From positions 3,122-67,121 of the forward strand of contig CAMEXD010000005.1 in assembly GCA_945947035.1 (NCBI GenBank): 64,000 nt of DNA. The letters run 5' to 3'. Shown here one piece after another: positions 1-64,000 of the stretch. Position numbers and translations under genes: made by a program. The stretch is from an uncultured Mycoplasma sp. (GTDB lineage: Bacteria > Bacillota_I > Bacilli_A > RF39 > UBA660). Below the pieces are notes generated by a model. The model was not told the DNA's origin. It saw nothing but the letters and a program-made list of their open reading frames with translations, and made no database searches. The number at the start of each line of letters is the position of its first letter. Position 1 is the stretch's first letter.

Positions 1-228
1 TTTGTATGTTGTTTAGAACAATAAATATTATAATTAAATTTTACATTTTTATTTTTTAAAAAGAAAATATTACCACTTTTAAATGTAATAACATTCATTA
101 TTTTGCTAAATTCTTCTTATTTTAGAAAATTATTTTCAAATAAAAATAATATATTTCTACAAACACAAGAAATTTTATCTAAAAACGTATTTGATATTAT
201 CAATACAAATTATAATTTATTTGTATTA

Positions 229-606
229 TTATTTATCAACTTTGCTCATCCATAAACCATGTTTATTACAATATGCATATAAAGTTGCGCCTTTTATATA
301 TTTAAATCTTACTTGCGGATCCATTTCTGGATATAGCTTTTCTATATATGTTTTTGTATCAGTGACTAATGATATAAACTCTATATAATGTTCTTTTTCC
401 ATTACATGATTAACTGTAACTGATATTTCATCTTCTACTATTTCATAAGTTGGGACATGTTTTTCAAATGCTGCATCTTCAGAATTTGCTATTAATTTTT
501 TCATTTCTTCTCCACAACATTTTATTCCACATTCTTCACACTCACAATCTTTATATGGAATGATTATTGCTCCACACTTCATACATTTCTTTATCATTAA
601 TTCCAT
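229..606 (-). CDS. dfx: desulfoferrodoxin-type superoxide reductase
   Basis: 125 aa. N-terminal desulforedoxin-like Cys cluster (CMKCG...KCCGEEM). SOR iron-centre motifs EKHVP, NHVMEKEHYIEF and CNKHGLW. Strong RBS AAGGAGGAAATAAA before the ATG. Confidence 0.85.
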   Translation of the reverse strand: MELMIKKCMKCGAIIIPYKDCECEECGIKCCGEEMKKLIANSEDAAFEKHVPTYEIVEDEISVTVNHVMEKEHYIEFISLVTDTKTYIEKLYPEMDPQVRFKYIKGATLYAYCNKHGLWMSKVDK

Positions 607-730
607 TTTATTTCCTCCTTTTAAAAAAATTATTATTTACCTAATTATATAACAAAAAGGGCAAATACTAAATACTTGTTCCTTTATTTATCGTAAAAAC
701 GTATCTAGTAGTAATTTTTTTTAAATACTG

Positions 731-1020
731 CTATTTACCACAACACTGTTTATGCTCCTTACCTGATCCACATGTACAGGTACAGATTGCATTTTCATTA
801 TTTATTGTATTTGCTTTATTATCTATATTTATTAATTCTAAATGACAATACAGATTTAATACATATATTATTTTTAGTACATATAGTATTATTGTAATCT
901 ATTATCGGATGACAAATTAATGAGTTTTTTAACATTTGGTTTGCCACAATAGTTTTTTGGTGTTAGTATGCATTCTAGAATGATAACCTTTTTTTCACAA
1001 AAATTTATAGCATTTTCCAT
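731..1020 (-). pseudogene. frameshifted small SEC-C-motif protein gene
   Basis: The minus-strand ATG at 1020 (AGGAA RBS) reads MENAINFCEKK... for 37 codons and then hits TAA. A different frame continues to ...CTCTCGSGKEHKQCCGK* ending at 731. That tail is the same SEC-C metal-binding tail seen at the SecA C-terminus. Confidence 0.5.
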
Positions 1021-1290
1021 TATTATTCCTGACTTCTTCTAAATTTACTAATGTTATCTTTTCATAATATTCATGATAAACAATATCAAAATTATCTCCA
1101 TCAAATCATCTCCTAAACTTATTTTAAGTATATCATTTTAAAATGCTTTTAACAATTAATCTTCTATAATATTTTTACTTATTATTTCTAAATCTATTTT
1201 TTTCTAATTGTTATCATTCTATCTTCATCCTTCTTTATATAATAAATATTTTATATCAAAAAAAGTATAAACTTTTTCGTCCATACTTTA

Positions 1291-2178
1291 TTAGTTTGTT
1301 ATTAATTTACTCTCTTCTTTTACTTGTTTTTGTAATAATTCCAAATCTTTCATGCTTTTACTATTTTGCAAAGATTTCATTTGTCTTTTAGCAGATTCAT
1401 TTAATCTTATTAATCTTTCTCTCTGTGATAAACCATCTTCAATTAATTCTGCACTTGTATTTTGAAGATTATTTAAAATTACTAAATGCAGTAAATCTGT
1501 ATAATCTCCAATATTCCCATTTTTAGCTAATTCTGGATTTTTATCTCTCCATTGTTTAGCTGTCATGCCAAACAATGCCACATTTAAAATATCAGCTTCA
1601 TCAGAATAAACATATTGTTTTTGACTTTCTGTTAAATTGGGAACTATACATTCCTTTATAGCATTAGTATGAACCACATAATTAACTTTAGATAGAAGTC
1701 TTGTGGCACTCCACTCTAGTTTATACTGATATGCTTCATTAGTTTTTAATCTTTCAAATTCCTTTATTAAATATAACTTAAATTCTGGAGACAACCAACT
1801 AGCAAATTCAAATGCAATATCTGGATGAGCATATGTTCCTTTACTATATTTTCCACTACTCGGAATAATACCAATTGCATTAAAATCTCTTTTCCAACGA
1901 TTAGGCGTCATAGTAAAACGATTGTAAGGGGCTTCAGCAATTTTAATTCTGTGTGATTCCACGGAATTAAAATTTTCGTTATTAAGTTCTTCCCATAAAC
2001 TATAATAATCGAATGAATTTTTATTTGACATCCAATTTCTAATTACTCCAGATGGATCCTCAGGATTTGCTTGTTTTGCTAAATCAGTTAATGAAATATA
2101 ATTAACATTACCAACTCTTAATATTCCTATTTTATTCTCTTTAACTATGATTTCTGTTGTTACTGAATCTTTTTTCAA
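1291..2178 (-). CDS. KilA-N domain DNA-binding protein
   Basis: 295 aa with a TTG start preceded by GAAAGGAGAG. The N-terminal segment ILRVGNVNYISLTDLAKQ...IRNWMSNKNSFDYYSLWE is typical of KilA-N domains. Confidence 0.7.
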   Translation of the reverse strand: MKKDSVTTEIIVKENKIGILRVGNVNYISLTDLAKQANPEDPSGVIRNWMSNKNSFDYYSLWEELNNENFNSVESHRIKIAEAPYNRFTMTPNRWKRDFNAIGIIPSSGKYSKGTYAHPDIAFEFASWLSPEFKLYLIKEFERLKTNEAYQYKLEWSATRLLSKVNYVVHTNAIKECIVPNLTESQKQYVYSDEADILNVALFGMTAKQWRDKNPELAKNGNIGDYTDLLHLVILNNLQNTSAELIEDGLSQRERLIRLNESAKRQMKSLQNSKSMKDLELLQKQVKEESKLITN

Positions 2179-2338
2179 TATTTATCTCTCCTTTCTATTT
2201 AGATTTTAAAAGGTGCCAACACATTATTTCTTGTTCACACCTTTATTTTACTACATATTTTCAATATTTTATTAACAAACAATAAAATTCAAAGCATCTT
2301 ATTATTTATCTAATATTGATTTTTTTCCTTATTTTATG

Positions 2339-2386
2339 CTACTTTCCACAGCATTGCTTATATTTTTTTCCTGAACCACATGGACT
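2339..2386 (-). pseudogene. isolated SEC-C tail remnant (SPCGSGKKYKQCCGK*)
   Basis: The reverse strand reads AGT CCA TGT GGT TCA GGA AAA AAA TAT AAG CAA TGC TGT GGA AAG TAG. An in-frame TAA lies immediately upstream, so only the C-terminal motif survives. Confidence 0.5.
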
Positions 2387-2576
2387 TTAATTCATTAAAA
2401 ATAGAAATTTTATTCCTATATTTTGCTAAATTCTTCTTCTTTTTTGTAAAATATTTCTAAATATATGAATTATTTTTCCATAAATGCTATATTTTGTATC
2501 TAAAAACGTATCTAAAATTATCCTTATAAATTGTAATTTGTCAAGATAATTATAACACAAAATCTAATAAATTATA

Positions 2577-3302
2577 TCATTTATTATTCATTTGTAAATA
2601 TTCTTCTAAACAACGATTTTGTTTATATATTTCTGTTGCCACATCTACTCCTACATACCTATAATGCCATACTTCTTCATTTACACCTGTAATTTCTGTT
2701 TTACCAGCAGGATACCTATATATAAAACCATATTTATAACTATTTTCTTGAAGCCAAAAATATAAATCATAAGTAGCTCCATTAATATCTACTGCAAGTC
2801 CAAGTTGATGTTCACTATATCCTGGTACTGAAACCCACTTTTCTGTTTCTTCTTTTGCCTTTTCTTTAGAATATCCTTTATTTTTATAGCTTTTTATTTT
2901 ATCATCATATAATTCCTTTTGATTTTCATTAGTTCTATAACCAGATACAATTAGTGGCTCTTTTCCCCAATTTTCCTTTTTAGCATCTTCTAACATTTTC
3001 ATAAGTGGTTCATATATTCTCTTATCAACTTTTTCTCCTCCTAGTACTTCTATTAAATCAATAGTATAATTTTCAGGCATTTTATTCCACCTATTTACTA
3101 ATATTAAATTCCAATCTTCAATATTATTTGTAGTAACAGTATTTTTTTGCGCATCCGATATATTGAAGTCTGTATTTGATATTTCCTTATTAATTTCAAA
3201 AATCATATTATATATAACTGTAATTACTAATATTGTCAATAATACTACAACAATGGTTTTCAAAAACTTATTAAGATTTTCATTTTTCTCACTTTTTTTC
3301 AT
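2577..3302 (-). CDS. VanY-family D-alanyl-D-alanine carboxypeptidase (peptidase M15B), membrane-anchored
   Basis: N-terminal TM helix, then SGYRTNENQKELYD and SEHQLGLAVDI zinc-ligand motifs. The start was moved to MKKSEK (ATG 3302) because GAGG lies 8 nt upstream. Confidence 0.85.
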   Translation of the reverse strand: MKKSEKNENLNKFLKTIVVVLLTILVITVIYNMIFEINKEISNTDFNISDAQKNTVTTNNIEDWNLILVNRWNKMPENYTIDLIEVLGGEKVDKRIYEPLMKMLEDAKKENWGKEPLIVSGYRTNENQKELYDDKIKSYKNKGYSKEKAKEETEKWVSVPGYSEHQLGLAVDINGATYDLYFWLQENSYKYGFIYRYPAGKTEITGVNEEVWHYRYVGVDVATEIYKQNRCLEEYLQMNNK

Positions 3303-3440
3303 AATTAACCTCATTCTTTATAAATTAAATTTTTATTGATAAAAAGAACAATCTTCAAAATCAATACAAGTACATTATACTGATTTATAATCCATTCCTC
3401 CTAAAATACAAATTACTATTTGTCTCTCTATATTATTATA

Positions 3441-3475
3441 AAACAAAAGGAACAAATATTAAATACTTGTTCCTT
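3441..3475 (-). terminator. intrinsic terminator downstream of secA
   Basis: Minus-strand hairpin AAGGAACAA-N11-TTGTTCCTT followed by TTTGTTTT. Confidence 0.7.
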
Positions 3476-3486
3476 AAATTATCACA

Positions 3487-3519
3487 AAAACGTATCTAAA
3501 ACGTATCTAAAACGTATCT
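3487..3519. repeat. 3 x 11-bp perfect tandem repeat AAAACGTATCT
   Basis: Read directly from the sequence. Single copies or variants of the same 11-mer occur at 182-192, 696-706 and 2503-2513. Confidence 0.9.
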
Positions 3520-3580
3520 AATGGTATTTTTCTTCCACTTTTGAATGTAGAAAAAGTCTCACAATCTCTTTATTTATGGG

Positions 3581-6070
3581 CTATTTACCGCAACACTGCT
3601 TATACTTGCGCCCCGATCCACATGGACATGGATCATTTCTTCCTACTTTAGTACTTTTTTTAGTTCTAACTTTTGCTGTTTCATCACTTCTATTAGTTCC
3701 AGTAGGTTTTACTACTTCTTTTCTTTCAATATTTTGTCTTATTTCTGCTTTAAGTAAATAAATTGTAATATTCTTATCAATATTTTCAAGCATCTTATCA
3801 AATAATGCAAATCCTTCTTCAGTATAAGCACGAAGTGGATTATCTTGAGCATATTGTCTTAAAACAATACCTTCCCTTAAATGAGACATAGTATTTATTT
3901 GTTCCATCCAATATTTATCGATAATATTTAAAGTAATAACTTTTTCAAATTCTTCAGTTATTTCTTCTGGTAATTCTTTTATTTTTTTTTCGTATTCACC
4001 AACAACTTTTTTATAAATATAATCGATTAAAGCATCAATATCCTTATCTTTTAATTCTTCTTCAGTTAGTTTTTGTTTTAATAAATTGCTATTTATATAT
4101 TCAATTATCTCTTTTAAATTATCCTCTATTATTTTTTCTTTTTCATCAGCATGTTCTTCAACTAAATCTGCAATATGATTATACATTGATTTTAATACTT
4201 CTTCATGAATTGATTTACTATCTAAAATAATATTTCTTCTTTTATAAATGTTATCTCTTTGACTATTCATAACATCATCATATTCTAGAACAGTTTTTCT
4301 CATATCAAAGTTATTTCCTTCAACTCTTTTTTGAGCAGAAGCAACTGATTTAGTAAACATTTTACTTCTTATTGCCATTTCACCATCAAGTCCTGTTTGT
4401 TCTAGAACCATCTTGATTCTATCTGAACCAAATCTTCTCATTAAATCATCATCCATAGCGATATAAAACTGAGTATACCCTGGATCTCCTTGACGACCTG
4501 ATCTACCACGTAACTGGTTATCTATTCTTCTTGACTCATGACGTTCTGTACCTATTACACATAAACCACCAAGTTCTTTTACTCCTTCACCAAGCTTGAT
4601 ATCTGTTCCACGACCTGCCATATTAGTAGCAATTGTAACAGCTCCAACTTGTCCTGCATTAGCGATAATTTCAGCTTCACGAGCATGATTTTTAGCATTT
4701 AATATCTCATGTGGAATATGTTTTGCATCAAGAAGTTTACCGATTTCTTCAGATGATTCAATAGCTATTGTACCTACTAAAACAGGTTGTCCTTTTTTAT
4801 GTCTTTCTGCTATTTCATTTACAATTGCATTATACTTAGCTTTCTTATTAGCAAAGATAAGATCAGGCATATCATTTCTTATAACTGGTTTATTAGTAGG
4901 AATTTGAATAACATACATATTGTAAATATTTCTAAATTCTTCCTCTTCTGTTTTTGCTGTACCAGTCATTCCTGATAATTTTTTGTACATTCTAAACAGA
5001 TTTTGGAACGTAATTGTGGCAAGAGTTTTAGTCTCTTGATTAATCTCTACTCTTTCTTTGGCTTCAATTGCTTGATGTAGTCCTTCAGAAAATGCTCTAC
5101 CATGCATAAGTCTTCCTGTAAACGAATCAACAATTACAATCTTTCCATCTTGAACAACATAATCAACATCTTTTTTCATAGAATAATTAGCATGTAACGC
5201 TTGATTTATAAAATGTACTAAACTTGTATTATTAACATCATATAAATTATCTATATGATAATATTCTTCAGCACGTTTTACACCTTCATCAGTTAAATTA
5301 ACTTTTTTTGTTTTTTCATCTCTTATAAATGTTTCATTTTCTTTTAATCCTTTAACAAATCTATCTGCTTCTAAATAAAGATTTTTACTTTCTAAAAATC
5401 CTCCAGAAATAATTAATGGTGTTCTTGCTTCATCAATTAAAACTGAATCAACTTCATCTACTATAGCATAGTTAAGTGGACGTTGTACTCTATCACTTGC
5501 TTTAATTGCCATATTATCTCTTAAATAGTCAAAACCAACTTCATTATTTGTTGTATATAAAATATCACAATTATATTGTTCTTTTTTTTCAGATGGTGTT
5601 AGTTCTCTTAAATTAAGTCCAACTGTTAAACCTAAAAATTTATAAATTTCACCCATCCATTTACTATCACGTTCTGATAGATACTCATTAACGGTAATAA
5701 TATGTACTCCATCACCTGTTAAAGCATTAAGATATGCTGGTAAAACTGAAGTTAAAGTCTTTCCTTCACCAGTTTTCATTTCAGCTATATTACCATAGTG
5801 AAGAGCTAAACCTCCTAAAAGTTGAACATAAAAAGGTTTTTCACCAATTACCCTATAACATGCTTCTCTAGCAGTTGCAAAAGCATCAACTATTAAATCA
5901 TCTAATGTTTCACCATTTTTTAATCTCTCTTTAAACTCATTGGTTTTATTTTTTAATTCATCATCAGTTAAAGCTTTATATTCATCTTCTTTTGCAATTA
6001 TTTCATCTGCAATTTTATTAAATCTTTTTAATTCTTTATATTCATGATCGAAAATCTTTAATATACTCAT
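3581..6070 (-). CDS. secA: preprotein translocase ATPase SecA
   Basis: Conserved throughout (MKTGEGKTL, DEVDSVLIDEARTPLIISG, TNMAGRGTDIKLG) with the C-terminal SEC-C motif CPCGSGRKYKQCCGK. The start was set at MSILKIF (ATG 6070) behind AGAGGGTG. Confidence 0.97.
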   Translation of the reverse strand: MSILKIFDHEYKELKRFNKIADEIIAKEDEYKALTDDELKNKTNEFKERLKNGETLDDLIVDAFATAREACYRVIGEKPFYVQLLGGLALHYGNIAEMKTGEGKTLTSVLPAYLNALTGDGVHIITVNEYLSERDSKWMGEIYKFLGLTVGLNLRELTPSEKKEQYNCDILYTTNNEVGFDYLRDNMAIKASDRVQRPLNYAIVDEVDSVLIDEARTPLIISGGFLESKNLYLEADRFVKGLKENETFIRDEKTKKVNLTDEGVKRAEEYYHIDNLYDVNNTSLVHFINQALHANYSMKKDVDYVVQDGKIVIVDSFTGRLMHGRAFSEGLHQAIEAKERVEINQETKTLATITFQNLFRMYKKLSGMTGTAKTEEEEFRNIYNMYVIQIPTNKPVIRNDMPDLIFANKKAKYNAIVNEIAERHKKGQPVLVGTIAIESSEEIGKLLDAKHIPHEILNAKNHAREAEIIANAGQVGAVTIATNMAGRGTDIKLGEGVKELGGLCVIGTERHESRRIDNQLRGRSGRQGDPGYTQFYIAMDDDLMRRFGSDRIKMVLEQTGLDGEMAIRSKMFTKSVASAQKRVEGNNFDMRKTVLEYDDVMNSQRDNIYKRRNIILDSKSIHEEVLKSMYNHIADLVEEHADEKEKIIEDNLKEIIEYINSNLLKQKLTEEELKDKDIDALIDYIYKKVVGEYEKKIKELPEEITEEFEKVITLNIIDKYWMEQINTMSHLREGIVLRQYAQDNPLRAYTEEGFALFDKMLENIDKNITIYLLKAEIRQNIERKEVVKPTGTNRSDETAKVRTKKSTKVGRNDPCPCGSGRKYKQCCGK

Positions 6071-6160
6071 ATAATCACCCTCTTTTTTAATTATAGCAAA
6101 GAAAAATAAATATATCAATTTTTTTAATAATAAAAGAAATTAACAATTTTGTTAATTTCT

Positions 6161-7642
6161 CTATCTCACATTTTTATCTTTTAAATCTGGAAGTTGTTCT
6201 TCAATATAAGACATTATATTATTATATATTTCTTCATTTTTTTCTATTACAGCTTTTCTTTTTTCTTCATCAGTTAAAAGTTCTTTTATTCTTTTTACTT
6301 CTTGTTCATTTGGCCTTCTATTGATAATTTTTTCTTTACTTGCTTTATCATTATCACTTTTTTTAACAGTTATATCATAAACATAATAGATGCCATCACC
6401 TAAAATTTCATAGCTTAGTCTTACTGCTTTTCTACTTTTTTTATGATAAGAACCTTTAAGTTCTCCTCCACCATGAAAAGCTTCATAAGCAAAATTAATT
6501 TCTTTTCGTTTTAATTCTTCTAAATAAATTTTTACACTTTCGATATGATTATTATCTTTTAATGAACGCAAATCTTTTTCAACAACTGAAGTTGTTTCAT
6601 CAAATCCTTTAAATATTAAAAGAGCTTCAGTTTTATCTTTTTTTTCTTCAGATTCTTCTTTTATTACTTCATTTATAAGTAATAATATATCATCATTTAT
6701 TTTTTTTACTTCACAATATTTTTTTATTTCTTCTAAATAAGACTTACCCCAAATAGATATATCATTTAAATATGATAATACTTCATCTTTATCCATACTT
6801 ATTATCATACTTTTAATTGTATCAAATATACCTTGAGCATCTTTTGTTAAAGAAATATCTTTTAAAGGTTCTTTATCTTCCAAATTTTCTACTTCTTCTT
6901 GTAATTCTTCGATAACTTCTTCTATTTTTATTTCTTTTTTCTTCTTTGCTTCTTCTTTTTTCTTTATATTTCTAACTGATTTAACTTTTTTCTTTTCTAC
7001 TATTTCTTTTTGTTTTGCTTCTATCTTAGTTTCTAATTTTTCTTCAGATTCTTTTTTATTTTCATCTGTTATTTTTAAAACTTCACTATTATAATCAAGC
7101 AAACTTATTAAAAGATTTGTTTTAACATCACTATCTATTTCTTTGACGCTTGCTATAATTTCAAATAATTTAGATGTTTCAATACCAATATATTTTTTGT
7201 CATTAATTAAATCAATTATGTTTTGTAAAGATTTTTTATATTCTTCTAAAAGGTTTTTATTGATTAAAAGTTCTTTTAATCTTTCTTTTTCTTGTTCTAC
7301 AACTTGTAAAATATCAGTTTCTATATCTTCATATTTAACATATTTTCTAAGACTAGGAAGTATTCTATAATTTGATATATAATATCCTATAAGTTCTTTT
7401 ATATTTTCATGATAAGACGTACTACCTTTGATAAAAATCATACCTCTTAAAAGTTCAAAATCATCAGAATCTAAACTTTCTCTTTCTACCTCTTTTTCTT
7501 TTTTAAAAATATGATTTAATTCTTGTAAACAATAGTTATATGTATTATATAATTCAAGACAATCTTGTTCTTTTATTTTTTCTTCTAATTTTTCTAAAAT
7601 ATCACTAAAAAAATCTTTTAAAAAATCTATTTCTTGGTTCAT
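6161..7642 (-). CDS. hypothetical protein: Glu/Lys-rich coiled-coil with a possible RelE/HigB(Gp49)-like C-terminal module
   Basis: 493 aa, highly charged. The C-terminal ~110 aa (ELKGSYHKKSRKAVRLSYEILGDGIYYVYDITVKKSDNDKASKEKII) weakly resembles the RelE/Gp49 toxin fold pattern. No other motif was recognised. Confidence 0.3.
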   Translation of the reverse strand: MNQEIDFLKDFFSDILEKLEEKIKEQDCLELYNTYNYCLQELNHIFKKEKEVERESLDSDDFELLRGMIFIKGSTSYHENIKELIGYYISNYRILPSLRKYVKYEDIETDILQVVEQEKERLKELLINKNLLEEYKKSLQNIIDLINDKKYIGIETSKLFEIIASVKEIDSDVKTNLLISLLDYNSEVLKITDENKKESEEKLETKIEAKQKEIVEKKKVKSVRNIKKKEEAKKKKEIKIEEVIEELQEEVENLEDKEPLKDISLTKDAQGIFDTIKSMIISMDKDEVLSYLNDISIWGKSYLEEIKKYCEVKKINDDILLLINEVIKEESEEKKDKTEALLIFKGFDETTSVVEKDLRSLKDNNHIESVKIYLEELKRKEINFAYEAFHGGGELKGSYHKKSRKAVRLSYEILGDGIYYVYDITVKKSDNDKASKEKIINRRPNEQEVKRIKELLTDEEKRKAVIEKNEEIYNNIMSYIEEQLPDLKDKNVR

Positions 7643-7660
7643 AAAACACCTTCCTTTTAT

Positions 7661-8770
7661 TTAAACTCTAGCTCTTTTTTTTATAACGTTATTAACAATT
7701 TTGTTAATATCTTTAGTTCCATAATAAGACATTATTTGATTTAAAACCATTTTATAATCAAAACTACTTAAAATACCTCTATAGTTTATATTTAAATTAT
7801 TATTTCTATATCTTGAAAAGCCTTTAGTACTTCCTGTTGTTAGGTATGAATACAAAGAATTTCTAGCAAAATTCTCATCATGATTTTCAATTGTTACATC
7901 TACTGCATCTTCTAATTTACTTATTACATCATAATCAGTTTTATGTGATAAATCTATTTGATTTTTAATATTTCTATTACCTACTACTGAATAATAGTGA
8001 TTTGCAAATACATTAAAGTCATTACTTTTAAGTGATTTTAATATTAATGATCTTATTTCTTCACCATAAATCATATCTTGTTTAGTATTATAAGAATGAT
8101 GATAATTAGTTACAAAATCATAAAAATCATCTGCTGATACATTAAAATTATTATAAGACTTTTTTTGTTTTATATAAGCTGCTAAAAGTTTAGCAACAGT
8201 GTCATTATAAGAATTGTAATTATCAATAGCAAGGCCTACAAATCCTTCTTGAAAACAAAATGGATTAGGGTTTAAATGTCCTTCCTTTAAATAAGGATCA
8301 TTATTTACAAAGTTAATTACTTTTACTGCATCATCTATATTTTTTATTCTTAAAACAACATTATCATTACGCATTTTAGAAGCTACTTTTGACTGATGAA
8401 TAATATTATTTTGTTCACAAAAATCAAATATTTTATTTACGCCATTATAAATATGACTACTTTTAAGGGGAATATATAATTTAACTGGATCACTTTCTTT
8501 TAGAGTTTGACCTTGATATTGTTCATTTATAAATTGACACCAATAAGACCATTTTTCAGTATTAATACAAGTTGTTTTTTGACTTTGAAACCTATTTATC
8601 CACAAAATAAATCTATTTTTGATATCTAAATTTTGTTCATCACCAAGATTATAACTTCTCATGTACTTATAAATTATTTTATAAAAGTCATCATCTAATT
8701 GATTTTTTTTAGCATAATTCATAAGGTTAAATAAAAAAGCATTTATTTCTTGTTCTCTTTCGTTAATCAT
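7661..8770 (-). CDS. hypothetical protein (function unknown)
   Basis: 369-aa intact ORF. Its start overlaps the stop of the upstream 42-codon ORF (ATGATTAA). The segment VKLYIPLKSS...HQSKVASKMRNDNVVLRI is faintly reminiscent of HopA1-like families, but this is not a supported call. Confidence 0.3.
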   Translation of the reverse strand: MINEREQEINAFLFNLMNYAKKNQLDDDFYKIIYKYMRSYNLGDEQNLDIKNRFILWINRFQSQKTTCINTEKWSYWCQFINEQYQGQTLKESDPVKLYIPLKSSHIYNGVNKIFDFCEQNNIIHQSKVASKMRNDNVVLRIKNIDDAVKVINFVNNDPYLKEGHLNPNPFCFQEGFVGLAIDNYNSYNDTVAKLLAAYIKQKKSYNNFNVSADDFYDFVTNYHHSYNTKQDMIYGEEIRSLILKSLKSNDFNVFANHYYSVVGNRNIKNQIDLSHKTDYDVISKLEDAVDVTIENHDENFARNSLYSYLTTGSTKGFSRYRNNNLNINYRGILSSFDYKMVLNQIMSYYGTKDINKIVNNVIKKRARV

Positions 8771-8891
8771 TTGTATCTTCTTCCATAGTAAAATAAGTCA
8801 TAGTATCATCTAAATCATCGCTTAATTTTTTATCAAAAATTTCTTTTTCACTTGGATTGTTATCTAACTCTAAATCATAATCGTCATTCAT
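8763..8891 (-). CDS. small acidic protein (42 aa), first gene of a three-gene operon
   Basis: Absent from the ORF track because it is under 60 aa. Translation is MNDDYDLELDNNPSEKEIFDKKLSDDLDDTMTYFTMEEDTND. Strong RBS GGGAGGATTACTT before the ATG, and the stop overlaps the next start. Confidence 0.55.
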   Translation of the reverse strand: MNDDYDLELDNNPSEKEIFDKKLSDDLDDTMTYFTMEEDTND

Positions 8892-8943
8892 AAGTAATCC
8901 TCCCTACTATAATAAGTATAAAGCAAAATTATTAAAATAACAA

Positions 8944-8969
8944 TAAAAAAACATAGACAAAGCTATGTT
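8944..8969 (-). terminator. intrinsic terminator of ychF
   Basis: Minus-strand hairpin AACATAG-N6-CTATGTT followed by a T-run. It overlaps the ychF stop codon. Confidence 0.6.
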
Positions 8970-10065
8970 ATAAATTAAATCTAAAATGGCAAATATCTCC
9001 ATCTTGCATTAAATATTCTTTTCCTTCAATACGGAATTTACCTTGTTCTTTTACCTTTAATTCAGAACCACAAGAAATTAAATCATCATAGGCAATAACT
9101 TCTGCTTTAATAAATCCTTTTTCAAAATCACTGTGAATAATTCCGGCGCATTCTTTGGCATTCATACCATCTTTATAAGTCCATGCTTTAACCTCTTTTG
9201 GTCCACACGTAAAGTATGTTTTAAGTCCAAGTAAACTATATGTTGCTTCAATTAGCTTATCAAGACCTGATTTGTCAATTCCTAGTTCTTTTAAATATTC
9301 AAATTTATCAGAATCTTCTAGTTCAGATAATTCACTTTCTATTTTAGCAGATACAACAATGACTTTAGCAGATTCACTTTTGACATATTCTTTCAATGAT
9401 TTAACATAATCATTTTCTGTTCCTATTTCATCTTCTTTTATATTTGCTAAATAGATATGAGGTTTTAAAGTTAGAAAATTAAATGATTTTAAAGCAAATA
9501 ATTCTTCTTCAGTAAATTTTACCATTCTTAAAGGTATATCTTTTTCTAGGCTTTCTTTTGCTTTTTCTAAGGCTTCAAATTCTATCTGTGTTTCTTTTTC
9601 TTTTGTTGTTCTTGCTTTAGTTCTTATTTTATCTAACCTATTTGTTATTATTTCTAAATCTGCTAAAGCAAGTTCAAGATTTATAACGCCAACATCTCTT
9701 ACTGGATCAACAGAACCATCAACATGAGTTATTTCTTTATCATCAAAACATCTAACAACTTCTACTATAGCATCTACTTCTCTTATATGTGATAAAAATT
9801 TATTTCCTAATCCTTCACCATTTGATGCTCCTTTTACTATTCCTGCGATATCAACAAACTCAATTGTCGCCGGTTTTAATTCTTCTGGAACATATATTTC
9901 TTCAAGATGTTTCATTCTATAATCTGGAACTGTTACTATCCCTACATTTGGATCTATTGTAGCAAATGGATAATTAGCTACTAAAATATGTTTTTTGGTT
10001 ATTGCATTAAATAATGTTGATTTACCTACATTTGGCAAACCTACAATACCTGCTTTTAAACCCAT
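8968..10065 (-). CDS. ychF: ribosome-binding ATPase YchF
   Basis: [17 protein letters not shown]-loop and a C-terminal TGS/YchF domain ([27 protein letters not shown]). The start was set at MGLKAG behind GGTGGTGA. Confidence 0.95.
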
Positions 10066-10107
10066 AATATCACCACCAACTACTATATTATCATATATTT
10101 TTTTAAA

Positions 10108-10230
10108 ATAAAACAAAAAAGAACCTGAGTGGAGTTCTTTTCCTAGGGTTTCCCCTTTAGAAGTGATTTTTTATCAATCTTCTGTTTTGTTGTTTATGTA
10201 AAAAGCAATAGCAAACTTTTTACATATTTA
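10108..10230 (-). promoter_or_regulatory. possible ~110-nt leader or small RNA upstream of ychF, ending in an intrinsic terminator
   Basis: Minus strand: promoter-like TTGCTT-17-TAACAT, a first hairpin ATGTAAAAAG...CTTTTTACAT, a GGG-GAAA-CCC mini-hairpin, then AAAAGAAC-N9-GTTCTTTT plus a T-run about 45 nt before the ychF ATG. Confidence 0.25.
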
Positions 10231-10289
10231 ATGTTATCATAAAAATTTAAGAAAAGCAAGTCTTTTTATTAAATTTTTGATTAATTTTT

Positions 10290-11879
10290 TTATAAAGTTG
10301 GATAAACACTTGGTCCTAAAGGTAATCCAATTAGATACCAAATAACAACAATTAGAATCCAAGTAATAGAAAGCGCTATAAAATATGGCATCATAATTTT
10401 TAATCCTTTACCAATTGTTATAGGTTTTTCTTTATCTTTATTATAAATATTTAAGTATCCAATATAAACTATAAAATATGCTAAAAGTGGTGTTATTCCA
10501 TTAGTCATTGATTCACCTGCTCTAAATACAAATTGAGCAAAAGCTGGATTCATATTTAACTGCATCATCATTGGTACTAAAGTTGGTGAAATTATTGCCC
10601 ATTTTGATACAGATGATGTTAAAAATAAATTAGATACACCAACAACTAAAATAGCAATAATAACTAAAACTATTCCTGATAATGGCATAGATTTTAACAT
10701 ATTTGTTAAAATAGCAGTTATTACAACACCAATATTTGATTCTTTAAATATAGAAATAAATTGAGCTGAGAAAAATAACATAACAATAAGTAAACCTATT
10801 TCTGAGAATTTTTCTCCTAATTTTATAAATAATTGTTTATCATTCTTAATAGAATTAGAACCTATTCCATAAAATATACCAACTACTGCAAATAAAATAC
10901 TCATCATATAAGTAAATCCATCTTGGAAATATGAATTAGTTCCAAACAACTGATCAACATAAGCTTCTTCTTCTAAATCAAGAAGCATTCCTGATAAAGG
11001 AAGATTTGGTATTGCCATATATACAAATATTATTGTTACTATAATACCTGCAATAGCAGCATACTTAAGTCCTTTTTTCTCTTGTTTTTCTTCTTTAATC
11101 TTTTTTTGTTCTTCATATTGTAAATCAAGATATTCTATTTCTTTTGTTTCACCAAATTCATCTCTAGTCTTTAAAACATATCTACCAAGTTTTTTAACAA
11201 CAACTTTTTCTGTTATAATTGTTCCAATAATTGCAAGAATAATACATGAAGCAATCATTATAAATAAGTTTGATGTCATTCTTACATAATAACTTTTATC
11301 AATTAAATTAGCGGCAGTTGTTGTATATGACATTAAATTAATATCCATTGTTCCAACAAAGAAACTAATACTATATCCAAATGCTACTCCTGCAAAACTT
11401 GCTGCAATTCCAGCAAGAGGATTTCTACCATTAAATAGAAATAACATTGCACCAAGTGGTATAAGAAAAGCGTAACCTACTTCATTTACTATACTTGAAA
11501 ACATAGCAAGCAAGAAAATAATAAATGTTATAACTTTAGGATTTATTTTTACTAATCTTCTTTTCATAAATGTTTCAATAAATCCAGTTGATTCTGCTAT
11601 ACCAAGTCCAATTAAAGTTATTATTAAAGTACTTAATGTAGATGACGATATAAAGTTTTTAGCAGCATTACTTATAATATATTTTATACCATCATAGCTT
11701 AACATATTATTTACTGTAACAATAACTTTTTCAAGTTCTCCACTAGAAGTATCAATACTATTATATGTTGAAGAAAATGAAAAGCATGATAGAACAAAAC
11801 TTAAAAGAATTGTTACTAAGATTAAAATAAGATATGTAGTTATTGGATGAAAAACTAACTTTTTTTTCTTTCTAGCCAT
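10290..11879 (-). CDS. AbgT-family transporter
   Basis: 529-aa polytopic membrane protein. The N-terminal ...FHPITTYLIL... and overall layout resemble the AbgT/MtrF family. Confidence 0.65.
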   Translation of the reverse strand: MARKKKKLVFHPITTYLILILVTILLSFVLSCFSFSSTYNSIDTSSGELEKVIVTVNNMLSYDGIKYIISNAAKNFISSSTLSTLIITLIGLGIAESTGFIETFMKRRLVKINPKVITFIIFLLAMFSSIVNEVGYAFLIPLGAMLFLFNGRNPLAGIAASFAGVAFGYSISFFVGTMDINLMSYTTTAANLIDKSYYVRMTSNLFIMIASCIILAIIGTIITEKVVVKKLGRYVLKTRDEFGETKEIEYLDLQYEEQKKIKEEKQEKKGLKYAAIAGIIVTIIFVYMAIPNLPLSGMLLDLEEEAYVDQLFGTNSYFQDGFTYMMSILFAVVGIFYGIGSNSIKNDKQLFIKLGEKFSEIGLLIVMLFFSAQFISIFKESNIGVVITAILTNMLKSMPLSGIVLVIIAILVVGVSNLFLTSSVSKWAIISPTLVPMMMQLNMNPAFAQFVFRAGESMTNGITPLLAYFIVYIGYLNIYNKDKEKPITIGKGLKIMMPYFIALSITWILIVVIWYLIGLPLGPSVYPTL

Positions 11880-11880
11880 A

Positions 11881-12069
11881 TTATTCCTCCACTATCTTTT
11901 TTATTTTTTTATTAAATTCAATTCGAGGCATTAAAATTGTTCTATTACAATTAATACATCTTATTTTTATATCGGCACCAAGTCTTACTATTTCAAATAA
12001 ATTTGTTTTACAAGGATGTTCTTTTTTCATTATTACTTTGGTACCTAATTTATAACTAATATTATTCAT
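11881..12069 (-). CDS. DUF951 family protein (YyzM-like)
   Basis: 62 aa. The pattern KKEHPCKTNLFEIVRLGADIKIRCINCNRTILMPRIEFNKKIKK matches DUF951, and the position beside spo0J is conserved. Confidence 0.8.
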   Translation of the reverse strand: MNNISYKLGTKVIMKKEHPCKTNLFEIVRLGADIKIRCINCNRTILMPRIEFNKKIKKIVEE

Positions 12070-12078
12070 TTAACACCA

Positions 12079-12960
12079 TTATTTATCATAATTAATAGTT
12101 TCAAGTATTCTATTTAAATCTTGATCATTAGCAAAATTAATAATAAGTTTATTATTAGTAAGTTTTACTTTTGTACCTAAATAATCAGATAATTCTTTTT
12201 CTAAGTCTATATATTCTCTTGATTTTTGTTTTTGCTCTACTTTATGTCTTCTTGGAATATCAGAATTTCTTGTTAATTCTTCAAGTTCTCTTACACTTAA
12301 ATTTTCATTTTCAATCTTATTTGTCAATTCAATTATCTTATTTTCATCATCTAATTTTGATAAGACTCTTGCGTGTCCCATAGTTAATTTATTTTCAGAA
12401 ATTGATTTTTTAACAACATCAGGTAGTGTTAAAAGACCTAAAAGATTAGTGATATGGCTTCTACTTTTATTAACTCTTTTAGCAACTTGTTCTTGAGTTA
12501 AGTTAAGCTTATACATAAGATTTTTATAAGCATTTGCTTCTTCAATAACATTTAAATTTTCTCTTTGAAGATTTTCTAAAATTGCTATTTCCATCATTTC
12601 TTCATCAGTAAAGTTTCTAATAATCGCAGGTATTGTTTCTTTTCCTGCTCTTATTGAAGCACGATATCTTCTTTCTCCTGCAACGATGTCATAACCTTTA
12701 ATACTTTTTTTAACAATAATTGGTTGAAATACACCATGTTCTTTTATTGATTCAGCAAGTTCTTCTAAAGCATCCTCATCAAATACTTTTCTTGGTTGAT
12801 ATGGGTTTGGTCTTAAATCTTTGATTGGAAGTTCTTTAACTTCATCAATACGTGCTGTTTCCATAATTTTTTCTTCTAAGTTGCTATAACTTACATCTTC
12901 AATATTAAATAATTCTTCAAGCCCTCTTCCTAGAGCTTTTCTTTTACTCTGTTCTTGCAT
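12079..12960 (-). CDS. parB: chromosome partitioning protein ParB/Spo0J
   Basis: N-terminal KALGRGLEELF, ParB box GERRYRAS, and a ParB-type HTH segment NKSRSHITNLLGLLTLP...TMGHARVL. Confidence 0.93.
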   Translation of the reverse strand: MQEQSKRKALGRGLEELFNIEDVSYSNLEEKIMETARIDEVKELPIKDLRPNPYQPRKVFDEDALEELAESIKEHGVFQPIIVKKSIKGYDIVAGERRYRASIRAGKETIPAIIRNFTDEEMMEIAILENLQRENLNVIEEANAYKNLMYKLNLTQEQVAKRVNKSRSHITNLLGLLTLPDVVKKSISENKLTMGHARVLSKLDDENKIIELTNKIENENLSVRELEELTRNSDIPRRHKVEQKQKSREYIDLEKELSDYLGTKVKLTNNKLIINFANDQDLNRILETINYDK

Positions 12961-13735
12961 TTTTTTCTATCACCTCTTTGGCTAAATTTAAATAAGCTTC
13001 AGAACCTCTACTTTTTGGATCGTAAACAATTATTGGTTTACCATGAGATGGAGCTTCTGTTAGTCTTATTAATCTTGGTATTATAGTATTGTATACTTTA
13101 TCTTTAAAGTATTTTCTTATATCCTCAACTACTTCAATACTCATGTTAGTTCTTGCATCAAACATTGTAAGAAGTACTCCTTCAATTGAAAGATTTGGAT
13201 TAAGATTTTCTCTTGTATACATAATTGCTTTTAAAAGTTGTGTAATACCTTCAAGAGCAAAAAACTCACATTGTACTGGAATAATAACAGAATCACTTGA
13301 AGTTAAAGCATTTGTTGTAATAATTCCAAGTGCAGGTGGACAATCAATAATAATAAAATCATAGTCATCTTTTATCTTATCAATATGAATTTTTAATTGT
13401 TCAGCTTGAAGATAACTAGAATCATTTCTACTGTTGTCTCTTATTTCTATATCAATACCTGCTAAATTAATATTAGCGGGTAAAACATATAAATTTTTAT
13501 ATTTTGTTTTAATAATAACATCTTCAATTTCACTAGTATTATTTAAAACATTATAAATACTTTTATCAATATCACCTTTATTGATACCAATTCCTGTTGT
13601 AGCATTACATTGTGGATCTAAATCTACTAATAATACTTTTTTATTTAATATAGCTAGTGAAGCAGCAAGATTAATACTTGTTGTTGTTTTGCCTACTCCA
13701 CCTTTTTGATTAATCAATGATATAACTTTTCCCAT
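12944..13735 (-). CDS. parA: chromosome partitioning ATPase ParA/Soj
   Basis: Deviant Walker A motif NQKGGVGKTTTSINLA. Overlaps the parB start. Confidence 0.95.
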   Translation of the reverse strand: MGKVISLINQKGGVGKTTTSINLAASLAILNKKVLLVDLDPQCNATTGIGINKGDIDKSIYNVLNNTSEIEDVIIKTKYKNLYVLPANINLAGIDIEIRDNSRNDSSYLQAEQLKIHIDKIKDDYDFIIIDCPPALGIITTNALTSSDSVIIPVQCEFFALEGITQLLKAIMYTRENLNPNLSIEGVLLTMFDARTNMSIEVVEDIRKYFKDKVYNTIIPRLIRLTEAPSHGKPIIVYDPKSRGSEAYLNLAKEVIEKNARTE

Positions 13736-13842
13736 TTTGCATACTCCTACTTCTTTTTTAGACTATATATAGTTTATCAAAAAATGGAGTATTTTTAAAG
13801 TATATTTTTAAGTTTTTTTTAAAATTAAAAAAACGCAGGAAA

Positions 13843-15078
13843 TTATCCCACATTTTTCTTATTTTTATCAATTTTTATTACAATTTGGTAAACGTTATCA
13901 AAGTCAAATTCTTCAGTTTCTATATTAAATCCAAATTTTTCAGTATTTTGAATAGCTTGTCTAAAATTATTAATAGCAAATCTCATATCGTAAATATCGT
14001 TATTATTAATAGTATTTACACTAGGTGTTTCAGTTACTACTTCAGGAATAGGTTGTTCTACTTTTTCACTATTATTTAATAAAGATTCTATCTTATTAAA
14101 TGCAGTATAAGCATTTTGATCACTATTATTACTTGTAAATTCATATTTTGGACCTTCATATTTAGGAACAGGTGCAACACTTTCTTCAACATGTTTTAAT
14201 TCATTAGATGTTGGAATATATGTGTTTTCTAAAATATCCTTATAAGGATCTTTTGGTAAATCTAAATCTTCATTTTGTTTTTGTTCAACTTGTTCAATAT
14301 CATCTTTTCTTAAATCAGCAAAAATATTTTTATTTATTGGTTTTTTTTCTGGTTCCTGATTAACAGGTGCAACAACTTTTGGTTCTACTACTATTTCTTT
14401 TACTTCATTTACATTTGGCACTTCAACATTTTTTGTTGGAACTTCTTCTTCTGGATATGTATTAGTATTTACTTTGCCAGTTAACATAGCAATCTCATCA
14501 TCAAGTTGCTTTACAGTCATTCTTTGAAGAATAATTTTTTCCAATAATTCTTTTTGTTTTACAGGATCTTCCATATTAAGTAAACTTCTAGCATGTCTTT
14601 CTGATATTTTTTCATGTAAAAGCGCATCTTGTACTTCAGGAATAAGATTTAAAAGTCTAAGTTTATTAGCAATGGCAGATTGTGATTTACCTAATGTTTT
14701 AGCAAGTTCTTCTTGAGTTAAATTATCTAATTTTAAAATTGTTTGATAGGTTCTTGCTTCTTCAATAGAAGTTAAATTCTTTCTCTGTAAATTTTCTAAA
14801 AGTGCAACTTTAGCAGCTTCTTTATCATCTATATTTCTAACAATCGCTGGAATAGTTGTTTTACCTGCAAGTTGTGAAGCACGAAATCTTCTTTCGCCTG
14901 CAACAATTTCGTATTTATCTCCTACTTTTCTAACAATAATAGGTTGAATAACACCATGTTCTTTAATTGATGTTGATAACTCTTGTAAATCAATATCATC
15001 AAACTTTTCACGTGGTTGAAATCTATTTGGTAGAACATCCGCTAATGATAGTTCAAATACTTCCTTTTCTAAGTTCAT
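13843..15078 (-). CDS. noc: Noc-type ParB paralogue (nucleoid occlusion protein) with a long internal low-complexity insert
   Basis: VLPNRFQPR and GERRFRAS boxes. The HTH reads LGKSQSAIANKLRLL...ISERHARSL, which matches B. subtilis Noc rather than Spo0J. The C-terminus FNIETEEFDFDNVYQIVIKI is Noc-like. About 165 aa of P/E/V/N-rich insert lies at ~13986-14481. An in-frame TGA sits just upstream of the ATG. Confidence 0.85.
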   Translation of the reverse strand: MNLEKEVFELSLADVLPNRFQPREKFDDIDLQELSTSIKEHGVIQPIIVRKVGDKYEIVAGERRFRASQLAGKTTIPAIVRNIDDKEAAKVALLENLQRKNLTSIEEARTYQTILKLDNLTQEELAKTLGKSQSAIANKLRLLNLIPEVQDALLHEKISERHARSLLNMEDPVKQKELLEKIILQRMTVKQLDDEIAMLTGKVNTNTYPEEEVPTKNVEVPNVNEVKEIVVEPKVVAPVNQEPEKKPINKNIFADLRKDDIEQVEQKQNEDLDLPKDPYKDILENTYIPTSNELKHVEESVAPVPKYEGPKYEFTSNNSDQNAYTAFNKIESLLNNSEKVEQPIPEVVTETPSVNTINNNDIYDMRFAINNFRQAIQNTEKFGFNIETEEFDFDNVYQIVIKIDKNKKNVG

Positions 15079-15679
15079 AAAAAATACCCTCTTTCAATTC
15101 TTTTTACTCTTAGTACATTAACCTATATTATATTATAAAATAAAAAAAAAATTTTTACAATGTTTTTTTTATAATTTATACTATTATTTAAAAGTTTTTT
15201 TATTGCACCTAAATTATCAAAACATCTATAAAAATTACCAAATTTAACTAGTACTACACAATGTTTATATTTTAGATTAAGAATTCTAGAATATTCTTTC
15301 AACTTCATAATAGACCTATACCTTACTACCAAAAAATCTGTTACTTCGACAATTTTTATAAAAAATTGCCGAAGATTATTTTTATTTCCAAAATAACCCC
15401 ATTTTTTTCTAAATCTTTTACTGTTAATTTTCGTTTGTTTATCTTTATACCAGCTTTAATTATTTTTTGAATATACACCTAAAAATATGCAAAAAATTTA
15501 TTAACCATAAATTTTTTGGCTCTGTTGTCAAGTACTTTACAAAAAAAACTTCAAAAATTAAATTTATTAAAAATTTAATTTTTGAAGTATCTTCTTACTT
15601 TTTATTCTTTTTATTTTACTTTATTTATATCATAAATCTTTTGGGTTTTTTAGTTCTTTACAAATGAATAGACGAAAGT

Positions 15680-17587
15680 CTATTCATTTGTAATTACAAG
15701 ACGAACGCTATAGCTCCTGATAGCGTTACCGATTGTGGAGTTAAAGTAGAAAACCCCTGCACTAGTAGATTGGCTATAGTAACCTCCGCGTAAGAACCAA
15801 GGATAGCTAGAATTAACGAAGTTAGCACTATCACTATACCAGTTTTTTGTTTCCGTAAGTGCATGTTGTAAGTTTGAATTGGTATAATTTGTACTTGTTG
15901 TATAACTATTATAATATTTAGAATCTGGATATGCTACTCCATCATACGTACTACTACAATCTCTTCCCAAGCATCCACTAAATCCTGAATTATCTGTTGA
16001 ACTATATCCAGACCAGTTTTGTGTCCCATCTGTATATACGCCCATTACATATTCATATGCTCCACCACTCATATCATATACGCCATAGATATTTCCTGTT
16101 GTTGATGCATCTTTTCCTAAGTCTGTATTATATGTCCCATTTGTTACTGATTTACTACTTCCTGCAGGAGCACCATATCCTGTTATATAACTGCTACTAT
16201 TATTTATTCCAACTTCAGTACAACTTGTACTACTTGTACATCTTCCATAGATACTTTGAGTTAGATATGCTACTGCTCCCCATTCATTATTTTTCATCAT
16301 ATGGGTATCAAGTGTTGTGTCTTTTGTTTTATCAAACCCAAAACTATTTCCTGTTTGACTCATACTTAAACTTGCATAAAAGAAATTACTTACATCATTA
16401 TTGCTTAATGATTTTACATTTGGTTTTATTATTATTCCATTTGCATTACTACAGGTATCACTTGTACATCCTAAATTATTTTCTGTTATACTACTTGATA
16501 ATGTATTATGACTTGTTTCAAACTTGCCTACCCAAAATCCATTTAAGTTTTGTGTTCCAAATGTGAATGCATCATGAGCACTTGTTTTATTATCGACAAA
16601 GGTTATATCAAATGCTCCAGGAGCACTTTTAGTTCCTCCATTATAATTTGCTGTATCACCTGTTGCACTAAATCTTGGTATCCATACCCACATTGTATTT
16701 ATATCATCCATACTTATTTCTGTTCCTAAAGATGCATTTAAATAAGTATCTCTATTTGTTTCACTTACTGTTACTGCATTAGCCCACATTTTACTATTAT
16801 AATCATACCACTTATAACTTGAATTACTATTTGAACTATCTGCTTTTTTCCATACTTCATTTGTTTCATCATAATATACTGGAATCATATTTGTTGCAAG
16901 CTCTGGAGCATTAGCCCCATTTGTATTTGGTTCTTTTACAACTAAATTACTATCTGTTGCTACTACTTTTATTTTAAATGAAAATGTTTCACTTGTTGTT
17001 TGATTACTATGACTTGTTCCATTTGAACTATCTGTTATTGGCAAGTCATAGTTTTCATCTATCCATGCTTTTACTACATAGTTATTTGTTTGAACGCCTG
17101 TTAAACTATCTTGAGTTATAACATGACTATCTAAATAACCTTCTATACTTTTATTTTTATAACTTGATATAAGATTTCCTTTATTTTCTGTGAATCCATT
17201 TGCTACAGTACCATTTTTAGTCATATATATTTTTATATAATCTTCTTTTAGTGTTGCACCTTCATTTATTTCTACTAAACCTATAGCATAATTTACTGTT
17301 GCTTGGCCTATAATATCACTTGATACACTAAATTCTAAGGTACTATTAGAATCTGGATTTGCTAGCCCTTGTTCATCTGTTTCTGCATACCTATTTGTTA
17401 ATCTTATATTATTTGTTTCGTTAAAATTAACAACAATCTGTCCTGTTGTTATTACGTTTTCTTTGGTTCCTGTCCCAGTAAAGACATAAGCAGCATAACT
17501 TATTCCTACAACCATTGCCATTAAAGCAACTACAAATATACCTATTAGTATACTTTTGTATTTTTTTTTAAAAAAATCTTTTCGCAT
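15680..17587 (-). CDS. secreted or surface protein: SipW-type signal plus TasA-like module fused to an FGE-sulfatase/C-type-lectin-like domain
   Basis: 635 aa. The N-terminal 210 aa are paralogous to the ORF at 55658-56332 (AAYVFTGTGTKENVITTG; ENYDLPITDSSNGTSHSNQTTSETFSFKIKV). The C-terminal part has an FGE-sulfatase-like pattern (GFWVGKFETS, NNEWGAVAYL, GNIYGVYDMSGGAYEYVMG, WFLRGGYY, YSVRLVI). Confidence 0.6.
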   Translation of the reverse strand: MRKDFFKKKYKSILIGIFVVALMAMVVGISYAAYVFTGTGTKENVITTGQIVVNFNETNNIRLTNRYAETDEQGLANPDSNSTLEFSVSSDIIGQATVNYAIGLVEINEGATLKEDYIKIYMTKNGTVANGFTENKGNLISSYKNKSIEGYLDSHVITQDSLTGVQTNNYVVKAWIDENYDLPITDSSNGTSHSNQTTSETFSFKIKVVATDSNLVVKEPNTNGANAPELATNMIPVYYDETNEVWKKADSSNSNSSYKWYDYNSKMWANAVTVSETNRDTYLNASLGTEISMDDINTMWVWIPRFSATGDTANYNGGTKSAPGAFDITFVDNKTSAHDAFTFGTQNLNGFWVGKFETSHNTLSSSITENNLGCTSDTCSNANGIIIKPNVKSLSNNDVSNFFYASLSMSQTGNSFGFDKTKDTTLDTHMMKNNEWGAVAYLTQSIYGRCTSSTSCTEVGINNSSSYITGYGAPAGSSKSVTNGTYNTDLGKDASTTGNIYGVYDMSGGAYEYVMGVYTDGTQNWSGYSSTDNSGFSGCLGRDCSSTYDGVAYPDSKYYNSYTTSTNYTNSNLQHALTETKNWYSDSANFVNSSYPWFLRGGYYSQSTSAGVFYFNSTIGNAIRSYSVRLVITNE

Positions 17588-17677
17588 ATATTACCTCTTT
17601 CTTACACAAAAAAATGTGTCATATTATATGTATAATAATAACACATTTTTATTATTTTTGTCTATATAATTTTCATT

Positions 17678-19777
17678 TTATTTTCTAATACGAACTAATG
17701 ATGAAGTAGGGAATTCAAATTTAATCTTATCATTTTCAACTCCTTTAAAGATAACATTTATTTTATCACCAGGTTTTAAAGTTTTATTTTTACTATATAA
17801 ACAATTTGTCTTAGGATCAAATTTATATTTTTCATCTAAATCAGATATACCTATTTTCCCATAGATACAGTTATCAACTTTTACTGTTAAATTAGTTTTT
17901 GTAATAGAGCAGATTAATGCATTAAATACTTCATTAACATGATTTTGCATGTATAATGCTACTAATTTTTTGTTTACTATTCTCTCTAATTCATCGCTTA
18001 GTTTTGTTGTTTCATTGCAATGTTTTGCTATTTCTTTTAGTTCATCAGTTAAATCATCCAAATTTTCTGGATATATTCCTTTAATATATTTTTTAAGTAG
18101 GGTATGAATCTCTAAATCAGTAAATCTTCTAATAGGAGAGGTGAAGTGAGTATAATTTTTAAGCGCTAAACAAAAATGTCCTATGTTATTTGGAGTATAA
18201 ATAGCTCTTTTAATACTTTGTAAGATTTTTTCAGATAGAATAGGGTACTCTTCATATTTTTCAAGTTGTTTTAAAATATCTTGTAAACAATAATTATCAT
18301 CAAGTGCTTTATGTACTTTTATATCATATCCCATATTTTGTAATTCAGTAATTGTTTCTTTTAATTTTTCTTTGTCTGGTTTGTCATGACATCTATAAAT
18401 AAATGGAAGAGACATATTATATACATAACTTGCTACAGTATTATTGGCAAGAAGCATAAAGTCTTCGATTAATTTTTCAGCTTTATCCCTTTTTATTTCT
18501 GATATTTTTATTTCATCTTGTTCAATACTTGTTGCTATTTCATTACTATTAAAGTTTACATAACCACGTTTTTTCTTCTTATTATCTAAAATATAATGAA
18601 GTTTTTCCATAAGTTTTAAAGTATCATAATATTTTTCATAACCTGCTACTTCTTCGCCATTTAATATTTTATTAACATCATCATAATTCATTTTCTTACA
18701 AGATTTAATAACACTTTCATCTATTTTATAAGAAATAACATTACCACTTTTATCTATTTCCATAATACAAGACATAGCAAGTCTATCAACACCTTCATTT
18801 AATGAACATATTCCATTTGATAATAAATGATGAAGCATTGGTATTACATAATTAGCAGGGTAGTAGCTATTACCACGACTTTTAGCATCATTATAGATGA
18901 TACTATTTTCTTTAACATAATGTGATACATCTGCAATATGAACTCCTAAAACAAAATTGCCTTTTTCATTTATTTCAAGACTTATCGCATCATCTATATC
19001 TTTAGTATCAATACCATCTATAGTAAAAATAAGTTTATCTCTATAGTCAACTCTTCCTTCTAATTCTTCTTTTTTTACTTCTTGTGGTATTTTTTTAACT
19101 TCATTTATTACATCTTCACTAAAATTAGTTCTTATAGATAAATCCATAGCAATTGTTTTTACAAATAAGTTAGGATCATCTTTATGTCCAATATAATCTA
19201 TTATATTACCATAATAATTATTATCATTATAAGAAGTTAAGTGTATTAAAACTCTTTCACCAGATACTAAATTTTTTAAATCACTTGATTTTAAAACAAT
19301 ATTATAATTAAAACCTTTTGTTACTGGTACTAATTTTATTTTTCCATTTTCAATAACACAATCTGCAATTATATTATCATTATTTCTTTTAATAACATCT
19401 TTTATTACTGCATATTCTTTTCCATTATATGGTCCTTTTACTTCATATAAAACATCATCTTTTATAATTGAACCATCTAAATTATTATTTAATACATATA
19501 TTTTTTTATAATCATTTTGAAGATAAAACAAATTATTGGAATCACAATTTAATCTACCAACTTTTAAATTATTATCATTTGGAAAAATCATATAATAACA
19601 ATTTTTTAATATTATTTTTTCTTCTTGTTGTAGTTTTAATAATGCTTCTCTAAATAAAATTTCCTCTTTTTTCTCTAAATCAAATATTTTTATAAGTTCA
19701 TCAATTTTATACTTTTTATTTCTATTACTATCAAAAAAGTCAAAAATACTCGTCTTTAAATCATTATAATTTGTCAT
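17678..19777 (-). CDS. rnr: RNase R / RNase II-family 3'-5' exoribonuclease
   Basis: 699 aa. RNB catalytic motifs (FTIDGIDTKDIDDAISLE, HIADVSHYV, FTSPIRRFTDLEIH) and a C-terminal S1-like domain. Confidence 0.9.
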   Translation of the reverse strand: MTNYNDLKTSIFDFFDSNRNKKYKIDELIKIFDLEKKEEILFREALLKLQQEEKIILKNCYYMIFPNDNNLKVGRLNCDSNNLFYLQNDYKKIYVLNNNLDGSIIKDDVLYEVKGPYNGKEYAVIKDVIKRNNDNIIADCVIENGKIKLVPVTKGFNYNIVLKSSDLKNLVSGERVLIHLTSYNDNNYYGNIIDYIGHKDDPNLFVKTIAMDLSIRTNFSEDVINEVKKIPQEVKKEELEGRVDYRDKLIFTIDGIDTKDIDDAISLEINEKGNFVLGVHIADVSHYVKENSIIYNDAKSRGNSYYPANYVIPMLHHLLSNGICSLNEGVDRLAMSCIMEIDKSGNVISYKIDESVIKSCKKMNYDDVNKILNGEEVAGYEKYYDTLKLMEKLHYILDNKKKKRGYVNFNSNEIATSIEQDEIKISEIKRDKAEKLIEDFMLLANNTVASYVYNMSLPFIYRCHDKPDKEKLKETITELQNMGYDIKVHKALDDNYCLQDILKQLEKYEEYPILSEKILQSIKRAIYTPNNIGHFCLALKNYTHFTSPIRRFTDLEIHTLLKKYIKGIYPENLDDLTDELKEIAKHCNETTKLSDELERIVNKKLVALYMQNHVNEVFNALICSITKTNLTVKVDNCIYGKIGISDLDEKYKFDPKTNCLYSKNKTLKPGDKINVIFKGVENDKIKFEFPTSSLVRIRK

Positions 19778-19913
19778 ACAATTACCACCCTATAATTTAA
19801 TCTTAATAAAATAAAAATAAAAAGTAAAGAATTTTTTATGAAGTTGTAAGATAAATGTAGACATAAAAAAATGTCTACATTTTTTGTTATAATAAAATAA
19901 AGGAGATGATTAT

Positions 19914-20270
19914 ATGCCAAGTGGTAGACCAAAAGGCGGTACAAATAAATACTGGTCACCAGAGGAAAAAGAAAAGATAGTCTTATATCATATAGAAAAT
20001 GAAATTGGTATGGACAAATGTGCAAAAAAATTTGGTATTTCTAGAGTGCAAATGTTTAATTGGGTTTCTTCATATAGAAATAAAGGAATAGAAGGTTTAA
20101 AGAACAAAAAGAAACCTGGTAATCCATTAAGTAAATATTCAGGTAAAAAGAATTTATCTGAAATGGAAAAACTTCAATATGAAAACATGAAATTAAGAAT
20201 TGAGAATGAACGATTAAAAAAAGGATACCTAGTGAAAGGAGATGGTTCAATTGTAGTATTCAAGAAATAA
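19914..20270 (+). CDS. IS3 transposase OrfA (HTH)
   Basis: 118 aa with an HTH region and a leucine-zipper-like LQYENMKLRIENERLKKG. The slippery A AAA AAG lies at 20216-20223. Confidence 0.85.
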   Translation: MPSGRPKGGTNKYWSPEEKEKIVLYHIENEIGMDKCAKKFGISRVQMFNWVSSYRNKGIEGLKNKKKPGNPLSKYSGKKNLSEMEKLQYENMKLRIENERLKKGYLVKGDGSIVVFKK

Positions 20271-21160
20271 AACAAAAAGAATTTGAAATCGTAGAAATAT
20301 TAAGTAAAGAATATTCAGTTAAATCATTATGTGAAGTAATGAATATATCAAGAAGTGACTATTATAAATGGTTAAAAAATAAGGAAATATTAAATAAATA
20401 TGAAATAAACCGTAGAGATTTAGAACCATTAATTAGGGATATTCATAAAAGAAAACCAAGTTATGGTTATCATAGAATAAATTACCTTATTCGTAAAGAA
20501 ACCGGTTGGGTTGTATCTGATAATTTAGTTCATAAAGTTTGCAAAATATTAAAAATAAGAAGTAAAGCAAGACACTATTCAATTTATAAGAAGCCTGGAG
20601 AAGAATCTATTAAATATCCAAATCTTATTAATAATAATTGGAATACTACGAGACCATTAGAAAAAATAACATCGGATACAACAATGATTTGGTTTAAAAA
20701 GCAAAGATATGATTGGACATATTATGTTGATGCATTTGATGATTCAATAATAGGTTCAGATGTTAAACCTTTCTATCATGGAGTTAGTATAACTAACCAT
20801 AGATTAGCTTTAGAGGATATGTTAAAAAGTAAAATAAAAAGAGGATATAAAAGCCAAGAAACTATTTTTCACTCAGATCAAGGCGCAATATATTCCTCAG
20901 TGGCATTTAATAATGCACATAAAGATTATAACATAACTAGGTCCATGTCGAGAATAGGAACTCCAACAGACAATCCAATAATTGAATCTAAAAATGGTTG
21001 GTTAAAGAAAGAAATGTATATTGATTTTAATCAAGATGATTATGAAACTGTTGAAGATTATATAAATGCAATAATATATGACCATAATTATTTAAGACCT
21101 AGTTATGCACTAAATTATAAAACCCCAATTGAATATAGAACTCAACTAGGGTTTCAATAA
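20216..21160 (+). CDS. IS3 transposase OrfB (DDE/rve), made as an OrfAB fusion by -1 frameshift
   Basis: The -1 frame is open from the A7G site through the listed ORF 20339-21160. DDE integrase core (HSDQGAIYSS ... PIIESKNGWLKKE). Confidence 0.8.
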   Translation, partial: KKRIPSERRWFNCSIQEIKQKEFEIVEILSKEYSVKSLCEVMNISRSDYYKWLKNKEILNKYEINRRDLEPLIRDIHKRKPSYGYHRINYLIRKETGWVVSDNLVHKVCKILKIRSKARHYSIYKKPGEESIKYPNLINNNWNTTRPLEKITSDTTMIWFKKQRYDWTYYVDAFDDSIIGSDVKPFYHGVSITNHRLALEDMLKSKIKRGYKSQETIFHSDQGAIYSSVAFNNAHKDYNITRSMSRIGTPTDNPIIESKNGWLKKEMYIDFNQDDYETVEDYINAIIYDHNYLRPSYALNYKTPIEYRTQLGFQ

Positions 21161-21203
21161 TACTTTTTAATTGTCTACTTTTTATTGACAACTTCACTAT
21201 TTT

Positions 21204-21902
21204 TTATAAACTCTTCACTTTTATTTTAGAATAAGATCTTGGATAAATACTTTTTGTATGATTTATCTTTTTTAATACTACTAAATTTCTTTCTGATTCT
21301 TCAATTGGTAATTTAAAATTAATTACATTTTCTAATTTAAATGATAATTTATCTATAGCATTTGTTGATATCTTTAATTCTTCAGATACATTTGCTTTCA
21401 TAAGAATTACATATGAATTTACTTTAGGAAGTCTACATGATAATTCTAGAATAGTACTAATTTTAGCTACTGCTCTTGATACTACTACATCAAAAACTTC
21501 AATACCTTCTAATTCTTCAATTCTTTTATGTACTGCACAAATATCTTTTAATTCTAAAGTATTTATAACTTCATTTAAAAATTTAACACGTTTTTCAAGT
21601 GAATCTACTAAAGTAATTGAAAGAGTAGGGAATACTATTTTTAAAACAATACCTGGAAAACCTGCGCCTGTTCCTACATCACAAACTTTTAAGGGTTTTG
21701 TTAAATCAATTGCCTTAATTAAAGTAAGCGAATCATAAAAGTGTTTTAAATAAAAATCTTTTTCTCCAGTTATTGTAGTTAAATTAACATTTTTATTATA
21801 TGAAACTAGTAAATTATAATAAATATCTAGTTTTTTTAACATATCAGAAGTTATATTTATATTAATTTTTTCTAATTCTTTTATAAATTCTTCTTTATTC
21901 AT
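21204..21902 (-). CDS. rsmG: 16S rRNA m7G527 methyltransferase RsmG (GidB)
   Basis: SAM motif DVGTGAGFPGIVLKI. The start was set at MNKEEF behind AAAGAGGAA. It overlaps the mnmG 3' end. Confidence 0.92.
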   Translation of the reverse strand: MNKEEFIKELEKININITSDMLKKLDIYYNLLVSYNKNVNLTTITGEKDFYLKHFYDSLTLIKAIDLTKPLKVCDVGTGAGFPGIVLKIVFPTLSITLVDSLEKRVKFLNEVINTLELKDICAVHKRIEELEGIEVFDVVVSRAVAKISTILELSCRLPKVNSYVILMKANVSEELKISTNAIDKLSFKLENVINFKLPIEESERNLVVLKKINHTKSIYPRSYSKIKVKSL

Positions 21903-23763
21903 GGATTCCTCTTTTATCATGTTTTAATTCTATCATTAAAATTGATATATCAGCAGGATTAACACCACTTATACGCATTGCTTGACCAATTGAAGTAGGG
22001 TGAACTTTTTCTAATTTTTGTCTTGCTTCACTTGCTAAATTATGAACTTTTGAAAAATCAAAATCAGCTGGTATTTTTACATTTTCATACTCTAGCATTT
22101 TTTTAGCAAGTTTTTCTTCTTTTTTTATATATCCTTCATATTTAATAGTTATTAAAACTTGTTCTATAACTTCATTAGAATATTTTTCTATAACAAATTT
22201 TTCAATATCAGAATAGTTTATTTCTGGTCTTTTTAATAAATCATAAAGGGATATTCTATCTTTTATTGTCGTAGAATTTAAGCTTTCTAAAAGATCATTT
22301 ATTTCTTTTTTAGGAGTTATATAAGTATTTTTTAATTCTTCAGTTAATTTTTCTATTTTTGATGTTTTTTCTTTAAATCTATTGTAATCTTCATCACTTA
22401 ATAATCCAATATTTCTTCCATATTCAGATAATCTTAAATCTGCATTATCATTTCTTAAAAGTAATCTATATTCAGCACGTGAAGTTAACATACGATATGG
22501 TTCTTTAGTTCCTTTTGTTACTAAATCATCTATTAAAACACCAATATATGCTTCGTTTCTTTTTAAAATTAATGGTTCTTTATTTTCTAGTTTTAATGCT
22601 GCATTAATTCCTGCGATTAATCCTTGTCCTGCAGCTTCTTCATAACCACTTGTACCATTTATTTGTCCTGCGGTAAATAAGTTTTCAACAATTTTTGTTT
22701 CTAGACTTCTTTTTATTTGTAAAGGGTCAATTGCATCATATTCTATTGCATAGGCATATTTTAGGATTTTAGCATTTTCTAATCCTGGTAAAGAATGTAC
22801 CATTACTTCTTGAATATCTTCTGGCATACTTGTTGAAAAACCTTGTAAATAAATATCATCATAGTATCTACTTTCAGGTTCTAAAAATAATTGATGACGT
22901 TCTTTATCTGCAAAACGAACAATTTTATCTTCAATAGATGGACAATATCTTGGTCCAATACCTTCGACATAACCACCATACATACTTGATTTTTCTAGAT
23001 TATTTTTAATTATTTCATGAGTAGTAGGGGTAGTATATATTAAATAACAATCTTCTTGATCTTCTATATTATAATATGCTTTATTTGAAAAAGAAAAAGT
23101 TATTATTTCATTATCTCCAGGTTGAGGCAATGCTTTACTATAATCAATTGATTCTTTTAATATTCTTGGAGGTGTTCCTGTTTTTAATCTTTGAATTGTA
23201 AATCCTAATTCTTTTAAATTATCACTTAAATAAAGTGATGGTCTTTCTCCATGAGGACCACCAGAATGTTTTTTACTTCCTCTTAAAATACTTCCTTTAA
23301 GATAAGTCCCTGTTGTTAAAATAACTACATCTGATAATATTTCTTCATCATTTTCTAATTTTATTCCACAAACTTTGTTATTTTCTACTAAAAGACCTTC
23401 AACCATACCCTCTAAAATAGTTAAATTTTCTTGTTTTTGTAAAGTTTCTAACATATTTTTAGGATAAATTACTTTATCTATTTGAGCACGTAATGCTTGA
23501 ACAGCTGGACCTTTTCTAGTATTAAGTTTTTTTATTTGTAAATGACTTTTATCTGTATTTTTAGCCATTTCTCCACCTAATGCATCTATTTCACGAACAA
23601 TAACTCCTTTAGCAGGACCTCCGATTGATGGATTACATGGTGCATCTGCAATATTTTTTATATTACCTGTTATTAAAAGTGTTTTATGTCCCATTCTAGA
23701 TGTTGCAAGACATGCTTCACATCCAGCATGACCACCACCTACAACTATTACTTCATATTTCAT
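21895..23763 (-). CDS. mnmG: tRNA uridine 5-carboxymethylaminomethyl modification enzyme MnmG (GidA)
   Basis: FAD motif VIVVGGGHAGCEA, with conservation across the full length. Confidence 0.97.
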   Translation of the reverse strand: MKYEVIVVGGGHAGCEACLATSRMGHKTLLITGNIKNIADAPCNPSIGGPAKGVIVREIDALGGEMAKNTDKSHLQIKKLNTRKGPAVQALRAQIDKVIYPKNMLETLQKQENLTILEGMVEGLLVENNKVCGIKLENDEEILSDVVILTTGTYLKGSILRGSKKHSGGPHGERPSLYLSDNLKELGFTIQRLKTGTPPRILKESIDYSKALPQPGDNEIITFSFSNKAYYNIEDQEDCYLIYTTPTTHEIIKNNLEKSSMYGGYVEGIGPRYCPSIEDKIVRFADKERHQLFLEPESRYYDDIYLQGFSTSMPEDIQEVMVHSLPGLENAKILKYAYAIEYDAIDPLQIKRSLETKIVENLFTAGQINGTSGYEEAAGQGLIAGINAALKLENKEPLILKRNEAYIGVLIDDLVTKGTKEPYRMLTSRAEYRLLLRNDNADLRLSEYGRNIGLLSDEDYNRFKEKTSKIEKLTEELKNTYITPKKEINDLLESLNSTTIKDRISLYDLLKRPEINYSDIEKFVIEKYSNEVIEQVLITIKYEGYIKKEEKLAKKMLEYENVKIPADFDFSKVHNLASEARQKLEKVHPTSIGQAMRISGVNPADISILMIELKHDKRGIHE

Positions 23764-23880
23764 ATAAATCCCTTCTTTTTTTCTTATCGTATTATATAAC
23801 TATATAAGTATTTTTTCAAGAAAAAAATTATGATTTTGTTGATTCATAATTTTTTATTTTTTAAATATATTATATAATAA

Positions 23881-24306
23881 TTAACTTAAAGTAGTAAGTA
23901 AAAAACTTACAAATACAAATAAACAACTAATAAGAGATATAACTGACATAATAATACCAGATATTGCCATACCATTTTTGTTTTCTTTATTATTTTTTAT
24001 TCCAAAAATTAATGCAAGTATAGCAGGTGTTAATGAAAACATAGTATAACCAATAAAGTAGAAGATAAAAAAGATAAATTCTTCATTATAGTATAATTCT
24101 ACTTTTAAAGTTTCAATACCTTGTTCTAAAGATAAAAGCATAGATATAGTCCATAAAACTGATATTATTCCAAGTACCATACTAGCAATTGAAAAACCTT
24201 TTTTTTGCTTATTAATCCTCTTATTATTTGTTAATAACTTACCACAATTTAAACAAACATCAGCATTTTCATTTAATTCTTTTCCACAATTTGGACAATA
24301 CTTCAT
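23881..24306 (-). CDS. zinc-ribbon membrane protein (DUF4190-like)
   Basis: N-terminal CPNCG...CLNCG zinc ribbon followed by 3-4 TM helices. It has its own terminator (AATTATGA...TCATAATT plus a T-run). Confidence 0.55.
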   Translation of the reverse strand: MKYCPNCGKELNENADVCLNCGKLLTNNKRINKQKKGFSIASMVLGIISVLWTISMLLSLEQGIETLKVELYYNEEFIFFIFYFIGYTMFSLTPAILALIFGIKNNKENKNGMAISGIIMSVISLISCLFVFVSFLLTTLS

Positions 24307-24319
24307 TTAAAATACCTCC

Positions 24320-25660
24320 TTATTTACCAACACAGAAATCTTTAAATAAGTTATCAAGTAATTCTTCTGTATAAGTTTCACCAATTATTTCACCTAAAAT
24401 AGTCCAGATATTTTTAATATCTATTTCTATCATATCAATAGGTAAATCATCTTTTAAAGCTATTTTTATTGATTCTAAACTAGTTTTTGCTTCTTCTAAT
24501 TTTTTTATTTGTTCCATACTTGATACATAACTAAAATCATTCACATCAAGCATATCTAAATTAAATAATTCTTTTATTTTATTTATTAAAGAATCAATTC
24601 CTTCATCTGTTAAAGTATTAGTATAAATAACATCTAAATCGATATCTATTTTAGAATTTAAATCATCTTTATTTACAACAACAATTCTTTTTTTATCTTT
24701 TGTTTTTTCTAATAAATCGATATCTTCTTGTTGTAATTTTTCATTATTATTTAATACAACAATAACTAAATCAGATTTTTCTATAGTATCAAGTGACTTA
24801 TTAACACCAATTTGTTCAACTATATCTTTTGTCTTTCTTATTCCTGCGGTATCAATAAAATTAAGTAATATTCCATCAATAGTACATGATCCTTCCACTA
24901 TATCACGAGTTGTTCCAGCAACATTTGTTACTATTGCTTTTTCTTCTTGTAATAATCTATTTAAAATACTGCTTTTACCAACATTAGGACGTCCTACTAT
25001 AGCAACATTAATACCATTTTTTATTATTTTAGAGTTATTACTATTATTAATTATTTTTTCTAATGTTTTTTCAATATAATCTATATTAGATTCTATTTTT
25101 TCTTTAGTCATTTCTTCAATATCTAAATATTCTGGATAATCGATATTTACTTCAATATTTGATATTATTTCACGTAGTTTTTGTCTTAGTTCTTTAATGG
25201 TATTATTTGTTTTACCTGTTAAATTATTCATTGCTATTTTCCTAGCATTTTCACTTTTAACATTAATCAAATCTTGGACTGCTTCTGCTTTTGTTAAATC
25301 AATTCTTCCATTTAAAAAAGCTCGTTTTGTAAATTCTCCTGGTTCAGCTATTCTTGCACCATTTTTTAGTATTAATTCTAAAACTTTTTTAGTAGTTGCA
25401 ACGCCACCATGACAATTTATTTCAACAACATCTTCAGTTGTAAAACTTTTAGGTGCTTTCATAATAGTTACTAAAACTTCATCTATTATTTCATTGTTTT
25501 CTTTTATATAACCATAACTTATAGTATGACTTTCTTTCTTTTTTAAATTACCAGAAAATATTTTATCAACAATTTCTATAGCAGATACACCACTTACTCT
25601 TATAATTGATATAGCAGATGGAGAAAGCGATGTTGCTATAGCAGCAATTGTATCATCCAT
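24320..25660 (-). CDS. mnmE: tRNA modification GTPase MnmE (TrmE)
   Basis: G domain GRPNVGKSS and the C-terminal C-x-GK tetrapeptide (FCVGK). Confidence 0.96.
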   Translation of the reverse strand: MDDTIAAIATSLSPSAISIIRVSGVSAIEIVDKIFSGNLKKKESHTISYGYIKENNEIIDEVLVTIMKAPKSFTTEDVVEINCHGGVATTKKVLELILKNGARIAEPGEFTKRAFLNGRIDLTKAEAVQDLINVKSENARKIAMNNLTGKTNNTIKELRQKLREIISNIEVNIDYPEYLDIEEMTKEKIESNIDYIEKTLEKIINNSNNSKIIKNGINVAIVGRPNVGKSSILNRLLQEEKAIVTNVAGTTRDIVEGSCTIDGILLNFIDTAGIRKTKDIVEQIGVNKSLDTIEKSDLVIVVLNNNEKLQQEDIDLLEKTKDKKRIVVVNKDDLNSKIDIDLDVIYTNTLTDEGIDSLINKIKELFNLDMLDVNDFSYVSSMEQIKKLEEAKTSLESIKIALKDDLPIDMIEIDIKNIWTILGEIIGETYTEELLDNLFKDFCVGK

Positions 25661-25691
25661 ATTTATACCTCCCTTTATATAAAAAAGCCAA

Positions 25692-26297
25692 TTAATCTCT
25701 TGGCTTTATTACTACATATCTATTTGGTTCTTCTCCAAAAGACTCTGTTCTTACTTCTTTTTTATTTGCAAGTGCGTTATGAATTATTCTTCTTTCATAT
25801 GAATTCATTGGATCTAATTTAATTTCGCAACCAGTTCTTGCAACATCTTTTGCAATTTGTTTTGCAAGATGAATATATTTAATTTCTTTTTGTTTTTTAT
25901 AATCACATACATCTATATAAACACGATAAGGAAAACCTAATTCATTTGTTAAATAAGTATTTGAAATCATTTGTAAACATTCAATAGTTTTTCCATTTCT
26001 ACCAATTAAAACTGGAGCTTTTTCTACTATTACATTAAAATATAAAACACCATCACGAACTTTATATTCAATTTTAGGATTAAGTCCAATTAGTCCTACT
26101 ATATTAGTAATAAATTCTTTAGCAAGAAATGTTATATCTTCTTTTTTGATCACTTCTACTTCACATTTTTTATTAAAAAGTGTTTTTGATTCTTTTAATT
26201 CTTTAAATATTACTTCATCTTCAAGGAGATTTAATTTGCTTAAAGCATTTTCTTTTGCTTCTTCTATTGTTTTACCACTAAAAACTTCTTTCTTCAT
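25692..26297 (-). CDS. khpB: Jag/KhpB RNA-binding protein (KH + R3H)
   Basis: KH-like VLIGRNGKTIECLQ, R3H-like YERRIIHNAL, and a conserved position beside yidC. Confidence 0.88.
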   Translation of the reverse strand: MKKEVFSGKTIEEAKENALSKLNLLEDEVIFKELKESKTLFNKKCEVEVIKKEDITFLAKEFITNIVGLIGLNPKIEYKVRDGVLYFNVIVEKAPVLIGRNGKTIECLQMISNTYLTNELGFPYRVYIDVCDYKKQKEIKYIHLAKQIAKDVARTGCEIKLDPMNSYERRIIHNALANKKEVRTESFGEEPNRYVVIKPRD

Positions 26298-26315
26298 AAC
26301 TACGCCTCTTTTTTA

Positions 26316-27242
26316 TTAATTTGTCTTCCTACTTAATACTTTATCTGTAATTATATTTTGGAAAATTGTAAATGCTGATGATATAATCCAGTATATTGCA
26401 ATAGCTGATGATAATTGAAATGACATAAATCCAATAAAGATAACCATAAACCACATCATCATATTATTTTGTTTTTGCATTTCAGGAGTTGTTGATGTTG
26501 TTTTGTTCATTTTAAATGAAAAATATGTTGTTAAGATAATTAAAACTACTAGAATAAGATAAATAAAGTTACCATTTTTCATTGCTACAAGTGGAGTAAG
26601 TCCCATTTCAAAACCTAAGAATGTTTCTTCAAATATTGCAGGAACTCTATTTATAGCTTCTAAAAATGCAAATAGTAATGGTATTTGAATTAATGCAAAG
26701 AAGCATCCAGATAATGGATTTATATTATATTTTTTATATATAAACATCATTTCTTGACCTTTTTTTGCCATAGATTCTTGATCTGTTTTATCCTTATATT
26801 TTTTTTCTATTCTATCAATTTCTGGTTGAGCTTTTTTAATATTTTCAGATTGCATTGCTGTTTTTTGGGTAACTGGATATAAAATAAGTCTTATTGCTAA
26901 AGTAATTAAAATAATTGCAAGTCCACTTGATTTAACAAGTTCTCCAACTTTAATTATTACCCATGCTAGTGGTCTAACAAATAAACTATTCCAAATACTT
27001 TCATATTCTCCAGTTATTTTCATTTTGCTACATTCTGGTAAATCATTTAAATCCTTACCATATTTTTCATATAACTTAATTGTTTCTGGATCAGTTGGAC
27101 GACATAAAACATTTTCAGTTACACTTTGACCAGTTGTAGGATTAACTACTGCCTTTTTATCTTCGTCTTTTAGTACTTTAGTACATCCTGATAAGGTAAG
27201 TACTAAAAATAATATTATTAAATATTTACTTATTTTCTTCAT
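26316..27242 (-). CDS. yidC: membrane protein insertase YidC/SpoIIIJ (lipoprotein)
   Basis: Lipobox LTLSGC and the 60-kDa inner-membrane-protein core (LYPVTQKTAMQSENIKKAQPEIDRIEKKYK). Confidence 0.93.
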   Translation of the reverse strand: MKKISKYLIILFLVLTLSGCTKVLKDEDKKAVVNPTTGQSVTENVLCRPTDPETIKLYEKYGKDLNDLPECSKMKITGEYESIWNSLFVRPLAWVIIKVGELVKSSGLAIILITLAIRLILYPVTQKTAMQSENIKKAQPEIDRIEKKYKDKTDQESMAKKGQEMMFIYKKYNINPLSGCFFALIQIPLLFAFLEAINRVPAIFEETFLGFEMGLTPLVAMKNGNFIYLILVVLIILTTYFSFKMNKTTSTTPEMQKQNNMMMWFMVIFIGFMSFQLSSAIAIYWIISSAFTIFQNIITDKVLSRKTN

Positions 27243-27576
27243 TTTTTTTCTCCTTTAATTTATTAAATAAGGATACAAGTTCTTTTTCTTTTTCTAAATA
27301 ATTTAATGAAAGAGCACCCTCTCTAATTATTATAATATAATTTTTATTTTTTTCATATATATTTTTGTTATTATCTAAAATTGATTTTACTTGTCTTTTT
27401 AATTTATTTCTATTAACTGCATTACATAGGTTATGTTTAAAAGTAATACCAAATTTTACTATGTTATCATTATTTAATTCAGTATTTATGATAAAAGAAT
27501 TGTTAACAACACCATTTCTTTTACTTATAATACGTGAAAAATCTCTACTTTCTTTTACTATATTTTGTTTTTTCAT
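27226..27576 (-). CDS. rnpA: RNase P protein component
   Basis: Conserved AVNRNKLKRQVK motif and a position downstream of rpmH. The start was set at MKKQNIV. Confidence 0.9.
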   Translation of the reverse strand: MKKQNIVKESRDFSRIISKRNGVVNNSFIINTELNNDNIVKFGITFKHNLCNAVNRNKLKRQVKSILDNNKNIYEKNKNYIIIIREGALSLNYLEKEKELVSLFNKLKEKKNEENK

Positions 27577-27622
27577 AAATACCTCCAAAATATCAAAAAT
27601 CCACTTTTAAAAAAAGCGGATA

Positions 27623-27748
27623 CTATTTTGATAATTGTTTTCTACCTTTAGATCTTCTTCTATTAACAATGCCTGATTTCATACGTGAAAAGAATCCATG
27701 TTTTTTATTCTTTCTACGATTATTTGGTTGAAAAGTTCCTTTTTTCAT
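27623..27748 (-). CDS. rpmH: 50S ribosomal protein L34
   Basis: [23 protein letters not shown]...[22 protein letters not shown]. The listed ORF has a spurious N-terminal extension. Confidence 0.93.
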
Positions 27749-28183
27749 CTTGCACCTCCAAACTAATTCGTTATTATTATAATGAATTAATAGGGTAGTT
27801 GTCAACTTTTTTTGTTAATTTATTTTTTTTTATCCAATTTATTAACATAATTAAAACTTTTATTTTTAATATTAACAAACAAATTAACAATATATTGTTA
27901 ATAACTTACTTAGTTTTATCCTTATTTTATAATGGTTTTCAAAACTTTTTAACAAAATTAACAATTTTAATATTAACAAAAGTAACAGTTGTTAAAAATA
28001 TTAATAACTTTTTTGTTGAAATTTGTTAAAAACTAATTTACAATATATAAACAAAAGAAAAAAGTGGTTAATAACTTTGTTAATAAGCTTGTTAATAAAA
28101 ATTTGCTATTTAATTTTTTAACAATTTGTATTACAATTAATTTAGGTTTTGAAAAAAAATATTAGCGGGGGAAGTGGTATTTA
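27749..28183. promoter_or_regulatory. oriC left part / dnaA promoter region with clustered DnaA-box-like 9-mers
   Basis: Located between rpmH and dnaA. Repeated TGTTAATAA / TTATTAACA 9-mers (7/9 match to TTATCCACA) at about 27839, 27895, 28077 and 28089, plus near-copies. TTATCCAAT at 27831. Confidence 0.7.
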
Positions 28184-29554
28184 ATGAATGATAAAACTAT
28201 TTGGTTAAAAACATTAGATAATATCAAGAATATTCTTGATCCATTACCATTTAATACCTGGTTTTCTCCGATTGAATTTTTAGATATTAAAGACGAAAAA
28301 TTAAGACTTGTTGTTCCTTATATATTATATAAAGAACATATTGAAAAAAATTATAAAGATTTAATTTTAGAAAATATTAACAAATTTGTTAATAACTCCG
28401 TTAAAGAAGTTAGTTTTATTTTAAAGGATAATTTAGATTCTATTATTAAAGAAGAATTAGAGATTAAAGAGGAAAAGATTGAAAATAATTATGAAAATGA
28501 ATCACATATTAATTTTAAATCTAATTTAAATAAGAGTTATACTTTTTCTAACTTTGTTGTTGGTGAATCAAATAAATTTGCTCAAGCTGCAGCATTAGCA
28601 GTTGCTGAAAATCCTGGTACTATGTATAATCCTTTATTTATATATGGTAATAGTGGACTTGGTAAAACGCATCTTATGCATGCGATAGGTAATTATATTG
28701 AAGAAAAACAACATAAAAAGGTTTTATATGTAACTTGTGATCAATTTTTAGAAGACTTTATGGGTTTATCTAGAAAAAATAATAGTGATAATTTTGATTA
28801 TATGGAAATTTTTAAAGAAAAATATCGTAATATTGATGTTCTAATAATCGATGATATTCAGTTTCTTGGTGGAGCAACTGCCTCCCAACAAGAGTTTTTC
28901 CACACTTTTAACAATCTTCACAACAATAGTAAACAAATTATTGTATCAAGTGATAGATCTCCAGAAGATTTAAAAGCTTTAGAAGATAGACTTAGAACAA
29001 GATTTTGTTGGGGATTACAAGTAGATATATCTCCACCTGATTTTGATTTGAAGGTTGCAATTTTAAAGAAAAAATTAAAAGGTGAAAAAATCGATTTAGA
29101 TGATGATATAATTATTTATATTGCTAGTAATGTAGGTAATGATATAAGACAACTTGAAGGTTCTTTAACAAGACTTGTTGCTTATTCTTGTATTATGGGT
29201 GAAACTAAGCCAAACGTTGAATTTGCTATGGAAGCACTAAAGGACTTCACTAAAAAACCTGTTACTGATCAAAACAATATAAGAAGAATTCAAAAAAGTG
29301 TTGCTAACTTCTATAAAATAGCTTTTGAGGATATAAAATCTAAAAAAAGGCCTCCAAATATAGCAATACCAAGACAAGTTGCAATGTATTTATGTAGAAA
29401 ATTAACAGATGAACCATTTGAACGTATTGGTATTGAATTTGGTGGAAAAAATCATGCTACTGTAATGCACTCTTGTAATAAAATTGAAAGAGAGTTAAAA
29501 AATAATAAAGAATTACAAGAAGCAATTACTGCAATTGAAAAAGAATTAAGATAA
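28184..29554 (+). CDS. dnaA: chromosomal replication initiator DnaA
   Basis: AAA+ motif GNSGLGKTHLMHA and C-terminal domain IV (IAIPRQVAMYLCRKLTD...GGKNHATVMHSCNKI). Confidence 0.98.
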   Translation: MNDKTIWLKTLDNIKNILDPLPFNTWFSPIEFLDIKDEKLRLVVPYILYKEHIEKNYKDLILENINKFVNNSVKEVSFILKDNLDSIIKEELEIKEEKIENNYENESHINFKSNLNKSYTFSNFVVGESNKFAQAAALAVAENPGTMYNPLFIYGNSGLGKTHLMHAIGNYIEEKQHKKVLYVTCDQFLEDFMGLSRKNNSDNFDYMEIFKEKYRNIDVLIIDDIQFLGGATASQQEFFHTFNNLHNNSKQIIVSSDRSPEDLKALEDRLRTRFCWGLQVDISPPDFDLKVAILKKKLKGEKIDLDDDIIIYIASNVGNDIRQLEGSLTRLVAYSCIMGETKPNVEFAMEALKDFTKKPVTDQNNIRRIQKSVANFYKIAFEDIKSKKRPPNIAIPRQVAMYLCRKLTDEPFERIGIEFGGKNHATVMHSCNKIERELKNNKELQEAITAIEKELR

Positions 29555-29692
29555 TTTGTTAAAATTGTTAATAACAATTAACAATGAAGTTTTAATAAAA
29601 TGCTTATATTTCAACTGTTTTAGAAGTTATTAACAATATTAACAGCTATAATAATAAAAATATAAATAATAAAAAAGAAAGAAGGAATTTTT
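29555..29692. promoter_or_regulatory. oriC right part (DnaA-box-like repeats plus an AT-rich unwinding candidate)
   Basis: TTGTTAAAATTGTTAATAACAATTAACAA, then GTTATTAACAATATTAACA, followed by the near-pure A/T run ATAATAATAAAAATATAAATAATAAAAAAG. Confidence 0.6.
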
Positions 29693-30811
29693 ATGAAATT
29701 TAAAATTAAAAAAAGTATTTTGTTAGATACTCTAAATGATGTATCTAAAGCATTATCATCAAAAAACATTATTCCAATATTATCAGGAATAAAATTTAAT
29801 TTAACAAAGGAAAAACTAGAACTTACTGCATCAGATAATGATATTACAATTAAAACATTTATTGAAAAATCAGATGATCTTGAAATATTTGAAACAGGAA
29901 GTATTGTTATTAAAGGTAAATACATATTAGATATAGTAAGAAAACTAGATGATAGTTTTGTTAATATTGAAAAACTAGATGATTCTAAAGTATTAATCTA
30001 TACAGAAAATAGTGAATTCAATTTAAATGGTATATCAGTTAGTGAATATCCTCCAATTGATTTAGAACTTACAACAGACTTTATAACAATAAATGTTAAT
30101 AAGTTTAAAGAAATTATAAATCAAACAAATTATGCCTCAAGTACTGATGAAGCAAGAGTTGTATTAACAGGACTTAATTTAAAAACAACTGGAGATATTT
30201 TAGAATGTAGTGCAACAGATTCATATCGTTTAGCTCTAAAAAGAGTAAAATTAGAAAAAAGTTTAGAAAATGATATTAATATAATTATTCCAAGTAAAAA
30301 CTTAAATGAATTATATAAGTTATTAACAGAAACTGTTGATGAGAATATCGAATTACATATCTTTAATAATAAAATAATTTGTAAATTTTCTAATATATTA
30401 TTTCAATCAAGATTAATTAATGGAACTTATCCAAATACTACTAATTTAATTCCATCTGAAACTTTATTTGATTTAACAATTAACAAAAGAGATTTTTATA
30501 ATATGGTAGATAGAGCAAGTATTTTAAATAATGATAGAGATAATAATGTCATTACTTTAGAAATTAACAATAAAATGTTAAAAATTACATCTATGTCTTT
30601 AGAAATAGGTAAAGTAGAAGAAAAAATGAGTATTGATTGTGATGAAAAATTCAAAATTTCATTTTCAAGTAGATATATGATGGAAGCTTTAAGAACTATT
30701 ACTACAAATAATGTTGTATTAAGCTTTGTTGGTGAAGTAAAACCAATTCTATTAAAAGAAGAAGAAAATGAAGAATTAATAGGACTTATTTTACCAATTA
30801 GAACTTATTAA
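29693..30811 (+). CDS. dnaN: DNA polymerase III beta sliding clamp
   Basis: 372 aa with three-domain clamp conservation (ILSGIKFNL, ATDSYRLA, LPIRTY end). Directly follows dnaA. Confidence 0.96.
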   Translation: MKFKIKKSILLDTLNDVSKALSSKNIIPILSGIKFNLTKEKLELTASDNDITIKTFIEKSDDLEIFETGSIVIKGKYILDIVRKLDDSFVNIEKLDDSKVLIYTENSEFNLNGISVSEYPPIDLELTTDFITINVNKFKEIINQTNYASSTDEARVVLTGLNLKTTGDILECSATDSYRLALKRVKLEKSLENDINIIIPSKNLNELYKLLTETVDENIELHIFNNKIICKFSNILFQSRLINGTYPNTTNLIPSETLFDLTINKRDFYNMVDRASILNNDRDNNVITLEINNKMLKITSMSLEIGKVEEKMSIDCDEKFKISFSSRYMMEALRTITTNNVVLSFVGEVKPILLKEEENEELIGLILPIRTY

Positions 30812-31004
30812 CAAAATTGTTAAAATCTATAGAAAAATATAATTTTTTTTGATAGAATATATTTTGTTATAAAGGTATATATATTTATAAGTATATATAC
30901 CATGCTTTGTAGTATTTTTTGAAGATTATATATAACATTACTTTTTACTTTAATTATTATAATTATTTTTATTACAAAGCAAAGTAGAAGGGAATGAAGT
31001 ATAT

Positions 31005-31694
31005 ATGAAAGAAAAAAAAGTTGATAATAAGATTTTTGCAAAAGGAATATGTTTTGATAAATTATTTATGATTTTTATAATAGGTTGTCTATTTGGTAAT
31101 TATTATGAAATGATTTTAAATTTAGTAAGACATTTCTTGCAAGATGGATCTATTTTTTGGGAAGTAAGAAGAGGTGTTATATATGGTCCTTTTAGTCCTA
31201 TATATGGAATTGGAGCAGTTATAATGACCTTTTTCTTAGCAGAAAAAGATTATAAATGGTATCAAGTACTATTTTATGGTTCATTTTTAGGTGGAGCTTG
31301 TGAATATATTGTAGGTTTTTTACAAGAAACTTTTGTAGGTACAATTTCCTGGGATTATTCAAATTATTTTTTAGATATAAATGGTAGAACTACTATTCCA
31401 ATTATGTTACTTTGGGGATTATTTTGTTTAATATTTGTAAAATACATTTATCCTCCTATAAGTAGTTTAATTGAGAAAATACCATATAAAATAGGTAAAA
31501 TAGTGTTAAATATATTTGTTGTTTTATTAACATTTGATATGCTTATTTCTTGGACAGCCTTAATAAGACAACACTTAAGAAGAAATAATTATCCTCCATT
31601 AACATTTGTTGGTGAATTTTATGATAAAGTATATACAGATGAAAGATTAAAAAAAGCTTTTCCTAATATGGTAATTCCAGAGGTAAAAAAATGA
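31005..31694 (+). CDS. polytopic membrane protein (putative ABC-transporter type IV / DUF1113-like family)
   Basis: 229 aa with about 6 TM helices. The motif GVIYGPFSPIYGIGAV is typical of that family. Confidence 0.45.
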   Translation: MKEKKVDNKIFAKGICFDKLFMIFIIGCLFGNYYEMILNLVRHFLQDGSIFWEVRRGVIYGPFSPIYGIGAVIMTFFLAEKDYKWYQVLFYGSFLGGACEYIVGFLQETFVGTISWDYSNYFLDINGRTTIPIMLLWGLFCLIFVKYIYPPISSLIEKIPYKIGKIVLNIFVVLLTFDMLISWTALIRQHLRRNNYPPLTFVGEFYDKVYTDERLKKAFPNMVIPEVKK

Positions 31695-32920
31695 TGTTAA
31701 AGATTTCAATCTTTTTTTTAGCAATAGGTTTATTGCTATTTTTTTCTAAGATAATTGCTCAAAAAAATAATCGTAATTTTCCTAAAAAATATAGAAAACA
31801 AAATCATAATTTTTGTATTTTAATACCAGCACGTGATGAATCTAAAGTAATTGAAGATTTATTTATAAGTATTAAAAATCAAACCCAAAAAATAAATATG
31901 AGTGATGTCTATGTAATTGTAGAAAAAAAAGAAGATCCTACGATAAAAATAGCAGAAAAATATGGAGTTAGTGTTGTAATTAGAAAAGAACTTGATAAAC
32001 AAAGAAAAGGTTATGCTTTAATGGAAGCAATAGATGATATTTTAAAAAATAATAAAGATTATGGAGCATATTTTATATTTGATGCTGATAACATTTTAGA
32101 TAAGAATTATCTAAAAGAAATGAAAAAAACTTATGATGAAGGTTATGATATTGGTATTGGTTATAGAAATAGTAAAAATGGTAATGAAAATGCTGTTGCT
32201 GCTTGTTCTAGTTTAATTTTTACGATAATAAATACCATAGGAAATCAAAATAAAACAGAAAAAAGTGTTAATTCAACAGTATCTGGTACAGGATTTTATA
32301 TAAGAGGAAATTGGATTAAAAAGTGGAAAACATATCCATTTCATACTTTAACTGAAGATTATGAACTTTCTTTATATGGAGTTGTTAACAATTTAACTAC
32401 TTATTATAATACAGATGCTATTTATTATGATGAACAACCTACTAGTTATAAACAATATAAAACCCAAAGAGTTAGATGGATAAAAGGATATTTTGAAGCA
32501 AGAAAAAAATATTTAAAGAATTTGTTAAAATATCTTAGATTTAATAATCCTAATTATGGATCTATTTATAATACTTTAATAGGAGTTTGGGATTTAATAT
32601 TTATAATTATTGGTAGTGTTTTAATAGTTATTGATCAAATAATAAAGATGGTTTCAGGAACAAATCCATTAATGATAATAGTTAGAGTACTGATTTTATT
32701 TATATTTTTATACCTTATTTTAATTTTATTTACAGTTTGGCTTTTATACAAAGAAGAAGAAAGATTTAATTTAACTTGGAGTATAAAACTTAAAACAATA
32801 TTTTTACATCCACTTTTATTACTTGCTTATATTCCTTGTGCTATAGAAGCTTTACTAACTAAAGATTTAAAATGGAAAGTTATTGAACATAATAAAACAA
32901 AAGAAAATTCTTTAAAATAG
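31691..32920 (+). CDS. membrane-embedded family-2 glycosyltransferase, processive-synthase type
   Basis: ILIPARDES, DxD (FDADN), TEDYELS and QxxRW (TQRVRWIKG) motifs, plus C-terminal TM helices. Its start overlaps the upstream gene. Confidence 0.75.
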   Translation: MMLKISIFFLAIGLLLFFSKIIAQKNNRNFPKKYRKQNHNFCILIPARDESKVIEDLFISIKNQTQKINMSDVYVIVEKKEDPTIKIAEKYGVSVVIRKELDKQRKGYALMEAIDDILKNNKDYGAYFIFDADNILDKNYLKEMKKTYDEGYDIGIGYRNSKNGNENAVAACSSLIFTIINTIGNQNKTEKSVNSTVSGTGFYIRGNWIKKWKTYPFHTLTEDYELSLYGVVNNLTTYYNTDAIYYDEQPTSYKQYKTQRVRWIKGYFEARKKYLKNLLKYLRFNNPNYGSIYNTLIGVWDLIFIIIGSVLIVIDQIIKMVSGTNPLMIIVRVLILFIFLYLILILFTVWLLYKEEERFNLTWSIKLKTIFLHPLLLLAYIPCAIEALLTKDLKWKVIEHNKTKENSLK

Positions 32921-33002
32921 GAACTTGGTTCTTATTTTTTTATTTGAAAAAAAATAAAATAAGTATTATACTTGTTAATATAATTAAAAGAAAGGAAGAT
33001 TT

Positions 33003-33650
33003 ATGAAAAATAATATTTATACAAGAGTTTTTGGATTATTATTTTTAGGAGTATTTGTTTCATTTTTAACAGGATACTTTCTATCACTTAATCCAAGTTT
33101 AGTTTTAAAAGTAATGAGTGGAGGATATCTTTTTACTTTAGTTATCTTAGAACTTGCTGTTGTAATCATATTTAGCTTACTTATTAAGAAAATGAATAAG
33201 TATTTAGCATATTTTTGTTATTTTCTTTATTCAATATTAACTGGTTTTACGCTATCTGTAATCTTTTTAGCTTATTCACTTAACTCAATATTACTTGTAT
33301 TATTATTAACATCAATTACTTTTGCTATATTTGCTTTATATGGATACTTTACAAAAAGAGATTTATCTAGTTGGGGAATATATTTATTTGTAGTTTTAAT
33401 TGGAATAATAGTTGCTAGTTTAATTAATATTTTCTTAGGTAATACAACTCTTGATTTAATTATATCAATAGTAGGAGTTTTAGTATTTGTTTTATATGTA
33501 GCATATGATGTTAATAGAGTTATTCCTATGTCTAGTTATATATTAGATGAAGAAAAAGGTGCAATATATGGTGCTTTTCAAGTTTATTTAGATTTTATTA
33601 ACATATTCTTAGATTTAATTAGAATTTTTGGCAAAAATAATGATAATTAG
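33003..33650 (+). CDS. Bax inhibitor-1/YccA family membrane protein
   Basis: 215 aa with 7 TM helices. C-terminal signature GAIYGAFQVYLDFINIFLDLIRIFG. Confidence 0.85.
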   Translation: MKNNIYTRVFGLLFLGVFVSFLTGYFLSLNPSLVLKVMSGGYLFTLVILELAVVIIFSLLIKKMNKYLAYFCYFLYSILTGFTLSVIFLAYSLNSILLVLLLTSITFAIFALYGYFTKRDLSSWGIYLFVVLIGIIVASLINIFLGNTTLDLIISIVGVLVFVLYVAYDVNRVIPMSSYILDEEKGAIYGAFQVYLDFINIFLDLIRIFGKNNDN

Positions 33651-33716
33651 ACAAGTTTCGACAACAAAATATATTATGATTTATTCATAGTATATTTTTT
33701 TTAGGGGGAATTTTTT

Positions 33717-34172
33717 ATGAATTATGAAATTAATAGTGAAACTTTAGCACTTTTACCCATTGGTAAAAGTAAAACAAAAATACTAGAACAAACAAATAAT
33801 TATGTAATTAAAAAACCAATAACTGAAGTTTTAGATACGAGTTGTCATTATTTTGGCAGTAGTTTTAAAGGTAGAGTAGAAGGAACCAAAAATATGATTG
33901 GTTCTGTTTATAAAGTCCCAATAATTATTGAAGAATCAGCAAATATTATCTTTTTTCCAACTATGTCACCAGACTTAAAAAATAATATATGGGTATCATT
34001 AAATAATATTTTAAAATGTGAGCCAAATAATAATAAAACTATTATTTATTTTAAAAATAATAAAAAAATAGAAGTAAATGTTCCCTATTTATCGATTTCA
34101 AAACAAATTGTAAGATCTAATCTTTTAAAAACAATATCTACGAATAGAAAAATATTAAAAAACGAACAATAA
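33717..34172 (+). CDS. comK: ComK-family competence transcription factor
   Basis: YEINSETLALLP...SCHYFGSSFKGRVEGTKNMIG...KVPIIIEES.NIIFFPTMSP matches the ComK family pattern. Confidence 0.75.
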   Translation: MNYEINSETLALLPIGKSKTKILEQTNNYVIKKPITEVLDTSCHYFGSSFKGRVEGTKNMIGSVYKVPIIIEESANIIFFPTMSPDLKNNIWVSLNNILKCEPNNNKTIIYFKNNKKIEVNVPYLSISKQIVRSNLLKTISTNRKILKNEQ

Positions 34173-34259
34173 ATTAAAGTTTATTGCTTTTTTCGACTTA
34201 TTTTGTGGTATAATTAGTATGTAAGTAGTGGAGTACTAGTTTAGGGGAGTTGAAGCAAA

Positions 34260-34285
34260 ATGGAGCATTTATTTATTAAAAAAAC

Positions 34286-34289
<4 letters not shown>
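34260..34289 (+). CDS. 9-codon upstream ORF (MEHLFIKKT) translationally coupled to recF
   Basis: GGGGAG RBS 11 nt upstream. Its TGA overlaps the recF ATG (ATGA). recF itself has no recognisable SD sequence. Confidence 0.35.
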
Positions 34290-37301
<3,012 letters not shown>

Positions 37302-37310
37302 GAGGTATAT

Positions 37311-39767
37311 ATGGATAATTTAGAAAAAAATAATATAGTAAAAGAAGTAAAAGACTCTTTCTTAGATTATTCAATGAGTGTTATTGTTGCTCGTGCACTT
37401 CCTGATTTAAGAGATGGATTAAAACCAGTTCACAGAAGAATTTTATATTCTATGTATGAATCTGGTTATACTCCTGATAAACCACATAAAAAAAGTGCTA
37501 GAATAGTCGGAGATGTTATGGGTAAATATCATCCTCATGGTGATAGTTCTATCTATGAAGCAATGGTTAGAATGGCTCAAGATTTTTCATATCGTTATAT
37601 GTTAGTTGATGGTCATGGTAACTTTGGTAATATTGAAGGATATGGAGCTGCAGCAATGCGTTATACTGAATCAAGACTTTCTAAAATTTCACTTGAACTT
37701 TTAAGAAATATTAACAAAGATACTGTTGATTTTGAACCAAATTTTGATGAATCTGAACAAGAACCAAAAGTATTACCATCAAGATTTCCAAACATTTTAG
37801 TTAATGGAACAATGGGAATTGCCGTTGGTATGGCAACAAATATTCCACCACACAATTTAGGAGAAGTAATTGATGGTTGTGTTGCCTATATTGATAATCC
37901 TGATATCGATGTAAATGGACTTATGAAATTTATTAAAGGTCCAGATTTTCCAACAGGAGCAACAATTTTAGGTAATAGTGGTATTAAAAAGGCCTATGAA
38001 ACAGGAAGAGGTAGTATAACAATAAGAAGTAAAGCAACAATAGAGGAAAAAAATGGAAAACATTATATTGTAATAAATGAAGTTCCTTATGGTATTAATA
38101 CTATGGAATTAAAAAATAAAGTTGCTGAGCTTGTCCATAATAAAACAATTGATGGTATAACTGATTATCATTCTGATTTAAAAGATGGCATTAAAATAAC
38201 CATTAGTTTAAAAAAAGATGCTAATCCTCAAGTTGTTTTAAATAAATTATATAAACATACTGCATTTCAAACAACTTATGGAATTATATTCTTAATGTTA
38301 GATCAAGGTGTTCCAAAAACTTTAGGATTAAAGGATATAATTTCAAAATATATTGATTTTCAAAGAGAAATTATTATTAGAAGAACTAAATTTGATTTAA
38401 ATAAAGCACAAGCGAGAGTTCATATTTTAGAAGGATTAAAAATAGCTTTAGATCATATTGACGAAGTAATTAAATTAATTCGTGGTTCTAAATCTGATGA
38501 AGAAGCAAAAGCTAGTTTAATGAGTAAATTTGGTTTAAGTGATGTTCAATCTGATGCTATATTAGAAATGAAATTACGTCGTTTAACTGGATTGGAAAGA
38601 GATAAAATTGAAAGTGAATTACAAGAATTATTAAAATTAATCGAAGAATTAACTGAAATTTTAGCTAGTGATTCTAAGGTACTTGGAATTATTAAGAAGG
38701 AATTATTAGAAATAAAGGATAAATATGGTGATGAACGTCGTACTAATATTGATATGACTGCAATTGACTATATTGAAGATGAATCATTAATTCCAAATGA
38801 AAAAATAATGATTTCATTAACAAGTAAAGGTTATATTAAAAGATTATTAGTAAATACTTATAAATCACAAAATAGAGGTGGTGTTGGTATTAAGGGAATG
38901 ACTACTAATGAAGAAGATTATGTTGAACAATTAGTAACTTGTGATTCACATGATTATCTATTATTCTTTAGTAATTATGGCAAAGTATATCGTATAAAAG
39001 GATATGAAATACCAGAGTTTAGTAGACAATCTAAGGGAATACCAATAATTAATCTATTATCATTAGAAAAAAATGAAGTAATTAATTCTATTGTTTCTTA
39101 TTCTGAAACTGATGAAGATAAACCATTTAGTTTAATATTTTTTACAAAGAAAGGTTTAGTAAAAAGAACTGCTACTGAAGAGTTTGAACTTATTAGAAAA
39201 ACTGGAAAATTAGCAATTTCATTAAAAGATGATGATGAGTTAATTAGTGTAAGAAAAACAAATGGTAATAATGAAGTAATTATGGCATCAAATACTGGAA
39301 GAATGGTTAGATTTAATGAAAATGAAGTTCGTTTAATGGGAAGAATAGCTTCAGGAGTAAAAGGAATTGAACTAAAAGAAGATGAAAAGGTAATTGGTGC
39401 AGAAATTGTTAATAATGATCAAAAGATATTAATTGTAACAGAAAAAGGTTATGGAAAGAAAACTAATGTAGATGAATATCGTTTAACTCACAGAGGTAGC
39501 AAAGGAGTTAAGGGATTAAATATTACTGATAAAAATGGTTATATTATTGCATTTAAATCAACTGATGGAGATGAAGATGCAATTATAACAACAAATAATG
39601 GTATTGTAATAAGATTAGATGTTGATAAAATTTCAACATTAAAAAGAAATACTCAAGGCGTAAGACTTATATCATTAAAGGAAAATCAAACTGTTACAAC
39701 AGTTACATTAACTGCAAAAGAACAAGAAGAAGAATTAGTTGAAGATATTAATTCTGAAAATGAGTAA
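37311..39767 (+). CDS. gyrA: DNA gyrase subunit A
   Basis: [18 protein letters not shown], the QRDR segment [17 protein letters not shown] and active-site AAAMRYTE. Confidence 0.98.
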
Positions 39768-39777
39768 TTAAATACAA

Positions 39778-39793
39778 TGTTCCACGTGGAACA
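39778..39793. promoter_or_regulatory. parS: parS site 1 (perfect palindrome TGTTCCACGTGGAACA)
   Basis: Exact 16-mer, extended to the palindrome ACAATGTTCCACGTGGAACATTGT. Lies 11 nt after the gyrA stop. Confidence 0.85.
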
Positions 39794-39801
39794 TTGTATC
39801 T

Positions 39802-39850
39802 GGTCAATTGATGTATTAAAAACAAATCAATTGACCTTTATTTTTTTATT
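39802..39850 (+). terminator. gyrA intrinsic terminator
   Basis: GGTCAATTGAT-N13-ATCAATTGACC followed by TTTATTTTTTTATT. Confidence 0.8.
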
Positions 39851-39888
39851 TAATAAATAATATATAATGAAAAGTCAATCAAACATAA

Positions 39889-39904
39889 TGTTCCACGTGG
39901 AACA
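39889..39904. promoter_or_regulatory. parS: parS site 2
   Basis: Exact TGTTCCACGTGGAACA within the 20-bp palindrome AATGTTCCACGTGGAACATT. Confidence 0.85.
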
Positions 39905-39955
39905 TTATGTTATTATTTTAATTTAATATATAAGACAATTATAATTATGTGTCAA

Positions 39956-39971
39956 TGTTCCACGTGGAACA
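39956..39971. promoter_or_regulatory. parS: parS site 3
   Basis: Exact 16-mer. The extended palindrome is GTCAATGTTCCACGTGGAACATTGAC. Confidence 0.85.
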
Positions 39972-40061
39972 TTGACATTAAACTATTATTTATTAAGCTA
40001 TATTAATGTAATTTATTAGATTTATATATATAAAAATCAATTTAATGTTATTAAAGTATAA

Positions 40062-40077
40062 TGTTCCACGTGGAACA
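40062..40077. promoter_or_regulatory. parS: parS site 4
   Basis: Exact 16-mer within AATGTTCCACGTGGAACATT. Confidence 0.85.
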
Positions 40078-40097
40078 TTGAAATAAATATATTTTAT

Positions 40098-40126
40098 TTG
40101 ACAAATAATTAATAATAATATAGAAT
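40098..40126 (+). promoter_or_regulatory. sigma-A-type promoter of ffs
   Basis: TTGACA (40098-40103), a 17-nt spacer, then TAGAAT (40121-40126). The predicted start is about 40132-40134. Confidence 0.6.
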
Positions 40127-40132
40127 TTATAT

Positions 40133-40212
40133 TGTGCAACACAAATGTTAGAACCAGGTCAGAATCGGAAGATAGCAGCCTTAATAACCCCTTTGTGTGT
40201 GCACTTTTTTTT
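40133..40212 (+). ncRNA. ffs: small (4.5S-like, ~72 nt) signal recognition particle RNA with T-run
   Basis: Domain IV core ACCAGGUCAGAAUC-GGAA-GAUAGCAGCC matches the conserved SRP RNA motif (E. coli ACCAGGUCAGGUCCGGAAGGAAGCAGCC). The closing helix is GUGCAACACAAA / UUUGUGUGUGCAC, followed by T8. Confidence 0.85.
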
Positions 40213-40221
40213 GAGGTAATT

Positions 40222-40629
40222 ATGGAAGAAAAATACGTTGAAAAATTATTATTAAAATGCAAAAAAGCAATAAAAACAGGTAATATTCCTATAAGTGCAT
40301 TAATTGTAAAAAATAATAAAATTATATCAATTGCTTATAATAAAAAAGAAACTAGTAATATTTCACTAGATCATGCAGAAATTATTGCAATAAAAAAAGC
40401 TTGTAAAAAATTAAAGACTTGGAGATTAGATGATTGTGTATTATATACAACCTTAAAACCATGCAAAATGTGTGAAGGTGCAATAATTGAATCTAGAATA
40501 AAAAAAGTATATTATTTATTAGAATCAAATTACTATAAAAATAATTATGATATATCTTATGAAAAATTAAAATTAAAAAATAATTATGATAAAATATTAA
40601 AAGATTTTTTTGCTAATATTAGAAAGTGA
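40222..40629 (+). CDS. tadA: tRNA-specific adenosine deaminase TadA
   Basis: CDA zinc motifs HAEIIAI and PCKMCEGAI. The start was set at MEEKYVE behind GAGGTAAT. The listed longer ORF (from 40132) runs through ffs. Confidence 0.9.
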   Translation: MEEKYVEKLLLKCKKAIKTGNIPISALIVKNNKIISIAYNKKETSNISLDHAEIIAIKKACKKLKTWRLDDCVLYTTLKPCKMCEGAIIESRIKKVYYLLESNYYKNNYDISYEKLKLKNNYDKILKDFFANIRK

Positions 40630-40632
40630 CAA

Positions 40633-40648
40633 TGTTCCACGTGGAACA
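40633..40648. promoter_or_regulatory. parS: parS site 5
   Basis: Exact TGTTCCACGTGGAACA, 4 nt after the tadA stop. Confidence 0.85.
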
Positions 40649-40722
40649 TTGAAAATTACACAATAGTTAACAAGTTCCGAAAAGTGTGCTATCAATACAA
40701 AAAGGTGGAGATAATCGCCAAT

Positions 40723-40738
40723 TATTTCCCGGGAAATA
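40723..40738. promoter_or_regulatory. NBS-like site 1 (TATTTCCCGGGAAATA)
   Basis: Exact match to the palindromic Noc-binding site (core ATTTCCCGGGAAAT). Sits within the 22-bp palindrome AATTATTTCCCGGGAAATAATT. Confidence 0.75.
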
Positions 40739-41024
40739 ATTTTTGCTATATTAAAATGCTTTAATATATAAAATAATGATTTTAAAAAAATAAAATTTTA
40801 ATAGTTAATATTAACATATCAATATAAAATAATAATATGTTATTTTAAAATTATTTGTTTATATTTTTAAATTTTTTGCTATGTTAACAATAATGTTATT
40901 TTAGATGTTATAGGTATTATAAATTCTAATTTATTAATATTTATAATTTAAAAACAATTAACTAAATGCTAACAAGTTCTAAAAAATGTGTTGTCAATAC
41001 AAAAAAGTGGACAAAATCGCCAAT

Positions 41025-41040
41025 TATTTCCCGGGAAATA
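41025..41040. promoter_or_regulatory. NBS-like site 2
   Basis: Exact TATTTCCCGGGAAATA, 302 bp after site 1. Confidence 0.75.
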
Positions 41041-41300
41041 ATTTTTATTATAAATTGATTATATTTTAATTAATGCTTTTTTATATTATTATTGTTAATA
41101 AAAATGTACAATACTATATAAACATTAAAATAATAATTACAGCTTTAGATCAAAATTAAACTGCCTATTATTTATTCAATAAAATTAACATTGATTTTTG
41201 CTATATTAACTATAGTTAATTTTAAAAAAGCAATTAACCAATTGCTAATAAATTCTAAAAAATGTATTGACAATACAAAAAAGTGGAGAAAATTGCCAAT

Positions 41301-41316
41301 TATTTCCCGGGAAATA
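41301..41316. promoter_or_regulatory. NBS-like site 3
   Basis: Exact TATTTCCCGGGAAATA, 276 bp after site 2. Confidence 0.75.
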
Positions 41317-41560
41317 ATTTTTGCTGGGAAAATATATAATAAATATTAAAAAATATTAATAACAATAATTAATGTATATATACAAAATGGTTATTAATTA
41401 ATATTACAAATATTAATTGTTATTGATGTATTATAAACTATCTTATTTACTAAAATATTGTTATAAAATGAAGCTTTATAATTTTAAAATTAATTAGCTA
41501 AATGTTAACAGATTCTAAAAAATGTATTGACAATACAAAAAAGTGGAGAAAATCGCCAAT

Positions 41561-41576
41561 TATTTCCCGGGAAATA
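41561..41576. promoter_or_regulatory. NBS-like site 4
   Basis: Exact TATTTCCCGGGAAATA, 260 bp after site 3. Confidence 0.75.
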
Positions 41577-41855
41577 ATTTTTGCTAGGGAAATATTTTAA
41601 TATTTAAAGTATTGGTTTGAAAAAATTGATTTTATTTAATAGTTAATATCAATATAAAATAATAATATTTTATTTTAAAATTATTTGTTTATATTCTTAA
41701 ATATTTTATTATGTTAACAATAATGATATTTTAGACATTATACATATTATAAATTCTAAATTATTGATATTTATAAATCAAAATTTAATTAACCAAATGT
41801 TAATATGTTCTAAAAAATGTATTGACAATACAAAAAAGTGGAGAAAATTGCCAAT

Positions 41856-41871
41856 TATTTCCCGGGAAATA
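41856..41871. promoter_or_regulatory. NBS-like site 5
   Basis: Exact TATTTCCCGGGAAATA, 295 bp after site 4 and about 100 bp upstream of dnaX. Confidence 0.75.
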
Positions 41872-41971
41872 ATTTTTGCTAAAAAAAATATAATTTAAAT
41901 ATAAATCTTATTTTATTTTAATTCTTTTAATGATATAATATTTATATGTTGATTTTTGAAGGGGGGATAAA

Positions 41972-43699
41972 ATGAGTTATCTTGCTTTATATCGTAAATA
42001 TAGACCACAAACTTTTGAAGAGGTTGTTGGTCAAAATAAAATAATAAAAGTATTAGAAAATTCAATAAATAATGATATGGTTTCTCATGCATATCTGTTT
42101 TCAGGACCAAGAGGAACGGGTAAAACAACAACTGCAAAATTAATTGCAAAGCTTATTAACTGTGAAAATAGATCTGGACTTAATCCTTGTAATGAATGTG
42201 AAAGCTGTGTTTCATTTAATAATAAAAATAATCCAGACATAATAGAAATAGATGCTGCATCAAACAATGGTGTTGATGAAATTAGAGAAATAAAGGAAAA
42301 AGTTGATCTTATGCCAGCTATTTCTAAATATAAAGTTTATATAATAGATGAAGTTCATATGTTATCTATTGGTGCCTTTAATGCACTTTTAAAGACTTTA
42401 GAAGAACCACCAAAACACGTAATATTTATTTTGGCGACTACTGAATTTTATAAAGTACCAGAAACAATAGTTTCAAGATGTCAATGTTTTAGTTTTGAAC
42501 GTATTGAAGAATTTAATATTGTAAAAAAATTAAAAGAAATAGTTGAAAAAGAAAAAATTAATGTACCTATAAGCGTATTAGAATTAATTGCAGAATATTC
42601 AGATGGAGGCTTACGTGATGCAATTAACATGTTAGATAAACTAATATGTTCTAGTGATGAAATAACAGAAGATGATTTTTACGAAATCAGAGGATTAACT
42701 AAAAAAGAAGATTTAGAAAAGATAGTTTTAGATATTAAAGAAAATAAAATAAAAGAATTATTTGATAGAATTGATGAGTTAAACAAAAAAGGCAAAAATT
42801 TAATTATATTTTCTGAAGAATTAATGTCTTATTTTAAGGACTTATTAATAAAAATAGTTTCTGGAGAAAATGAGATATTAACAAAAAATGAAATATACCA
42901 ATCAATTGATATAATAAACGAAACTATTAATAATATGAAAAATAGTAGTTTTCCTAAAATAATATTAGAAGTTGGATTATTAAAAATAATGGATTCATTA
43001 AAAAATAAAGAAGATAATATAGAAAAAACAAAAAAAGAAACAACCAATGTTAACAATATAGAAAAAAACAATACTGTTTCTGATTTAAATAAAGAAGAAG
43101 AAATAGCAAAGCCAATTAATTTAATAAAAGAAAAATCAATATATGTTGAAGATGGTAAGATAAAATTTGAAGAAGCAAAAGAAATAAAAGAAAAAATAAC
43201 AAAATTAACTGAGCAAATAGAAAAAAATAGAAAAATAAGAATTAATAACACTTTTGCTACTGCTGATAAAAACATATTGGAAACCATGAAAATTAATTGG
43301 AATCTAATAAATAATTATTCAATTGATAAAAAATATGCTTCTGTTTGTTCTTATTTAATAGATGGAAACTTAAAAGTTGCAGGTAATGATTATATTATCG
43401 TGTCATTACTCTATAGTTCACTTTTAAAAAATGCTTTAGTAAATATTGAAAAAATAGAAGAATTATTGGAAAAGGTAATGAATCATCATTATAAAATTGC
43501 TTTTATACTAGAGGATGAGTGGATAAAATTAAAAGAAGAATATATTGAAAATTTAAAATCTGGAAAAAAATATGAGTTGCAAGAAGAAGAAAATATTGAT
43601 TATAATAATGAAGAAAACAAATTAATAAGTAAGGAAAAAAGTGAAATAGTTCAAGAAGCAGAAGATTTGTTTGGAAATGATATTATAGAAATAAAATAA
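41972..43699 (+). CDS. dnaX: DNA polymerase III subunits gamma/tau
   Basis: YRKYRPQTFEEVVGQ, GPRGTGKTTTAK, a zinc module CNECESC, DEVHMLS and SRCQCF. RBS GAAGGGGGG. Confidence 0.96.
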   Translation: MSYLALYRKYRPQTFEEVVGQNKIIKVLENSINNDMVSHAYLFSGPRGTGKTTTAKLIAKLINCENRSGLNPCNECESCVSFNNKNNPDIIEIDAASNNGVDEIREIKEKVDLMPAISKYKVYIIDEVHMLSIGAFNALLKTLEEPPKHVIFILATTEFYKVPETIVSRCQCFSFERIEEFNIVKKLKEIVEKEKINVPISVLELIAEYSDGGLRDAINMLDKLICSSDEITEDDFYEIRGLTKKEDLEKIVLDIKENKIKELFDRIDELNKKGKNLIIFSEELMSYFKDLLIKIVSGENEILTKNEIYQSIDIINETINNMKNSSFPKIILEVGLLKIMDSLKNKEDNIEKTKKETTNVNNIEKNNTVSDLNKEEEIAKPINLIKEKSIYVEDGKIKFEEAKEIKEKITKLTEQIEKNRKIRINNTFATADKNILETMKINWNLINNYSIDKKYASVCSYLIDGNLKVAGNDYIIVSLLYSSLLKNALVNIEKIEELLEKVMNHHYKIAFILEDEWIKLKEEYIENLKSGKKYELQEEENIDYNNEENKLISKEKSEIVQEAEDLFGNDIIEIK

Positions 43700-43717
43700 A
43701 AAAAGGAGAGATAAATT

Positions 43718-44014
43718 ATGAATATGCAAGCACTAATGAGACAAGCTCAAGCAATGCAAAAAGAAATAACAAATGCCCAAAAATTAATTAATGAAACAGA
43801 GTTTACTGGAACAAATGGTATTGTAACTGTAAAGGTTATGGGTACAAAGGAAGTTAAAGAAGTAAAAATAGAGGAAGATAAAGAAGTTTTTGAAGATGTT
43901 TCATTATTATCTGACATGATTTTACTTGCTTTAAATGATGCATTTAAACAAATTGACAAATTTAAAGAAGAAAAATTAGGAAAGTATGCTAATATGATGC
44001 AAGGTTTGATGTAA
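43718..44014 (+). CDS. ybaB: nucleoid-associated protein YbaB/EbfC
   Basis: MNMQALMRQAQAMQKEI... and the conserved dnaX-ybaB-recR order. Confidence 0.92.
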   Translation: MNMQALMRQAQAMQKEITNAQKLINETEFTGTNGIVTVKVMGTKEVKEVKIEEDKEVFEDVSLLSDMILLALNDAFKQIDKFKEEKLGKYANMMQGLM

Positions 44015-44016
44015 TT

Positions 44017-44625
44017 ATGTATCCTAAAGTATTAAATGATTTAATTGAAAGTTTTAAAAAATTGCCTGGTATTGGTGAAAAAACTGCCGAAAGACTATCT
44101 TTTGCTGTTTTAAATTTTGAAGAAGAAGATATAAACATGTTTAGTGAAAGTATGTTAAATTTACATAAAATGATTAAACCATGTAAAAAATGTGGTACAT
44201 TAACAGATCAAGAATATTGTTTAGTATGTCAAGATAAAACAAGAAAGAAAGATACTTTAATTGTTGTAGAAGACTCAAAAGATGTATTTTTATTTGAAAA
44301 AATAGGTAATTATCATGGATATTATCATGTTCTTGGAGGATTAATTTCTCCTCTTGATGATATTGGTCCAGATGATATATCAATAAAAGAATTAATAGAA
44401 AGAATAGAAAAAGATGAAATAAAAGAAATCATATTAGCAATAAAATCTAGTATAGAAGCTGATACAACATCACTTTATATTAAAAAAATATTAGAAAATA
44501 AAGATGTTAAAATAACTAGAATAGCAAGTGGAATTCCAATTGGAGCAGAAATGGATTATGTTGATGCTTTAACACTTGAATCAGCTCTTAAAAATAGAAT
44601 GGAAATAGACAATAATATAATTTAG
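44017..44625 (+). CDS. recR: recombination protein RecR
   Basis: LPGIGEKTAERL HhH motif, a C4 zinc finger CKKCG...CLVC, and a Toprim domain. Confidence 0.96.
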   Translation: MYPKVLNDLIESFKKLPGIGEKTAERLSFAVLNFEEEDINMFSESMLNLHKMIKPCKKCGTLTDQEYCLVCQDKTRKKDTLIVVEDSKDVFLFEKIGNYHGYYHVLGGLISPLDDIGPDDISIKELIERIEKDEIKEIILAIKSSIEADTTSLYIKKILENKDVKITRIASGIPIGAEMDYVDALTLESALKNRMEIDNNII

Positions 44626-44646
44626 TTCATATAATTATAGTGGTGA

Positions 44647-44838
44647 TTGAAATTGAAAAAACTAATTAATATTTTTAAAAATATCATATTGGCACCTTTC
44701 ATACTATATATATATAATTTAGTTTCAGTACCATTTAACATTATGGTACCAATAAATTTATTTAATATTTTGATAGTTGGTTTTTTAGGAATTCCTGGTT
44801 TAATAGCACTTATAATATTTAAATTAGTAGCTTTTTAG
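44647..44838 (+). CDS. bofA: pro-sigma-K processing inhibitor BofA
   Basis: 63-aa two-TM protein with FLGIPGLIALI, in the conserved position after recR. TTG start. Confidence 0.7.
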   Translation: MKLKKLINIFKNIILAPFILYIYNLVSVPFNIMVPINLFNILIVGFLGIPGLIALIIFKLVAF

Positions 44839-44851
44839 GAGGAAAAATTTT

Positions 44852-45772
44852 GTGTTAGAAGAATATGAAGAAATACAACCACAATTTTATAAATATGTAG
44901 AAAAAATAATAAAAAATGATAAATTAACACATGCCTATTTAATTGAGACAAATGGATTATCATATGGTTTTGATATAGCATTAGCATTATCAAAAACTTT
45001 TTTGTGTCCAAAAAACAATTTAAAAAAAGATAGTTGTGGTGATTGTCAAATTTGTCAAAATATAGAAAAAGGTAATTATCCAGATTTAAAAATTATTGAA
45101 GCTGATGGTAAAAATATTAAAAAAGAACAATTAATGGAATTACAAGAAGAATTTAAAGTTAAAAATCTATATGGTAAATATCTTATCTATATCATAAAAG
45201 ATGCTAATTTATTAAATAAAAGTTCTGCTAATACTATTTTAAAATTTTTGGAAGAACCAGAAGATAATATAATTGCGATATTAATAACAAATAATATTTA
45301 TAACTGCATAGATACTATTATTTCAAGATGTCAAATCTTATCTTTAAAAAATATTAAAGAAGAAATAAATGAAAATATTTATAAAAAATATTTAAATAAT
45401 TCTGATTTAGAAACATTTATTAAAGATATTAACACTAATGTTGTTTCTTTTTATATATCACTTGAAACTGATAAAGAAGAAACAATTGTATATAATGATT
45501 TAACCTATTTTAAAGAAAAAATAGAAATTTTATTAACTATTGGGTTATACTTATATATGGAAGTTTTAAATTATAAATATAATAGAGATTTAGTTAATTT
45601 AAAAGAATTTGAAGATCAAATAAAAAAAATAGCTTTAAATAATGAAACTAGTGATATAATAAAGAAAATTGAGATTATTAATAGATTTTTAAAAACATGT
45701 AATCTCAATGTTAATAAAGAATTATTTTTAGATAATTTTATTATCACTTTTTGTGGAGGTATAAATGATTAA
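44852..45772 (+). CDS. holB: DNA polymerase III delta-prime subunit
   Basis: 306 aa with a GTG start. HAYLIE, a Cys cluster CGDCQICQ, NTILKFLEEP and SRCQIL. Confidence 0.85.
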   Translation: MLEEYEEIQPQFYKYVEKIIKNDKLTHAYLIETNGLSYGFDIALALSKTFLCPKNNLKKDSCGDCQICQNIEKGNYPDLKIIEADGKNIKKEQLMELQEEFKVKNLYGKYLIYIIKDANLLNKSSANTILKFLEEPEDNIIAILITNNIYNCIDTIISRCQILSLKNIKEEINENIYKKYLNNSDLETFIKDINTNVVSFYISLETDKEETIVYNDLTYFKEKIEILLTIGLYLYMEVLNYKYNRDLVNLKEFEDQIKKIALNNETSDIIKKIEIINRFLKTCNLNVNKELFLDNFIITFCGGIND

Positions 45773-46544
45773 AGTTGTTGGTATAAATTTTGAAGATTCA
45801 AAGAAAATTTATTATTTTTTGCCTAATGAATTTGAATTAAAAATAAATGATAAAGTAATCGTAGAAACAGAAAGAGGACAACAATATGGTTATGTAGTAA
45901 CTGAATATATTGAAGTTGAAGAAGAAAGACTTTCTAGTCCAGTTAAAAATGTAATAAAAAAGGCTGATAAGAAAGATAAAATGATTCATCAAAAAAATCT
46001 AAATGATAGTAAAAAAGCTATTATTGATGCTAATCGTTTTATTGAAGAATTAAATCTTGATATGAAAATACTTAATGCTAGTTTTACTTTTGATAGAAAT
46101 CAATTGTTATTTAACTTTTTGGCAGATGAAAGAATAGATTTTAGACTTCTTGCTAAAAAACTAGCTGCTATTTATAAAACAAGAATTGAATTAAGACAAA
46201 TTGGAGTAAGAGATAAAGCACGTGAAATCGGAGGATTTGGACAATGTGGAAGACCACTTTGTTGTTCTATGTTTTTAAAAGAATTAAACGCTGTATCAAT
46301 AAATATGGCAAAAAATCAAGATTTAGCGCTTAATCCTCAAAAAATTAATGGTTGTTGTGGAAGATTAATGTGTTGCTTATCTTATGAAAATGATTTATAT
46401 GATGAATATAAAAAAGGGCTTCCAAGTGTTGGAGATAAAATTGATTCAAAAGATGTAACTGGTAAAGTAATTGATGTTGATTTGTTTGCAAGAAAATATA
46501 AAGTTGAAAAAGAAGATGGAACAGTTGTTGAAATAATAAAGTAA
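45765..46544 (+). CDS. yaaT: PSP1-domain protein YaaT/RicT (stage 0 sporulation protein)
   Basis: PSP1 C-terminal region with a Cys cluster (GQCGRPLCCSMFL...NGCCGRLMCCLSYE). Confidence 0.9.
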   Translation: MIKVVGINFEDSKKIYYFLPNEFELKINDKVIVETERGQQYGYVVTEYIEVEEERLSSPVKNVIKKADKKDKMIHQKNLNDSKKAIIDANRFIEELNLDMKILNASFTFDRNQLLFNFLADERIDFRLLAKKLAAIYKTRIELRQIGVRDKAREIGGFGQCGRPLCCSMFLKELNAVSINMAKNQDLALNPQKINGCCGRLMCCLSYENDLYDEYKKGLPSVGDKIDSKDVTGKVIDVDLFARKYKVEKEDGTVVEIIK

Positions 46545-46557
46545 GGAAGTGATTTGC

Positions 46558-47130
46558 ATGAAATTAATCGTAGGATTAGGTAATCCAGGTTCAATATATG
46601 ATAATACAAGACATAATATTGGCTATATGGTTATTGATAATTTTGCAAAAGAACAAAAACAAAAAATAGAAACAAAAAAATTTAATGGACTTTTTACAAA
46701 ATTTGTATATAATAATGAAATGGTTATTTTATTAAAACCTTTATCTTATATGAATTTATCAGGAGAAGTTGTTAAAAAATATGTAGATTATTTTAAAATT
46801 AATCTTGAAGATATTTTAATAATAAATGATGATTTAGATATGCCACTTGGAAAAATAAAACTAAAAGAAAAAGGTTCAAGTGGAGGGCATAATGGTTTAA
46901 AAAATATTGAATTAAATTTAAAAACAGATAATTACAAGAGATTAAAAATAGGAATATCAAATAATAAAAACATAGATACAAAAGATTATGTTTTAGGTCA
47001 TTTTAATAATAGTGAACTTGAAATTTTAAATCAAATTCTTCCAAAAACATCAAAGATTCTTGAAGAATTTATAAGTGTAGATTTTAACAAAATAATGAGT
47101 AAATATAATGATAAGAAGGGATTATCATGA
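46558..47130 (+). CDS. pth: peptidyl-tRNA hydrolase
   Basis: MKLIVGLGNPGSIYDNTRHNIG and GGHNGLKNI. The start was set at the ATG behind AAGGAAG. Confidence 0.95.
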   Translation: MKLIVGLGNPGSIYDNTRHNIGYMVIDNFAKEQKQKIETKKFNGLFTKFVYNNEMVILLKPLSYMNLSGEVVKKYVDYFKINLEDILIINDDLDMPLGKIKLKEKGSSGGHNGLKNIELNLKTDNYKRLKIGISNNKNIDTKDYVLGHFNNSELEILNQILPKTSKILEEFISVDFNKIMSKYNDKKGLS

Positions 47131-50100
47131 ATATATTTGATAAAATAATAGACACTAAAGACTATAAATCTACGGGGTTATTAAAACTAAATACCTCTTT
47201 TTTTGCGTTATATTTAAATAAACTATTTAAATGTGAAAATCGTGGTATTTTAGTTGTATATCCTAATTTATATGAAGCAAATAGATTATATAATCATTTA
47301 ATAGATTACAACGATGCCTTATTATTTCAAGTTGATGATGTAATAACAAATGAAGCATATGCAATATCACCAGAAACAAAATTAGAAAGATTAAATATTT
47401 TAAAAGAATTAACAAATAATCCAAAGAGAATAGTAATAACCGATACTAATGGTTATTTAAAGTGTTTACCAAATAAAAATAAATTCATAAATAATGTTAT
47501 AACTTTAACAGAAAACCAAGATATTAACCAACAATTGTTAATATCTAAATTAGCAGATCTTGGTTATAATAGGGAAGTTATAATATCAAATCCGGGAGAT
47601 TTTGCCGTAAGAGGATTTGTACTTGATATATTTCCTATAAATAGCGATTATCCAGTTAGAATTGAATTTTTTGGTGATAATATAGAACAAATAAAAACTT
47701 TTGATGTCTCTAGCCAAAGAACAATATCTAAACTAACTAATATAAAAATATATCCTTTTACTGAAGAAAGCGATAATAATAATATTTTATCTTATTTTGA
47801 TAATCCTATTGTTGTTTTTAAAGATTACGAACAAATAAAAGTTGCTTATAATAGAATTGTTGATGATATCTTTAATTATGCACCAGATAAAAATAAAAAA
47901 TATATTTGTGATTTAGATGAAATTAAAGTAAATGATTTTTTGTGTTATCTTGAATTAGATGATACTTTTTCTGATTTAGAAATAAATAAAAAAATAGATT
48001 TTAATGTTAAAACTCCAGATTTATTTAATCAAAATATAGAAAAAATAAATAAATATCTAAAAGATTCATTAAAAAATAACAAAACAATTATAATTTGTAG
48101 TGAAAAAATTAACAATAAATTTAATGAAATGTTAGAAGTTTCTTTTGTGCTAACAGATGAAAATAATATTATAGATAATAAAGTAAATATAATTAACAAA
48201 AAAATGTTATCGGGTTTTATAAAAGATGACTATATATTTTTAACAGATTATGAACTATTTAATAGAAAAAATATCAAAAAAGTAAAAAGATATAACTATA
48301 ATAGTTCTAAAATAAAAGATTTAAAAAAATTAGAAATTGGTGATTATGTTGTTCATAATTTCTATGGAATTGGTGTTTATAATGGAATTAAAACAATTTC
48401 TAAAAATGGTATGTTAAATGATTACATTGAAGTTTTATATGCTAAAGGTGATAAATTATATGTTCCGGCATCAAAAATAGAATATTTAAGTAAATATTCA
48501 GGTAAAGAAGGTTATACTCCAAAAATAAATGCTTTAAATAGTACAGCATGGTTAAAAACAAAAGAACAAGTTAAGAAAAAAATAAAATACGAAGCAGAAA
48601 GACTTTTAAAGGTTCAAGCCGAAAGGAATTTAAAAAAAGGTTTTGCTTTTTCTAAAGATAATGAATTTCAGATAATATTTGAAAATGAATTTAAATATGA
48701 AATGACAAAAGATCAAATAACAGCAACAGAAAACATTAAAAAAGAAATGGAAAGTATAACTCCAATGGATCATATTTTATGTGGTGATGTGGGTTATGGA
48801 AAAACTGAAGTAGCTTTTAGGTCTATGTTTAAAGCAGTTCAAGATTCCAAACAAGTAATGTATTTATGTCCTACAACACTTTTATCAAAACAACAATATG
48901 AAAGTGCAATTGATAGATTTTCATCTTTTCCAGTTGAAATTGCTCTTTTAAATCGCTTTACATCTACAAAAGAAAAAAACAAAATATTAAAAGATTTTAG
49001 TGAAGGAAAAATTGATATTTTATTTGGAACACATAGAATTTTAAGTAGTGATGTTATACCAAAAGATTTAGGACTTTTAGTAGTAGATGAAGAACAACGT
49101 TTTGGAGTTGCTCACAAGGAAAAAATAAAAGAAATGAAATCTAATATCGATGTTTTAACTCTTACTGCAACACCAATTCCAAGAACACTTCAAATGGCAA
49201 TATTAGGTTTAAAAAGTTTATCACTAATAGAAACACCTCCGAAAAATAGAAGATCTGTTCAAACTTATGTAATACATGAAGATAAAAAAATGATTAGAGA
49301 TATAATTTATAGAGAAATATCAAGGGAGGGTCAAGTATTTATTTTATATAATAAAGTTGAAGATATTGAAACTAAAATTAGCGAAATAAGGTCTTTAGTT
49401 CCTGATGCTAAAATAATTTATGCTCATGGTCAAATGCCAAAACAAGAACTTGAAGATAGAATGAATGATTTTATCGAATGTAAATACAATGTTTTAATTT
49501 GTACAACTATTATTGAAACAGGAATTGATATTCCAAACGCTAATAGTTTAATTATATATGATGCTGATAGATTTGGTCTTTCTCAACTTTATCAAATAAG
49601 AGGAAGAGTAGGAAGAAGTGATAGAACTTCTTATGCATATCTTTTATATAATAAAAATAAACAATTAAATGACATAGCAATTAAAAGATTAAAAGTAATA
49701 AAAGAGTTTACTGAACTTGGAAGTGGTTTTAAAATAGCATCAAGAGATTTATCAATAAGAGGTGCAGGAGACATTTTAGGAGCAGAACAAGCAGGTTTTA
49801 TTGATGCCGTTGGAATTGACTTATATATGAAACTTTTAGAACAGGAAATAAATAAATTAAAAGGTATTGAAGAAGAAATAGAAGAAGAACCTTCAAAAGA
49901 TATTATAACTGTTAGTAATCATATTAAAGATACATATATTAATGACGAAGAGTTAAAAATAGAAATTCATAAATTAATTAATACAATAAAAACCAAAGAA
50001 GATTTAGAAAATGTTAAACAAGAATTAATCGATAGATTTGGAAAAGTTGATGAAGATTTAATTAATTATATGAATGAAGAATTGTTTGAAAAATTAATAA

Positions 50101-50330
50101 AAAAACGAGGTATTTTAAAAGTAAACGATAATAATAATTATATAGAGTTAATTTTTAATAAAGAAAAAAGTAGCTCTATAGATTATCAAGATTTCTTTAT
50201 GAAATCAATAAATGTTTCAAATAAACTTAGTTTTGAATATAAAAATGAATTGTTTATCATTAGGTTATCAAAAAAGGATTTAGATAAGCATCCTCTAATT
50301 TATTTAAATGAATTACTAGATAAAATGTAG
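47127..50330 (+). CDS. mfd: transcription-repair coupling factor Mfd
   Basis: 1067 aa. RNAP-interacting domain (GDYVVHNFYGIGVY), helicase motifs (GDVGYGKTEVA, DEEQRFGV) and TRG motif region. Confidence 0.96.
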   Translation: MNIFDKIIDTKDYKSTGLLKLNTSFFALYLNKLFKCENRGILVVYPNLYEANRLYNHLIDYNDALLFQVDDVITNEAYAISPETKLERLNILKELTNNPKRIVITDTNGYLKCLPNKNKFINNVITLTENQDINQQLLISKLADLGYNREVIISNPGDFAVRGFVLDIFPINSDYPVRIEFFGDNIEQIKTFDVSSQRTISKLTNIKIYPFTEESDNNNILSYFDNPIVVFKDYEQIKVAYNRIVDDIFNYAPDKNKKYICDLDEIKVNDFLCYLELDDTFSDLEINKKIDFNVKTPDLFNQNIEKINKYLKDSLKNNKTIIICSEKINNKFNEMLEVSFVLTDENNIIDNKVNIINKKMLSGFIKDDYIFLTDYELFNRKNIKKVKRYNYNSSKIKDLKKLEIGDYVVHNFYGIGVYNGIKTISKNGMLNDYIEVLYAKGDKLYVPASKIEYLSKYSGKEGYTPKINALNSTAWLKTKEQVKKKIKYEAERLLKVQAERNLKKGFAFSKDNEFQIIFENEFKYEMTKDQITATENIKKEMESITPMDHILCGDVGYGKTEVAFRSMFKAVQDSKQVMYLCPTTLLSKQQYESAIDRFSSFPVEIALLNRFTSTKEKNKILKDFSEGKIDILFGTHRILSSDVIPKDLGLLVVDEEQRFGVAHKEKIKEMKSNIDVLTLTATPIPRTLQMAILGLKSLSLIETPPKNRRSVQTYVIHEDKKMIRDIIYREISREGQVFILYNKVEDIETKISEIRSLVPDAKIIYAHGQMPKQELEDRMNDFIECKYNVLICTTIIETGIDIPNANSLIIYDADRFGLSQLYQIRGRVGRSDRTSYAYLLYNKNKQLNDIAIKRLKVIKEFTELGSGFKIASRDLSIRGAGDILGAEQAGFIDAVGIDLYMKLLEQEINKLKGIEEEIEEEPSKDIITVSNHIKDTYINDEELKIEIHKLINTIKTKEDLENVKQELIDRFGKVDEDLINYMNEELFEKLIKKRGILKVNDNNNYIELIFNKEKSSSIDYQDFFMKSINVSNKLSFEYKNELFIIRLSKKDLDKHPLIYLNELLDKM

Positions 50331-50350
50331 AAAAAAACTACATTTTTTTT
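50325..50350 (+). terminator. mfd intrinsic terminator
   Basis: ATGTAG-A7-CTACAT followed by T8. It overlaps the stop codon. Confidence 0.65.
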
Positions 50351-50499
50351 GTTATTTTATAGTTAAATCTAAATTTCCAATAATTTCCATATTTTACCAG
50401 CAAAAAATATACCATAAAAATATTATAATAATATTGTTAATATGTTGTATAAATAAATTTAAAATAGGAAAAATAAAGATAGATGAAAGGAATGATATA

Positions 50500-51030
50500 A
50501 TGAAAACTACAGGAGTTGTAAGGAGAATTGACGATCTAGGACGAATTGTTATACCAAAGGAAATAAGAAAAAGTCTTCGTATTAAAGATGGAGAATCTTT
50601 AGAAATATGCTTGGATAGCGATAATATAATTTTAAAGAAGTATTCTGAATTAAACAATTTAGGAGATTTTTATAAAAATTATGTTGATAGCATTAATTCA
50701 TATATTAAAGAAAATATTATTATAGTAGATAGAAATAATATTGTAGCCATAGCAGGAGATTTAAAGAAGAAGTATGTTAATAAAAACATCTCTCCTAATA
50801 TTGATGATATTATTCAAAAAAGAAATATGGTTGTAGAAAAGGATTTTAAAGAAATAACATTAGTTTTTAATACAATAGAAGAGGCAAGTTATATAATAGC
50901 GCCAATTATTGTAAATGGTGATGCAATAGGTGCCGTTATTATGCTTTCTACTACAAGAAATTTAGATGATTTTGATGTTAAAACCATATCTATTGCTGCA
51001 AAATTTTTAGGAAAATACATTGAAGAATAA
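50500..51030 (+). CDS. spoVT: stage V sporulation regulator SpoVT (AbrB-type N-terminus plus GAF-like C-terminus)
   Basis: MKTTGVVRRIDDLGRIVIPKEIRKSLRIKDGESLEI SpoVT/AbrB domain. 176 aa in total, the SpoVT size class. RBS GAAAGGAA. Confidence 0.88.
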   Translation: MKTTGVVRRIDDLGRIVIPKEIRKSLRIKDGESLEICLDSDNIILKKYSELNNLGDFYKNYVDSINSYIKENIIIVDRNNIVAIAGDLKKKYVNKNISPNIDDIIQKRNMVVEKDFKEITLVFNTIEEASYIIAPIIVNGDAIGAVIMLSTTRNLDDFDVKTISIAAKFLGKYIEE

Positions 51031-51063
51031 AAAATGTTATAATATTCTAAAAAGGAGAATATT

Positions 51064-59749: not shown

Positions 59750-60535
59750 ATGGGATTTAAATTTAAAAAAAGATTAGGTCAAAATTTTTTGACACAATTA
59801 AGTATTACAAGAAAAATTGCACAAGTTATCGATGATAAAGAAAATTCTTTAGTAATCGAAATAGGATGTGGAGATGGAAGACTTACTAAACAATTATGCA
59901 AATTATATCCAAGAGTTTTAGGATATGAGATAGATAAAGAAGTTATACCATACTTATATAATAATCTTAAAAATACTAATAATTGCATAATAGTATGTGA
60001 TGATTTTATGAAAAGAGATTTAGAAAAAGATATATTAACATATAATTATGATAAATTATATATATTTGGTAATTTACCTTATTATATAACAACTCCAATT
60101 ATTGAAAAATTAATAAATAGTAATCTAGATATTGATGAGATGGTATTTTTAGTACAAAAAGAAGTAGGAGATAGATTTGTTGCAAAAGTTGGTTCAAAAG
60201 ATTATGGATCAATAACTGTGTTTTTAAATTACTATTATGATTTAAAAAAAGAGTTTTTTGTATCTAGAAAAAACTTTGAACCTGTTCCAAATGTTGATAG
60301 TGTCGTTGTCTCTTTTAAAAAGAAAGAAAATCCTTGTAAGGCAAATAACGAAGAATTATTCTTTAAACTTGTAAAAGATAGCTTTACTCATAAAAGAAAG
60401 ACATTAAAAAACAACTTAGAAGGTTATAATTTAGAAAAAGTATTAGAAATTTTAAATAAATATGATTTAGATTTATCTGTTAGAGCAGAACAAATTCCTT
60501 TAGAAATATTTGTTGAGATAGCTAATAATTTATAA
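59750..60535 (+). CDS. rsmA: 16S rRNA dimethyladenosine transferase RsmA (KsgA)
   Basis: RLGQNFL, EIGCGDG and GNLPYYITTPII motifs. Confidence 0.95.
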   Translation: MGFKFKKRLGQNFLTQLSITRKIAQVIDDKENSLVIEIGCGDGRLTKQLCKLYPRVLGYEIDKEVIPYLYNNLKNTNNCIIVCDDFMKRDLEKDILTYNYDKLYIFGNLPYYITTPIIEKLINSNLDIDEMVFLVQKEVGDRFVAKVGSKDYGSITVFLNYYYDLKKEFFVSRKNFEPVPNVDSVVVSFKKKENPCKANNEELFFKLVKDSFTHKRKTLKNNLEGYNLEKVLEILNKYDLDLSVRAEQIPLEIFVEIANNL

Positions 60536-60587
60536 AAATATTAATATAAATAATAAATGTAGCATATGATTACTTAGAGGTGATTAT

Positions 60588-61379
60588 ATGCTTTTTGATG
60601 TTGGAGATTTAGTTACAAGAACATCACACAATAATGATACAATCTTTAAAATTATAGATATTAAACAAAATATTGCGATTTTAAAGGGCGTTAATATTCG
60701 TTTAATTGCAGATAGTGATATAAGTGATTTAAATCCCGTAAAAAAAGATGAAGCTGATATAACAAAAGATGATAGAACACTAATTAATAATATGGAAGAA
60801 TTTATAAATCTAAATAGAGATGAATATTTTTATTTGCCTGGTAAAATACTTCATATTGATGCAGATAAAGACTATTTAGACAGGTGTATGAAATTTTATA
60901 AAGAAATGAATGTTTTATCATATGGCGTTGTAGAAAAAGAAGTAGATGTGGCGGGAAAAATTGTTAATTATTTAGAAAAAATAAACCCTGATATTTTAGT
61001 AATAACAGGACATGATGCATTCTACAACAAGACAGAAAACTATAATGATAATTCAAATTATAAAAATAGTACAAATTTTATTAATGCAGTAAAAGCTGCA
61101 AGAAGTTATGAAAAAGATCATGGTAAATTAATTATAATCGCAGGTGCTTGTCAATCTAATTATGAGGAACTTATTAAAGCAGGATCTAATTTTGCTTCTA
61201 GTCCAAAAAGAATAAATATTCATGCCTTAGATCCTGCAATAATTGCAACAAGTGTTAGTTTATCTAGTAAAAGTAAGGATATAGATTTGTTAAAAATATT
61301 AGAAAAGACTAAATATGGTACAGATGGTGTTGGCGGAATTATTACCAGTGGTACTATGTATATAGGGTATCCAAGATGA
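60588..61379 (+). CDS. yabG: sporulation-specific protease YabG (peptidase U57)
   Basis: Collinear with B. subtilis YabG (GDLVTR..., ILVITGHDA, IIAGACQSNYEELIKAGSNFASSPKRINIHALDP). The ksgA-yabG-veg order is conserved. Confidence 0.9.
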   Translation: MLFDVGDLVTRTSHNNDTIFKIIDIKQNIAILKGVNIRLIADSDISDLNPVKKDEADITKDDRTLINNMEEFINLNRDEYFYLPGKILHIDADKDYLDRCMKFYKEMNVLSYGVVEKEVDVAGKIVNYLEKINPDILVITGHDAFYNKTENYNDNSNYKNSTNFINAVKAARSYEKDHGKLIIIAGACQSNYEELIKAGSNFASSPKRINIHALDPAIIATSVSLSSKSKDIDLLKILEKTKYGTDGVGGIITSGTMYIGYPR

Positions 61380-61594
61380 TGAAAATAGAAAAAACAAGAT
61401 CTTTTATTGAAGATAATTTAAATAAAAAAATAAACTTTAAATTTAATGGTAATAGAAATATGGTTGAAGAATTTAGTGGTGAAATAGTTAAGACTTATAA
61501 ATGCGTTTTTTTAGTTAAAGTAGATAATCAAGATGTTCTAAGATCATTTTCTTATTCTGATGTTTTAATTGGAAGTTTAGAGTTATTTGTTTAA
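61376..61594 (+). CDS. veg: Veg (biofilm formation stimulator, DUF1021)
   Basis: 72 aa with a Veg-like pattern ([25 protein letters not shown]...[10 protein letters not shown]). Confidence 0.85.
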
Positions 61595-61719
61595 CGATTT
61601 ATATACATTTTTTATGTATAATTTTTTTAAAAATATTGACATTTATAATAGATTTACTTAAAATTATAAGTAAGAAGCAGTTTGCTCTTAATTGCTTTTT
61701 GAAAAAGGAGGAACAGAAG

Positions 61720-61977
61720 ATGAAAATAACATCAGTAAATGTACGTAAAATTGAAAAAGAAGGATCTCGTATGAAAGGAATTGCATCAGTTTTAATAGAC
61801 GACGCATTTGCAGTTCATGATATCCGTATCATTGAAGGAGACAATGGTTTATTTATAGCTATGCCAAGTAGAAAAACTGCAACTGGAGGATATCGCGATA
61901 TAGCTCATCCAATTAATCCTGAAACACGTACAAAGTTTGAAGAAGCTATCTTAGAAGCATATAAAACTGCTGAATAA
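61720..61977 (+). CDS. spoVG: septation/sporulation regulator SpoVG
   Basis: [65 protein letters not shown]. Terminator AAATCCC-TTTT-GGGATTT plus Ts at 61989-62011. Confidence 0.95.
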
Positions 61978-62056
61978 TATAGTTAATTAAATCCCTTTTG
62001 GGATTTTTTTTGTTATATATTAAAAATTCTTTTCATATACTTTATTGGAGGTTATT

Positions 62057-62356
62057 ATGGATAAAAATATAAGTAGTTTAAATGGTATTAGTCAAAATCA
62101 TGGTATTAGCATTAATGAAAGAAAAAGTATGTATATAACAGGAGTTATAAAAATTGATAGATTTGATGAAGAAGAATTTTTAATTGAAACTACTATGGGA
62201 TATCTTGTTATTAAAGGCACTAATTTAGAAATAGTAAAATTAGATACTAAAGATGGAATTATATCTATAAAAGGTTCATTTATTAGTCTAAGCTATATCG
62301 AAGAATTAAAAAAATTAAATAAGGAAAATAGTGTATTTAATAAATTATTCAAATGA
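62057..62356 (+). CDS. yabP: sporulation protein YabP
   Basis: ITGVIKIDRFDEEEFLIETTMGYLVIKGTNLEIVKLDTKDGIISIKG pattern. RBS GGAGG. Confidence 0.88.
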   Translation: MDKNISSLNGISQNHGISINERKSMYITGVIKIDRFDEEEFLIETTMGYLVIKGTNLEIVKLDTKDGIISIKGSFISLSYIEELKKLNKENSVFNKLFK

Positions 62357-62631
62357 AATTAGATGTTCAAATTATATCAATATTATTTTATATTTTTTAT
62401 GGAATTTTTTATGCAATATGCTTTAATTTGTTTTATACTTACTTATTTTATAGTAATAAATATATTGTTTTTATAAGTAATATAATATTTATGCTAATTG
62501 TGTTTTTTATTTTTGCTCTTACAAATACACTTATAAACCATGGAGTTATACATATTTATTTTTTAGCAATTTTTCTATCTTCTTTTTTCTTTGGAAATAA
62601 AATATTTAAAAAAATAAGATGTAAACTTTAG
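62353..62631 (+). CDS. yabQ: spore cortex biosynthesis protein YabQ
   Basis: 92-aa, 3-TM protein. ATGA overlap with yabP and conserved order. Confidence 0.75.
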   Translation: MKLDVQIISILFYIFYGIFYAICFNLFYTYLFYSNKYIVFISNIIFMLIVFFIFALTNTLINHGVIHIYFLAIFLSSFFFGNKIFKKIRCKL

Positions 62632-62695
62632 AGATATTTTGTCACATTTGTTGAAAAAACACTTTACTTTTGCTAAAATAATAATGAATAGGTAG

Positions 62696-62995
62696 GTGAA
62701 GTGTGTGGCAAGAAAAAAATCAAAAAAATCAATAAGACGTATGATTGTTTTTGGTATGCTTTGTCTTGCTGTAAACGTAGCTATTATTTATTCATTATTT
62801 AATACCTGGACTGAAATATATGAAAAAAAACAAGAAAAAAAAGATTTAAGTGAAAGTTTAGTTGTTTTAAAAGAAGAAGAAGAAAGTTTAAAAGTTGAAC
62901 TTAATAAATTAAAAGATCCATCATATGTTGCAAAATATGCAAGAGAAAAATTGTTTTATTCAGAAAGTGATGAGTATATTATTAAAATAAAATAA
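62696..62995 (+). CDS. divIC: cell division protein DivIC/FtsB (septum formation initiator)
   Basis: GTG start, a single TM helix, then a coiled coil and KLKDPSYVAKYAREKL. Confidence 0.85.
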   Translation: MKCVARKKSKKSIRRMIVFGMLCLAVNVAIIYSLFNTWTEIYEKKQEKKDLSESLVVLKEEEESLKVELNKLKDPSYVAKYAREKLFYSESDEYIIKIK

Positions 62996-63077
62996 TAACT
63001 TTTGTTATTATTTTTTTGCATATTATATTGATTTTATTATAATTTTAAATTAATATATTGTATCAAGGAGAAATTTT

Positions 63078-64000
63078 ATGAATGATGTTTATTTATATTT
63101 AAAAAAATTACTTAAAAATGATGATGTTATAGTACTTGGTTGTTCTGGTGGACCAGATTCTATGGCACTTTTAGATTTACTTATTAAAGTAAGATGTGAA
63201 AAAAATATAAAAATAATCTGTGCCCATGTTAATCATAATGTTAGAAAAGCATCATTTAAAGAAAAAATATTTGTAGAAAACTATTGTAAAAATAATGATG
63301 TTGTTTTTGAATATATGCTTATTGAAAAATATGGTGATGATAATTTTCATAATGAAGCAAGAACAATTAGATATCATTTCTTTAATAGTTTAATAAAAAA
63401 ATATAATGCAAATTACTTAACAACAGCTCATCATGGTGATGATTTAGTAGAAACTATTTTAATGAGAATAGTAAGAGGATCAACCCTAAATGGTTATGCA
63501 GGATTTGCTAAAGAAATAGATTATGGTAATTATAAATTAATAAGACCACTTATAACACATACCAAAGCTGAAATAGAAGAATATGACAAAAAAAACAATA
63601 TTTCTTATGTAATAGATAAATCAAACTTTAAAACAAAATATACTAGAAATAGATATCGTAAATATGTTTTGCCTTTTTTAAAAAGCGAAGAAAAAAATGT
63701 TCATGAAAAGTTTTTAAAATTTAGTAATGAACTTCTTATGTATGATAATTATATTGAAGAAGAAGTTAAAAATAATTTTGATAAAGTATATAATGATAAT
63801 AAATTGGATATAGAAAAATTTAATTCTCTAAAAGATTTATTAAAAAATAAAATAATTTATCGAATCTTAAAAGAATATTATCAAGATGATTTAATGCTTA
63901 TAACTGATGTCCATGTTTCATTAATTAAAAAATTAATTGATTCAAAAAGGGCATCTTCATATATTTATCTTCCTAATAATGTTAAAGTGGTAAAAAGTTA
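63078..64000 (+). CDS. tilS: tRNA(Ile)-lysidine synthase TilS (3' end outside the window)
   Basis: Not in the ORF track because it is open-ended. PP-loop VLGCSGGPDSMALLDL. RBS AAGGAGAAA. The frame is open to the window end. Confidence 0.9.
   Translation, partial: MNDVYLYLKKLLKNDDVIVLGCSGGPDSMALLDLLIKVRCEKNIKIICAHVNHNVRKASFKEKIFVENYCKNNDVVFEYMLIEKYGDDNFHNEARTIRYHFFNSLIKKYNANYLTTAHHGDDLVETILMRIVRGSTLNGYAGFAKEIDYGNYKLIRPLITHTKAEIEEYDKKNNISYVIDKSNFKTKYTRNRYRKYVLPFLKSEEKNVHEKFLKFSNELLMYDNYIEEEVKNNFDKVYNDNKLDIEKFNSLKDLLKNKIIYRILKEYYQDDLMLITDVHVSLIKKLIDSKRASSYIYLPNNVKVVKS

Follow-up and report, generated by a model that had tools for sequence, protein, structure and literature searches.

Is membrane tethering essential to Noc, and can the tether lie elsewhere in the protein? 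Noc, the nucleoid occlusion protein that guards cell division, is a clamp of the ParB family that depends on CTP and recognises the NBS palindrome on DNA. In the current model its N-terminal amphipathic helix is released by CTP binding (Adams 2015; Jalal 2021); this helix, which Noc needs in order to function, was described for every homologue examined (PMC4331003). The window analysed here, a stretch of 64,000 nucleotides, contains a noc-like gene (13843..15078, minus strand, with an ATG start in the list of open reading frames) whose 411-aa product belongs to a clade that is a natural experiment on both points. The clade keeps the DNA-reading head, the exact NBS and the C-terminal domain of Noc while dropping the helix and gaining a disordered arm with conserved motifs. 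It also bears on the role of a Noc with origin-confined sites beside parS in reduced, Min-less genomes.

Folded domains and DNA sites

As judged from its sequence and predicted fold, the noc-like gene encodes a true Noc relative. Residues 1-200 are Noc-like: in a PDB sequence search the Noc structures 7NG0, 7NFU and 7OL9 ranked ahead of Spo0J (7NG0/7NFU being the best matches, E 1.7e-59), Foldseek on the model placed 7NFU first (53% identity), and residues 5-200 are 49-53% identical to known Noc structures. Pfam searches, which matched ParB_N and HTH_ParB, placed a ParB/Srx-type CTPase N-terminal domain at residues 6-98 (14785..15063, minus strand; PF02195, E 4.9e-36) and an HTH DNA-binding domain at residues 100-197 (14488..14781, minus strand; PF17762, E 1.8e-30), and AlphaFold2 pLDDT was ~90 over residues 1-200. 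The PNRFQPR, GERRFRA and ENLQR boxes of the CTPase domain are invariant in alignment A1; a CTPase domain with GERRFRA and ENLQR is common to the noc-like protein and to Noc of B. subtilis and G. thermoleovorans (PDB 7NFU, 7NG0, 7OL9, 6Y93; Wu 2009, Adams 2015, Jalal 2020/2021).

The preliminary description had called the DNA-reading head Noc-type, and a check of the specificity positions bore this out. The HTH segment of the noc-like protein is GKSQSAIANKLRLLNL...ISERHARSL, with Q133, K139, N144 and R161 (Q-K-N-R, read from sequence) at these positions, while that of the neighbouring ParB is NKSRSHITNLLGLLTL...TMGHARVL, with the parS-type residues R-L-T-G. The noc-like residues fit the published rule for NBS specificity, by which Q173, R201 and one lysine (179 or 184), in Caulobacter ParB numbering, suffice (Jalal et al. 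2020, PMC7383237). The HTH of known Nocs likewise combines Q and R with a single permissive lysine, and their C-terminal domain is the same, too.

This Noc-type C-terminal (dimerisation) domain (47 aa, residues 359-405; 13864..14004, minus strand) was recognized by a match of its conserved segment, FNIETEEFDFDNVYQIVIKI, to TIGR04285 positions 173-255 (26 bits). It was modelled by AlphaFold2 as a helix and two strands (pLDDT ~80), and its identity within the genus is 77-98%. TIGR04285 (nucleoid_noc) gave 294 bits for the noc-like protein (294.1, in two stretches) and 240 for the neighbouring ParB, with 263-289 bits for every family member scored. The noc-like protein does not reach the curated cut-off of 315 bits because an insert, described below, splits the match. 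In the tree, ParB was separated with support of 100/100, and the long Nocs grouped in a single clade (100/99) that lies among the canonical Nocs, on a weakly supported backbone (80/66).

The noc-like gene lies upstream of soj-parB, as it does upstream of soj-spo0J in known Noc loci. Immediately downstream of it is soj/parA (12944..13735, minus strand; Pfam AAA_31/CbiA/ParA families), and then parB/spo0J (12079..12960, minus strand; Pfam ParB_N, HTH_ParB and ParB_C). The chromosomal ParB/Spo0J has its fold, CTP clamp boxes and C-terminal dimerisation domain in common with the noc-like protein. However, the LGRGL ParA-contact motif of ParB has no LG(R/K)GL counterpart in the noc-like protein, which has Q and R in place of R and G at the specificity positions and belongs to a separate clade.

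Where would such a protein bind? A whole-genome scan found five perfect copies of the NBS palindrome, ATTTCCCGGGAAAT, identical to that of known Noc, at 40724, 41026, 41302, 41562 and 41857 (40724..41870). No other perfect site occurs in the 1.17 Mb of the genome, for which ~0.002 would be expected by chance at its 24.7% GC, and all five lie within 1.15 kb, adjoining five parS sites, TGTTCCACGTGGAACA, at 39778, 39889, 39956, 40062 and 40633 (39778..40648). We presume that the five NBS are the loading sites of the noc-like protein, so that these would share one locus with the parS sites of ParB/Spo0J. Just one further NBS with at most two mismatches was found in the 1.17 Mb, a genome that is 71% complete, such that more could lie in unassembled DNA. 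The array lies between gyrA and dnaX, and interleaved parS and NBS follow gyrA in 12/12 family genomes fetched. On the other side is dnaX in 10 of these, the stretches of the other two running into the end of the contig. Perfect NBS were present in 52/60 and 30/34 family genomes; a reversed control gave 0 matches. A spread of many NBS over all of the chromosome but the terminus, which is the basis of nucleoid occlusion, was not seen in the host (71% complete) or in the 12/12 relatives, where the sites are clustered. In contrast to the few sites beside parS near gyrA-dnaX in the host, about 70 are reportedly scattered over the chromosome arms of B. subtilis.

The missing N-terminus and the long spacer

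In the alignment with full-length Noc of G. thermoleovorans (7NFU), residue 5 of the noc-like protein falls on residue 26. The noc-like protein thus begins near the position of canonical residue 22-26, and therefore the membrane helix is missing. The N-terminal amphipathic membrane-targeting helix of known Nocs (residues 1-10 to 1-15), needed for function in B. subtilis, is absent both from this protein, as the preliminary description had suspected, and from the whole GTDB family of the host. Class-level relatives keep the N-terminus, which reads MNIFSGNKDK, MFNIFSRDD or MGLFDFLGTKN.

Between the DNA-binding and C-terminal domains lies a hypervariable, acidic and predicted-disordered spacer (residues 201-358, 158 aa; 14005..14478, minus strand), delimited by pLDDT, composition and identity profile. 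It had been described as a low-complexity, Pro/Glu/Val/Asn-rich insert, probably disordered, that precedes a conserved C-terminal domain, and our data agree: it contains 14.6% E, 12% V, 12% N, 10% K and 10% P, has a net charge of -14, has a pLDDT mostly below 50, and is followed by the TIGR04285 match. The equivalent spacer is 3-12 aa in four ordinary Nocs, compared to 81-358 aa (median 169) in the host's GTDB family. Identity to relatives is 98-64% in the N-terminal part of the protein and drops from 84% to about 30% in the spacer, with many indels. No DNA tandem repeats were found in the spacer, and we rejected such repeats as the origin of the insert.

The long form was found in 24/24 and 34/34 sampled genomes of the family, with open frames of 326-622 aa. 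It appears to form a monophyletic subfamily restricted to a single GTDB family, whose members are uncultured gut Bacilli with ~1-Mb genomes, and the clade is large, comprising 58 or more sampled genomes along with metagenomic proteins in the hundreds. A long, N-terminally short Noc is thus, by these counts, not strain-specific. Since the insert occurs across the family and contains conserved islands, the idea of a strain-specific insert without conservation, raised in the preliminary description, fails. MinD was not found in 41/41 genomes of the family.

What is conserved within the spacer? In the window's clade, the sole strongly conserved stretch is island A (I-N-K-N-I-F-A-D-L-R-K-D, residues 248-259; 14302..14337, minus strand), seen in the conservation profile. 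Its consensus is NIFxxLR, with I252 at ≥90% across 32 sequences, and AlphaFold2 predicts a short helix at 252-258. The preliminary description had supposed that a membrane or partner contact, if any, might be provided by the insert, and we infer that the NIFxxLR island is a concrete candidate for it.

The NIFxxLR island resembles the canonical Noc N-terminus (M-N-I-F...). A PSSM derived from the N-termini of 18 canonical Nocs, and scored on each spacer against 2000 shuffles, picked island A at p<0.05 in 15 of the 19 sequences from the window's clade, which are mutually related. It was not significant in the 17 other genera, the 15 significant sequences among the 36 scored all being close relatives. 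We therefore dropped the claim of a family-wide relocated helix and limited it to the window's clade. A post-hoc regular expression, [FILM]F..[FLIM], matched 9 times in the 17 genera where 7.8 matches were expected, which is not significant. By eye, a K/R-F-F motif recurs in six genera (L018, L019, L022, L026, L027 and L031). The hydrophobic moment of island A (0.41-0.54) is that of an amphipathic segment and its mean hydrophobicity is negative; in a scan of the hydrophobic moment, the island does not stand out within the spacer.

A second candidate, island B (Y-T-A-F-N-K-I-E-S-L-L-N-N-S, residues 324-337; 14068..14109, minus strand), coincides with an AlphaFold2 helix at 326-335. The spacers of other genera have a common motif, D-[IV]-[ND]-K-[IL]-x-E-x-A, as shown by Gibbs sampling (score 314 vs 268 ± 4.6 in shuffles, z ~10), and island B may be the same motif. 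After masking this motif, Gibbs sampling gave a further one (z ~4.4) with heterogeneous instances.

Possible roles of the arm

The noc-like protein probably works differently from textbook Noc. We consider it likely that it represents a Noc subfamily in which the first ~22-26 residues (membrane helix α1 and helix α2) were lost, the tether grew from ~3-12 to 80-360 aa, and the protein became an organiser or tether of the origin region. It would load at the origin-side NBS array, close as a CTP clamp and spread locally beside ParB. The long spacer would act as a flexible arm, on which short helical islands (NIFxxLR in the window's clade) would replace the contact made by the N-terminal helix in Bacillus. 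Such a protein would organise or tether the origin region, not impose a chromosome-wide block on division. The island contact might be with the membrane, which we suggest with some reserve, or with a partner protein, which we suggest with similar reserve. The same logic, of a variable linker plus a contact peptide, is found in FtsZ, which has a globular core, a disordered C-terminal linker and a conserved C-terminal peptide, although the proteins are unrelated, and the noc-like peptide is internal and followed by a folded dimerisation domain.

If the contact is with the membrane, the Noc membrane helix may have moved from the CTP-gated N-terminus into the middle of the arm, or have arisen there anew. 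Combined with a composite parS-NBS centromere and no Min, such a change would make Noc an origin-to-membrane tether beside ParB, no longer an inhibitor of division along the whole chromosome, and its contact would be free of the N-terminal autoinhibitory switch. This proposal is speculative, and we hold it to be possible but doubtful. RicO of Staphylococcus aureus, which binds origin-proximal DNA sites and ties origins to the membrane through an amphipathic helix away from its DNA-binding domain (bioRxiv 10.64898/2026.03.06.710092), is a functional analogy only. Its fold is unrelated, and its membrane helix is C-terminal and experimentally shown, whereas that of the noc-like protein is internal and hypothetical.

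Alternatively, the islands could be docking peptides for a protein partner (candidates being FtsZ, FtsA, SepF, Soj and SMC) and not a membrane anchor, with division or segregation regulated by direct contact from the origin region; this, too, we put forward only tentatively. Linear binding motifs typically show up as short conserved helices within hypervariable, disordered sequence, island A is on balance acidic and has just three hydrophobic residues, and an alternative control of FtsZ would be useful in a family with no MinD. The FtsZ of the host genome ends in EIDIPRFLQHKNF, and island A bears a loose likeness to its C-terminal peptide (EIDIPRFLQ), with I, L and a basic or polar residue equally spaced. 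However, the likeness of NIFADLRK to this tail is weak, the F being shifted by two positions, such that mimicry of the FtsZ peptide was kept only as part of the docking explanation, and island A resembles canonical Noc membrane helices as well.

Is a contact needed at all? The spacer might be a largely neutral, expandable linker without specific contacts, in a membrane-independent, NBS-bound, ParB-like clamp whose islands are residual structure. The length range of 81-358 aa fits this, as does a spacer that is almost unalignable between genera, and in one genome (L007/L046) the noc gene is split within it. Furthermore, two other families have Nocs of normal length with neither the N-terminal helix nor the insert (L069, L075 and L077-L080), and therefore helix loss alone demands no replacement. 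Nevertheless, genomes of only ~1 Mb keep 80-360 extra residues in 58/58 sampled members, and conservation of the islands greatly exceeds that of their flanks (I252 in island A, and the motif of the other genera). A second lineage (f24), moreover, independently added a long acidic tail with a hydrophobic motif at its end, which suggests that the feature is selected. We thus regard a neutral linker as rather unlikely.

The start of the noc-like gene

The preliminary description had placed the start of the gene 14 residues before the VLPNRFQPR box, with an in-frame stop just upstream, and both points proved exact: the 411-aa frame has exactly 14 residues before the box, and a TGA lies five codons before the ATG (15094..15096, minus strand, from translation of the upstream frame). 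There is no start codon between this TGA and the ATG, so an N-terminal extension is excluded by the in-frame stop. A ribosome-binding site, AAGAGGG, is present at 15093-15087. In relatives, a stop (TAA, TAG or TGA) directly abuts the open frame, 1-32 codons ahead of a conserved ATG, from which the protein starts with MNLEKE. This start lies 16 aa ahead of the PNRFQPR box (P17) in 79/87 sequences scored.

TGA is read as Trp by some Mollicutes-type Bacilli, and the upstream stop in the host genome is a TGA. Even so, an annotation artefact, in which a longer protein with a normal membrane helix is hidden by a different start codon, a different genetic code or an error in sequencing, is very improbable, because readthrough of the TGA meets a TAA after eight more upstream codons, none of which is a start, the equivalent place in relatives is occupied by TAA or TAG, the residues just upstream of the start are the translated ribosome-binding site, and >100 homologues, each called independently, start with MNLEKE. 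A 69-aa upstream frame (15123-15332) was rejected as a split-off N-terminus, as its sole likeness, to MutS_I, is faint (E 0.025) and it contains no Noc-like peptide. A promoter-like TTGTAA-17-TATAAT (15132..15160, minus strand), found by consensus scan ~54 nt upstream of the start, is weak evidence, since shuffling predicts just as many such sites as the region has.

A Noc that begins this late is compatible with clamp function, since truncated Nocs still bind CTP or engage their N-domains: B. subtilis Noc without residues 1-10 retains CTP binding and N-domain engagement, and G. thermoleovorans Noc without residues 1-26 was crystallised in the engaged state (PMC8429893).

Identity of the protein and its cognate sites

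The 411-aa noc-like protein in the ORF list (13843..15078, minus strand) is a Noc by descent. Pfam identified ParB_N (residues 6-98) and HTH_ParB (residues 100-197) domains, with no matches in residues 200-411. The protein's match to TIGR04285 (nucleoid_noc, NCBIfam), split between model positions 1-204 and 173-255, scored 294 bits, below the curated cut-off of 315, and the adjacent ParB (12079..12960, minus strand) scored 240 bits. Its top sequence matches among solved structures were the G. thermoleovorans and B. subtilis Nocs (7NG0, 7NFU, 7OL9; E 1.7e-59 to 7.7e-53), with Spo0J (6SDK, E 3.6e-50) ranked behind them. 7NFU also ranked top in Foldseek, which superposed the DNA-binding domain on the complex of Noc with the Noc-binding site (NBS), 6Y93 (TM 0.86-0.89).

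In NBS recognition, as set out by Jalal et al. 2020 (PMC7383237), adenine 1 is read by Q173 and cytosine 6 by R201, and for this to be permitted a lysine is needed at only one of positions 179 and 184. At the specificity positions Q133, K139, N144 and R161 stand in the window protein, and R, L, T and G in the neighbouring ParB, which bears out the preliminary assignment of a Noc-type HTH beside a ParB-type one. A tree built on the N-terminal 190 residues separated ParB at 100/100 and grouped the long forms in a single clade (100/99) placed among canonical Nocs, the ordinary short-tether proteins.

Perfect ATTTCCCGGGAAAT palindromes number exactly five in the genome (1.17 Mb, 24.7% GC), compared to ~0.002 expected by chance, and only one further site in the whole assembly has up to two mismatches. 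A genome scan placed all five at 40724-41870, in repeats of ~280 bp between tadA and dnaX. Directly before them, and downstream of gyrA, five perfect parS sites (39778-40648) flank tadA and, immediately 5' of it and inside the parS cluster, the gene for the small bacterial SRP RNA (40123-40221, plus strand; Rfam RF00169, 59.9 bits). Perfect NBS were present in 52/60 and 30/34 family genomes, usually one to five in each, and the other families of this class rarely carry them; the reversed NBS gave zero matches in the same family genomes. In each of the 12 family genomes from which the NBS region was retrieved, NBS and parS were interleaved directly beside gyrA; 10 of the 12 stretches extend as far as dnaX, which lies on the far side, and the other two stop at the contig end. 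In some family arrays (loci L096 and L097) the two site types alternate strictly, in tandem units of 66 or 80 bp.

The most divergent long form (locus L031, genome and contig G010:C27) has E-K-S-G in place of Q-K-N-R (GKDESIINNKLKLLS...ISEGHAK), and no perfect NBS was found in its 81% complete genome; it may be a member with a changed or lost DNA target.

The start of the protein and the N-terminal helix

The preliminary description had the frame opening 14 residues ahead of VLPNRFQPR, with an in-frame stop just upstream. Both hold in the ORF translation: a TGA lies at 15094-15096, five codons 5' of the ATG, and between the two there is an AAGAGGG ribosome-binding site and, in frame, no start codon. 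Readthrough of this TGA to extend the N-terminus was ruled out by a TAA eight codons further 5'. A promoter-like TTGTAA-17-TATAAT (15160-15132, minus strand) matches the consensus, at a local frequency no higher than in shuffled sequence. The 69-aa ORF directly 5' of noc (15123-15332, minus strand) is faintly similar to MutS domain I (E 0.025, ...VKFGNFYRCFDNLGA...), and may be a gene relic in the ~600-bp AT-rich gap there.

In the alignment to 7NFU, residue 5 pairs with residue 26 of full-length G. thermoleovorans Noc, and therefore the start of the window protein falls close to that of the crystallised N-delta-26 construct, which is without alpha1, the membrane-targeting helix, and alpha2 (PMC8429893). 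Across 36 relatives the start is conserved, 10-22 residues ahead of the PNRFQPR box (P17). In these, a TAA, TAG or TGA directly precedes the open frame, 1-32 codons 5' of the start, and what immediately precedes the ATG is a translated ribosome-binding site. The start lies 16 residues ahead of the box in the window's genus, where the sequence begins MNLEKEVFE, and in 79/87 scored homologues. Together, the alignment, the upstream stops and the relatives' conserved start confirm the earlier suggestion that the amphipathic helix is missing: alpha1, with alpha2, is truly absent. Canonical Nocs from other families of the class begin MNIFSGNKDK, MFNIFSRDDSRN, MNLFTSRDK, MGIFFSNRER or MGLFDFLGTKN, all of them instances of the amphipathic motif described by Adams et al. 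2015 (PMC4331003). In that study the motif was present in all Noc homologues examined, and Noc N-delta-10 was non-functional.

Helix loss is not unique to the window's clade, because six normal-length Nocs (loci L069, L075 and L077-L080, from two other families, f5 and f23) are also without the motif. These have only ~10-15 residues ahead of the N-terminal box and no insert, exceed the TIGR04285 cut-off and carry the specificity residues Q-K-x-R. In the ParB-rooted tree, helix-bearing lineages lie on both sides of the long-form clade, on a weak backbone (80/66), and the likeliest history is one helix loss and one tether expansion in the ancestor of the window's family. Since the protein lacks two of the defining functional features tested, the N-terminal membrane helix and dispersed NBS, and scores under the HMM cut-off, it is a variant and not a plain Noc.

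Composition and extent of the spacer

Residues 201-358 contain 14.6% E, 12% V, 12% N, 10% K and 10% P, with a net charge of -14 and no tandem repeats in their DNA. AlphaFold2, run on an alignment of 32 sequences, gave a pLDDT of ~90 for residues 1-200, mostly <50 for 201-358 and ~80 for 359-405, which form a helix and two strands; short helices were predicted at 252-258, 280-285, 291-294 and 326-335. Composition and pLDDT thus agree with the low-complexity, probably disordered insert first described. Nor is it a strain-specific expansion, as it is family-wide and has conserved islands. The long form was present in 24/24 and 34/34 genomes in two samples of the family, with open frames of 326-622 aa that match TIGR04285 contiguously only at model positions 1 to ~205. 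Outside the family, almost every Noc is 252-310 aa long and aligns to the entire model. A large protein database yielded >100 long homologues (259-580 aa). Measured in one consistent way, the spacer has a median length of 169 aa (range 81-358), compared to 3-12 aa in four canonical Nocs. With growing evolutionary distance of the relatives compared, identity to the window protein fell from 98% to 64% in the N-terminal 200 residues, from 84% to ~30% in the spacer (up to 105 gap columns), and from 98% to 38% in the C-terminal domain.

At one locus (L007/L046, G003:C34) noc is split within the spacer into frames of 326 aa and 91 aa, reflecting a frameshift, a pseudogene or misassembly of the low-complexity sequence.

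Conserved islands and possible roles of the arm

The protein is a Noc-type clamp protein without the N-terminal helix and with a long disordered arm carrying conserved islands, and its cognate sites are all on the origin side, beside parS. Noc minus residues 1-10 or 1-26 keeps CTP binding and N-domain engagement intact (PMC8429893), and the native helix can be replaced by a heterologous amphipathic helix (PMC4331003). The window protein would load at the NBS array, clamp and spread locally with ParB, and islands on its flexible arm would then touch the membrane or a partner. We consider these two targets about equally probable.

Island A (residues 248-259) contains N-I-F-x-x-L-R (251-257), the sole strongly conserved spacer stretch in the window's clade (KSNIFDMLRQES, TENIFDRLRIQEE, DENIFNKLRVD, DRNIFNRLRQDE, NRHIFDGLRRDE); I252 is at least 90% conserved across 32 sequences otherwise unalignable at that place. 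Island A resembles a canonical N-terminus (M-N-I-F... followed by basic and acidic residues), is modelled as a helix by AlphaFold2, and might hypothetically be a membrane helix. A PSSM from 18 canonical Noc N-termini only, scored against shuffled spacers, picked it (p<0.05) in 15/19 mutually related window-clade sequences, and essentially nothing in 17 other genera. Its hydrophobic moment (0.41-0.54) is not outstanding, and a loose F-F regex showed no enrichment in spacers. Were the membrane the target, contact would be freed from gating by the N-terminal autoinhibitory switch. The result would be similar to the way RicO anchors origins in S. aureus.

The islands could equally be peptides that contact a partner. 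Gibbs sampling of one spacer per genus found D-[IV]-[ND]-K-[IL]-x-E-x-A (score 314 vs 268 +/- 4.6 in shuffles), to which AFNKIESLL (helix 326-335, in the island B candidate, 324-337) may correspond; a second round gave a weaker, mixed motif (z ~4.4). With conserved islands in a hypervariable spacer, the region therefore behaves like a disordered region with clade-specific short linear motifs, and we think it improbable that it is purely passive. MinD (TIGR01968, E<=1e-40) was found in 0/41 genomes of the window's family, 34 of which were 90% complete or better, and the family seems to be without a Min system; FtsA and FtsZ are present, and FtsZ ends in EIDIPRFLQHKNF.

No description of long-spacer or helix-less Nocs was found in the literature searched, and a 2025 survey of the ParB-CTPase fold portrays Noc as keeping the canonical architecture. 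Disordered Noc appendages are a recurring theme in uncultured gut Bacilli, because family f24 of the class extends Noc differently, with a normal tether and a long acidic C-terminal tail of ~100-400 aa after the dimerisation domain. One f24 Noc (L100, G103:C11) begins MALFNRKDK and has a tail of ~400 acidic residues ending GFWNLFK; two others (L101, G078:C41, and L102, G128:C12) have tails of ~100 residues and no obvious N-terminal helix. Perfect NBS are present in all three genomes.

Follow-up and report, generated by a model that had tools for sequence, protein, structure and literature searches.

The window (the whole stretch of 64,000 nucleotides of DNA analysed here, from an uncultured gut bacterium) carries a classical Firmicute origin region, as family models confirm: rnpA (on the minus strand), dnaA, dnaN, recF, gyrB, gyrA, the SRP RNA gene, tadA, dnaX, ybaB and recR follow one another in this order (Table 1). 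The GC skew goes from -0.25 to +0.23 between about 26 and 30 kb, and this switch at dnaA indicates that the origin lies there, with the cluster of parS palindromes described below in the right replichore and parA and parB in the left one. An earlier note on this DNA had placed the cluster about 11.6 kb to the right of dnaA and on the opposite replichore from parAB; both statements hold, the distance from the dnaA start and the skew switch being 11.6–12.4 kb. DnaA boxes (TTATCCACA, at most one mismatch) are not enriched (24 found vs. 22.5 expected) and none falls into the rnpA-dnaA or dnaA-dnaN spacers; oriC is thus positioned solely from the skew and the order of the genes.

The spacers between gyrA and dnaX contain two groups of perfect palindromes, one corresponding to parS and the other to the Noc-binding site (NBS). 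In an Rfam scan of the window the SRP RNA and a T-box were the sole hits, and no family covers the palindromes or the repeated unit of the NBS.

Table 1. Features of the window, with positions counted from its first nucleotide
Feature	Position	Strand	Remarks
ParB/Spo0J, 293 aa	12079..12960	-	KRKALGRGLEELF peptide; GERRYRAS and ENLQR; R...G recognition helix; ParB_C
ParA/Soj-type ATPase, 263 aa	12944..13735	-	family models; overlaps the parB start
Noc orthologue, 411 aa	13843..15078	-	Q/K/R residues of the NBS type; C-terminal domain preceded by a long linker of low complexity
dnaA	28184..29554	+	family model; origin region, as marked by the GC-skew switch at this gene
gyrA	37311..39767	+	left border of the conserved putative centromere locus; NCBIfam gyrA, 1135-1164 bits
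parS 1	39772..39799		16-mer 39778-39793; 28-bp perfect palindrome; begins 11 nt past the gyrA stop
Probable gyrA terminator (stem-loop and T-run)	39802..39848	+	between parS 1 and parS 2; fold -14.4 kcal/mol, z -4.1
parS 2	39882..39911		16-mer 39889-39904; 30-bp perfect palindrome, then a T-rich tail
parS 3	39950..39977		16-mer 39956-39971; 28-bp perfect palindrome
parS 4	40060..40079		16-mer 40062-40077; 20-bp palindrome; ends 20 nt before the ffs -35 box
ffs promoter (TTGACA-17-TAGAAT) and small SRP RNA gene	40098..40221	+	SRP RNA, 40123-40221
tadA (tRNA adenosine deaminase)	40222..40629	+	best model TadA, 84.8 bits, under the 150-bit cut-off
parS 5	40630..40651		16-mer 40633-40648; 22-bp palindrome; begins 4 nt past the tadA stop
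Five perfect NBS TATTTCCCGGGAAATA	40723..41871		starts 40723, 41025, 41301, 41561, 41856
dnaX	41972..43699	+	right border of the locus; family model

parS and Noc-binding sites between gyrA and dnaX

Our search of the 64-kb window identified the exact 16-mer TGTTCCACGTGGAACA at five positions (Table 1), spanning 871 bp (39778–40648), in agreement with the five perfect parS within about 870 bp that had been claimed. The starts given by the earlier note are those of the 16-mers; the 20-mer AATGTTCCACGTGGAACATT, which holds each of them and to which the note had assigned the same starts, in fact begins 2 nt earlier at every site (39776 for the first copy). All five sites are identical and perfect, and each matches the 16-bp parS consensus palindrome TGTTNCACGTGNAACA exactly (5/5). 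Within two mismatches of TGTTCCACGTGGAACA the window contains no further match (0.01 expected from shuffles). In the draft genome (1,168,634 bp in 42 contigs, 24.7% GC, 70.9% complete) we counted five exact copies, none with one or two mismatches and 12 scattered ones with three, and a composition model predicts 2.5e-5 exact copies; dispersed sites of equal quality, which would have made the cluster nothing special, are thus absent from the draft assembly. A genome-wide search for all 16-bp palindromes found only parS and NBS present more than twice. As had also been stated, no parS lies inside parB, either in the window or in the genome search; in this the window's parB is unlike spo0J of B. 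subtilis, which has one parS inside it.

All five parS are intergenic and flank ffs-tadA directly after gyrA, as first described: four are found in the spacer between the gyrA stop and the ffs promoter, and one follows tadA. They are 111, 67, 106 and 571 bp apart, and the spacers are unrelated in sequence. A regular tandem repeat was considered for the parS block and rejected, only the sites themselves being recurrent. A selfish element of the REP/MITE type was likewise rejected, because the palindromes have no copies outside this one locus.

Of the two halves of the locus, the less ordinary one is the NBS array, which the earlier note does not mention. The NBS palindrome ATTTCCCGGGAAAT occurs as five exact 16-mers in the window, and no other NBS within two mismatches was detected in the draft genome. 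Rather than being scattered round the chromosome, the five NBS span 1.15 kb and directly adjoin the parS block on its right, giving the order PPPPPNNNNN (where P stands for parS and N for NBS). Each of them belongs to a repeated unit, of which a core of about 100 nt is conserved, and the spacing is 260–302 bp. A promoter scan of the unit revealed no convincing promoter.

ParB, ParA and a Noc orthologue

Only two ParB_N proteins are encoded in the genome. The best solved relative of the window's ParB is B. subtilis Spo0J (6SDK, 224 bits). The ParB_N match of the window's ParB scores 131.8 bits, both CTP motifs are present (GERRYRAS for GxxRxxA and ENLQRENL for ENxxR), and residues 6–18 correspond to the N-terminal ParA-activating peptide KRKALGRGLEELF, which includes LGRGL. 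The recognition region KSRSHITNLLGLLTL...GHAR (KSRSHITN...GHAR in the alignment to Spo0J 6SDK) has R and G at the positions reported by Jalal et al. 2020 (PMC7383237) to specify parS, R173 and G201 by Caulobacter numbering. With ParA adjacent and an SMC gene present in the genome, no predicted component of a ParABS-SMC system is missing.

The gene of the second ParB_N protein adjoins parA on the upstream side, the place that noc has in B. subtilis, and the solved structures closest to the protein are those of Noc (7NG0, 7NFU and 7OL9). The specificity region GKSQSAIANKLRLLNL...ERHAR has Q, K, N and R at the positions of Q173, K179, K184 and R201, and one permissive K is enough (PMC7383237). 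The CTP motifs GERRFRAS and ENLQR are intact. In the phylogenetic tree the window protein and its orthologues from the family join Bacillus and Geobacillus Noc and are split from all ParBs with 99/95 support; we therefore regard it as a true Noc orthologue, and the tree rules out a convergent origin from a local ParB. Only 16 residues precede the motif PNRFQPR and only 5 codons are open further upstream, so the protein has no N-terminal amphipathic helix. The same holds for the family at large, where nearly all of 30 orthologues have only about 12–21 residues before PNRFQPR. The long low-complexity linker accounts for the length of 411 aa in the window and of 334 to 628 aa in relatives. In B. 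subtilis, Noc requires the N-terminal amphipathic helix for membrane binding and function, while Noc without the helix still binds CTP with NBS DNA (PMC4331003, PMC8429893). Both paralogues, ParB and Noc, were detected in 41 of the 41 family genomes searched.

The locus in related genomes

The comparison with related genomes, which had been named as a check, bears out the locus. In all 20 loci fetched from relatives (18 genera) parS sites are found in the gyrA-ffs-tadA-dnaX spacers, always in the order gyrA, parS sites, tadA, further sites, dnaX, and tight clusters of parS are seen family-wide. Eight congeneric genomes contain 3–12 consensus sites each, 44 of a total of 45 being located at the gyrA-dnaX locus; the remaining one comes from a genome in which a contig end interrupts the cluster; it is found on a different contig and probably belongs to the same locus across the break. 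A site at the position of parS 5 recurs in the genus. In the closest relative (G005), whose GyrA and GyrB are 96–99% identical to those of the window, the spacers between the sites cannot be aligned but every AATGTTCCACGTGGAACATT is perfectly kept, which indicates purifying selection on the sites; their retention at the same locus across relatives also argues for function. Some relatives possess tandem arrays of sites with regular periods (42 bp in G008, 53 bp in G023 and 74 bp in G009).

In other families of the class (137 genomes) we found 0–4 perfect parS per genome, usually, among the matches listed, as pairs 0.03–2.6 kb apart. In four of these families parS again adjoin gyrA, tadA or dnaX, which argues that the position of the centromere is old. 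The distribution suggests that the window's own family has raised the parS copy number, and that local duplication and loss make the number of sites change quickly, whereas their position in the gyrA-ffs-tadA-dnaX spacers appears to be old and fixed. NBS number 0–7 in each relative and are mostly found at the parS locus, where the two kinds of sites usually alternate; in the window, G005 and G014 they form two separate blocks instead.

A predicted centromere and its alternatives

Based on the above, we consider it likely that the five palindromes are ParB loading sites (parS) and that together they make up the single compact centromere of the chromosome; as far as sequence comparison goes, they are best read as loading sites of the one canonical ParB of this genome. 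The proposal of a compact, origin-proximal centromere composed of consensus parS is supported by the uniqueness of the sites, the predicted ParB/ParA/SMC set and the conserved locus. By analogy to characterised ParABS systems, CTP-bound ParB dimers would load at each parS, form closed clamps and then slide outwards for a few kb; the resulting single partition complex would cover roughly gyrB to recR, 12 kb to the right of oriC, be moved by ParA and be the place from which SMC is loaded. With five identical sites in less than 0.9 kb, ParB would load at a higher rate and reach a higher local density; since one parS is enough in model species (PMC7083940), we offer this benefit of five copies as a conjecture.

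Three of the five sites are embedded in perfect palindromes of 28–30 bp, the flanks of which differ from one another (ATAC/GTAT, AACAT/ATGTT and TGTC/GACA). Since the flanks, though symmetric, vary from site to site and are not conserved in sequence, the idea that ParB recognises a longer specific sequence can be discarded. At least seven extra symmetric flank pairs are present at 20 of the 92 unique parS of the family, compared with 0.8% in a control in which left and right flanks were re-paired between sites; this symmetry is weaker at NBS, nil at sites inside tandem arrays, and seen outside the family too. The RNA folds of the long palindromes have energies of -9.6 to -19 kcal/mol (z -3.2 to -5.3), including -16.7 kcal/mol for parS 1 and -16.9 kcal/mol for parS 2, and parS 2 alone among the window's parS passes a terminator scan for a stem-loop followed by a T-run. 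Among the first sites to follow a stop codon, long extensions are found more often (10/17 vs. 18/83), which is suggestive only, because the relatives are not independent and the ORF calling was crude. On these grounds it could be argued that the palindromes are mainly nucleic-acid hairpins (transcript 3'-end or terminator stem-loops, or DNA cruciforms) and that their match to parS is secondary. We find this quite improbable: the invariant part is exactly the 16–20-bp parS core, with the flank sequence left free, and a hairpin would need neither that core nor confinement to one origin-proximal locus. Moreover, T-runs beside the long palindromes of the family are not enriched (15/28 vs. 29/57), gyrA has a separate terminator hairpin of its own, and the sites in tandem arrays do without any flank symmetry. 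The growth of parS into perfect palindromes of 28–40 bp with changing, still symmetric flanks points either to hairpin-templated mutation around a strong palindromic nucleus or to selection for hairpins in the transcript, and the strong hairpins at three of the five parS may leave room for a second role at the nucleic-acid level.

The sites could also be operators, with ParB (and Noc at its own sites) acting chiefly as a KorB-like clamp repressor of ffs, tadA or dnaX. Such a role would suit the position of parS 4 close to the near-consensus ffs promoter and the bracketing of ffs-tadA by sites, as well as the presence in some relatives of an NBS 60–270 bp upstream of the Noc gene (C10:27043 in G009, with the gene at 27326, and C4:56256 in G016, with the gene at 56334). 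We nevertheless regard it as very improbable as the chief function, since ParA, the ParA-activating peptide of ParB and SMC are all present, and since the number of sites and their spacing relative to promoters vary freely among relatives, which fits a centromere better; besides, regulation and segregation are not mutually exclusive. Finally, the cluster might be only a part of the centromere, with more parS in the unassembled 29% of the genome, scattered as in B. subtilis. The completeness of 70.9% over 42 contigs allows for this, and repeat-rich loci do break assemblies, the cluster being found at contig ends in G001, G005, G008 and G023. However, congeners that are 93–95% complete (G004, G005 and G006) have all their consensus sites at one locus, and in other families the pairs and triplets, among the matches listed, fall within a few kb, so that a B. 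subtilis-like scatter seems highly improbable here.

While the parS cluster is thus best read as the loading region of ParB, the predicted centromere appears to be composite throughout the family, as the NBS array for the anchor-less Noc occupies the same spacers. A second CTP-gated clamp, formed by Noc, would then probably assemble at the centromere and not along the whole nucleoid. We tentatively suggest, as a possibility somewhat short of even, that ParB and the anchor-less Noc are each loaded at palindromes of their own within the same few hundred bp, and that the complex which they form at the origin is either joint or mutually bounded. If this were true, Noc in this lineage would serve the centromere instead of nucleoid occlusion, and the locus might preserve, or have reverted to, a state that followed the duplication of parB and preceded the membrane helix of Noc and its dispersed sites. 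In the literature searched we found no description of a composite parS/NBS locus with an anchor-less Noc, which is a variant of known systems. With a helix-less Noc orthologue at the centromere, natural proteins can be used to test how Noc evolved from ParB, and for DNA-labelling tools based on ParB and Noc (PMC11109969) it is of practical interest that two orthogonal clamp-loading sites lie next to each other. The parS cluster itself gains value as part of this family-wide composite locus, which constitutes a natural series of centromeres with a fixed position and a quick turnover of copy number (3 to 12 parS in one genus), spacing and order, and thereby bears on the question of what drives the clustering and number of parS (PMC7333895, PMC5815017).

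Taken by itself, the parS cluster is a compact bacterial centromere of an ordinary kind, because tight clustering is the norm among bacteria and B. subtilis the exception. One or a few closely spaced parS are the usual state (PMC8357415, citing Livny 2007; PMC5815017; PMC7083940), and PMC8357415 describes the scattered arrangement of B. subtilis, with eight parS over about 0.75 Mb, as restricted to a few lineages. The contrast to B. subtilis drawn in the earlier note is thus correct with respect to the scattering of sites in that species (as opposed to five identical intergenic ones in 871 bp), but it does not make the cluster exceptional. Otherwise the genome shares with the Spo0J/Soj/parS system of B. 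subtilis the 16-bp consensus, the gene order noc-soj-spo0J and SMC. With the Noc-NBS system of B. subtilis (PMC4331003, PMC7383237, PMC8429893) it has in common the 16-bp NBS, an orthologous protein, the specificity residues and the CTP motifs, the differences being the lack of the amphipathic helix, the long linker and the clustering of the five sites, which in B. subtilis are scattered.

Closer parallels are found in Caulobacter crescentus, where the five strongest parS lie within 5 kb and about 8 kb from ori (PMC5815017), Corynebacterium glutamicum, with ten parS in 35 kb (PMC7083940), and Pseudomonas aeruginosa, with four parS near oriC (PMC4368675). As in these species, several mostly intergenic sites near the origin would form one nucleation zone for ParB. 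The window differs from them in that its cluster is denser (five sites in 0.87 kb), the copies are perfect and identical, and an array of Noc sites adjoins them; in density and in the perfect identity of its copies the cluster is at the high end. The expansion of parS into regular tandem arrays in the window's relatives also sets these apart from Caulobacter, Corynebacterium and Pseudomonas.

The sopC centromere of the F plasmid consists of twelve 43-bp repeats, each with an inverted repeat that binds SopB. The arrays of the window's relatives resemble it in being head-to-tail, with one ParB site per unit. Unlike sopC, the parS of the window form no regular tandem array, and the arrays of the relatives are chromosomal and carry the chromosomal parS consensus.

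Repeat unit around the predicted Noc-binding sites

Between 40655 and 41893, each of the five predicted Noc-binding sites (NBS) of the window is embedded in a conserved core of approximately 100 nt. On the left side of the NBS, at a distance of roughly 30 nt, the core includes the 15-bp near-palindrome TGTATTGACAATACA. The left-hand module with TGTATTGACAATACA is conserved in the closest relative, G005, and the spacers are not. Analysis of the core revealed neither a convincing promoter nor an Rfam match.

The origin was placed at dnaA by GC skew, despite the finding that the spacers on either side of this gene (27589–28183 and 29555–29692) contain no DnaA box with at most one mismatch to TTATCCACA.

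NBS-like sites near the Noc-orthologue gene

Some relatives possess a single NBS-like site, with one mismatch, 60–270 bp upstream of the gene for the Noc orthologue (see table), which hints at autoregulation. No such site is present in the corresponding upstream region of the window (15079–15680).

Locations of NBS-like sites in relatives and of other features of the window
Feature	Location	Strand	Remarks
NBS-like site upstream of Noc-orthologue gene	G009 C10:27043 (locus L048)		1 mismatch
NBS-like site upstream of Noc-orthologue gene	G016 C4:56256 (locus L057)		1 mismatch
ORF just upstream of Noc orthologue	window 15680–17587	minus	635 aa; no Pfam match
T-box leader upstream of ORF at 51829	window 51592–51794		118 bits

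Arrangements of parS and NBS in relatives

In the congener G004, a perfect parS, the sole coding-region site seen in the genus, lies within the coding sequence of dnaX (C2:212721; position 6722 of locus L016). In another relative (G017 C3:152280–153190, locus L025), NBS-parS pairs with a fixed 50-bp offset recur every ~115 bp, the parS variant of this array being TGTTACACGTGAAACA.

G126, from another family of the class, encodes a Noc-type protein of 675 aa (locus L088, 8871–10898; QSAIANKMRLL...SERHAR), whose gene adjoins rsmG and parA-parB. Since three NBS are found within 9 kb around this operon, a small number of origin-side NBS is not limited to the window's family. Two parS of G126 are located between gyrA and tadA, ~20 kb from the operon.

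Follow-up and report, generated by a model that had tools for sequence, protein, structure and literature searches.

Consecutive parS and NBS arrays near a likely replication origin: a predicted loading zone for two paralogous ParB-family clamps

What would it mean for a chromosome if the cognate sites of two ParB-family paralogues, parS and NBS, were gathered in one locus beside the replication origin? The question is raised by the 2.1 kb between gyrA and dnaX in the window studied here (the whole 64-kb stretch of DNA that was analyzed), where the gyrA stop codon (39767) is followed by four parS sites, ffs, tadA, a fifth parS, five NBS and dnaX (41972). A preliminary description had reported five copies of each site in this order, with a 75-bp gap between the two arrays. 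Exact matching reproduced all of these counts and positions, and the gap is indeed 75 bp when taken from the last parS to the first NBS core.

With respect to the sites themselves, all five parS are perfect copies of the 16-bp TGTTCCACGTGGAACA and fit the 16-bp centromere palindrome TGTTNCACGTGNAACA. Chance would supply 0.11 matches with up to two mismatches in shuffles of the window, and the observed count was reached in none of 100 shuffles. The NBS cores are five exact copies of ATTTCCCGGGAAAT (starting at 40724, 41026, 41302, 41562 and 41857), for which the chance level is 0.21 per shuffle, and five copies were likewise reached in 0 of 100 shuffles. Each of the five is in fact a complete 16-bp TATTTCCCGGGAAATA, the DNA that was co-crystallized with Bacillus subtilis Noc (Noc–NBS co-crystal paper), and each is surrounded by the 22-bp palindrome AATTATTTCCCGGGAAATAATT. 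At up to two mismatches, neither parS nor NBS occurs anywhere else in the 64-kb window than in the gyrA–ffs–tadA–dnaX region.

The first parS (39778–39793) begins 10 nt past the gyrA stop and forms the core of a perfect 28-bp palindrome (39772–39799), while the second (39889–39904) and third (39956–39971) are the cores of a 30-bp palindrome (39882–39911) and a 26-bp palindrome, respectively. Weak, below-threshold Rfam matches to microRNAs (E 0.05–0.5) lie over these parS palindromes. The fourth site (40062–40077) is located about 20 bp upstream of a promoter-like site (TTGACA-17-TAGAAT, 40098–40126) for ffs, the gene for the small SRP RNA (40123–40221, + strand; RF00169, 59.9 bits), which lies between parS sites and is not itself a component of the parS/NBS system. 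It is followed by tadA, encoding a tRNA adenosine deaminase (40222–40629, + strand), which separates the fourth parS from the fifth (40633–40648). This last site begins 4 nt past the tadA stop, and a parS immediately past tadA is also present in the two closest relatives (L121 and L124).

The NBS array has a more elaborate architecture. The NBS are carried by conserved repeats of about 95 bp, each with its site at the 3′ end, such that the sites at 40723–40738 (22-bp palindrome 40720–40741), 41025–41040, 41301–41316, 41561–41576 and 41856–41871 belong to units u1 (40655–40750), u2 (40957–41052), u3 (41233–41328), u4 (41493–41588) and u5 (41788–41883), the fifth NBS lying some 100 bp before dnaX begins. 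Twenty-eight columns around the NBS are invariant across all five units, and the flanks vary. The units are separated by AT-rich spacers of about 180 bp, two of which (40816–40953 and 41646–41783) are 90% identical, which points to segmental duplication. The two closest relatives have the same order of features with two NBS units, and the five units seen here probably arose from such a two-unit state through tandem and segmental duplications of recent date; the difference in copy number may be neutral. Conservation of the NBS together with its left flank extends to two other species (DnaX 77–82% identical), and the left-hand stretch shared by all three species measures about 70 bp, so that the unit may have roles beyond loading a Noc-like protein. 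A second palindrome, TGTATTGACAATACA, was considered as a site for a third protein and rejected, as only three of the five units have it in perfect form and its counterparts in L121 and L124 are not palindromes.

Both arrays are close to the likely origin of replication, which we place in the spacer upstream of dnaA (27760–28180) containing 12 copies of TTGTTAA/TTAACAA. GC skew and gene orientation both switch at about 28 kb. The parS sites are 11.6–12.5 kb away from the dnaA start, and the two arrays taken together lie some 12–14 kb from the likely oriC.

The candidate binding proteins are encoded in the same window by a single noc–parA–parB cluster on the minus strand, in agreement with the preliminary description, which had assumed two ParB-family paralogues with parS and NBS specificities. 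ParB/Spo0J (293 aa, 12079–12960), the presumed parS binder, has R173/G201-type residues, with its specificity stretches reading KSRSHITN...TMGHAR (R and G at the specificity-switching positions). Its CTP box reads GERRYR, and its N-terminus carries a KRKALGRGLEELF peptide resembling those that stimulate ParA. Next to it lies the partition ATPase ParA/Soj (12944–13735), followed by a Noc-like ParB paralogue of 411 aa (13843–15078), the presumed NBS binder, in which the corresponding stretches, GKSQSAIANKLRLLNL...SERHAR, read Q-K-N-R upon alignment to Noc structures. It has been established that Q173 and R201 together with a single permissive Lys, at either 179 or 184, suffice for NBS specificity (Jalal et al. 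2020, PMC7383237). The Noc-like protein combines all three elements, and its residues thus predict NBS recognition. Position 184 is Asn in this protein, whereas it is almost always Lys in Noc (PMC7383237). The QKNR combination is found in 111 of the best 120 homologues of the Noc-like protein, and one relative (L076) reads Q-T-N-R, so that the permissive Lys is absent at both positions. The CTP-binding box GERRxR is kept by both paralogues (AGERRFRA in the Noc-like alignment).

In terms of overall similarity, the best structure matches of the Noc-like protein are to Noc (7NG0/7NFU/7OL9, 205 bits, versus 175 bits for Spo0J, 6SDK). Its C-terminal domain is of the Noc type, and an AlphaFold2 model contains confident N-terminal and DNA-binding domains (residues 1–200) and a confident C-terminal domain (359–403), joined by a disordered linker (approximately residues 205–358) that holds an NIFxxLR motif. 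The NCBIfam family TIGR04285 (nucleoid_noc) covers the protein in two stretches, C-terminus included, with a score of 294.1 bits that falls below the cutoff of 315; the ParB of the window scores 240. Canonical Noc begins with a 10-residue amphipathic helix that targets the protein to the membrane (PMC8429893). This N-terminal helix is absent from the Noc-like open reading frame, which has 16 aa before PNRFQPR, an in-frame stop 21 nt upstream of its start, and a fifth residue that aligns with residue 26–28 of the Noc chains. The best 120 homologues begin MNLEKEVFEL, and the 16-residue N-terminus is present in 119 of them; the helix α1–α2 region (about 26 aa in canonical Noc) is missing from all 120, and the long disordered linker is shared. 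Given the lack of an N-terminal membrane helix and the score below the TIGR04285 cutoff, the protein cannot be regarded as a canonical Noc of the nucleoid-occlusion type. The term "Noc domain", as applied to this locus, should therefore not be taken to mean a membrane-tethered block to division.

A phylogenetic survey of the locus, which the preliminary description had called for, gave a positive result. The query was the exact 22-bp NBS palindrome, so that sites with the 16-bp core only could still dot the chromosome arms, and it retrieved at least 120 loci, almost all from metagenome-assembled genomes of small-genome gut Bacilli. Among the matches listed, 115 of 120 are syntenic with the oriC region described here, 66 of 120 have parS alongside NBS in the gyrA–tadA–dnaX spacers, and a parS is found no more than 100 bp from 96 of 264 NBS. 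The pairing is thus spread across the lineage, in dozens of related species. Strict NBS–parS–NBS–parS alternation is common (for example in L112, L003, L053, L046 and L119), with sites 22–70 bp apart in many relatives, and the largest alternating array among the matches listed consists of 11 NBS and 10 parS with a period of 125 bp. Also among the matches listed are 24 contigs with lengths of 100 kb or more, which add up to about 5.3 Mb and include a complete 1.52-Mb chromosome; in each of them the 22-bp NBS is confined to a single 8-kb chunk. Moreover, NBS lies inside an intact dnaX open reading frame at 25 of 25 loci checked (at least 25 species), where it is encoded in either of two reading frames (IISREII or NYFPGNN), which indicates selection on the DNA site itself.

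Taken together, these observations make it probable that two paralogous, CTP-dependent DNA clamps load onto the 2.1 kb between gyrA and dnaX, which would form a composite loading zone close to the origin. The five parS would serve as nucleation points of ParB and the five NBS as those of the Noc-like paralogue, after which CTP would close each protein into a clamp that slides outward. Because both clamps would slide outward, adjacent, colliding or intermixed domains of ParB and the Noc-like protein would be expected over a few kilobases beside oriC. The Noc-like protein would serve the origin specifically, joining ParB as a further constituent of the centromere complex, with the conserved NIFxxLR motif of its long linker perhaps coupling the ParABS-segregated origin to another partner. 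We infer that such an origin-specific role is the most likely one and that classical chromosome-wide nucleoid occlusion is less likely, because the protein has no N-terminal membrane helix and, in this lineage, the extended 22-bp sites among the matches listed cluster around oriC and not over the arms. The sporulation phenotypes raised in the preliminary description find no support in the present analysis.

The opposing view, that this is ordinary nucleoid occlusion with NBS adjacent to parS by accident, draws on the wide distribution of canonical NBS (PMC7383237, PMC5540599), on the fact that our view of this genome spans 64 kb and that all of the survey loci were found through the extended palindrome, on the duplicated spacers, which show that the array grew through recent duplication, and on Listeria and Ligilactobacillus (L082 and L075), where a single NBS stands beside gyrA or gyrB. 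Nonetheless, the concentration of the listed matches in oriC-syntenic DNA, the single chunk in the complete chromosome and in each of the 23 further long contigs, and the repeated appearance of strict NBS/parS alternation in many species render this view unlikely. Mutual insulation has also to be considered, in which NBS-bound Noc-like dimers would act as roadblocks that confine ParB clamps, and the reverse, thereby sizing the partition complex. ParB clamps are reportedly halted by tightly bound proteins, and the short distances between alternating sites in many relatives would suit such a function. The arrays in this window, however, are segregated and not interleaved, and the long linker, conserved short motifs and C-terminal dimerization domain of this dedicated, conserved paralogue suggest more than a passive block. 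As the main function of the locus, insulation therefore appears very unlikely, although it overlaps with the composite loading zone and the two are not mutually exclusive.

The repeat units could, alternatively, serve mainly as promoters or terminators, encode a small RNA or a peptide, or constitute a mobile repeat, with the NBS being a hairpin that matches a Noc site by coincidence. Such a reading gains some plausibility from a terminator-like TTTTTGCT that follows the NBS palindrome on the plus strand, from a TTGGC(G/A)-18-TATTGT arrangement in the left flank of the NBS on the minus strand (TTGACG-18-TATAAT in L124, the second hexamer being a perfect TATAAT), and from open reading frames of 30–52 aa that cross four of the five units. 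A minus-strand promoter adjoining each NBS is suggestive in L124; in the window the promoter-like matches reach only 9/12 positions, and shuffles of this region already yield about 31 matches. A structured RNA or riboswitch was rejected, as an Rfam search at E ≤ 1 returned only ffs and weak matches, none of them in the NBS units, and folding of the units was no better than that of shuffles (z −1.5 to 0). Small protein genes were likewise discarded, since the short reading frames have no ribosome-binding site and one unit lacks a start codon; tRNAs are absent from the window. Finally, the same 16 bp occur inside dnaX in two frames, and more than 100 genomes have them embedded in wholly unlike flanking sequence, in each case close to oriC and mostly next to parS, which is not how a terminator or a mobile element would behave. 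We consider this reading most improbable.

Building from the composite loading zone, a more specific and more tentative proposal, to which we give somewhat less than even chances, is that of a hybrid centromere. In this clade of small-genome gut Bacilli, the Noc-like protein would be its second subunit and not a nucleoid-occlusion factor, ParB and Noc-like CTP clamps loaded at interleaved parS and NBS would assemble a mixed origin complex, NIFxxLR would be an interaction motif, and the clade might preserve or have re-created an intermediate between ParB and Noc. Such an intermediate might be one in which specificity had switched and the sites were centromere-like, with no N-terminal membrane anchor. 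The NIFxxLR motif is possibly a relocated amphipathic helix that binds the membrane or a partner.

In comparison with the Noc–NBS systems of B. subtilis and Staphylococcus aureus, the 16-bp TATTTCCCGGGAAATA is identical, as is the rsmG...noc–parA–parB neighborhood, and the Noc-like protein shares the Q173/K179/R201-type residues, GERRxR and the Noc-type C-terminal domain. It differs in its N-terminus, which is shorter by about 26 residues as in a natural deletion, in carrying Asn and not Lys at position 184, and in its extra disordered linker of about 150 aa. In those species 40–70 NBS range across half to two-thirds of the chromosome, whereas here the 22-bp extended sites form tandem arrays beside parS within about 25 kb of oriC. 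A chromosomal ParABS centromere is recognizable in the five consensus parS about 12 kb from oriC, the nearby parA and parB, and a ParB with an N-terminal ParA-stimulating peptide and parS-type residues. What sets it apart is that the parS cluster is merged with the putative loading sites of a second ParB-family clamp, and that relatives alternate both site types inside a single tandem repeat unit. An origin-related role has a parallel in S. aureus Noc, a reported regulator of replication initiation with minor binding peaks around dnaA; that protein, however, remains associated with the membrane, and its 41 sites are dispersed, neither forming arrays nor paired with parS (PMC5540599). The pairing of parS with NBS is a variant of known systems. 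The preliminary description was aware of no earlier account, and literature searches likewise found no paper on this arrangement. In its way of working, the locus is also reminiscent of RacA–ram in B. subtilis, where GC-rich palindromes concentrated around oriC recruit a protein by which the origin region is singled out; RacA belongs to an unrelated protein family, is sporulation-specific and is not a CTP clamp.

Textbooks cite Noc as the example of how a duplicated ParB came to police cell division, having acquired a different DNA specificity, membrane anchoring and sites throughout the chromosome. Here a whole clade differs, having predicted NBS specificity without the membrane helix and sites that lie beside or between parS at the origin, and the NBS even runs through the essential gene dnaX in two reading frames. 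If our reading is correct, the Noc branch has a second, origin-centered function or passed through such a stage. The locus would also provide a natural system for following two orthogonal CTP sliding clamps whose loading sites are separated by a few tens of base pairs, with collision, mutual insulation or co-condensation as possible outcomes. How such clamps meet is hard to address in B. subtilis; because sites and proteins alike are compact and clearly defined, the question could be tested in vitro or in Escherichia coli even though the hosts are uncultured.

As for DnaA, a cluster of DnaA boxes in the array of the window was looked for and discarded as a candidate, TTATCCACA being absent from 39.7–42 kb at up to one mismatch, and this array shows no enrichment of TTGTTAA, the repeat of the likely oriC. 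In relatives, DnaA boxes adjoin parS and NBS.

The gyrA–dnaX locus carries five parS and five NBS, exactly as the preliminary description had it. Specifically, exact matches to the ParB site parS (TGTTCCACGTGGAACA) start at 39778, 39889, 39956, 40062 and 40633, and exact matches to the Noc site NBS (ATTTCCCGGGAAAT) at 40724, 41026, 41302, 41562 and 41857. The order reported there also holds, running from the gyrA stop (39767) through four parS, ffs, tadA, the fifth parS and the five NBS to dnaX (41972). In this window of ~24% G+C, shuffled sequences yield 0.11 parS matches (≤2 mismatches) and 0.21 NBS matches, versus five observed for each, and neither motif was found outside these ten sites in the 64 kb, even with two mismatches allowed. 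All five NBS have the full 16-bp TATTTCCCGGGAAATA, the site co-crystallised with B. subtilis Noc, and each lies in a perfect 22-bp palindrome. Each parS likewise sits at the centre of a longer perfect palindrome (e.g., 39772–39799, 39882–39911 and 39953–39974; in the closest relatives, L121:8976–9003 and L124:2724–2755), whose outer arms vary between copies yet remain complementary. These could form hairpins or cruciforms, act as terminators or reflect hairpin-templated repair.

Downstream of rsmG, the minus strand encodes ParB (12079–12960), ParA (12944–13735) and a Noc-like ParB paralogue (13843–15078). The latter aligns best with Noc crystal structures (205 bits versus 175 for Spo0J) and carries Q-K-N-R at the four specificity positions (173, 179, 184 and 201) of Jalal et al., in which Q173 reads NBS base 1, R201 reads base 6 and one Lys, at 179 or 184, suffices as the permissive residue (PMC7383237). 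The window's ParB has the parS-type R-L-T-G at these positions, and the GERRxR CTP box is retained in both proteins. Judged by these residues, the predicted pairing of ParB with parS and of the Noc-like protein with NBS is well grounded.

In architecture, the Noc-like protein departs from canonical Noc. Its TIGR04285 score, 294 bits, falls short of the cutoff of 315, and the protein starts 16 residues ahead of PNRFQPR, with an in-frame stop shortly upstream. Canonical Noc, whose N-terminus comprises a 10-residue membrane-targeting helix, a second helix and a loop (PMC8429893), has ~26 more N-terminal residues. Among the 120 best-matching database homologues (259–580 aa), 119 share the 16-residue N-terminus and 111 have QKNR. 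The additional residues form a variable linker, acidic and rich in proline, that joins the DNA-binding domain to the C-terminal one; in the window protein AlphaFold2 predicts this linker to be disordered save for short helices. One such helix spans a recurrent NIFxxLR motif (INKNIFADLRK), with a net charge of +2 and a hydrophobic moment of 0.54, compared with 0.43 on the same scale for the B. subtilis membrane helix. NIFxxLR, YKDILE and AFNKIESLLN (residues 248–258, 278–284 and 324–335) recur in homologues, and all three are predicted as isolated short helices, the first being amphipathic and net positive.

Across 185,579 species genomes, exact matching to the 22-bp NBS palindrome yielded at least 120 loci. 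The matches listed are almost all from uncultured gut 'Bacilli', 'Tenericutes' or CAG MAGs, a clade that we take to be GTDB order RF39; NCBI places the named relatives in Bacilli incertae sedis. Homologues of window ORFs occur in 115 of the 120 loci listed, which thus share the window's oriC neighbourhood. Of the other five, two are Syntrophomonadaceae contigs and one is a 338-bp fragment. Most loci listed lie in gyrA–tadA–dnaX–recR, and others upstream of dnaA, between rsmG and noc or near pth and mfd. Among the matches listed, each of 24 contigs of ≥100 kb (~5.3 Mb), including a complete circular chromosome of 1.52 Mb, has all its matches within one 8-kb chunk. The Bacilli-type gyrA–tadA–dnaX locus is also present in several MAGs recorded as 'uncultured Muribaculaceae' or 'Bacteroides helcogenes' (L012, L014, L015, L028, L029, L084 and others); their GyrA is 64–77% identical to that of the window, so these labels are probably wrong.

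Extending the comparison of the tadA–dnaX interval to relatives, as had been proposed, revealed at least 66 loci with both site types (66 of the 120 listed, with parS counted as TGTTNCACGTGNAACA). Among the matches listed, a parS lies no more than 100 bp from 96 of the 264 NBS, and minimum start-to-start distances are 22–37 bp. Some loci form strictly alternating tandem arrays, such as L112 (11 NBS and 10 parS, 125-bp period) and L003 (six and five, 126-bp period), with similar arrays in L053, L046, L119, L113 and L114. The two closest relatives retrieved (DnaX 82% and 77% identical) keep the window's order, gyrA, two or three parS, ffs, tadA, one or two parS, two NBS units and dnaX, so the window's five units are an expanded form of a two-unit ancestral state. 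NBS beside rsmG also recurs, on its far side in L076:94 and L061:4304 and in the rsmG–noc spacer directly upstream of noc in L092:5510 and L096:1458. A site in the latter position, which the window lacks, would allow autoregulation.

In the window, each NBS is the 3′ end of a ~95-bp repeat unit, and AT-rich spacers of ~180 bp separate the units. Spacers 40816–40953 and 41646–41783 are 90% identical, pointing to recent segmental duplication of part of the array. Within the unit, 28 columns around NBS are identical in all five copies and the remainder is variable; the left flank is common to the window and its two closest relatives. The units gave no Rfam or tRNA match, no excess RNA folding and, on a search for small ORFs, none that was credible. 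The ~70 bp left of NBS kept in the three species (40655–40720 and equivalents in the other four units; L121:9643–9710; L124:2848–2915) read TTG(A/G)C(G/A)-18 nt-TAT(T/A)(G/A)(T/A) on the minus strand, with a perfect TATAAT in L124, and could be a promoter towards tadA whose −35 element touches NBS. In relatives, an exact NBS also lies within an intact dnaX ORF in 25 of 25 loci checked (e.g., L001:3792, L015:4702, L055:6617 and L068:2818), 1.0–1.15 kb past the ORF start in a variable segment; the window's own dnaX has none. Depending on species it is read as IISREII or NYFPGNN, two frames of one palindrome, which argues that selection acts on the site as DNA. A terminator, promoter module or mobile repeat is at odds with this two-frame occurrence.

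In terms of the origin, GC skew changes sign and gene orientation reverses at ~28 kb, beside dnaA, and the spacer upstream of dnaA (27760–28180) holds 12 copies of TTGTTAA/TTAACAA versus 1.33 per kb window-wide, placing the arrays ~12–14 kb from oriC. No DnaA box (TTATCCACA) was found in this presumed oriC spacer at ≤1 mismatch, and TTGTTAA/TTAACAA may be the divergent box of this AT-rich lineage. The window's NBS array contains no DnaA-box cluster. In relatives, perfect DnaA boxes adjoin parS or NBS (L055:3990–4860, L044:7380–7900 and eight more loci), 17 of 101 lying within 40 bp of one (expected ≤4.4%), and Clostridium sp. CAG:710 repeats the order NBS-TTATCCACA-parS three times. These juxtapositions hint at a connection with DnaA.

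In known systems, parS is limited to the oriC region and NBS is widespread except near ter (PMC7383237, PMC5540599); S. aureus has 41 NBS extending up to 700 kb either side of the origin (PMC5540599). By contrast, the NBS in this lineage, at least in the extended perfect form, are parS-like in distribution and merged with parS. In the main rival reading, which is less likely, the local NBS cluster would be incidental to ordinary nucleoid occlusion; it keeps some probability because the survey covered the 22-bp extended palindrome rather than every 16-bp core on the chromosome arms. The parS-like distribution, together with the missing membrane helix, makes an origin-specific role for the Noc-like protein our best reading: the locus would be a composite zone near the origin at which two orthogonal CTP clamps, ParB and the Noc-like protein, are loaded. 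We infer that the function of the Noc-like protein there could be anchoring, partner recruitment through the linker's NIFxxLR motif, regulation of initiation, a role proposed for S. aureus Noc (PMC5540599), or shaping of the ParB domain.

The components (ParB, Noc, parS and NBS) are already known, and the NBS sequence appeared in the literature only in known Noc, ParB and SlmA papers. Literature searches for parS/NBS arrays or for the clade returned no description, in agreement with the earlier remark that none was known of this arrangement. What is new is the adjacent or interleaved arrays, the origin-restricted sites and the helix-less, long-linker Noc.

Elsewhere in the window, a two-ORF transposase-like element, which we read as IS3-type, lies beside rsmG (19914–21160, plus strand). 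The order here is rsmG, element, RNase R, a 635-aa ORF and noc, and in relatives rsmG adjoins noc. The 20–22 kb bin holding the element has the only positive GC skew left of dnaA in the composition profile. Finally, the dUTPase and aminoacyl-tRNA synthetase genes are preceded by a T-box leader (51592–51794, plus strand; RF00230, 118 bits).

Follow-up and report, generated by a model that had tools for sequence, protein, structure and literature searches.

Noc is the standard example of a duplicated ParB that has gained a new DNA specificity together with a new job, membrane-coupled nucleoid occlusion, in which it binds its sites, spreads with CTP and keeps division from occurring over the nucleoid. 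In the founding Noc studies, to our knowledge, the N-terminal membrane helix was kept in all homologues examined and the binding sites were described as scattered. For ParB itself, eight origin-proximal parS sites are present in B. subtilis and multi-parS clusters in Corynebacterium and Myxococcus. A further member of the family is the plasmid-borne KorB with its OB sites, a ParB-family CTP clamp with no partition role, which has KorA as partner and represses promoters. The Noc system of B. subtilis and its Noc-binding sites (NBSs) have been characterised in several studies (Wu et al. 2009; Adams et al. 2015, PMC4331003; Jalal et al. 2020, PMC7383237; Jalal et al. 2021, PMC8429893), according to which about 70 NBSs are scattered over most of the chromosome (PMC4331003). 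The region near the terminus is described as free of them. Specificity for the NBS is determined by few residues, as Q173 and R201 with a lysine at 179 and/or 184 suffice (Jalal et al. 2020, PMC7383237), while an N-terminal amphipathic helix (residues ~1-14) is required for membrane binding and function of Noc (PMC4331003).

The locus described here belongs to a 64-kb window from an uncultured low-GC Bacilli genome, the whole stretch of DNA that was analysed, in which sites of both the Noc and the ParB type are found close to the origin. The relevant features are listed below by window coordinates and strand; sites and oriC carry no strand.

12079..12960, minus strand: parB, 293 aa, predicted binder of the five parS sites
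12944..13735, minus strand: ParA/Soj-type partition ATPase gene, assigned at family level only, below the NCBIfam cut-offs
13843..15078, minus strand: gene of the Noc-type ParB paralogue, 411 aa, predicted binder of the five NBSs
27589..28183, no strand: rnpA-dnaA intergenic region with the GC-skew switch, approximate oriC
39778..39793, no strand: parS site 1, perfect TGTTCCACGTGGAACA, directly past the gyrA stop codon
39889..39904, no strand: parS site 2, perfect TGTTCCACGTGGAACA, 0 mismatches
39956..39971, no strand: parS site 3, perfect TGTTCCACGTGGAACA, 0 mismatches
40062..40077, no strand: parS site 4, perfect TGTTCCACGTGGAACA, just upstream of the ffs promoter
40123..40221, plus strand: ffs, small bacterial SRP RNA (RF00169, 59.9 bits against a gathering score of 40)
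40222..40629, plus strand: tadA, tRNA adenosine(34) deaminase, 135 aa, ATG start (NF008113, 85.1 bits, E 4.6e-24, under the curated cut-off of 150; the orthologue in the close relative L001 is likewise 135 aa long)
40633..40648, no strand: parS site 5, perfect TGTTCCACGTGGAACA, 4 nt past the tadA stop and 75 nt before NBS 1
40660..41880, plus strand: tandem array of five units of 260-302 bp, from unit alignment
40720..40741, no strand: NBS 1 (16-mer 40723-40738), perfect 22-nt palindrome AATTATTTCCCGGGAAATAATT
41022..41043, no strand: NBS 2 (16-mer 41025-41040), perfect palindrome
41298..41319, no strand: NBS 3 (16-mer 41301-41316), perfect palindrome
41558..41579, no strand: NBS 4 (16-mer 41561-41576), perfect palindrome
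41853..41874, no strand: NBS 5 (16-mer 41856-41871), ~100 nt upstream of the dnaX start
41972..43699, plus strand: dnaX, DNA polymerase III gamma/tau subunit (NF004046, 498 bits)

In a scan of the window, the 16-mer TATTTCCCGGGAAATA was found five times with 0 mismatches each, starting at 40723, 41025, 41301, 41561 and 41856, which gives start-to-start spacings of 302, 276, 260 and 295 bp and agrees with the five copies and the 260-302-bp period reported in the first-pass annotation of this DNA. The same annotation had equated the 16-mer with the B. subtilis NBS, and it indeed agrees, letter for letter, with the core of the oligo GGATATTTCCCGGGAAATATCC employed for Noc of B. subtilis (PMC8429893). 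It had also seen no further copy, and no sixth match exists across the 64 kb at up to 2 mismatches, a threshold at which 0.01 matches are expected by chance; a 14-mer scanned at 3 mismatches gave one extra match, at 54796, which corresponds to the chance level. The density of NBSs is, thus, five in 1.2 kb and zero in the remaining 63 kb. Every copy is centred in the perfect 22-nt palindrome AATTATTTCCCGGGAAATAATT, identical at 22 of 22 positions in all five. The array is located between tadA and dnaX, as had been noted, and since the GC skew reaches its minimum at ~28 kb, beside dnaA (28184-29554), the array lies 12.5-13.7 kb from oriC, close to the 12-13.5 kb given before. Tandem sites beside parS and close to oriC differ from the ~70 spread sites of B. 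subtilis (PMC4331003), so that the arrangement had rightly been called unlike that of B. subtilis; in the literature, no earlier description was found of NBS arrays next to parS, nor of a helix-less Noc.

Five perfect parS sites are located within 950 bp upstream of the NBS array, while 0.08 would be expected by chance in the window. Because they directly precede the NBSs, the gyrA-ffs-tadA-dnaX interval is a combined parS/NBS region, ~12-14 kb from oriC, and with these predicted sites what looked like a lone Noc array becomes a region shared by ParB and Noc sites. The ParB encoded in the window displays the parS-type residues R173 and G201, and its N-terminus bears an LGRGL motif. With parS near oriC, a ParB carrying R173 and G201 and parA adjacent to its gene, the window has what defines a chromosomal ParABS centromere. 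Like the origin-proximal parS clusters of known ParABS systems, it holds several perfect palindromic sites for loading of ParB-family clamps within a few kb near oriC, together with parA and parB. In contrast to those clusters, the parS sites are accompanied here by another group of sites, predicted to serve a paralogue of different specificity, and the two groups alternate site by site in some relatives. The parS cluster (39778-40648) does not appear in the account of the first-pass annotation.

A Noc-type ParB paralogue had been recognised in the window from the start, and this assignment is backed by structure comparison: Noc provides its best PDB matches (7NG0, 1.7e-59; 7OL9), with Spo0J behind. 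According to the translation and the alignment to Noc structures, its specificity residues are Q173, K179, N184 and R201, of which position 184 is a nearly invariant lysine in characterised Noc proteins; the combination Q-K-N-R is shared by 112 of its 120 closest homologues. Against the NCBIfam model TIGR04285 (nucleoid_noc) the paralogue scores 294 bits, below the cut-off of 315, with the best stretch covering profile positions 1-204 of 255, and the ParB of the window scores lower, 240 bits. Both CTP motifs are intact, AGERRFRAS as the GERRxRA box and LLENLQRKNL as ENLQR. The B. subtilis system and the present one share an identical 16-bp NBS, a ParB-derived paralogue with Q173, K179, R201, GERR and ENLQR and a Noc-like C-terminal domain, and the position of its gene in an rsmG-noc-parA-parB neighbourhood. 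The paralogue differs from B. subtilis Noc by the absence of the N-terminal amphipathic membrane helix and of helix alpha-2, by an inserted disordered linker of ~150 aa with the motif NIFxxLR, and by asparagine in place of lysine at position 184.

The five palindromes, situated beside a ParB centromere, are probably loading sites for this Noc-type paralogue, which is encoded 26 kb away. By analogy with B. subtilis Noc, a Noc dimer would read each 16-bp NBS via its helix-turn-helix, with Q173 reading adenine 1, R201 reading cytosine 6 and K179 serving as the permissive lysine. Contact with the NBS would then induce the dimer to take up CTP and to close its N-terminal gate, and the closed clamp would slide away, leaving the NBS free for the next round of loading. 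As sliding would free the site for reloading, five sites within 1.2 kb should cover the ffs-tadA-dnaX region densely with Noc. The five adjoining perfect parS sites would afford the same dense loading for ParB, and ParB and Noc together may form one two-protein complex at the side of the origin, 12-14 kb from oriC.

The same layout is encountered in related genomes. Two close relatives, L001 and L004 (DnaX 82% and 77% identical), carry three to five parS and two NBSs in the same intergenic regions, with an invariant palindrome and diverged flanks; since NBSs occur at the same place there, the array is more than a single-strain peculiarity. Among 105 low-GC genome pieces that contain the 20-mer, 101 carry origin-region genes of the window, as compared to the ~4% that sites scattered through a 1.5-Mb genome would give, a confinement to the origin that is derived from 8-kb pieces selected for the palindrome with AT flanks. 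An independent metagenome scan yielded 81 origin-proximal pieces among 98 bearing the palindrome, and ~8 longer low-GC metagenome pieces have no recognisable origin genes. Slightly more than half of the NBS cores (111 of 214) are located between gyrA and dnaX, and 79 of 214 lie at most 100 bp from a parS site. The 36 complete gyrA-dnaX intervals contain 0-6 NBSs and 0-9 parS sites, and NBS copy number across relatives ranges from 0 to 7. On many related pieces, parS and NBS stand side by side or alternate, and alternating parS/NBS tandem units are found in the relatives L008, L200, L145 and L135. NBS spacing in relatives varies from ~60 to 400 bp, so the period of 260-302 bp is not a conserved feature.

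Within the array, each unit consists of a conserved block and an AT-rich spacer, the block comprising ~60 nt 5' of the palindrome, the palindrome itself and TTTTTGCT, in total ~95 nt across the five copies. The units are homologous throughout, spacers included (75-86% identical), with units 1 and 4 being the closest pair at 86%, and this indicates fairly recent duplications. Tandem duplication, as initially proposed, agrees with the homology of the units; the accompanying view of simply drifting spacers does not hold, as the spacers after copies 1 and 4 are still ~90% identical. The suggested selection on a ~72-nt core is not supported: across the wider group, conservation is limited to a palindrome of 22-24 bp, and the 5' flank AAAAAAGTGGAGAAAATCGCC was seen in the window, L001 and L004 alone. 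In a further metagenome scan, the lineage-specific flank together with the palindrome gave no match. Judged by this sequence comparison, the flank is lineage-specific, and Noc binding does not account for the conservation of its ~60 nt.

Such a unit structure could also result from neutral tandem duplication of a segment with one NBS, a minisatellite in which the copy number of five would be functionless. Homology of whole units, the 86% identity of units 1 and 4, the presence of only two copies in the close relatives and the range of 0 to 7 across relatives all fit this explanation, which is nevertheless unlikely, because the five palindromes are identical at 22 of 22 positions against spacers diverged to 75-86% and because this locus gave rise to clusters of several NBSs more than once, built from unrelated units with periods of ~60-400 bp. 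That such clusters keep emerging speaks for selection in favour of multiple sites.

If the palindromes are loading sites for Noc, the N-terminus of the paralogue bears on what the loaded protein may do. Its ParB-N domain begins at residue 6, residue 5 aligns with Noc residue 26 in G. thermoleovorans and with residue 28 in B. subtilis, and the open reading frame is already maximal, with no upstream extension possible. With its start aligned this far inside Noc, the protein has no N-terminal amphipathic membrane helix, and a short, helix-less N-terminus is common to 119 of the 120 closest homologues. This weighs against the membrane tethering of the origin, analogous to RacA/ram in B. subtilis sporulation, that the first-pass annotation had suggested. 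Classical nucleoid occlusion or tethering by Noc, in the manner of RacA/ram or of RicO/ricS in S. aureus, would draw on the presence of both NBSs and a Noc-type protein and on the known anchoring of origins by site-specific proteins in Bacilli, namely RacA and RicO, the latter of which anchors through a C-terminal amphipathic helix (bioRxiv 10.64898/2026.03.06.710092). It is nonetheless improbable, as in B. subtilis Noc a 10-residue N-terminal deletion abolishes membrane binding and function (PMC4331003), no alternative membrane-targeting sequence was recognised in the paralogue, where the NIFxxLR motif is short with acidic residues on both sides, and the GC-rich ram motif TGACGCCGGCGTCA was not found in the window at up to 3 mismatches. 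RacA/ram and RicO/ricS resemble the present locus in having multiple motif copies confined, here probably, to the origin-proximal region and a dedicated protein, here a predicted one, that binds the motif and organises or positions the origin. RacA and RicO, however, fall outside the ParB family of CTP clamps and attach DNA to the membrane or pole, and their sites extend over hundreds of kb, compared to 1-2 kb and no recognisable anchor here.

As a clamp loaded at the five palindromes, Noc would be expected to mark or organise the origin region, given that NBSs are concentrated around the origin in related genomes. The layout shared by relatives and the absence of the membrane anchor suggest that it probably marks the origin and does not guard the whole chromosome. 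We conjecture, thus, that Noc organises the origin region here and does not act in chromosome-wide nucleoid occlusion; its role at the origin could be in segregation, in insulation, or in replication or division control, with an output that possibly runs via the conserved NIFxxLR motif in the disordered linker. A more specific and clearly more tentative proposal is that in this uncultured Bacilli group with small genomes Noc may be a second, membrane-independent CTP clamp that works with ParB on adjacent or alternating parS/NBS arrays, forming a two-clamp centromere with NIFxxLR as output instead of a nucleoid occlusion system. A comparable case is KorB/OB, likewise a ParB-family CTP clamp with its own palindromic sites that acts on nearby DNA without a membrane helix; it differs in being plasmid-borne, in its partner KorA and in its repression of promoters.

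A large uncultured branch of the Bacilli keeps the NBS and the Noc-type recognition residues with the helix absent, and probably concentrates its sites at the origin, often tens of bp from parS. This would amount to a natural separation of the DNA-loading function of Noc from its membrane function and to a possible intermediate or alternative route in ParB-to-Noc evolution. The helix-less, origin-clustered Noc could be the ancestral state, preceding the membrane helix and the spread of sites, or could result from a later change of function. It would, at the same time, be a natural case of two distinct CTP clamps being loaded onto one short DNA segment, where each could act as a roadblock to the other, intermingle with it or insulate it.

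It was also considered that the palindromes are bound by another protein, either a dual-specificity ParB or an unrelated regulator, with the flank being a real element such as DnaA boxes or a promoter. On the minus strand, the flank reads TTCTCCACT or TTGTCCACT, a 7/9 match to the DnaA box; a perfect TTATCCACA occurs between NBS and parS in some relatives (L135), and perfect DnaA boxes are ~5-fold enriched within 45 bp of NBSs. This explanation is nevertheless quite improbable, as the ParB of the window carries the parS-specific R173 and G201, a Noc-type reader for the NBS is encoded in the same window, and the DnaA-box-like element has decayed in L001 and L004 and is missing from most other lineages, with no more than 13 loci showing one. 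Over the whole window, DnaA boxes occur at chance level, and a DnaA-box cluster in the array was rejected, with no enrichment in the window and a core match of only 7/9; on account of L135 it is retained as a side observation.

Very improbable is a row of small RNA genes or intrinsic terminators with the palindrome and T-run as hairpin and the flank as transcript body. Although TTTTT follows each of the five palindromes of the window, the fold of one copy is better than that of its shuffles (z = -2.6) and a weak minus-strand promoter-like TTGGCA-18-TATTGT abuts two copies, this was rejected because Rfam scans gave only ffs and no family match in the array even at E up to 1, three of four folds (two cores, both strands) were no better than shuffles (z ~0), the palindrome stem is almost all A-U with no call from a terminator scan, the T-run is gone in L001 (AATAATTTGGGTTGC) where the palindrome is still perfect, the wider group conserves the palindrome only, and the sequence is exactly the NBS and adjoins parS sites. 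A small peptide was likewise dismissed: an open reading frame of 30-52 aa runs through cores 2-5 (e.g. MLTDSKKCIDNTKKWRKSPIISREIIFAREIF), but it lacks a Shine-Dalgarno sequence, the frame does not stay open in copy 1, and L001 and L004 have either no such frame or an interrupted one. A plus-strand promoter with TTGACA in GTATTGACAATAC was discarded as well, there being no -10 element and the hexamer being unconserved in copies 1-2 and in relatives. On the minus strand, TTGGCR-18-TATTGT beside the palindrome is a possible weak promoter.

The five NBSs discussed here lie downstream of gyrA, together with parS sites, in the following arrangement:

39778, 39889, 39956 and 40062: parS sites 1-4, between gyrA and ffs
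40123-40221, + strand: ffs, the SRP RNA gene, upstream of tadA
40222-40629: tadA
40633: parS site 5, 4 nt past the tadA stop and 75 nt ahead of the first NBS
40723, 41025, 41301, 41561 and 41856: starts of the five NBSs, between tadA and dnaX
41972-43699: dnaX

All five NBSs are exact copies of the 16-mer TATTTCCCGGGAAATA, spaced by 302, 276, 260 and 295 bp, and each forms the middle of a 22-nt palindrome without any mismatch, AATTATTTCCCGGGAAATAATT. Biochemical work on B. subtilis Noc used an NBS oligonucleotide, GGATATTTCCCGGGAAATATCC, whose core matches this 16-mer exactly (PMC8429893), which bears out their identification as NBSs in the first-pass annotation. Even with up to two mismatches allowed, the 64-kb window contains no further copy (chance expectation 0.01), and the 14-mer core gives one extra window match at three mismatches, which is chance level. 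All NBSs of the window are confined to the tadA-dnaX array, with none inside dnaX or between psp1 and pth. That annotation had named the interval as tadA/ffs to dnaX, of which the position between tadA and dnaX is correct, while ffs lies upstream of tadA; its SRP RNA is of the small 4.5S-like and not of the large Bacillus type. With oriC at ~27.6-28.2 kb (GC-skew minimum and dnaA), the array is located 12.5-13.7 kb from the origin. The consensus parS, TGTTCCACGTGGAACA, is likewise present in five mismatch-free copies in the window (0.08 expected by chance), each inside an extended palindrome of 20-28 nt. This group (39778-40648), absent from the first-pass annotation, is the centromere cluster of the chromosome and adjoins the NBS array, the 2.1-kb stretch 39778-41874 carrying five perfect parS sites and then five perfect NBSs.

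The same layout is found in two close relatives of the source genome (uncultured Bacilli, 24% G+C). L001 (82% DnaX identity) has three parS sites and two NBSs, and L004 (77% DnaX identity) five parS sites, some with one mismatch, and two NBSs; in both, ffs-tadA is flanked by parS and the tadA-dnaX interval contains the NBS units. The NBS palindrome is invariant in both, its 5' flank is diverging yet recognisable, and the T-run 3' of the palindrome is lost in L001. A wider survey with the 20-mer ATTATTTCCCGGGAAATAAT against one genome per species gave at least 120 pieces, most of them from uncultured Bacilli or "Tenericutes" with a genomic G+C of 23-34%. Among the matches listed, 101 of 105 low-GC pieces carry origin-region genes of the window (dnaA-dnaN-recF-gyrB-gyrA-dnaX-recR-holB-pth-mfd or yidC-jag-mnmE-mnmG-rsmG-noc), where ~4% would be expected for a motif dispersed over a 1.5-Mb genome. 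The 214 NBS cores among these matches include 111 between gyrA and dnaX, 21 inside dnaX and 19 between psp1 and pth, and 79 have a parS within 100 bp; the 36 complete gyrA-dnaX intervals among them hold 0-6 NBSs and 0-9 parS sites. Many relatives, L006, L016, L020, L024, L029 and L035 among them, have a perfect NBS in the dnaX coding region. An independent 18-mer metagenome scan found origin genes on 81 of 98 low-GC pieces; of the remainder, several are short array-only contigs and about eight longer ones are not recognisably origin-proximal. Higher-GC Firmicutes matches (Listeria, Planococcus and others) lie mostly outside the origin region among the matches listed, which fits the classical scattered arrangement.

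In several lineages, both site types are even combined in tandem units, each pairing one parS with one NBS:

L008, a complete 1.52-Mb genome: six 126-bp units between gyrA and ffs
L200: five ~265-bp units, parS and the NBS palindrome 8 bp apart
L135 and L145: tandem units of one parS and one NBS

Extreme cases among the relatives are seven NBSs with a 62-bp period interleaved with parS (L007, 46-433) and four NBSs with a 75-bp period followed by ~13 parS-like sites with a 43-bp period (L069, 2163-3030).

Outward alignment from every NBS at all loci shows only five conserved positions beyond the 14-mer core, giving a ~24-bp consensus palindrome, AAATTATTTCCCGGGAAATAATTT. Apart from the window, the flank GGCGATTTTCTCCAC... 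turned up in L001 and L004 alone and is therefore lineage-specific; the selected ~72-nt core proposed earlier is not supported. Phased A-tracts could account for the flank, as could a decayed DnaA box or a weak promoter on the minus strand directly beside the palindrome. DnaA-box matches in the window cores reach only 7 of 9 positions; in low-GC loci, the 38.6 kb lying no more than 45 bp from an NBS hold 21 perfect boxes, against 140 in 1452 kb, a ~5-fold enrichment. In L135, a metagenome relative, the unit order is NBS, DnaA box, parS (340-390, 610-665, 1015-1070, 1435-1490); three units have the perfect box TTATCCACA and the remaining one has TAATCCACA.

The array units are homologous tandem duplicates (75-86% identical, units 1 and 4 being closest). 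Neutral duplication as the origin of the array explains neither the perfect palindromes within diverged spacers nor the repeated and independent rise of multi-site clusters at this one locus. Readings as small RNA, terminator or small peptide fail conservation, Rfam and folding tests. The NBS array is a real, conserved feature.

ParB, a ParA-type protein and a ParB paralogue are encoded in the window as follows:

12079-12960: ParB, 293 aa
12944-13735: ParA/Soj-type ATPase
13843-15078, - strand: Noc-type ParB paralogue, 411 aa

The best solved-structure matches of the paralogue are Noc proteins (G. thermoleovorans 7NG0 and 7NFU, ~1e-59; B. subtilis 7OL9), with Spo0J structures ranking behind. 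According to Jalal et al., NBS adenine 1 is read by Q173 and cytosine 6 by R201, and one lysine at 179 or 184 suffices to permit NBS reading (PMC7383237). At the four specificity positions, the paralogue has Q173, K179, N184 and R201 and the window ParB R, L, T and G; by this rule, the former is predicted to be NBS-specific and the latter parS-specific. The CTP motifs GERR and ENLQR are intact in the paralogue. Its ParB-N domain starts at residue 6, residue 5 aligning with Noc-chain residues 26-28; the N-terminal helix of characterised Noc is absent, and the ORF has no room to extend upstream. A ~150-aa low-complexity linker separates the DNA-binding domain from the Noc-like C-terminal domain, and the NCBIfam Noc model scores 294 bits, below its 315-bit cut-off. 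As judged from the 120 closest homologues (259-580 aa), these departures are family traits and not an artefact: exactly 16 residues precede the PNRFQPR motif in 119 and Q-K-N-R is present in 112. The disordered linker contains KNIFADLRK (~aa 250-258), and N-I-F-x-x-L-R, common to most homologues' otherwise unalignable linkers, may be a partner-binding peptide.

B. subtilis Noc neither binds the membrane nor functions once its first 10 residues are deleted, and all homologues examined at that time possessed the helix (PMC4331003). Membrane tethering of the RacA/ram kind, as initially suggested, is not supported for the paralogue, which lacks this defining helix; a ram motif was not found in the window either. 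The idea of a loading platform, by comparison, stands: the array most likely serves a helix-less Noc-type CTP clamp as a loading platform with several sites, placed beside the ParB centromere. From conserved residues of the paralogue, we infer that it would bind NBSs and behave as a clamp; together with ParB at its sites, it would form one combined origin-side nucleoprotein domain. Its biological role is conjecture; it may lie in organising the origin, in insulation, or in controlling segregation, replication or division, perhaps via the NIFxxLR motif. This NBS array with a helix-less Noc-type protein is a new variation on the Noc/NBS system; no description of NBS arrays adjoining parS or of a helix-less Noc family was found in the literature. 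In function, the nearest parallels are RacA/ram and RicO/ricS, the latter reported recently from S. aureus; RacA and RicO, however, serve as anchors and do not belong to the ParB family of clamps.

While noc directly follows rsmG in several relatives, both are parted in the window by a 635-aa ORF next to noc (15680-17587, - strand; no Pfam or NCBIfam match), rnr and, between rnr and rsmG, a probably IS3-like transposase ORF pair (19914-21160, + strand; HTH_Tnp_1/HTH_28, then an rve integrase core). A ComK-like ORF (33717-34172, + strand) between dnaN and recF keeps its position in many small-genome relatives, and a T-box leader (118 bits; 51592-51794, + strand) precedes two ORFs, one dUTPase-like and one for a class-I aminoacyl-tRNA synthetase.
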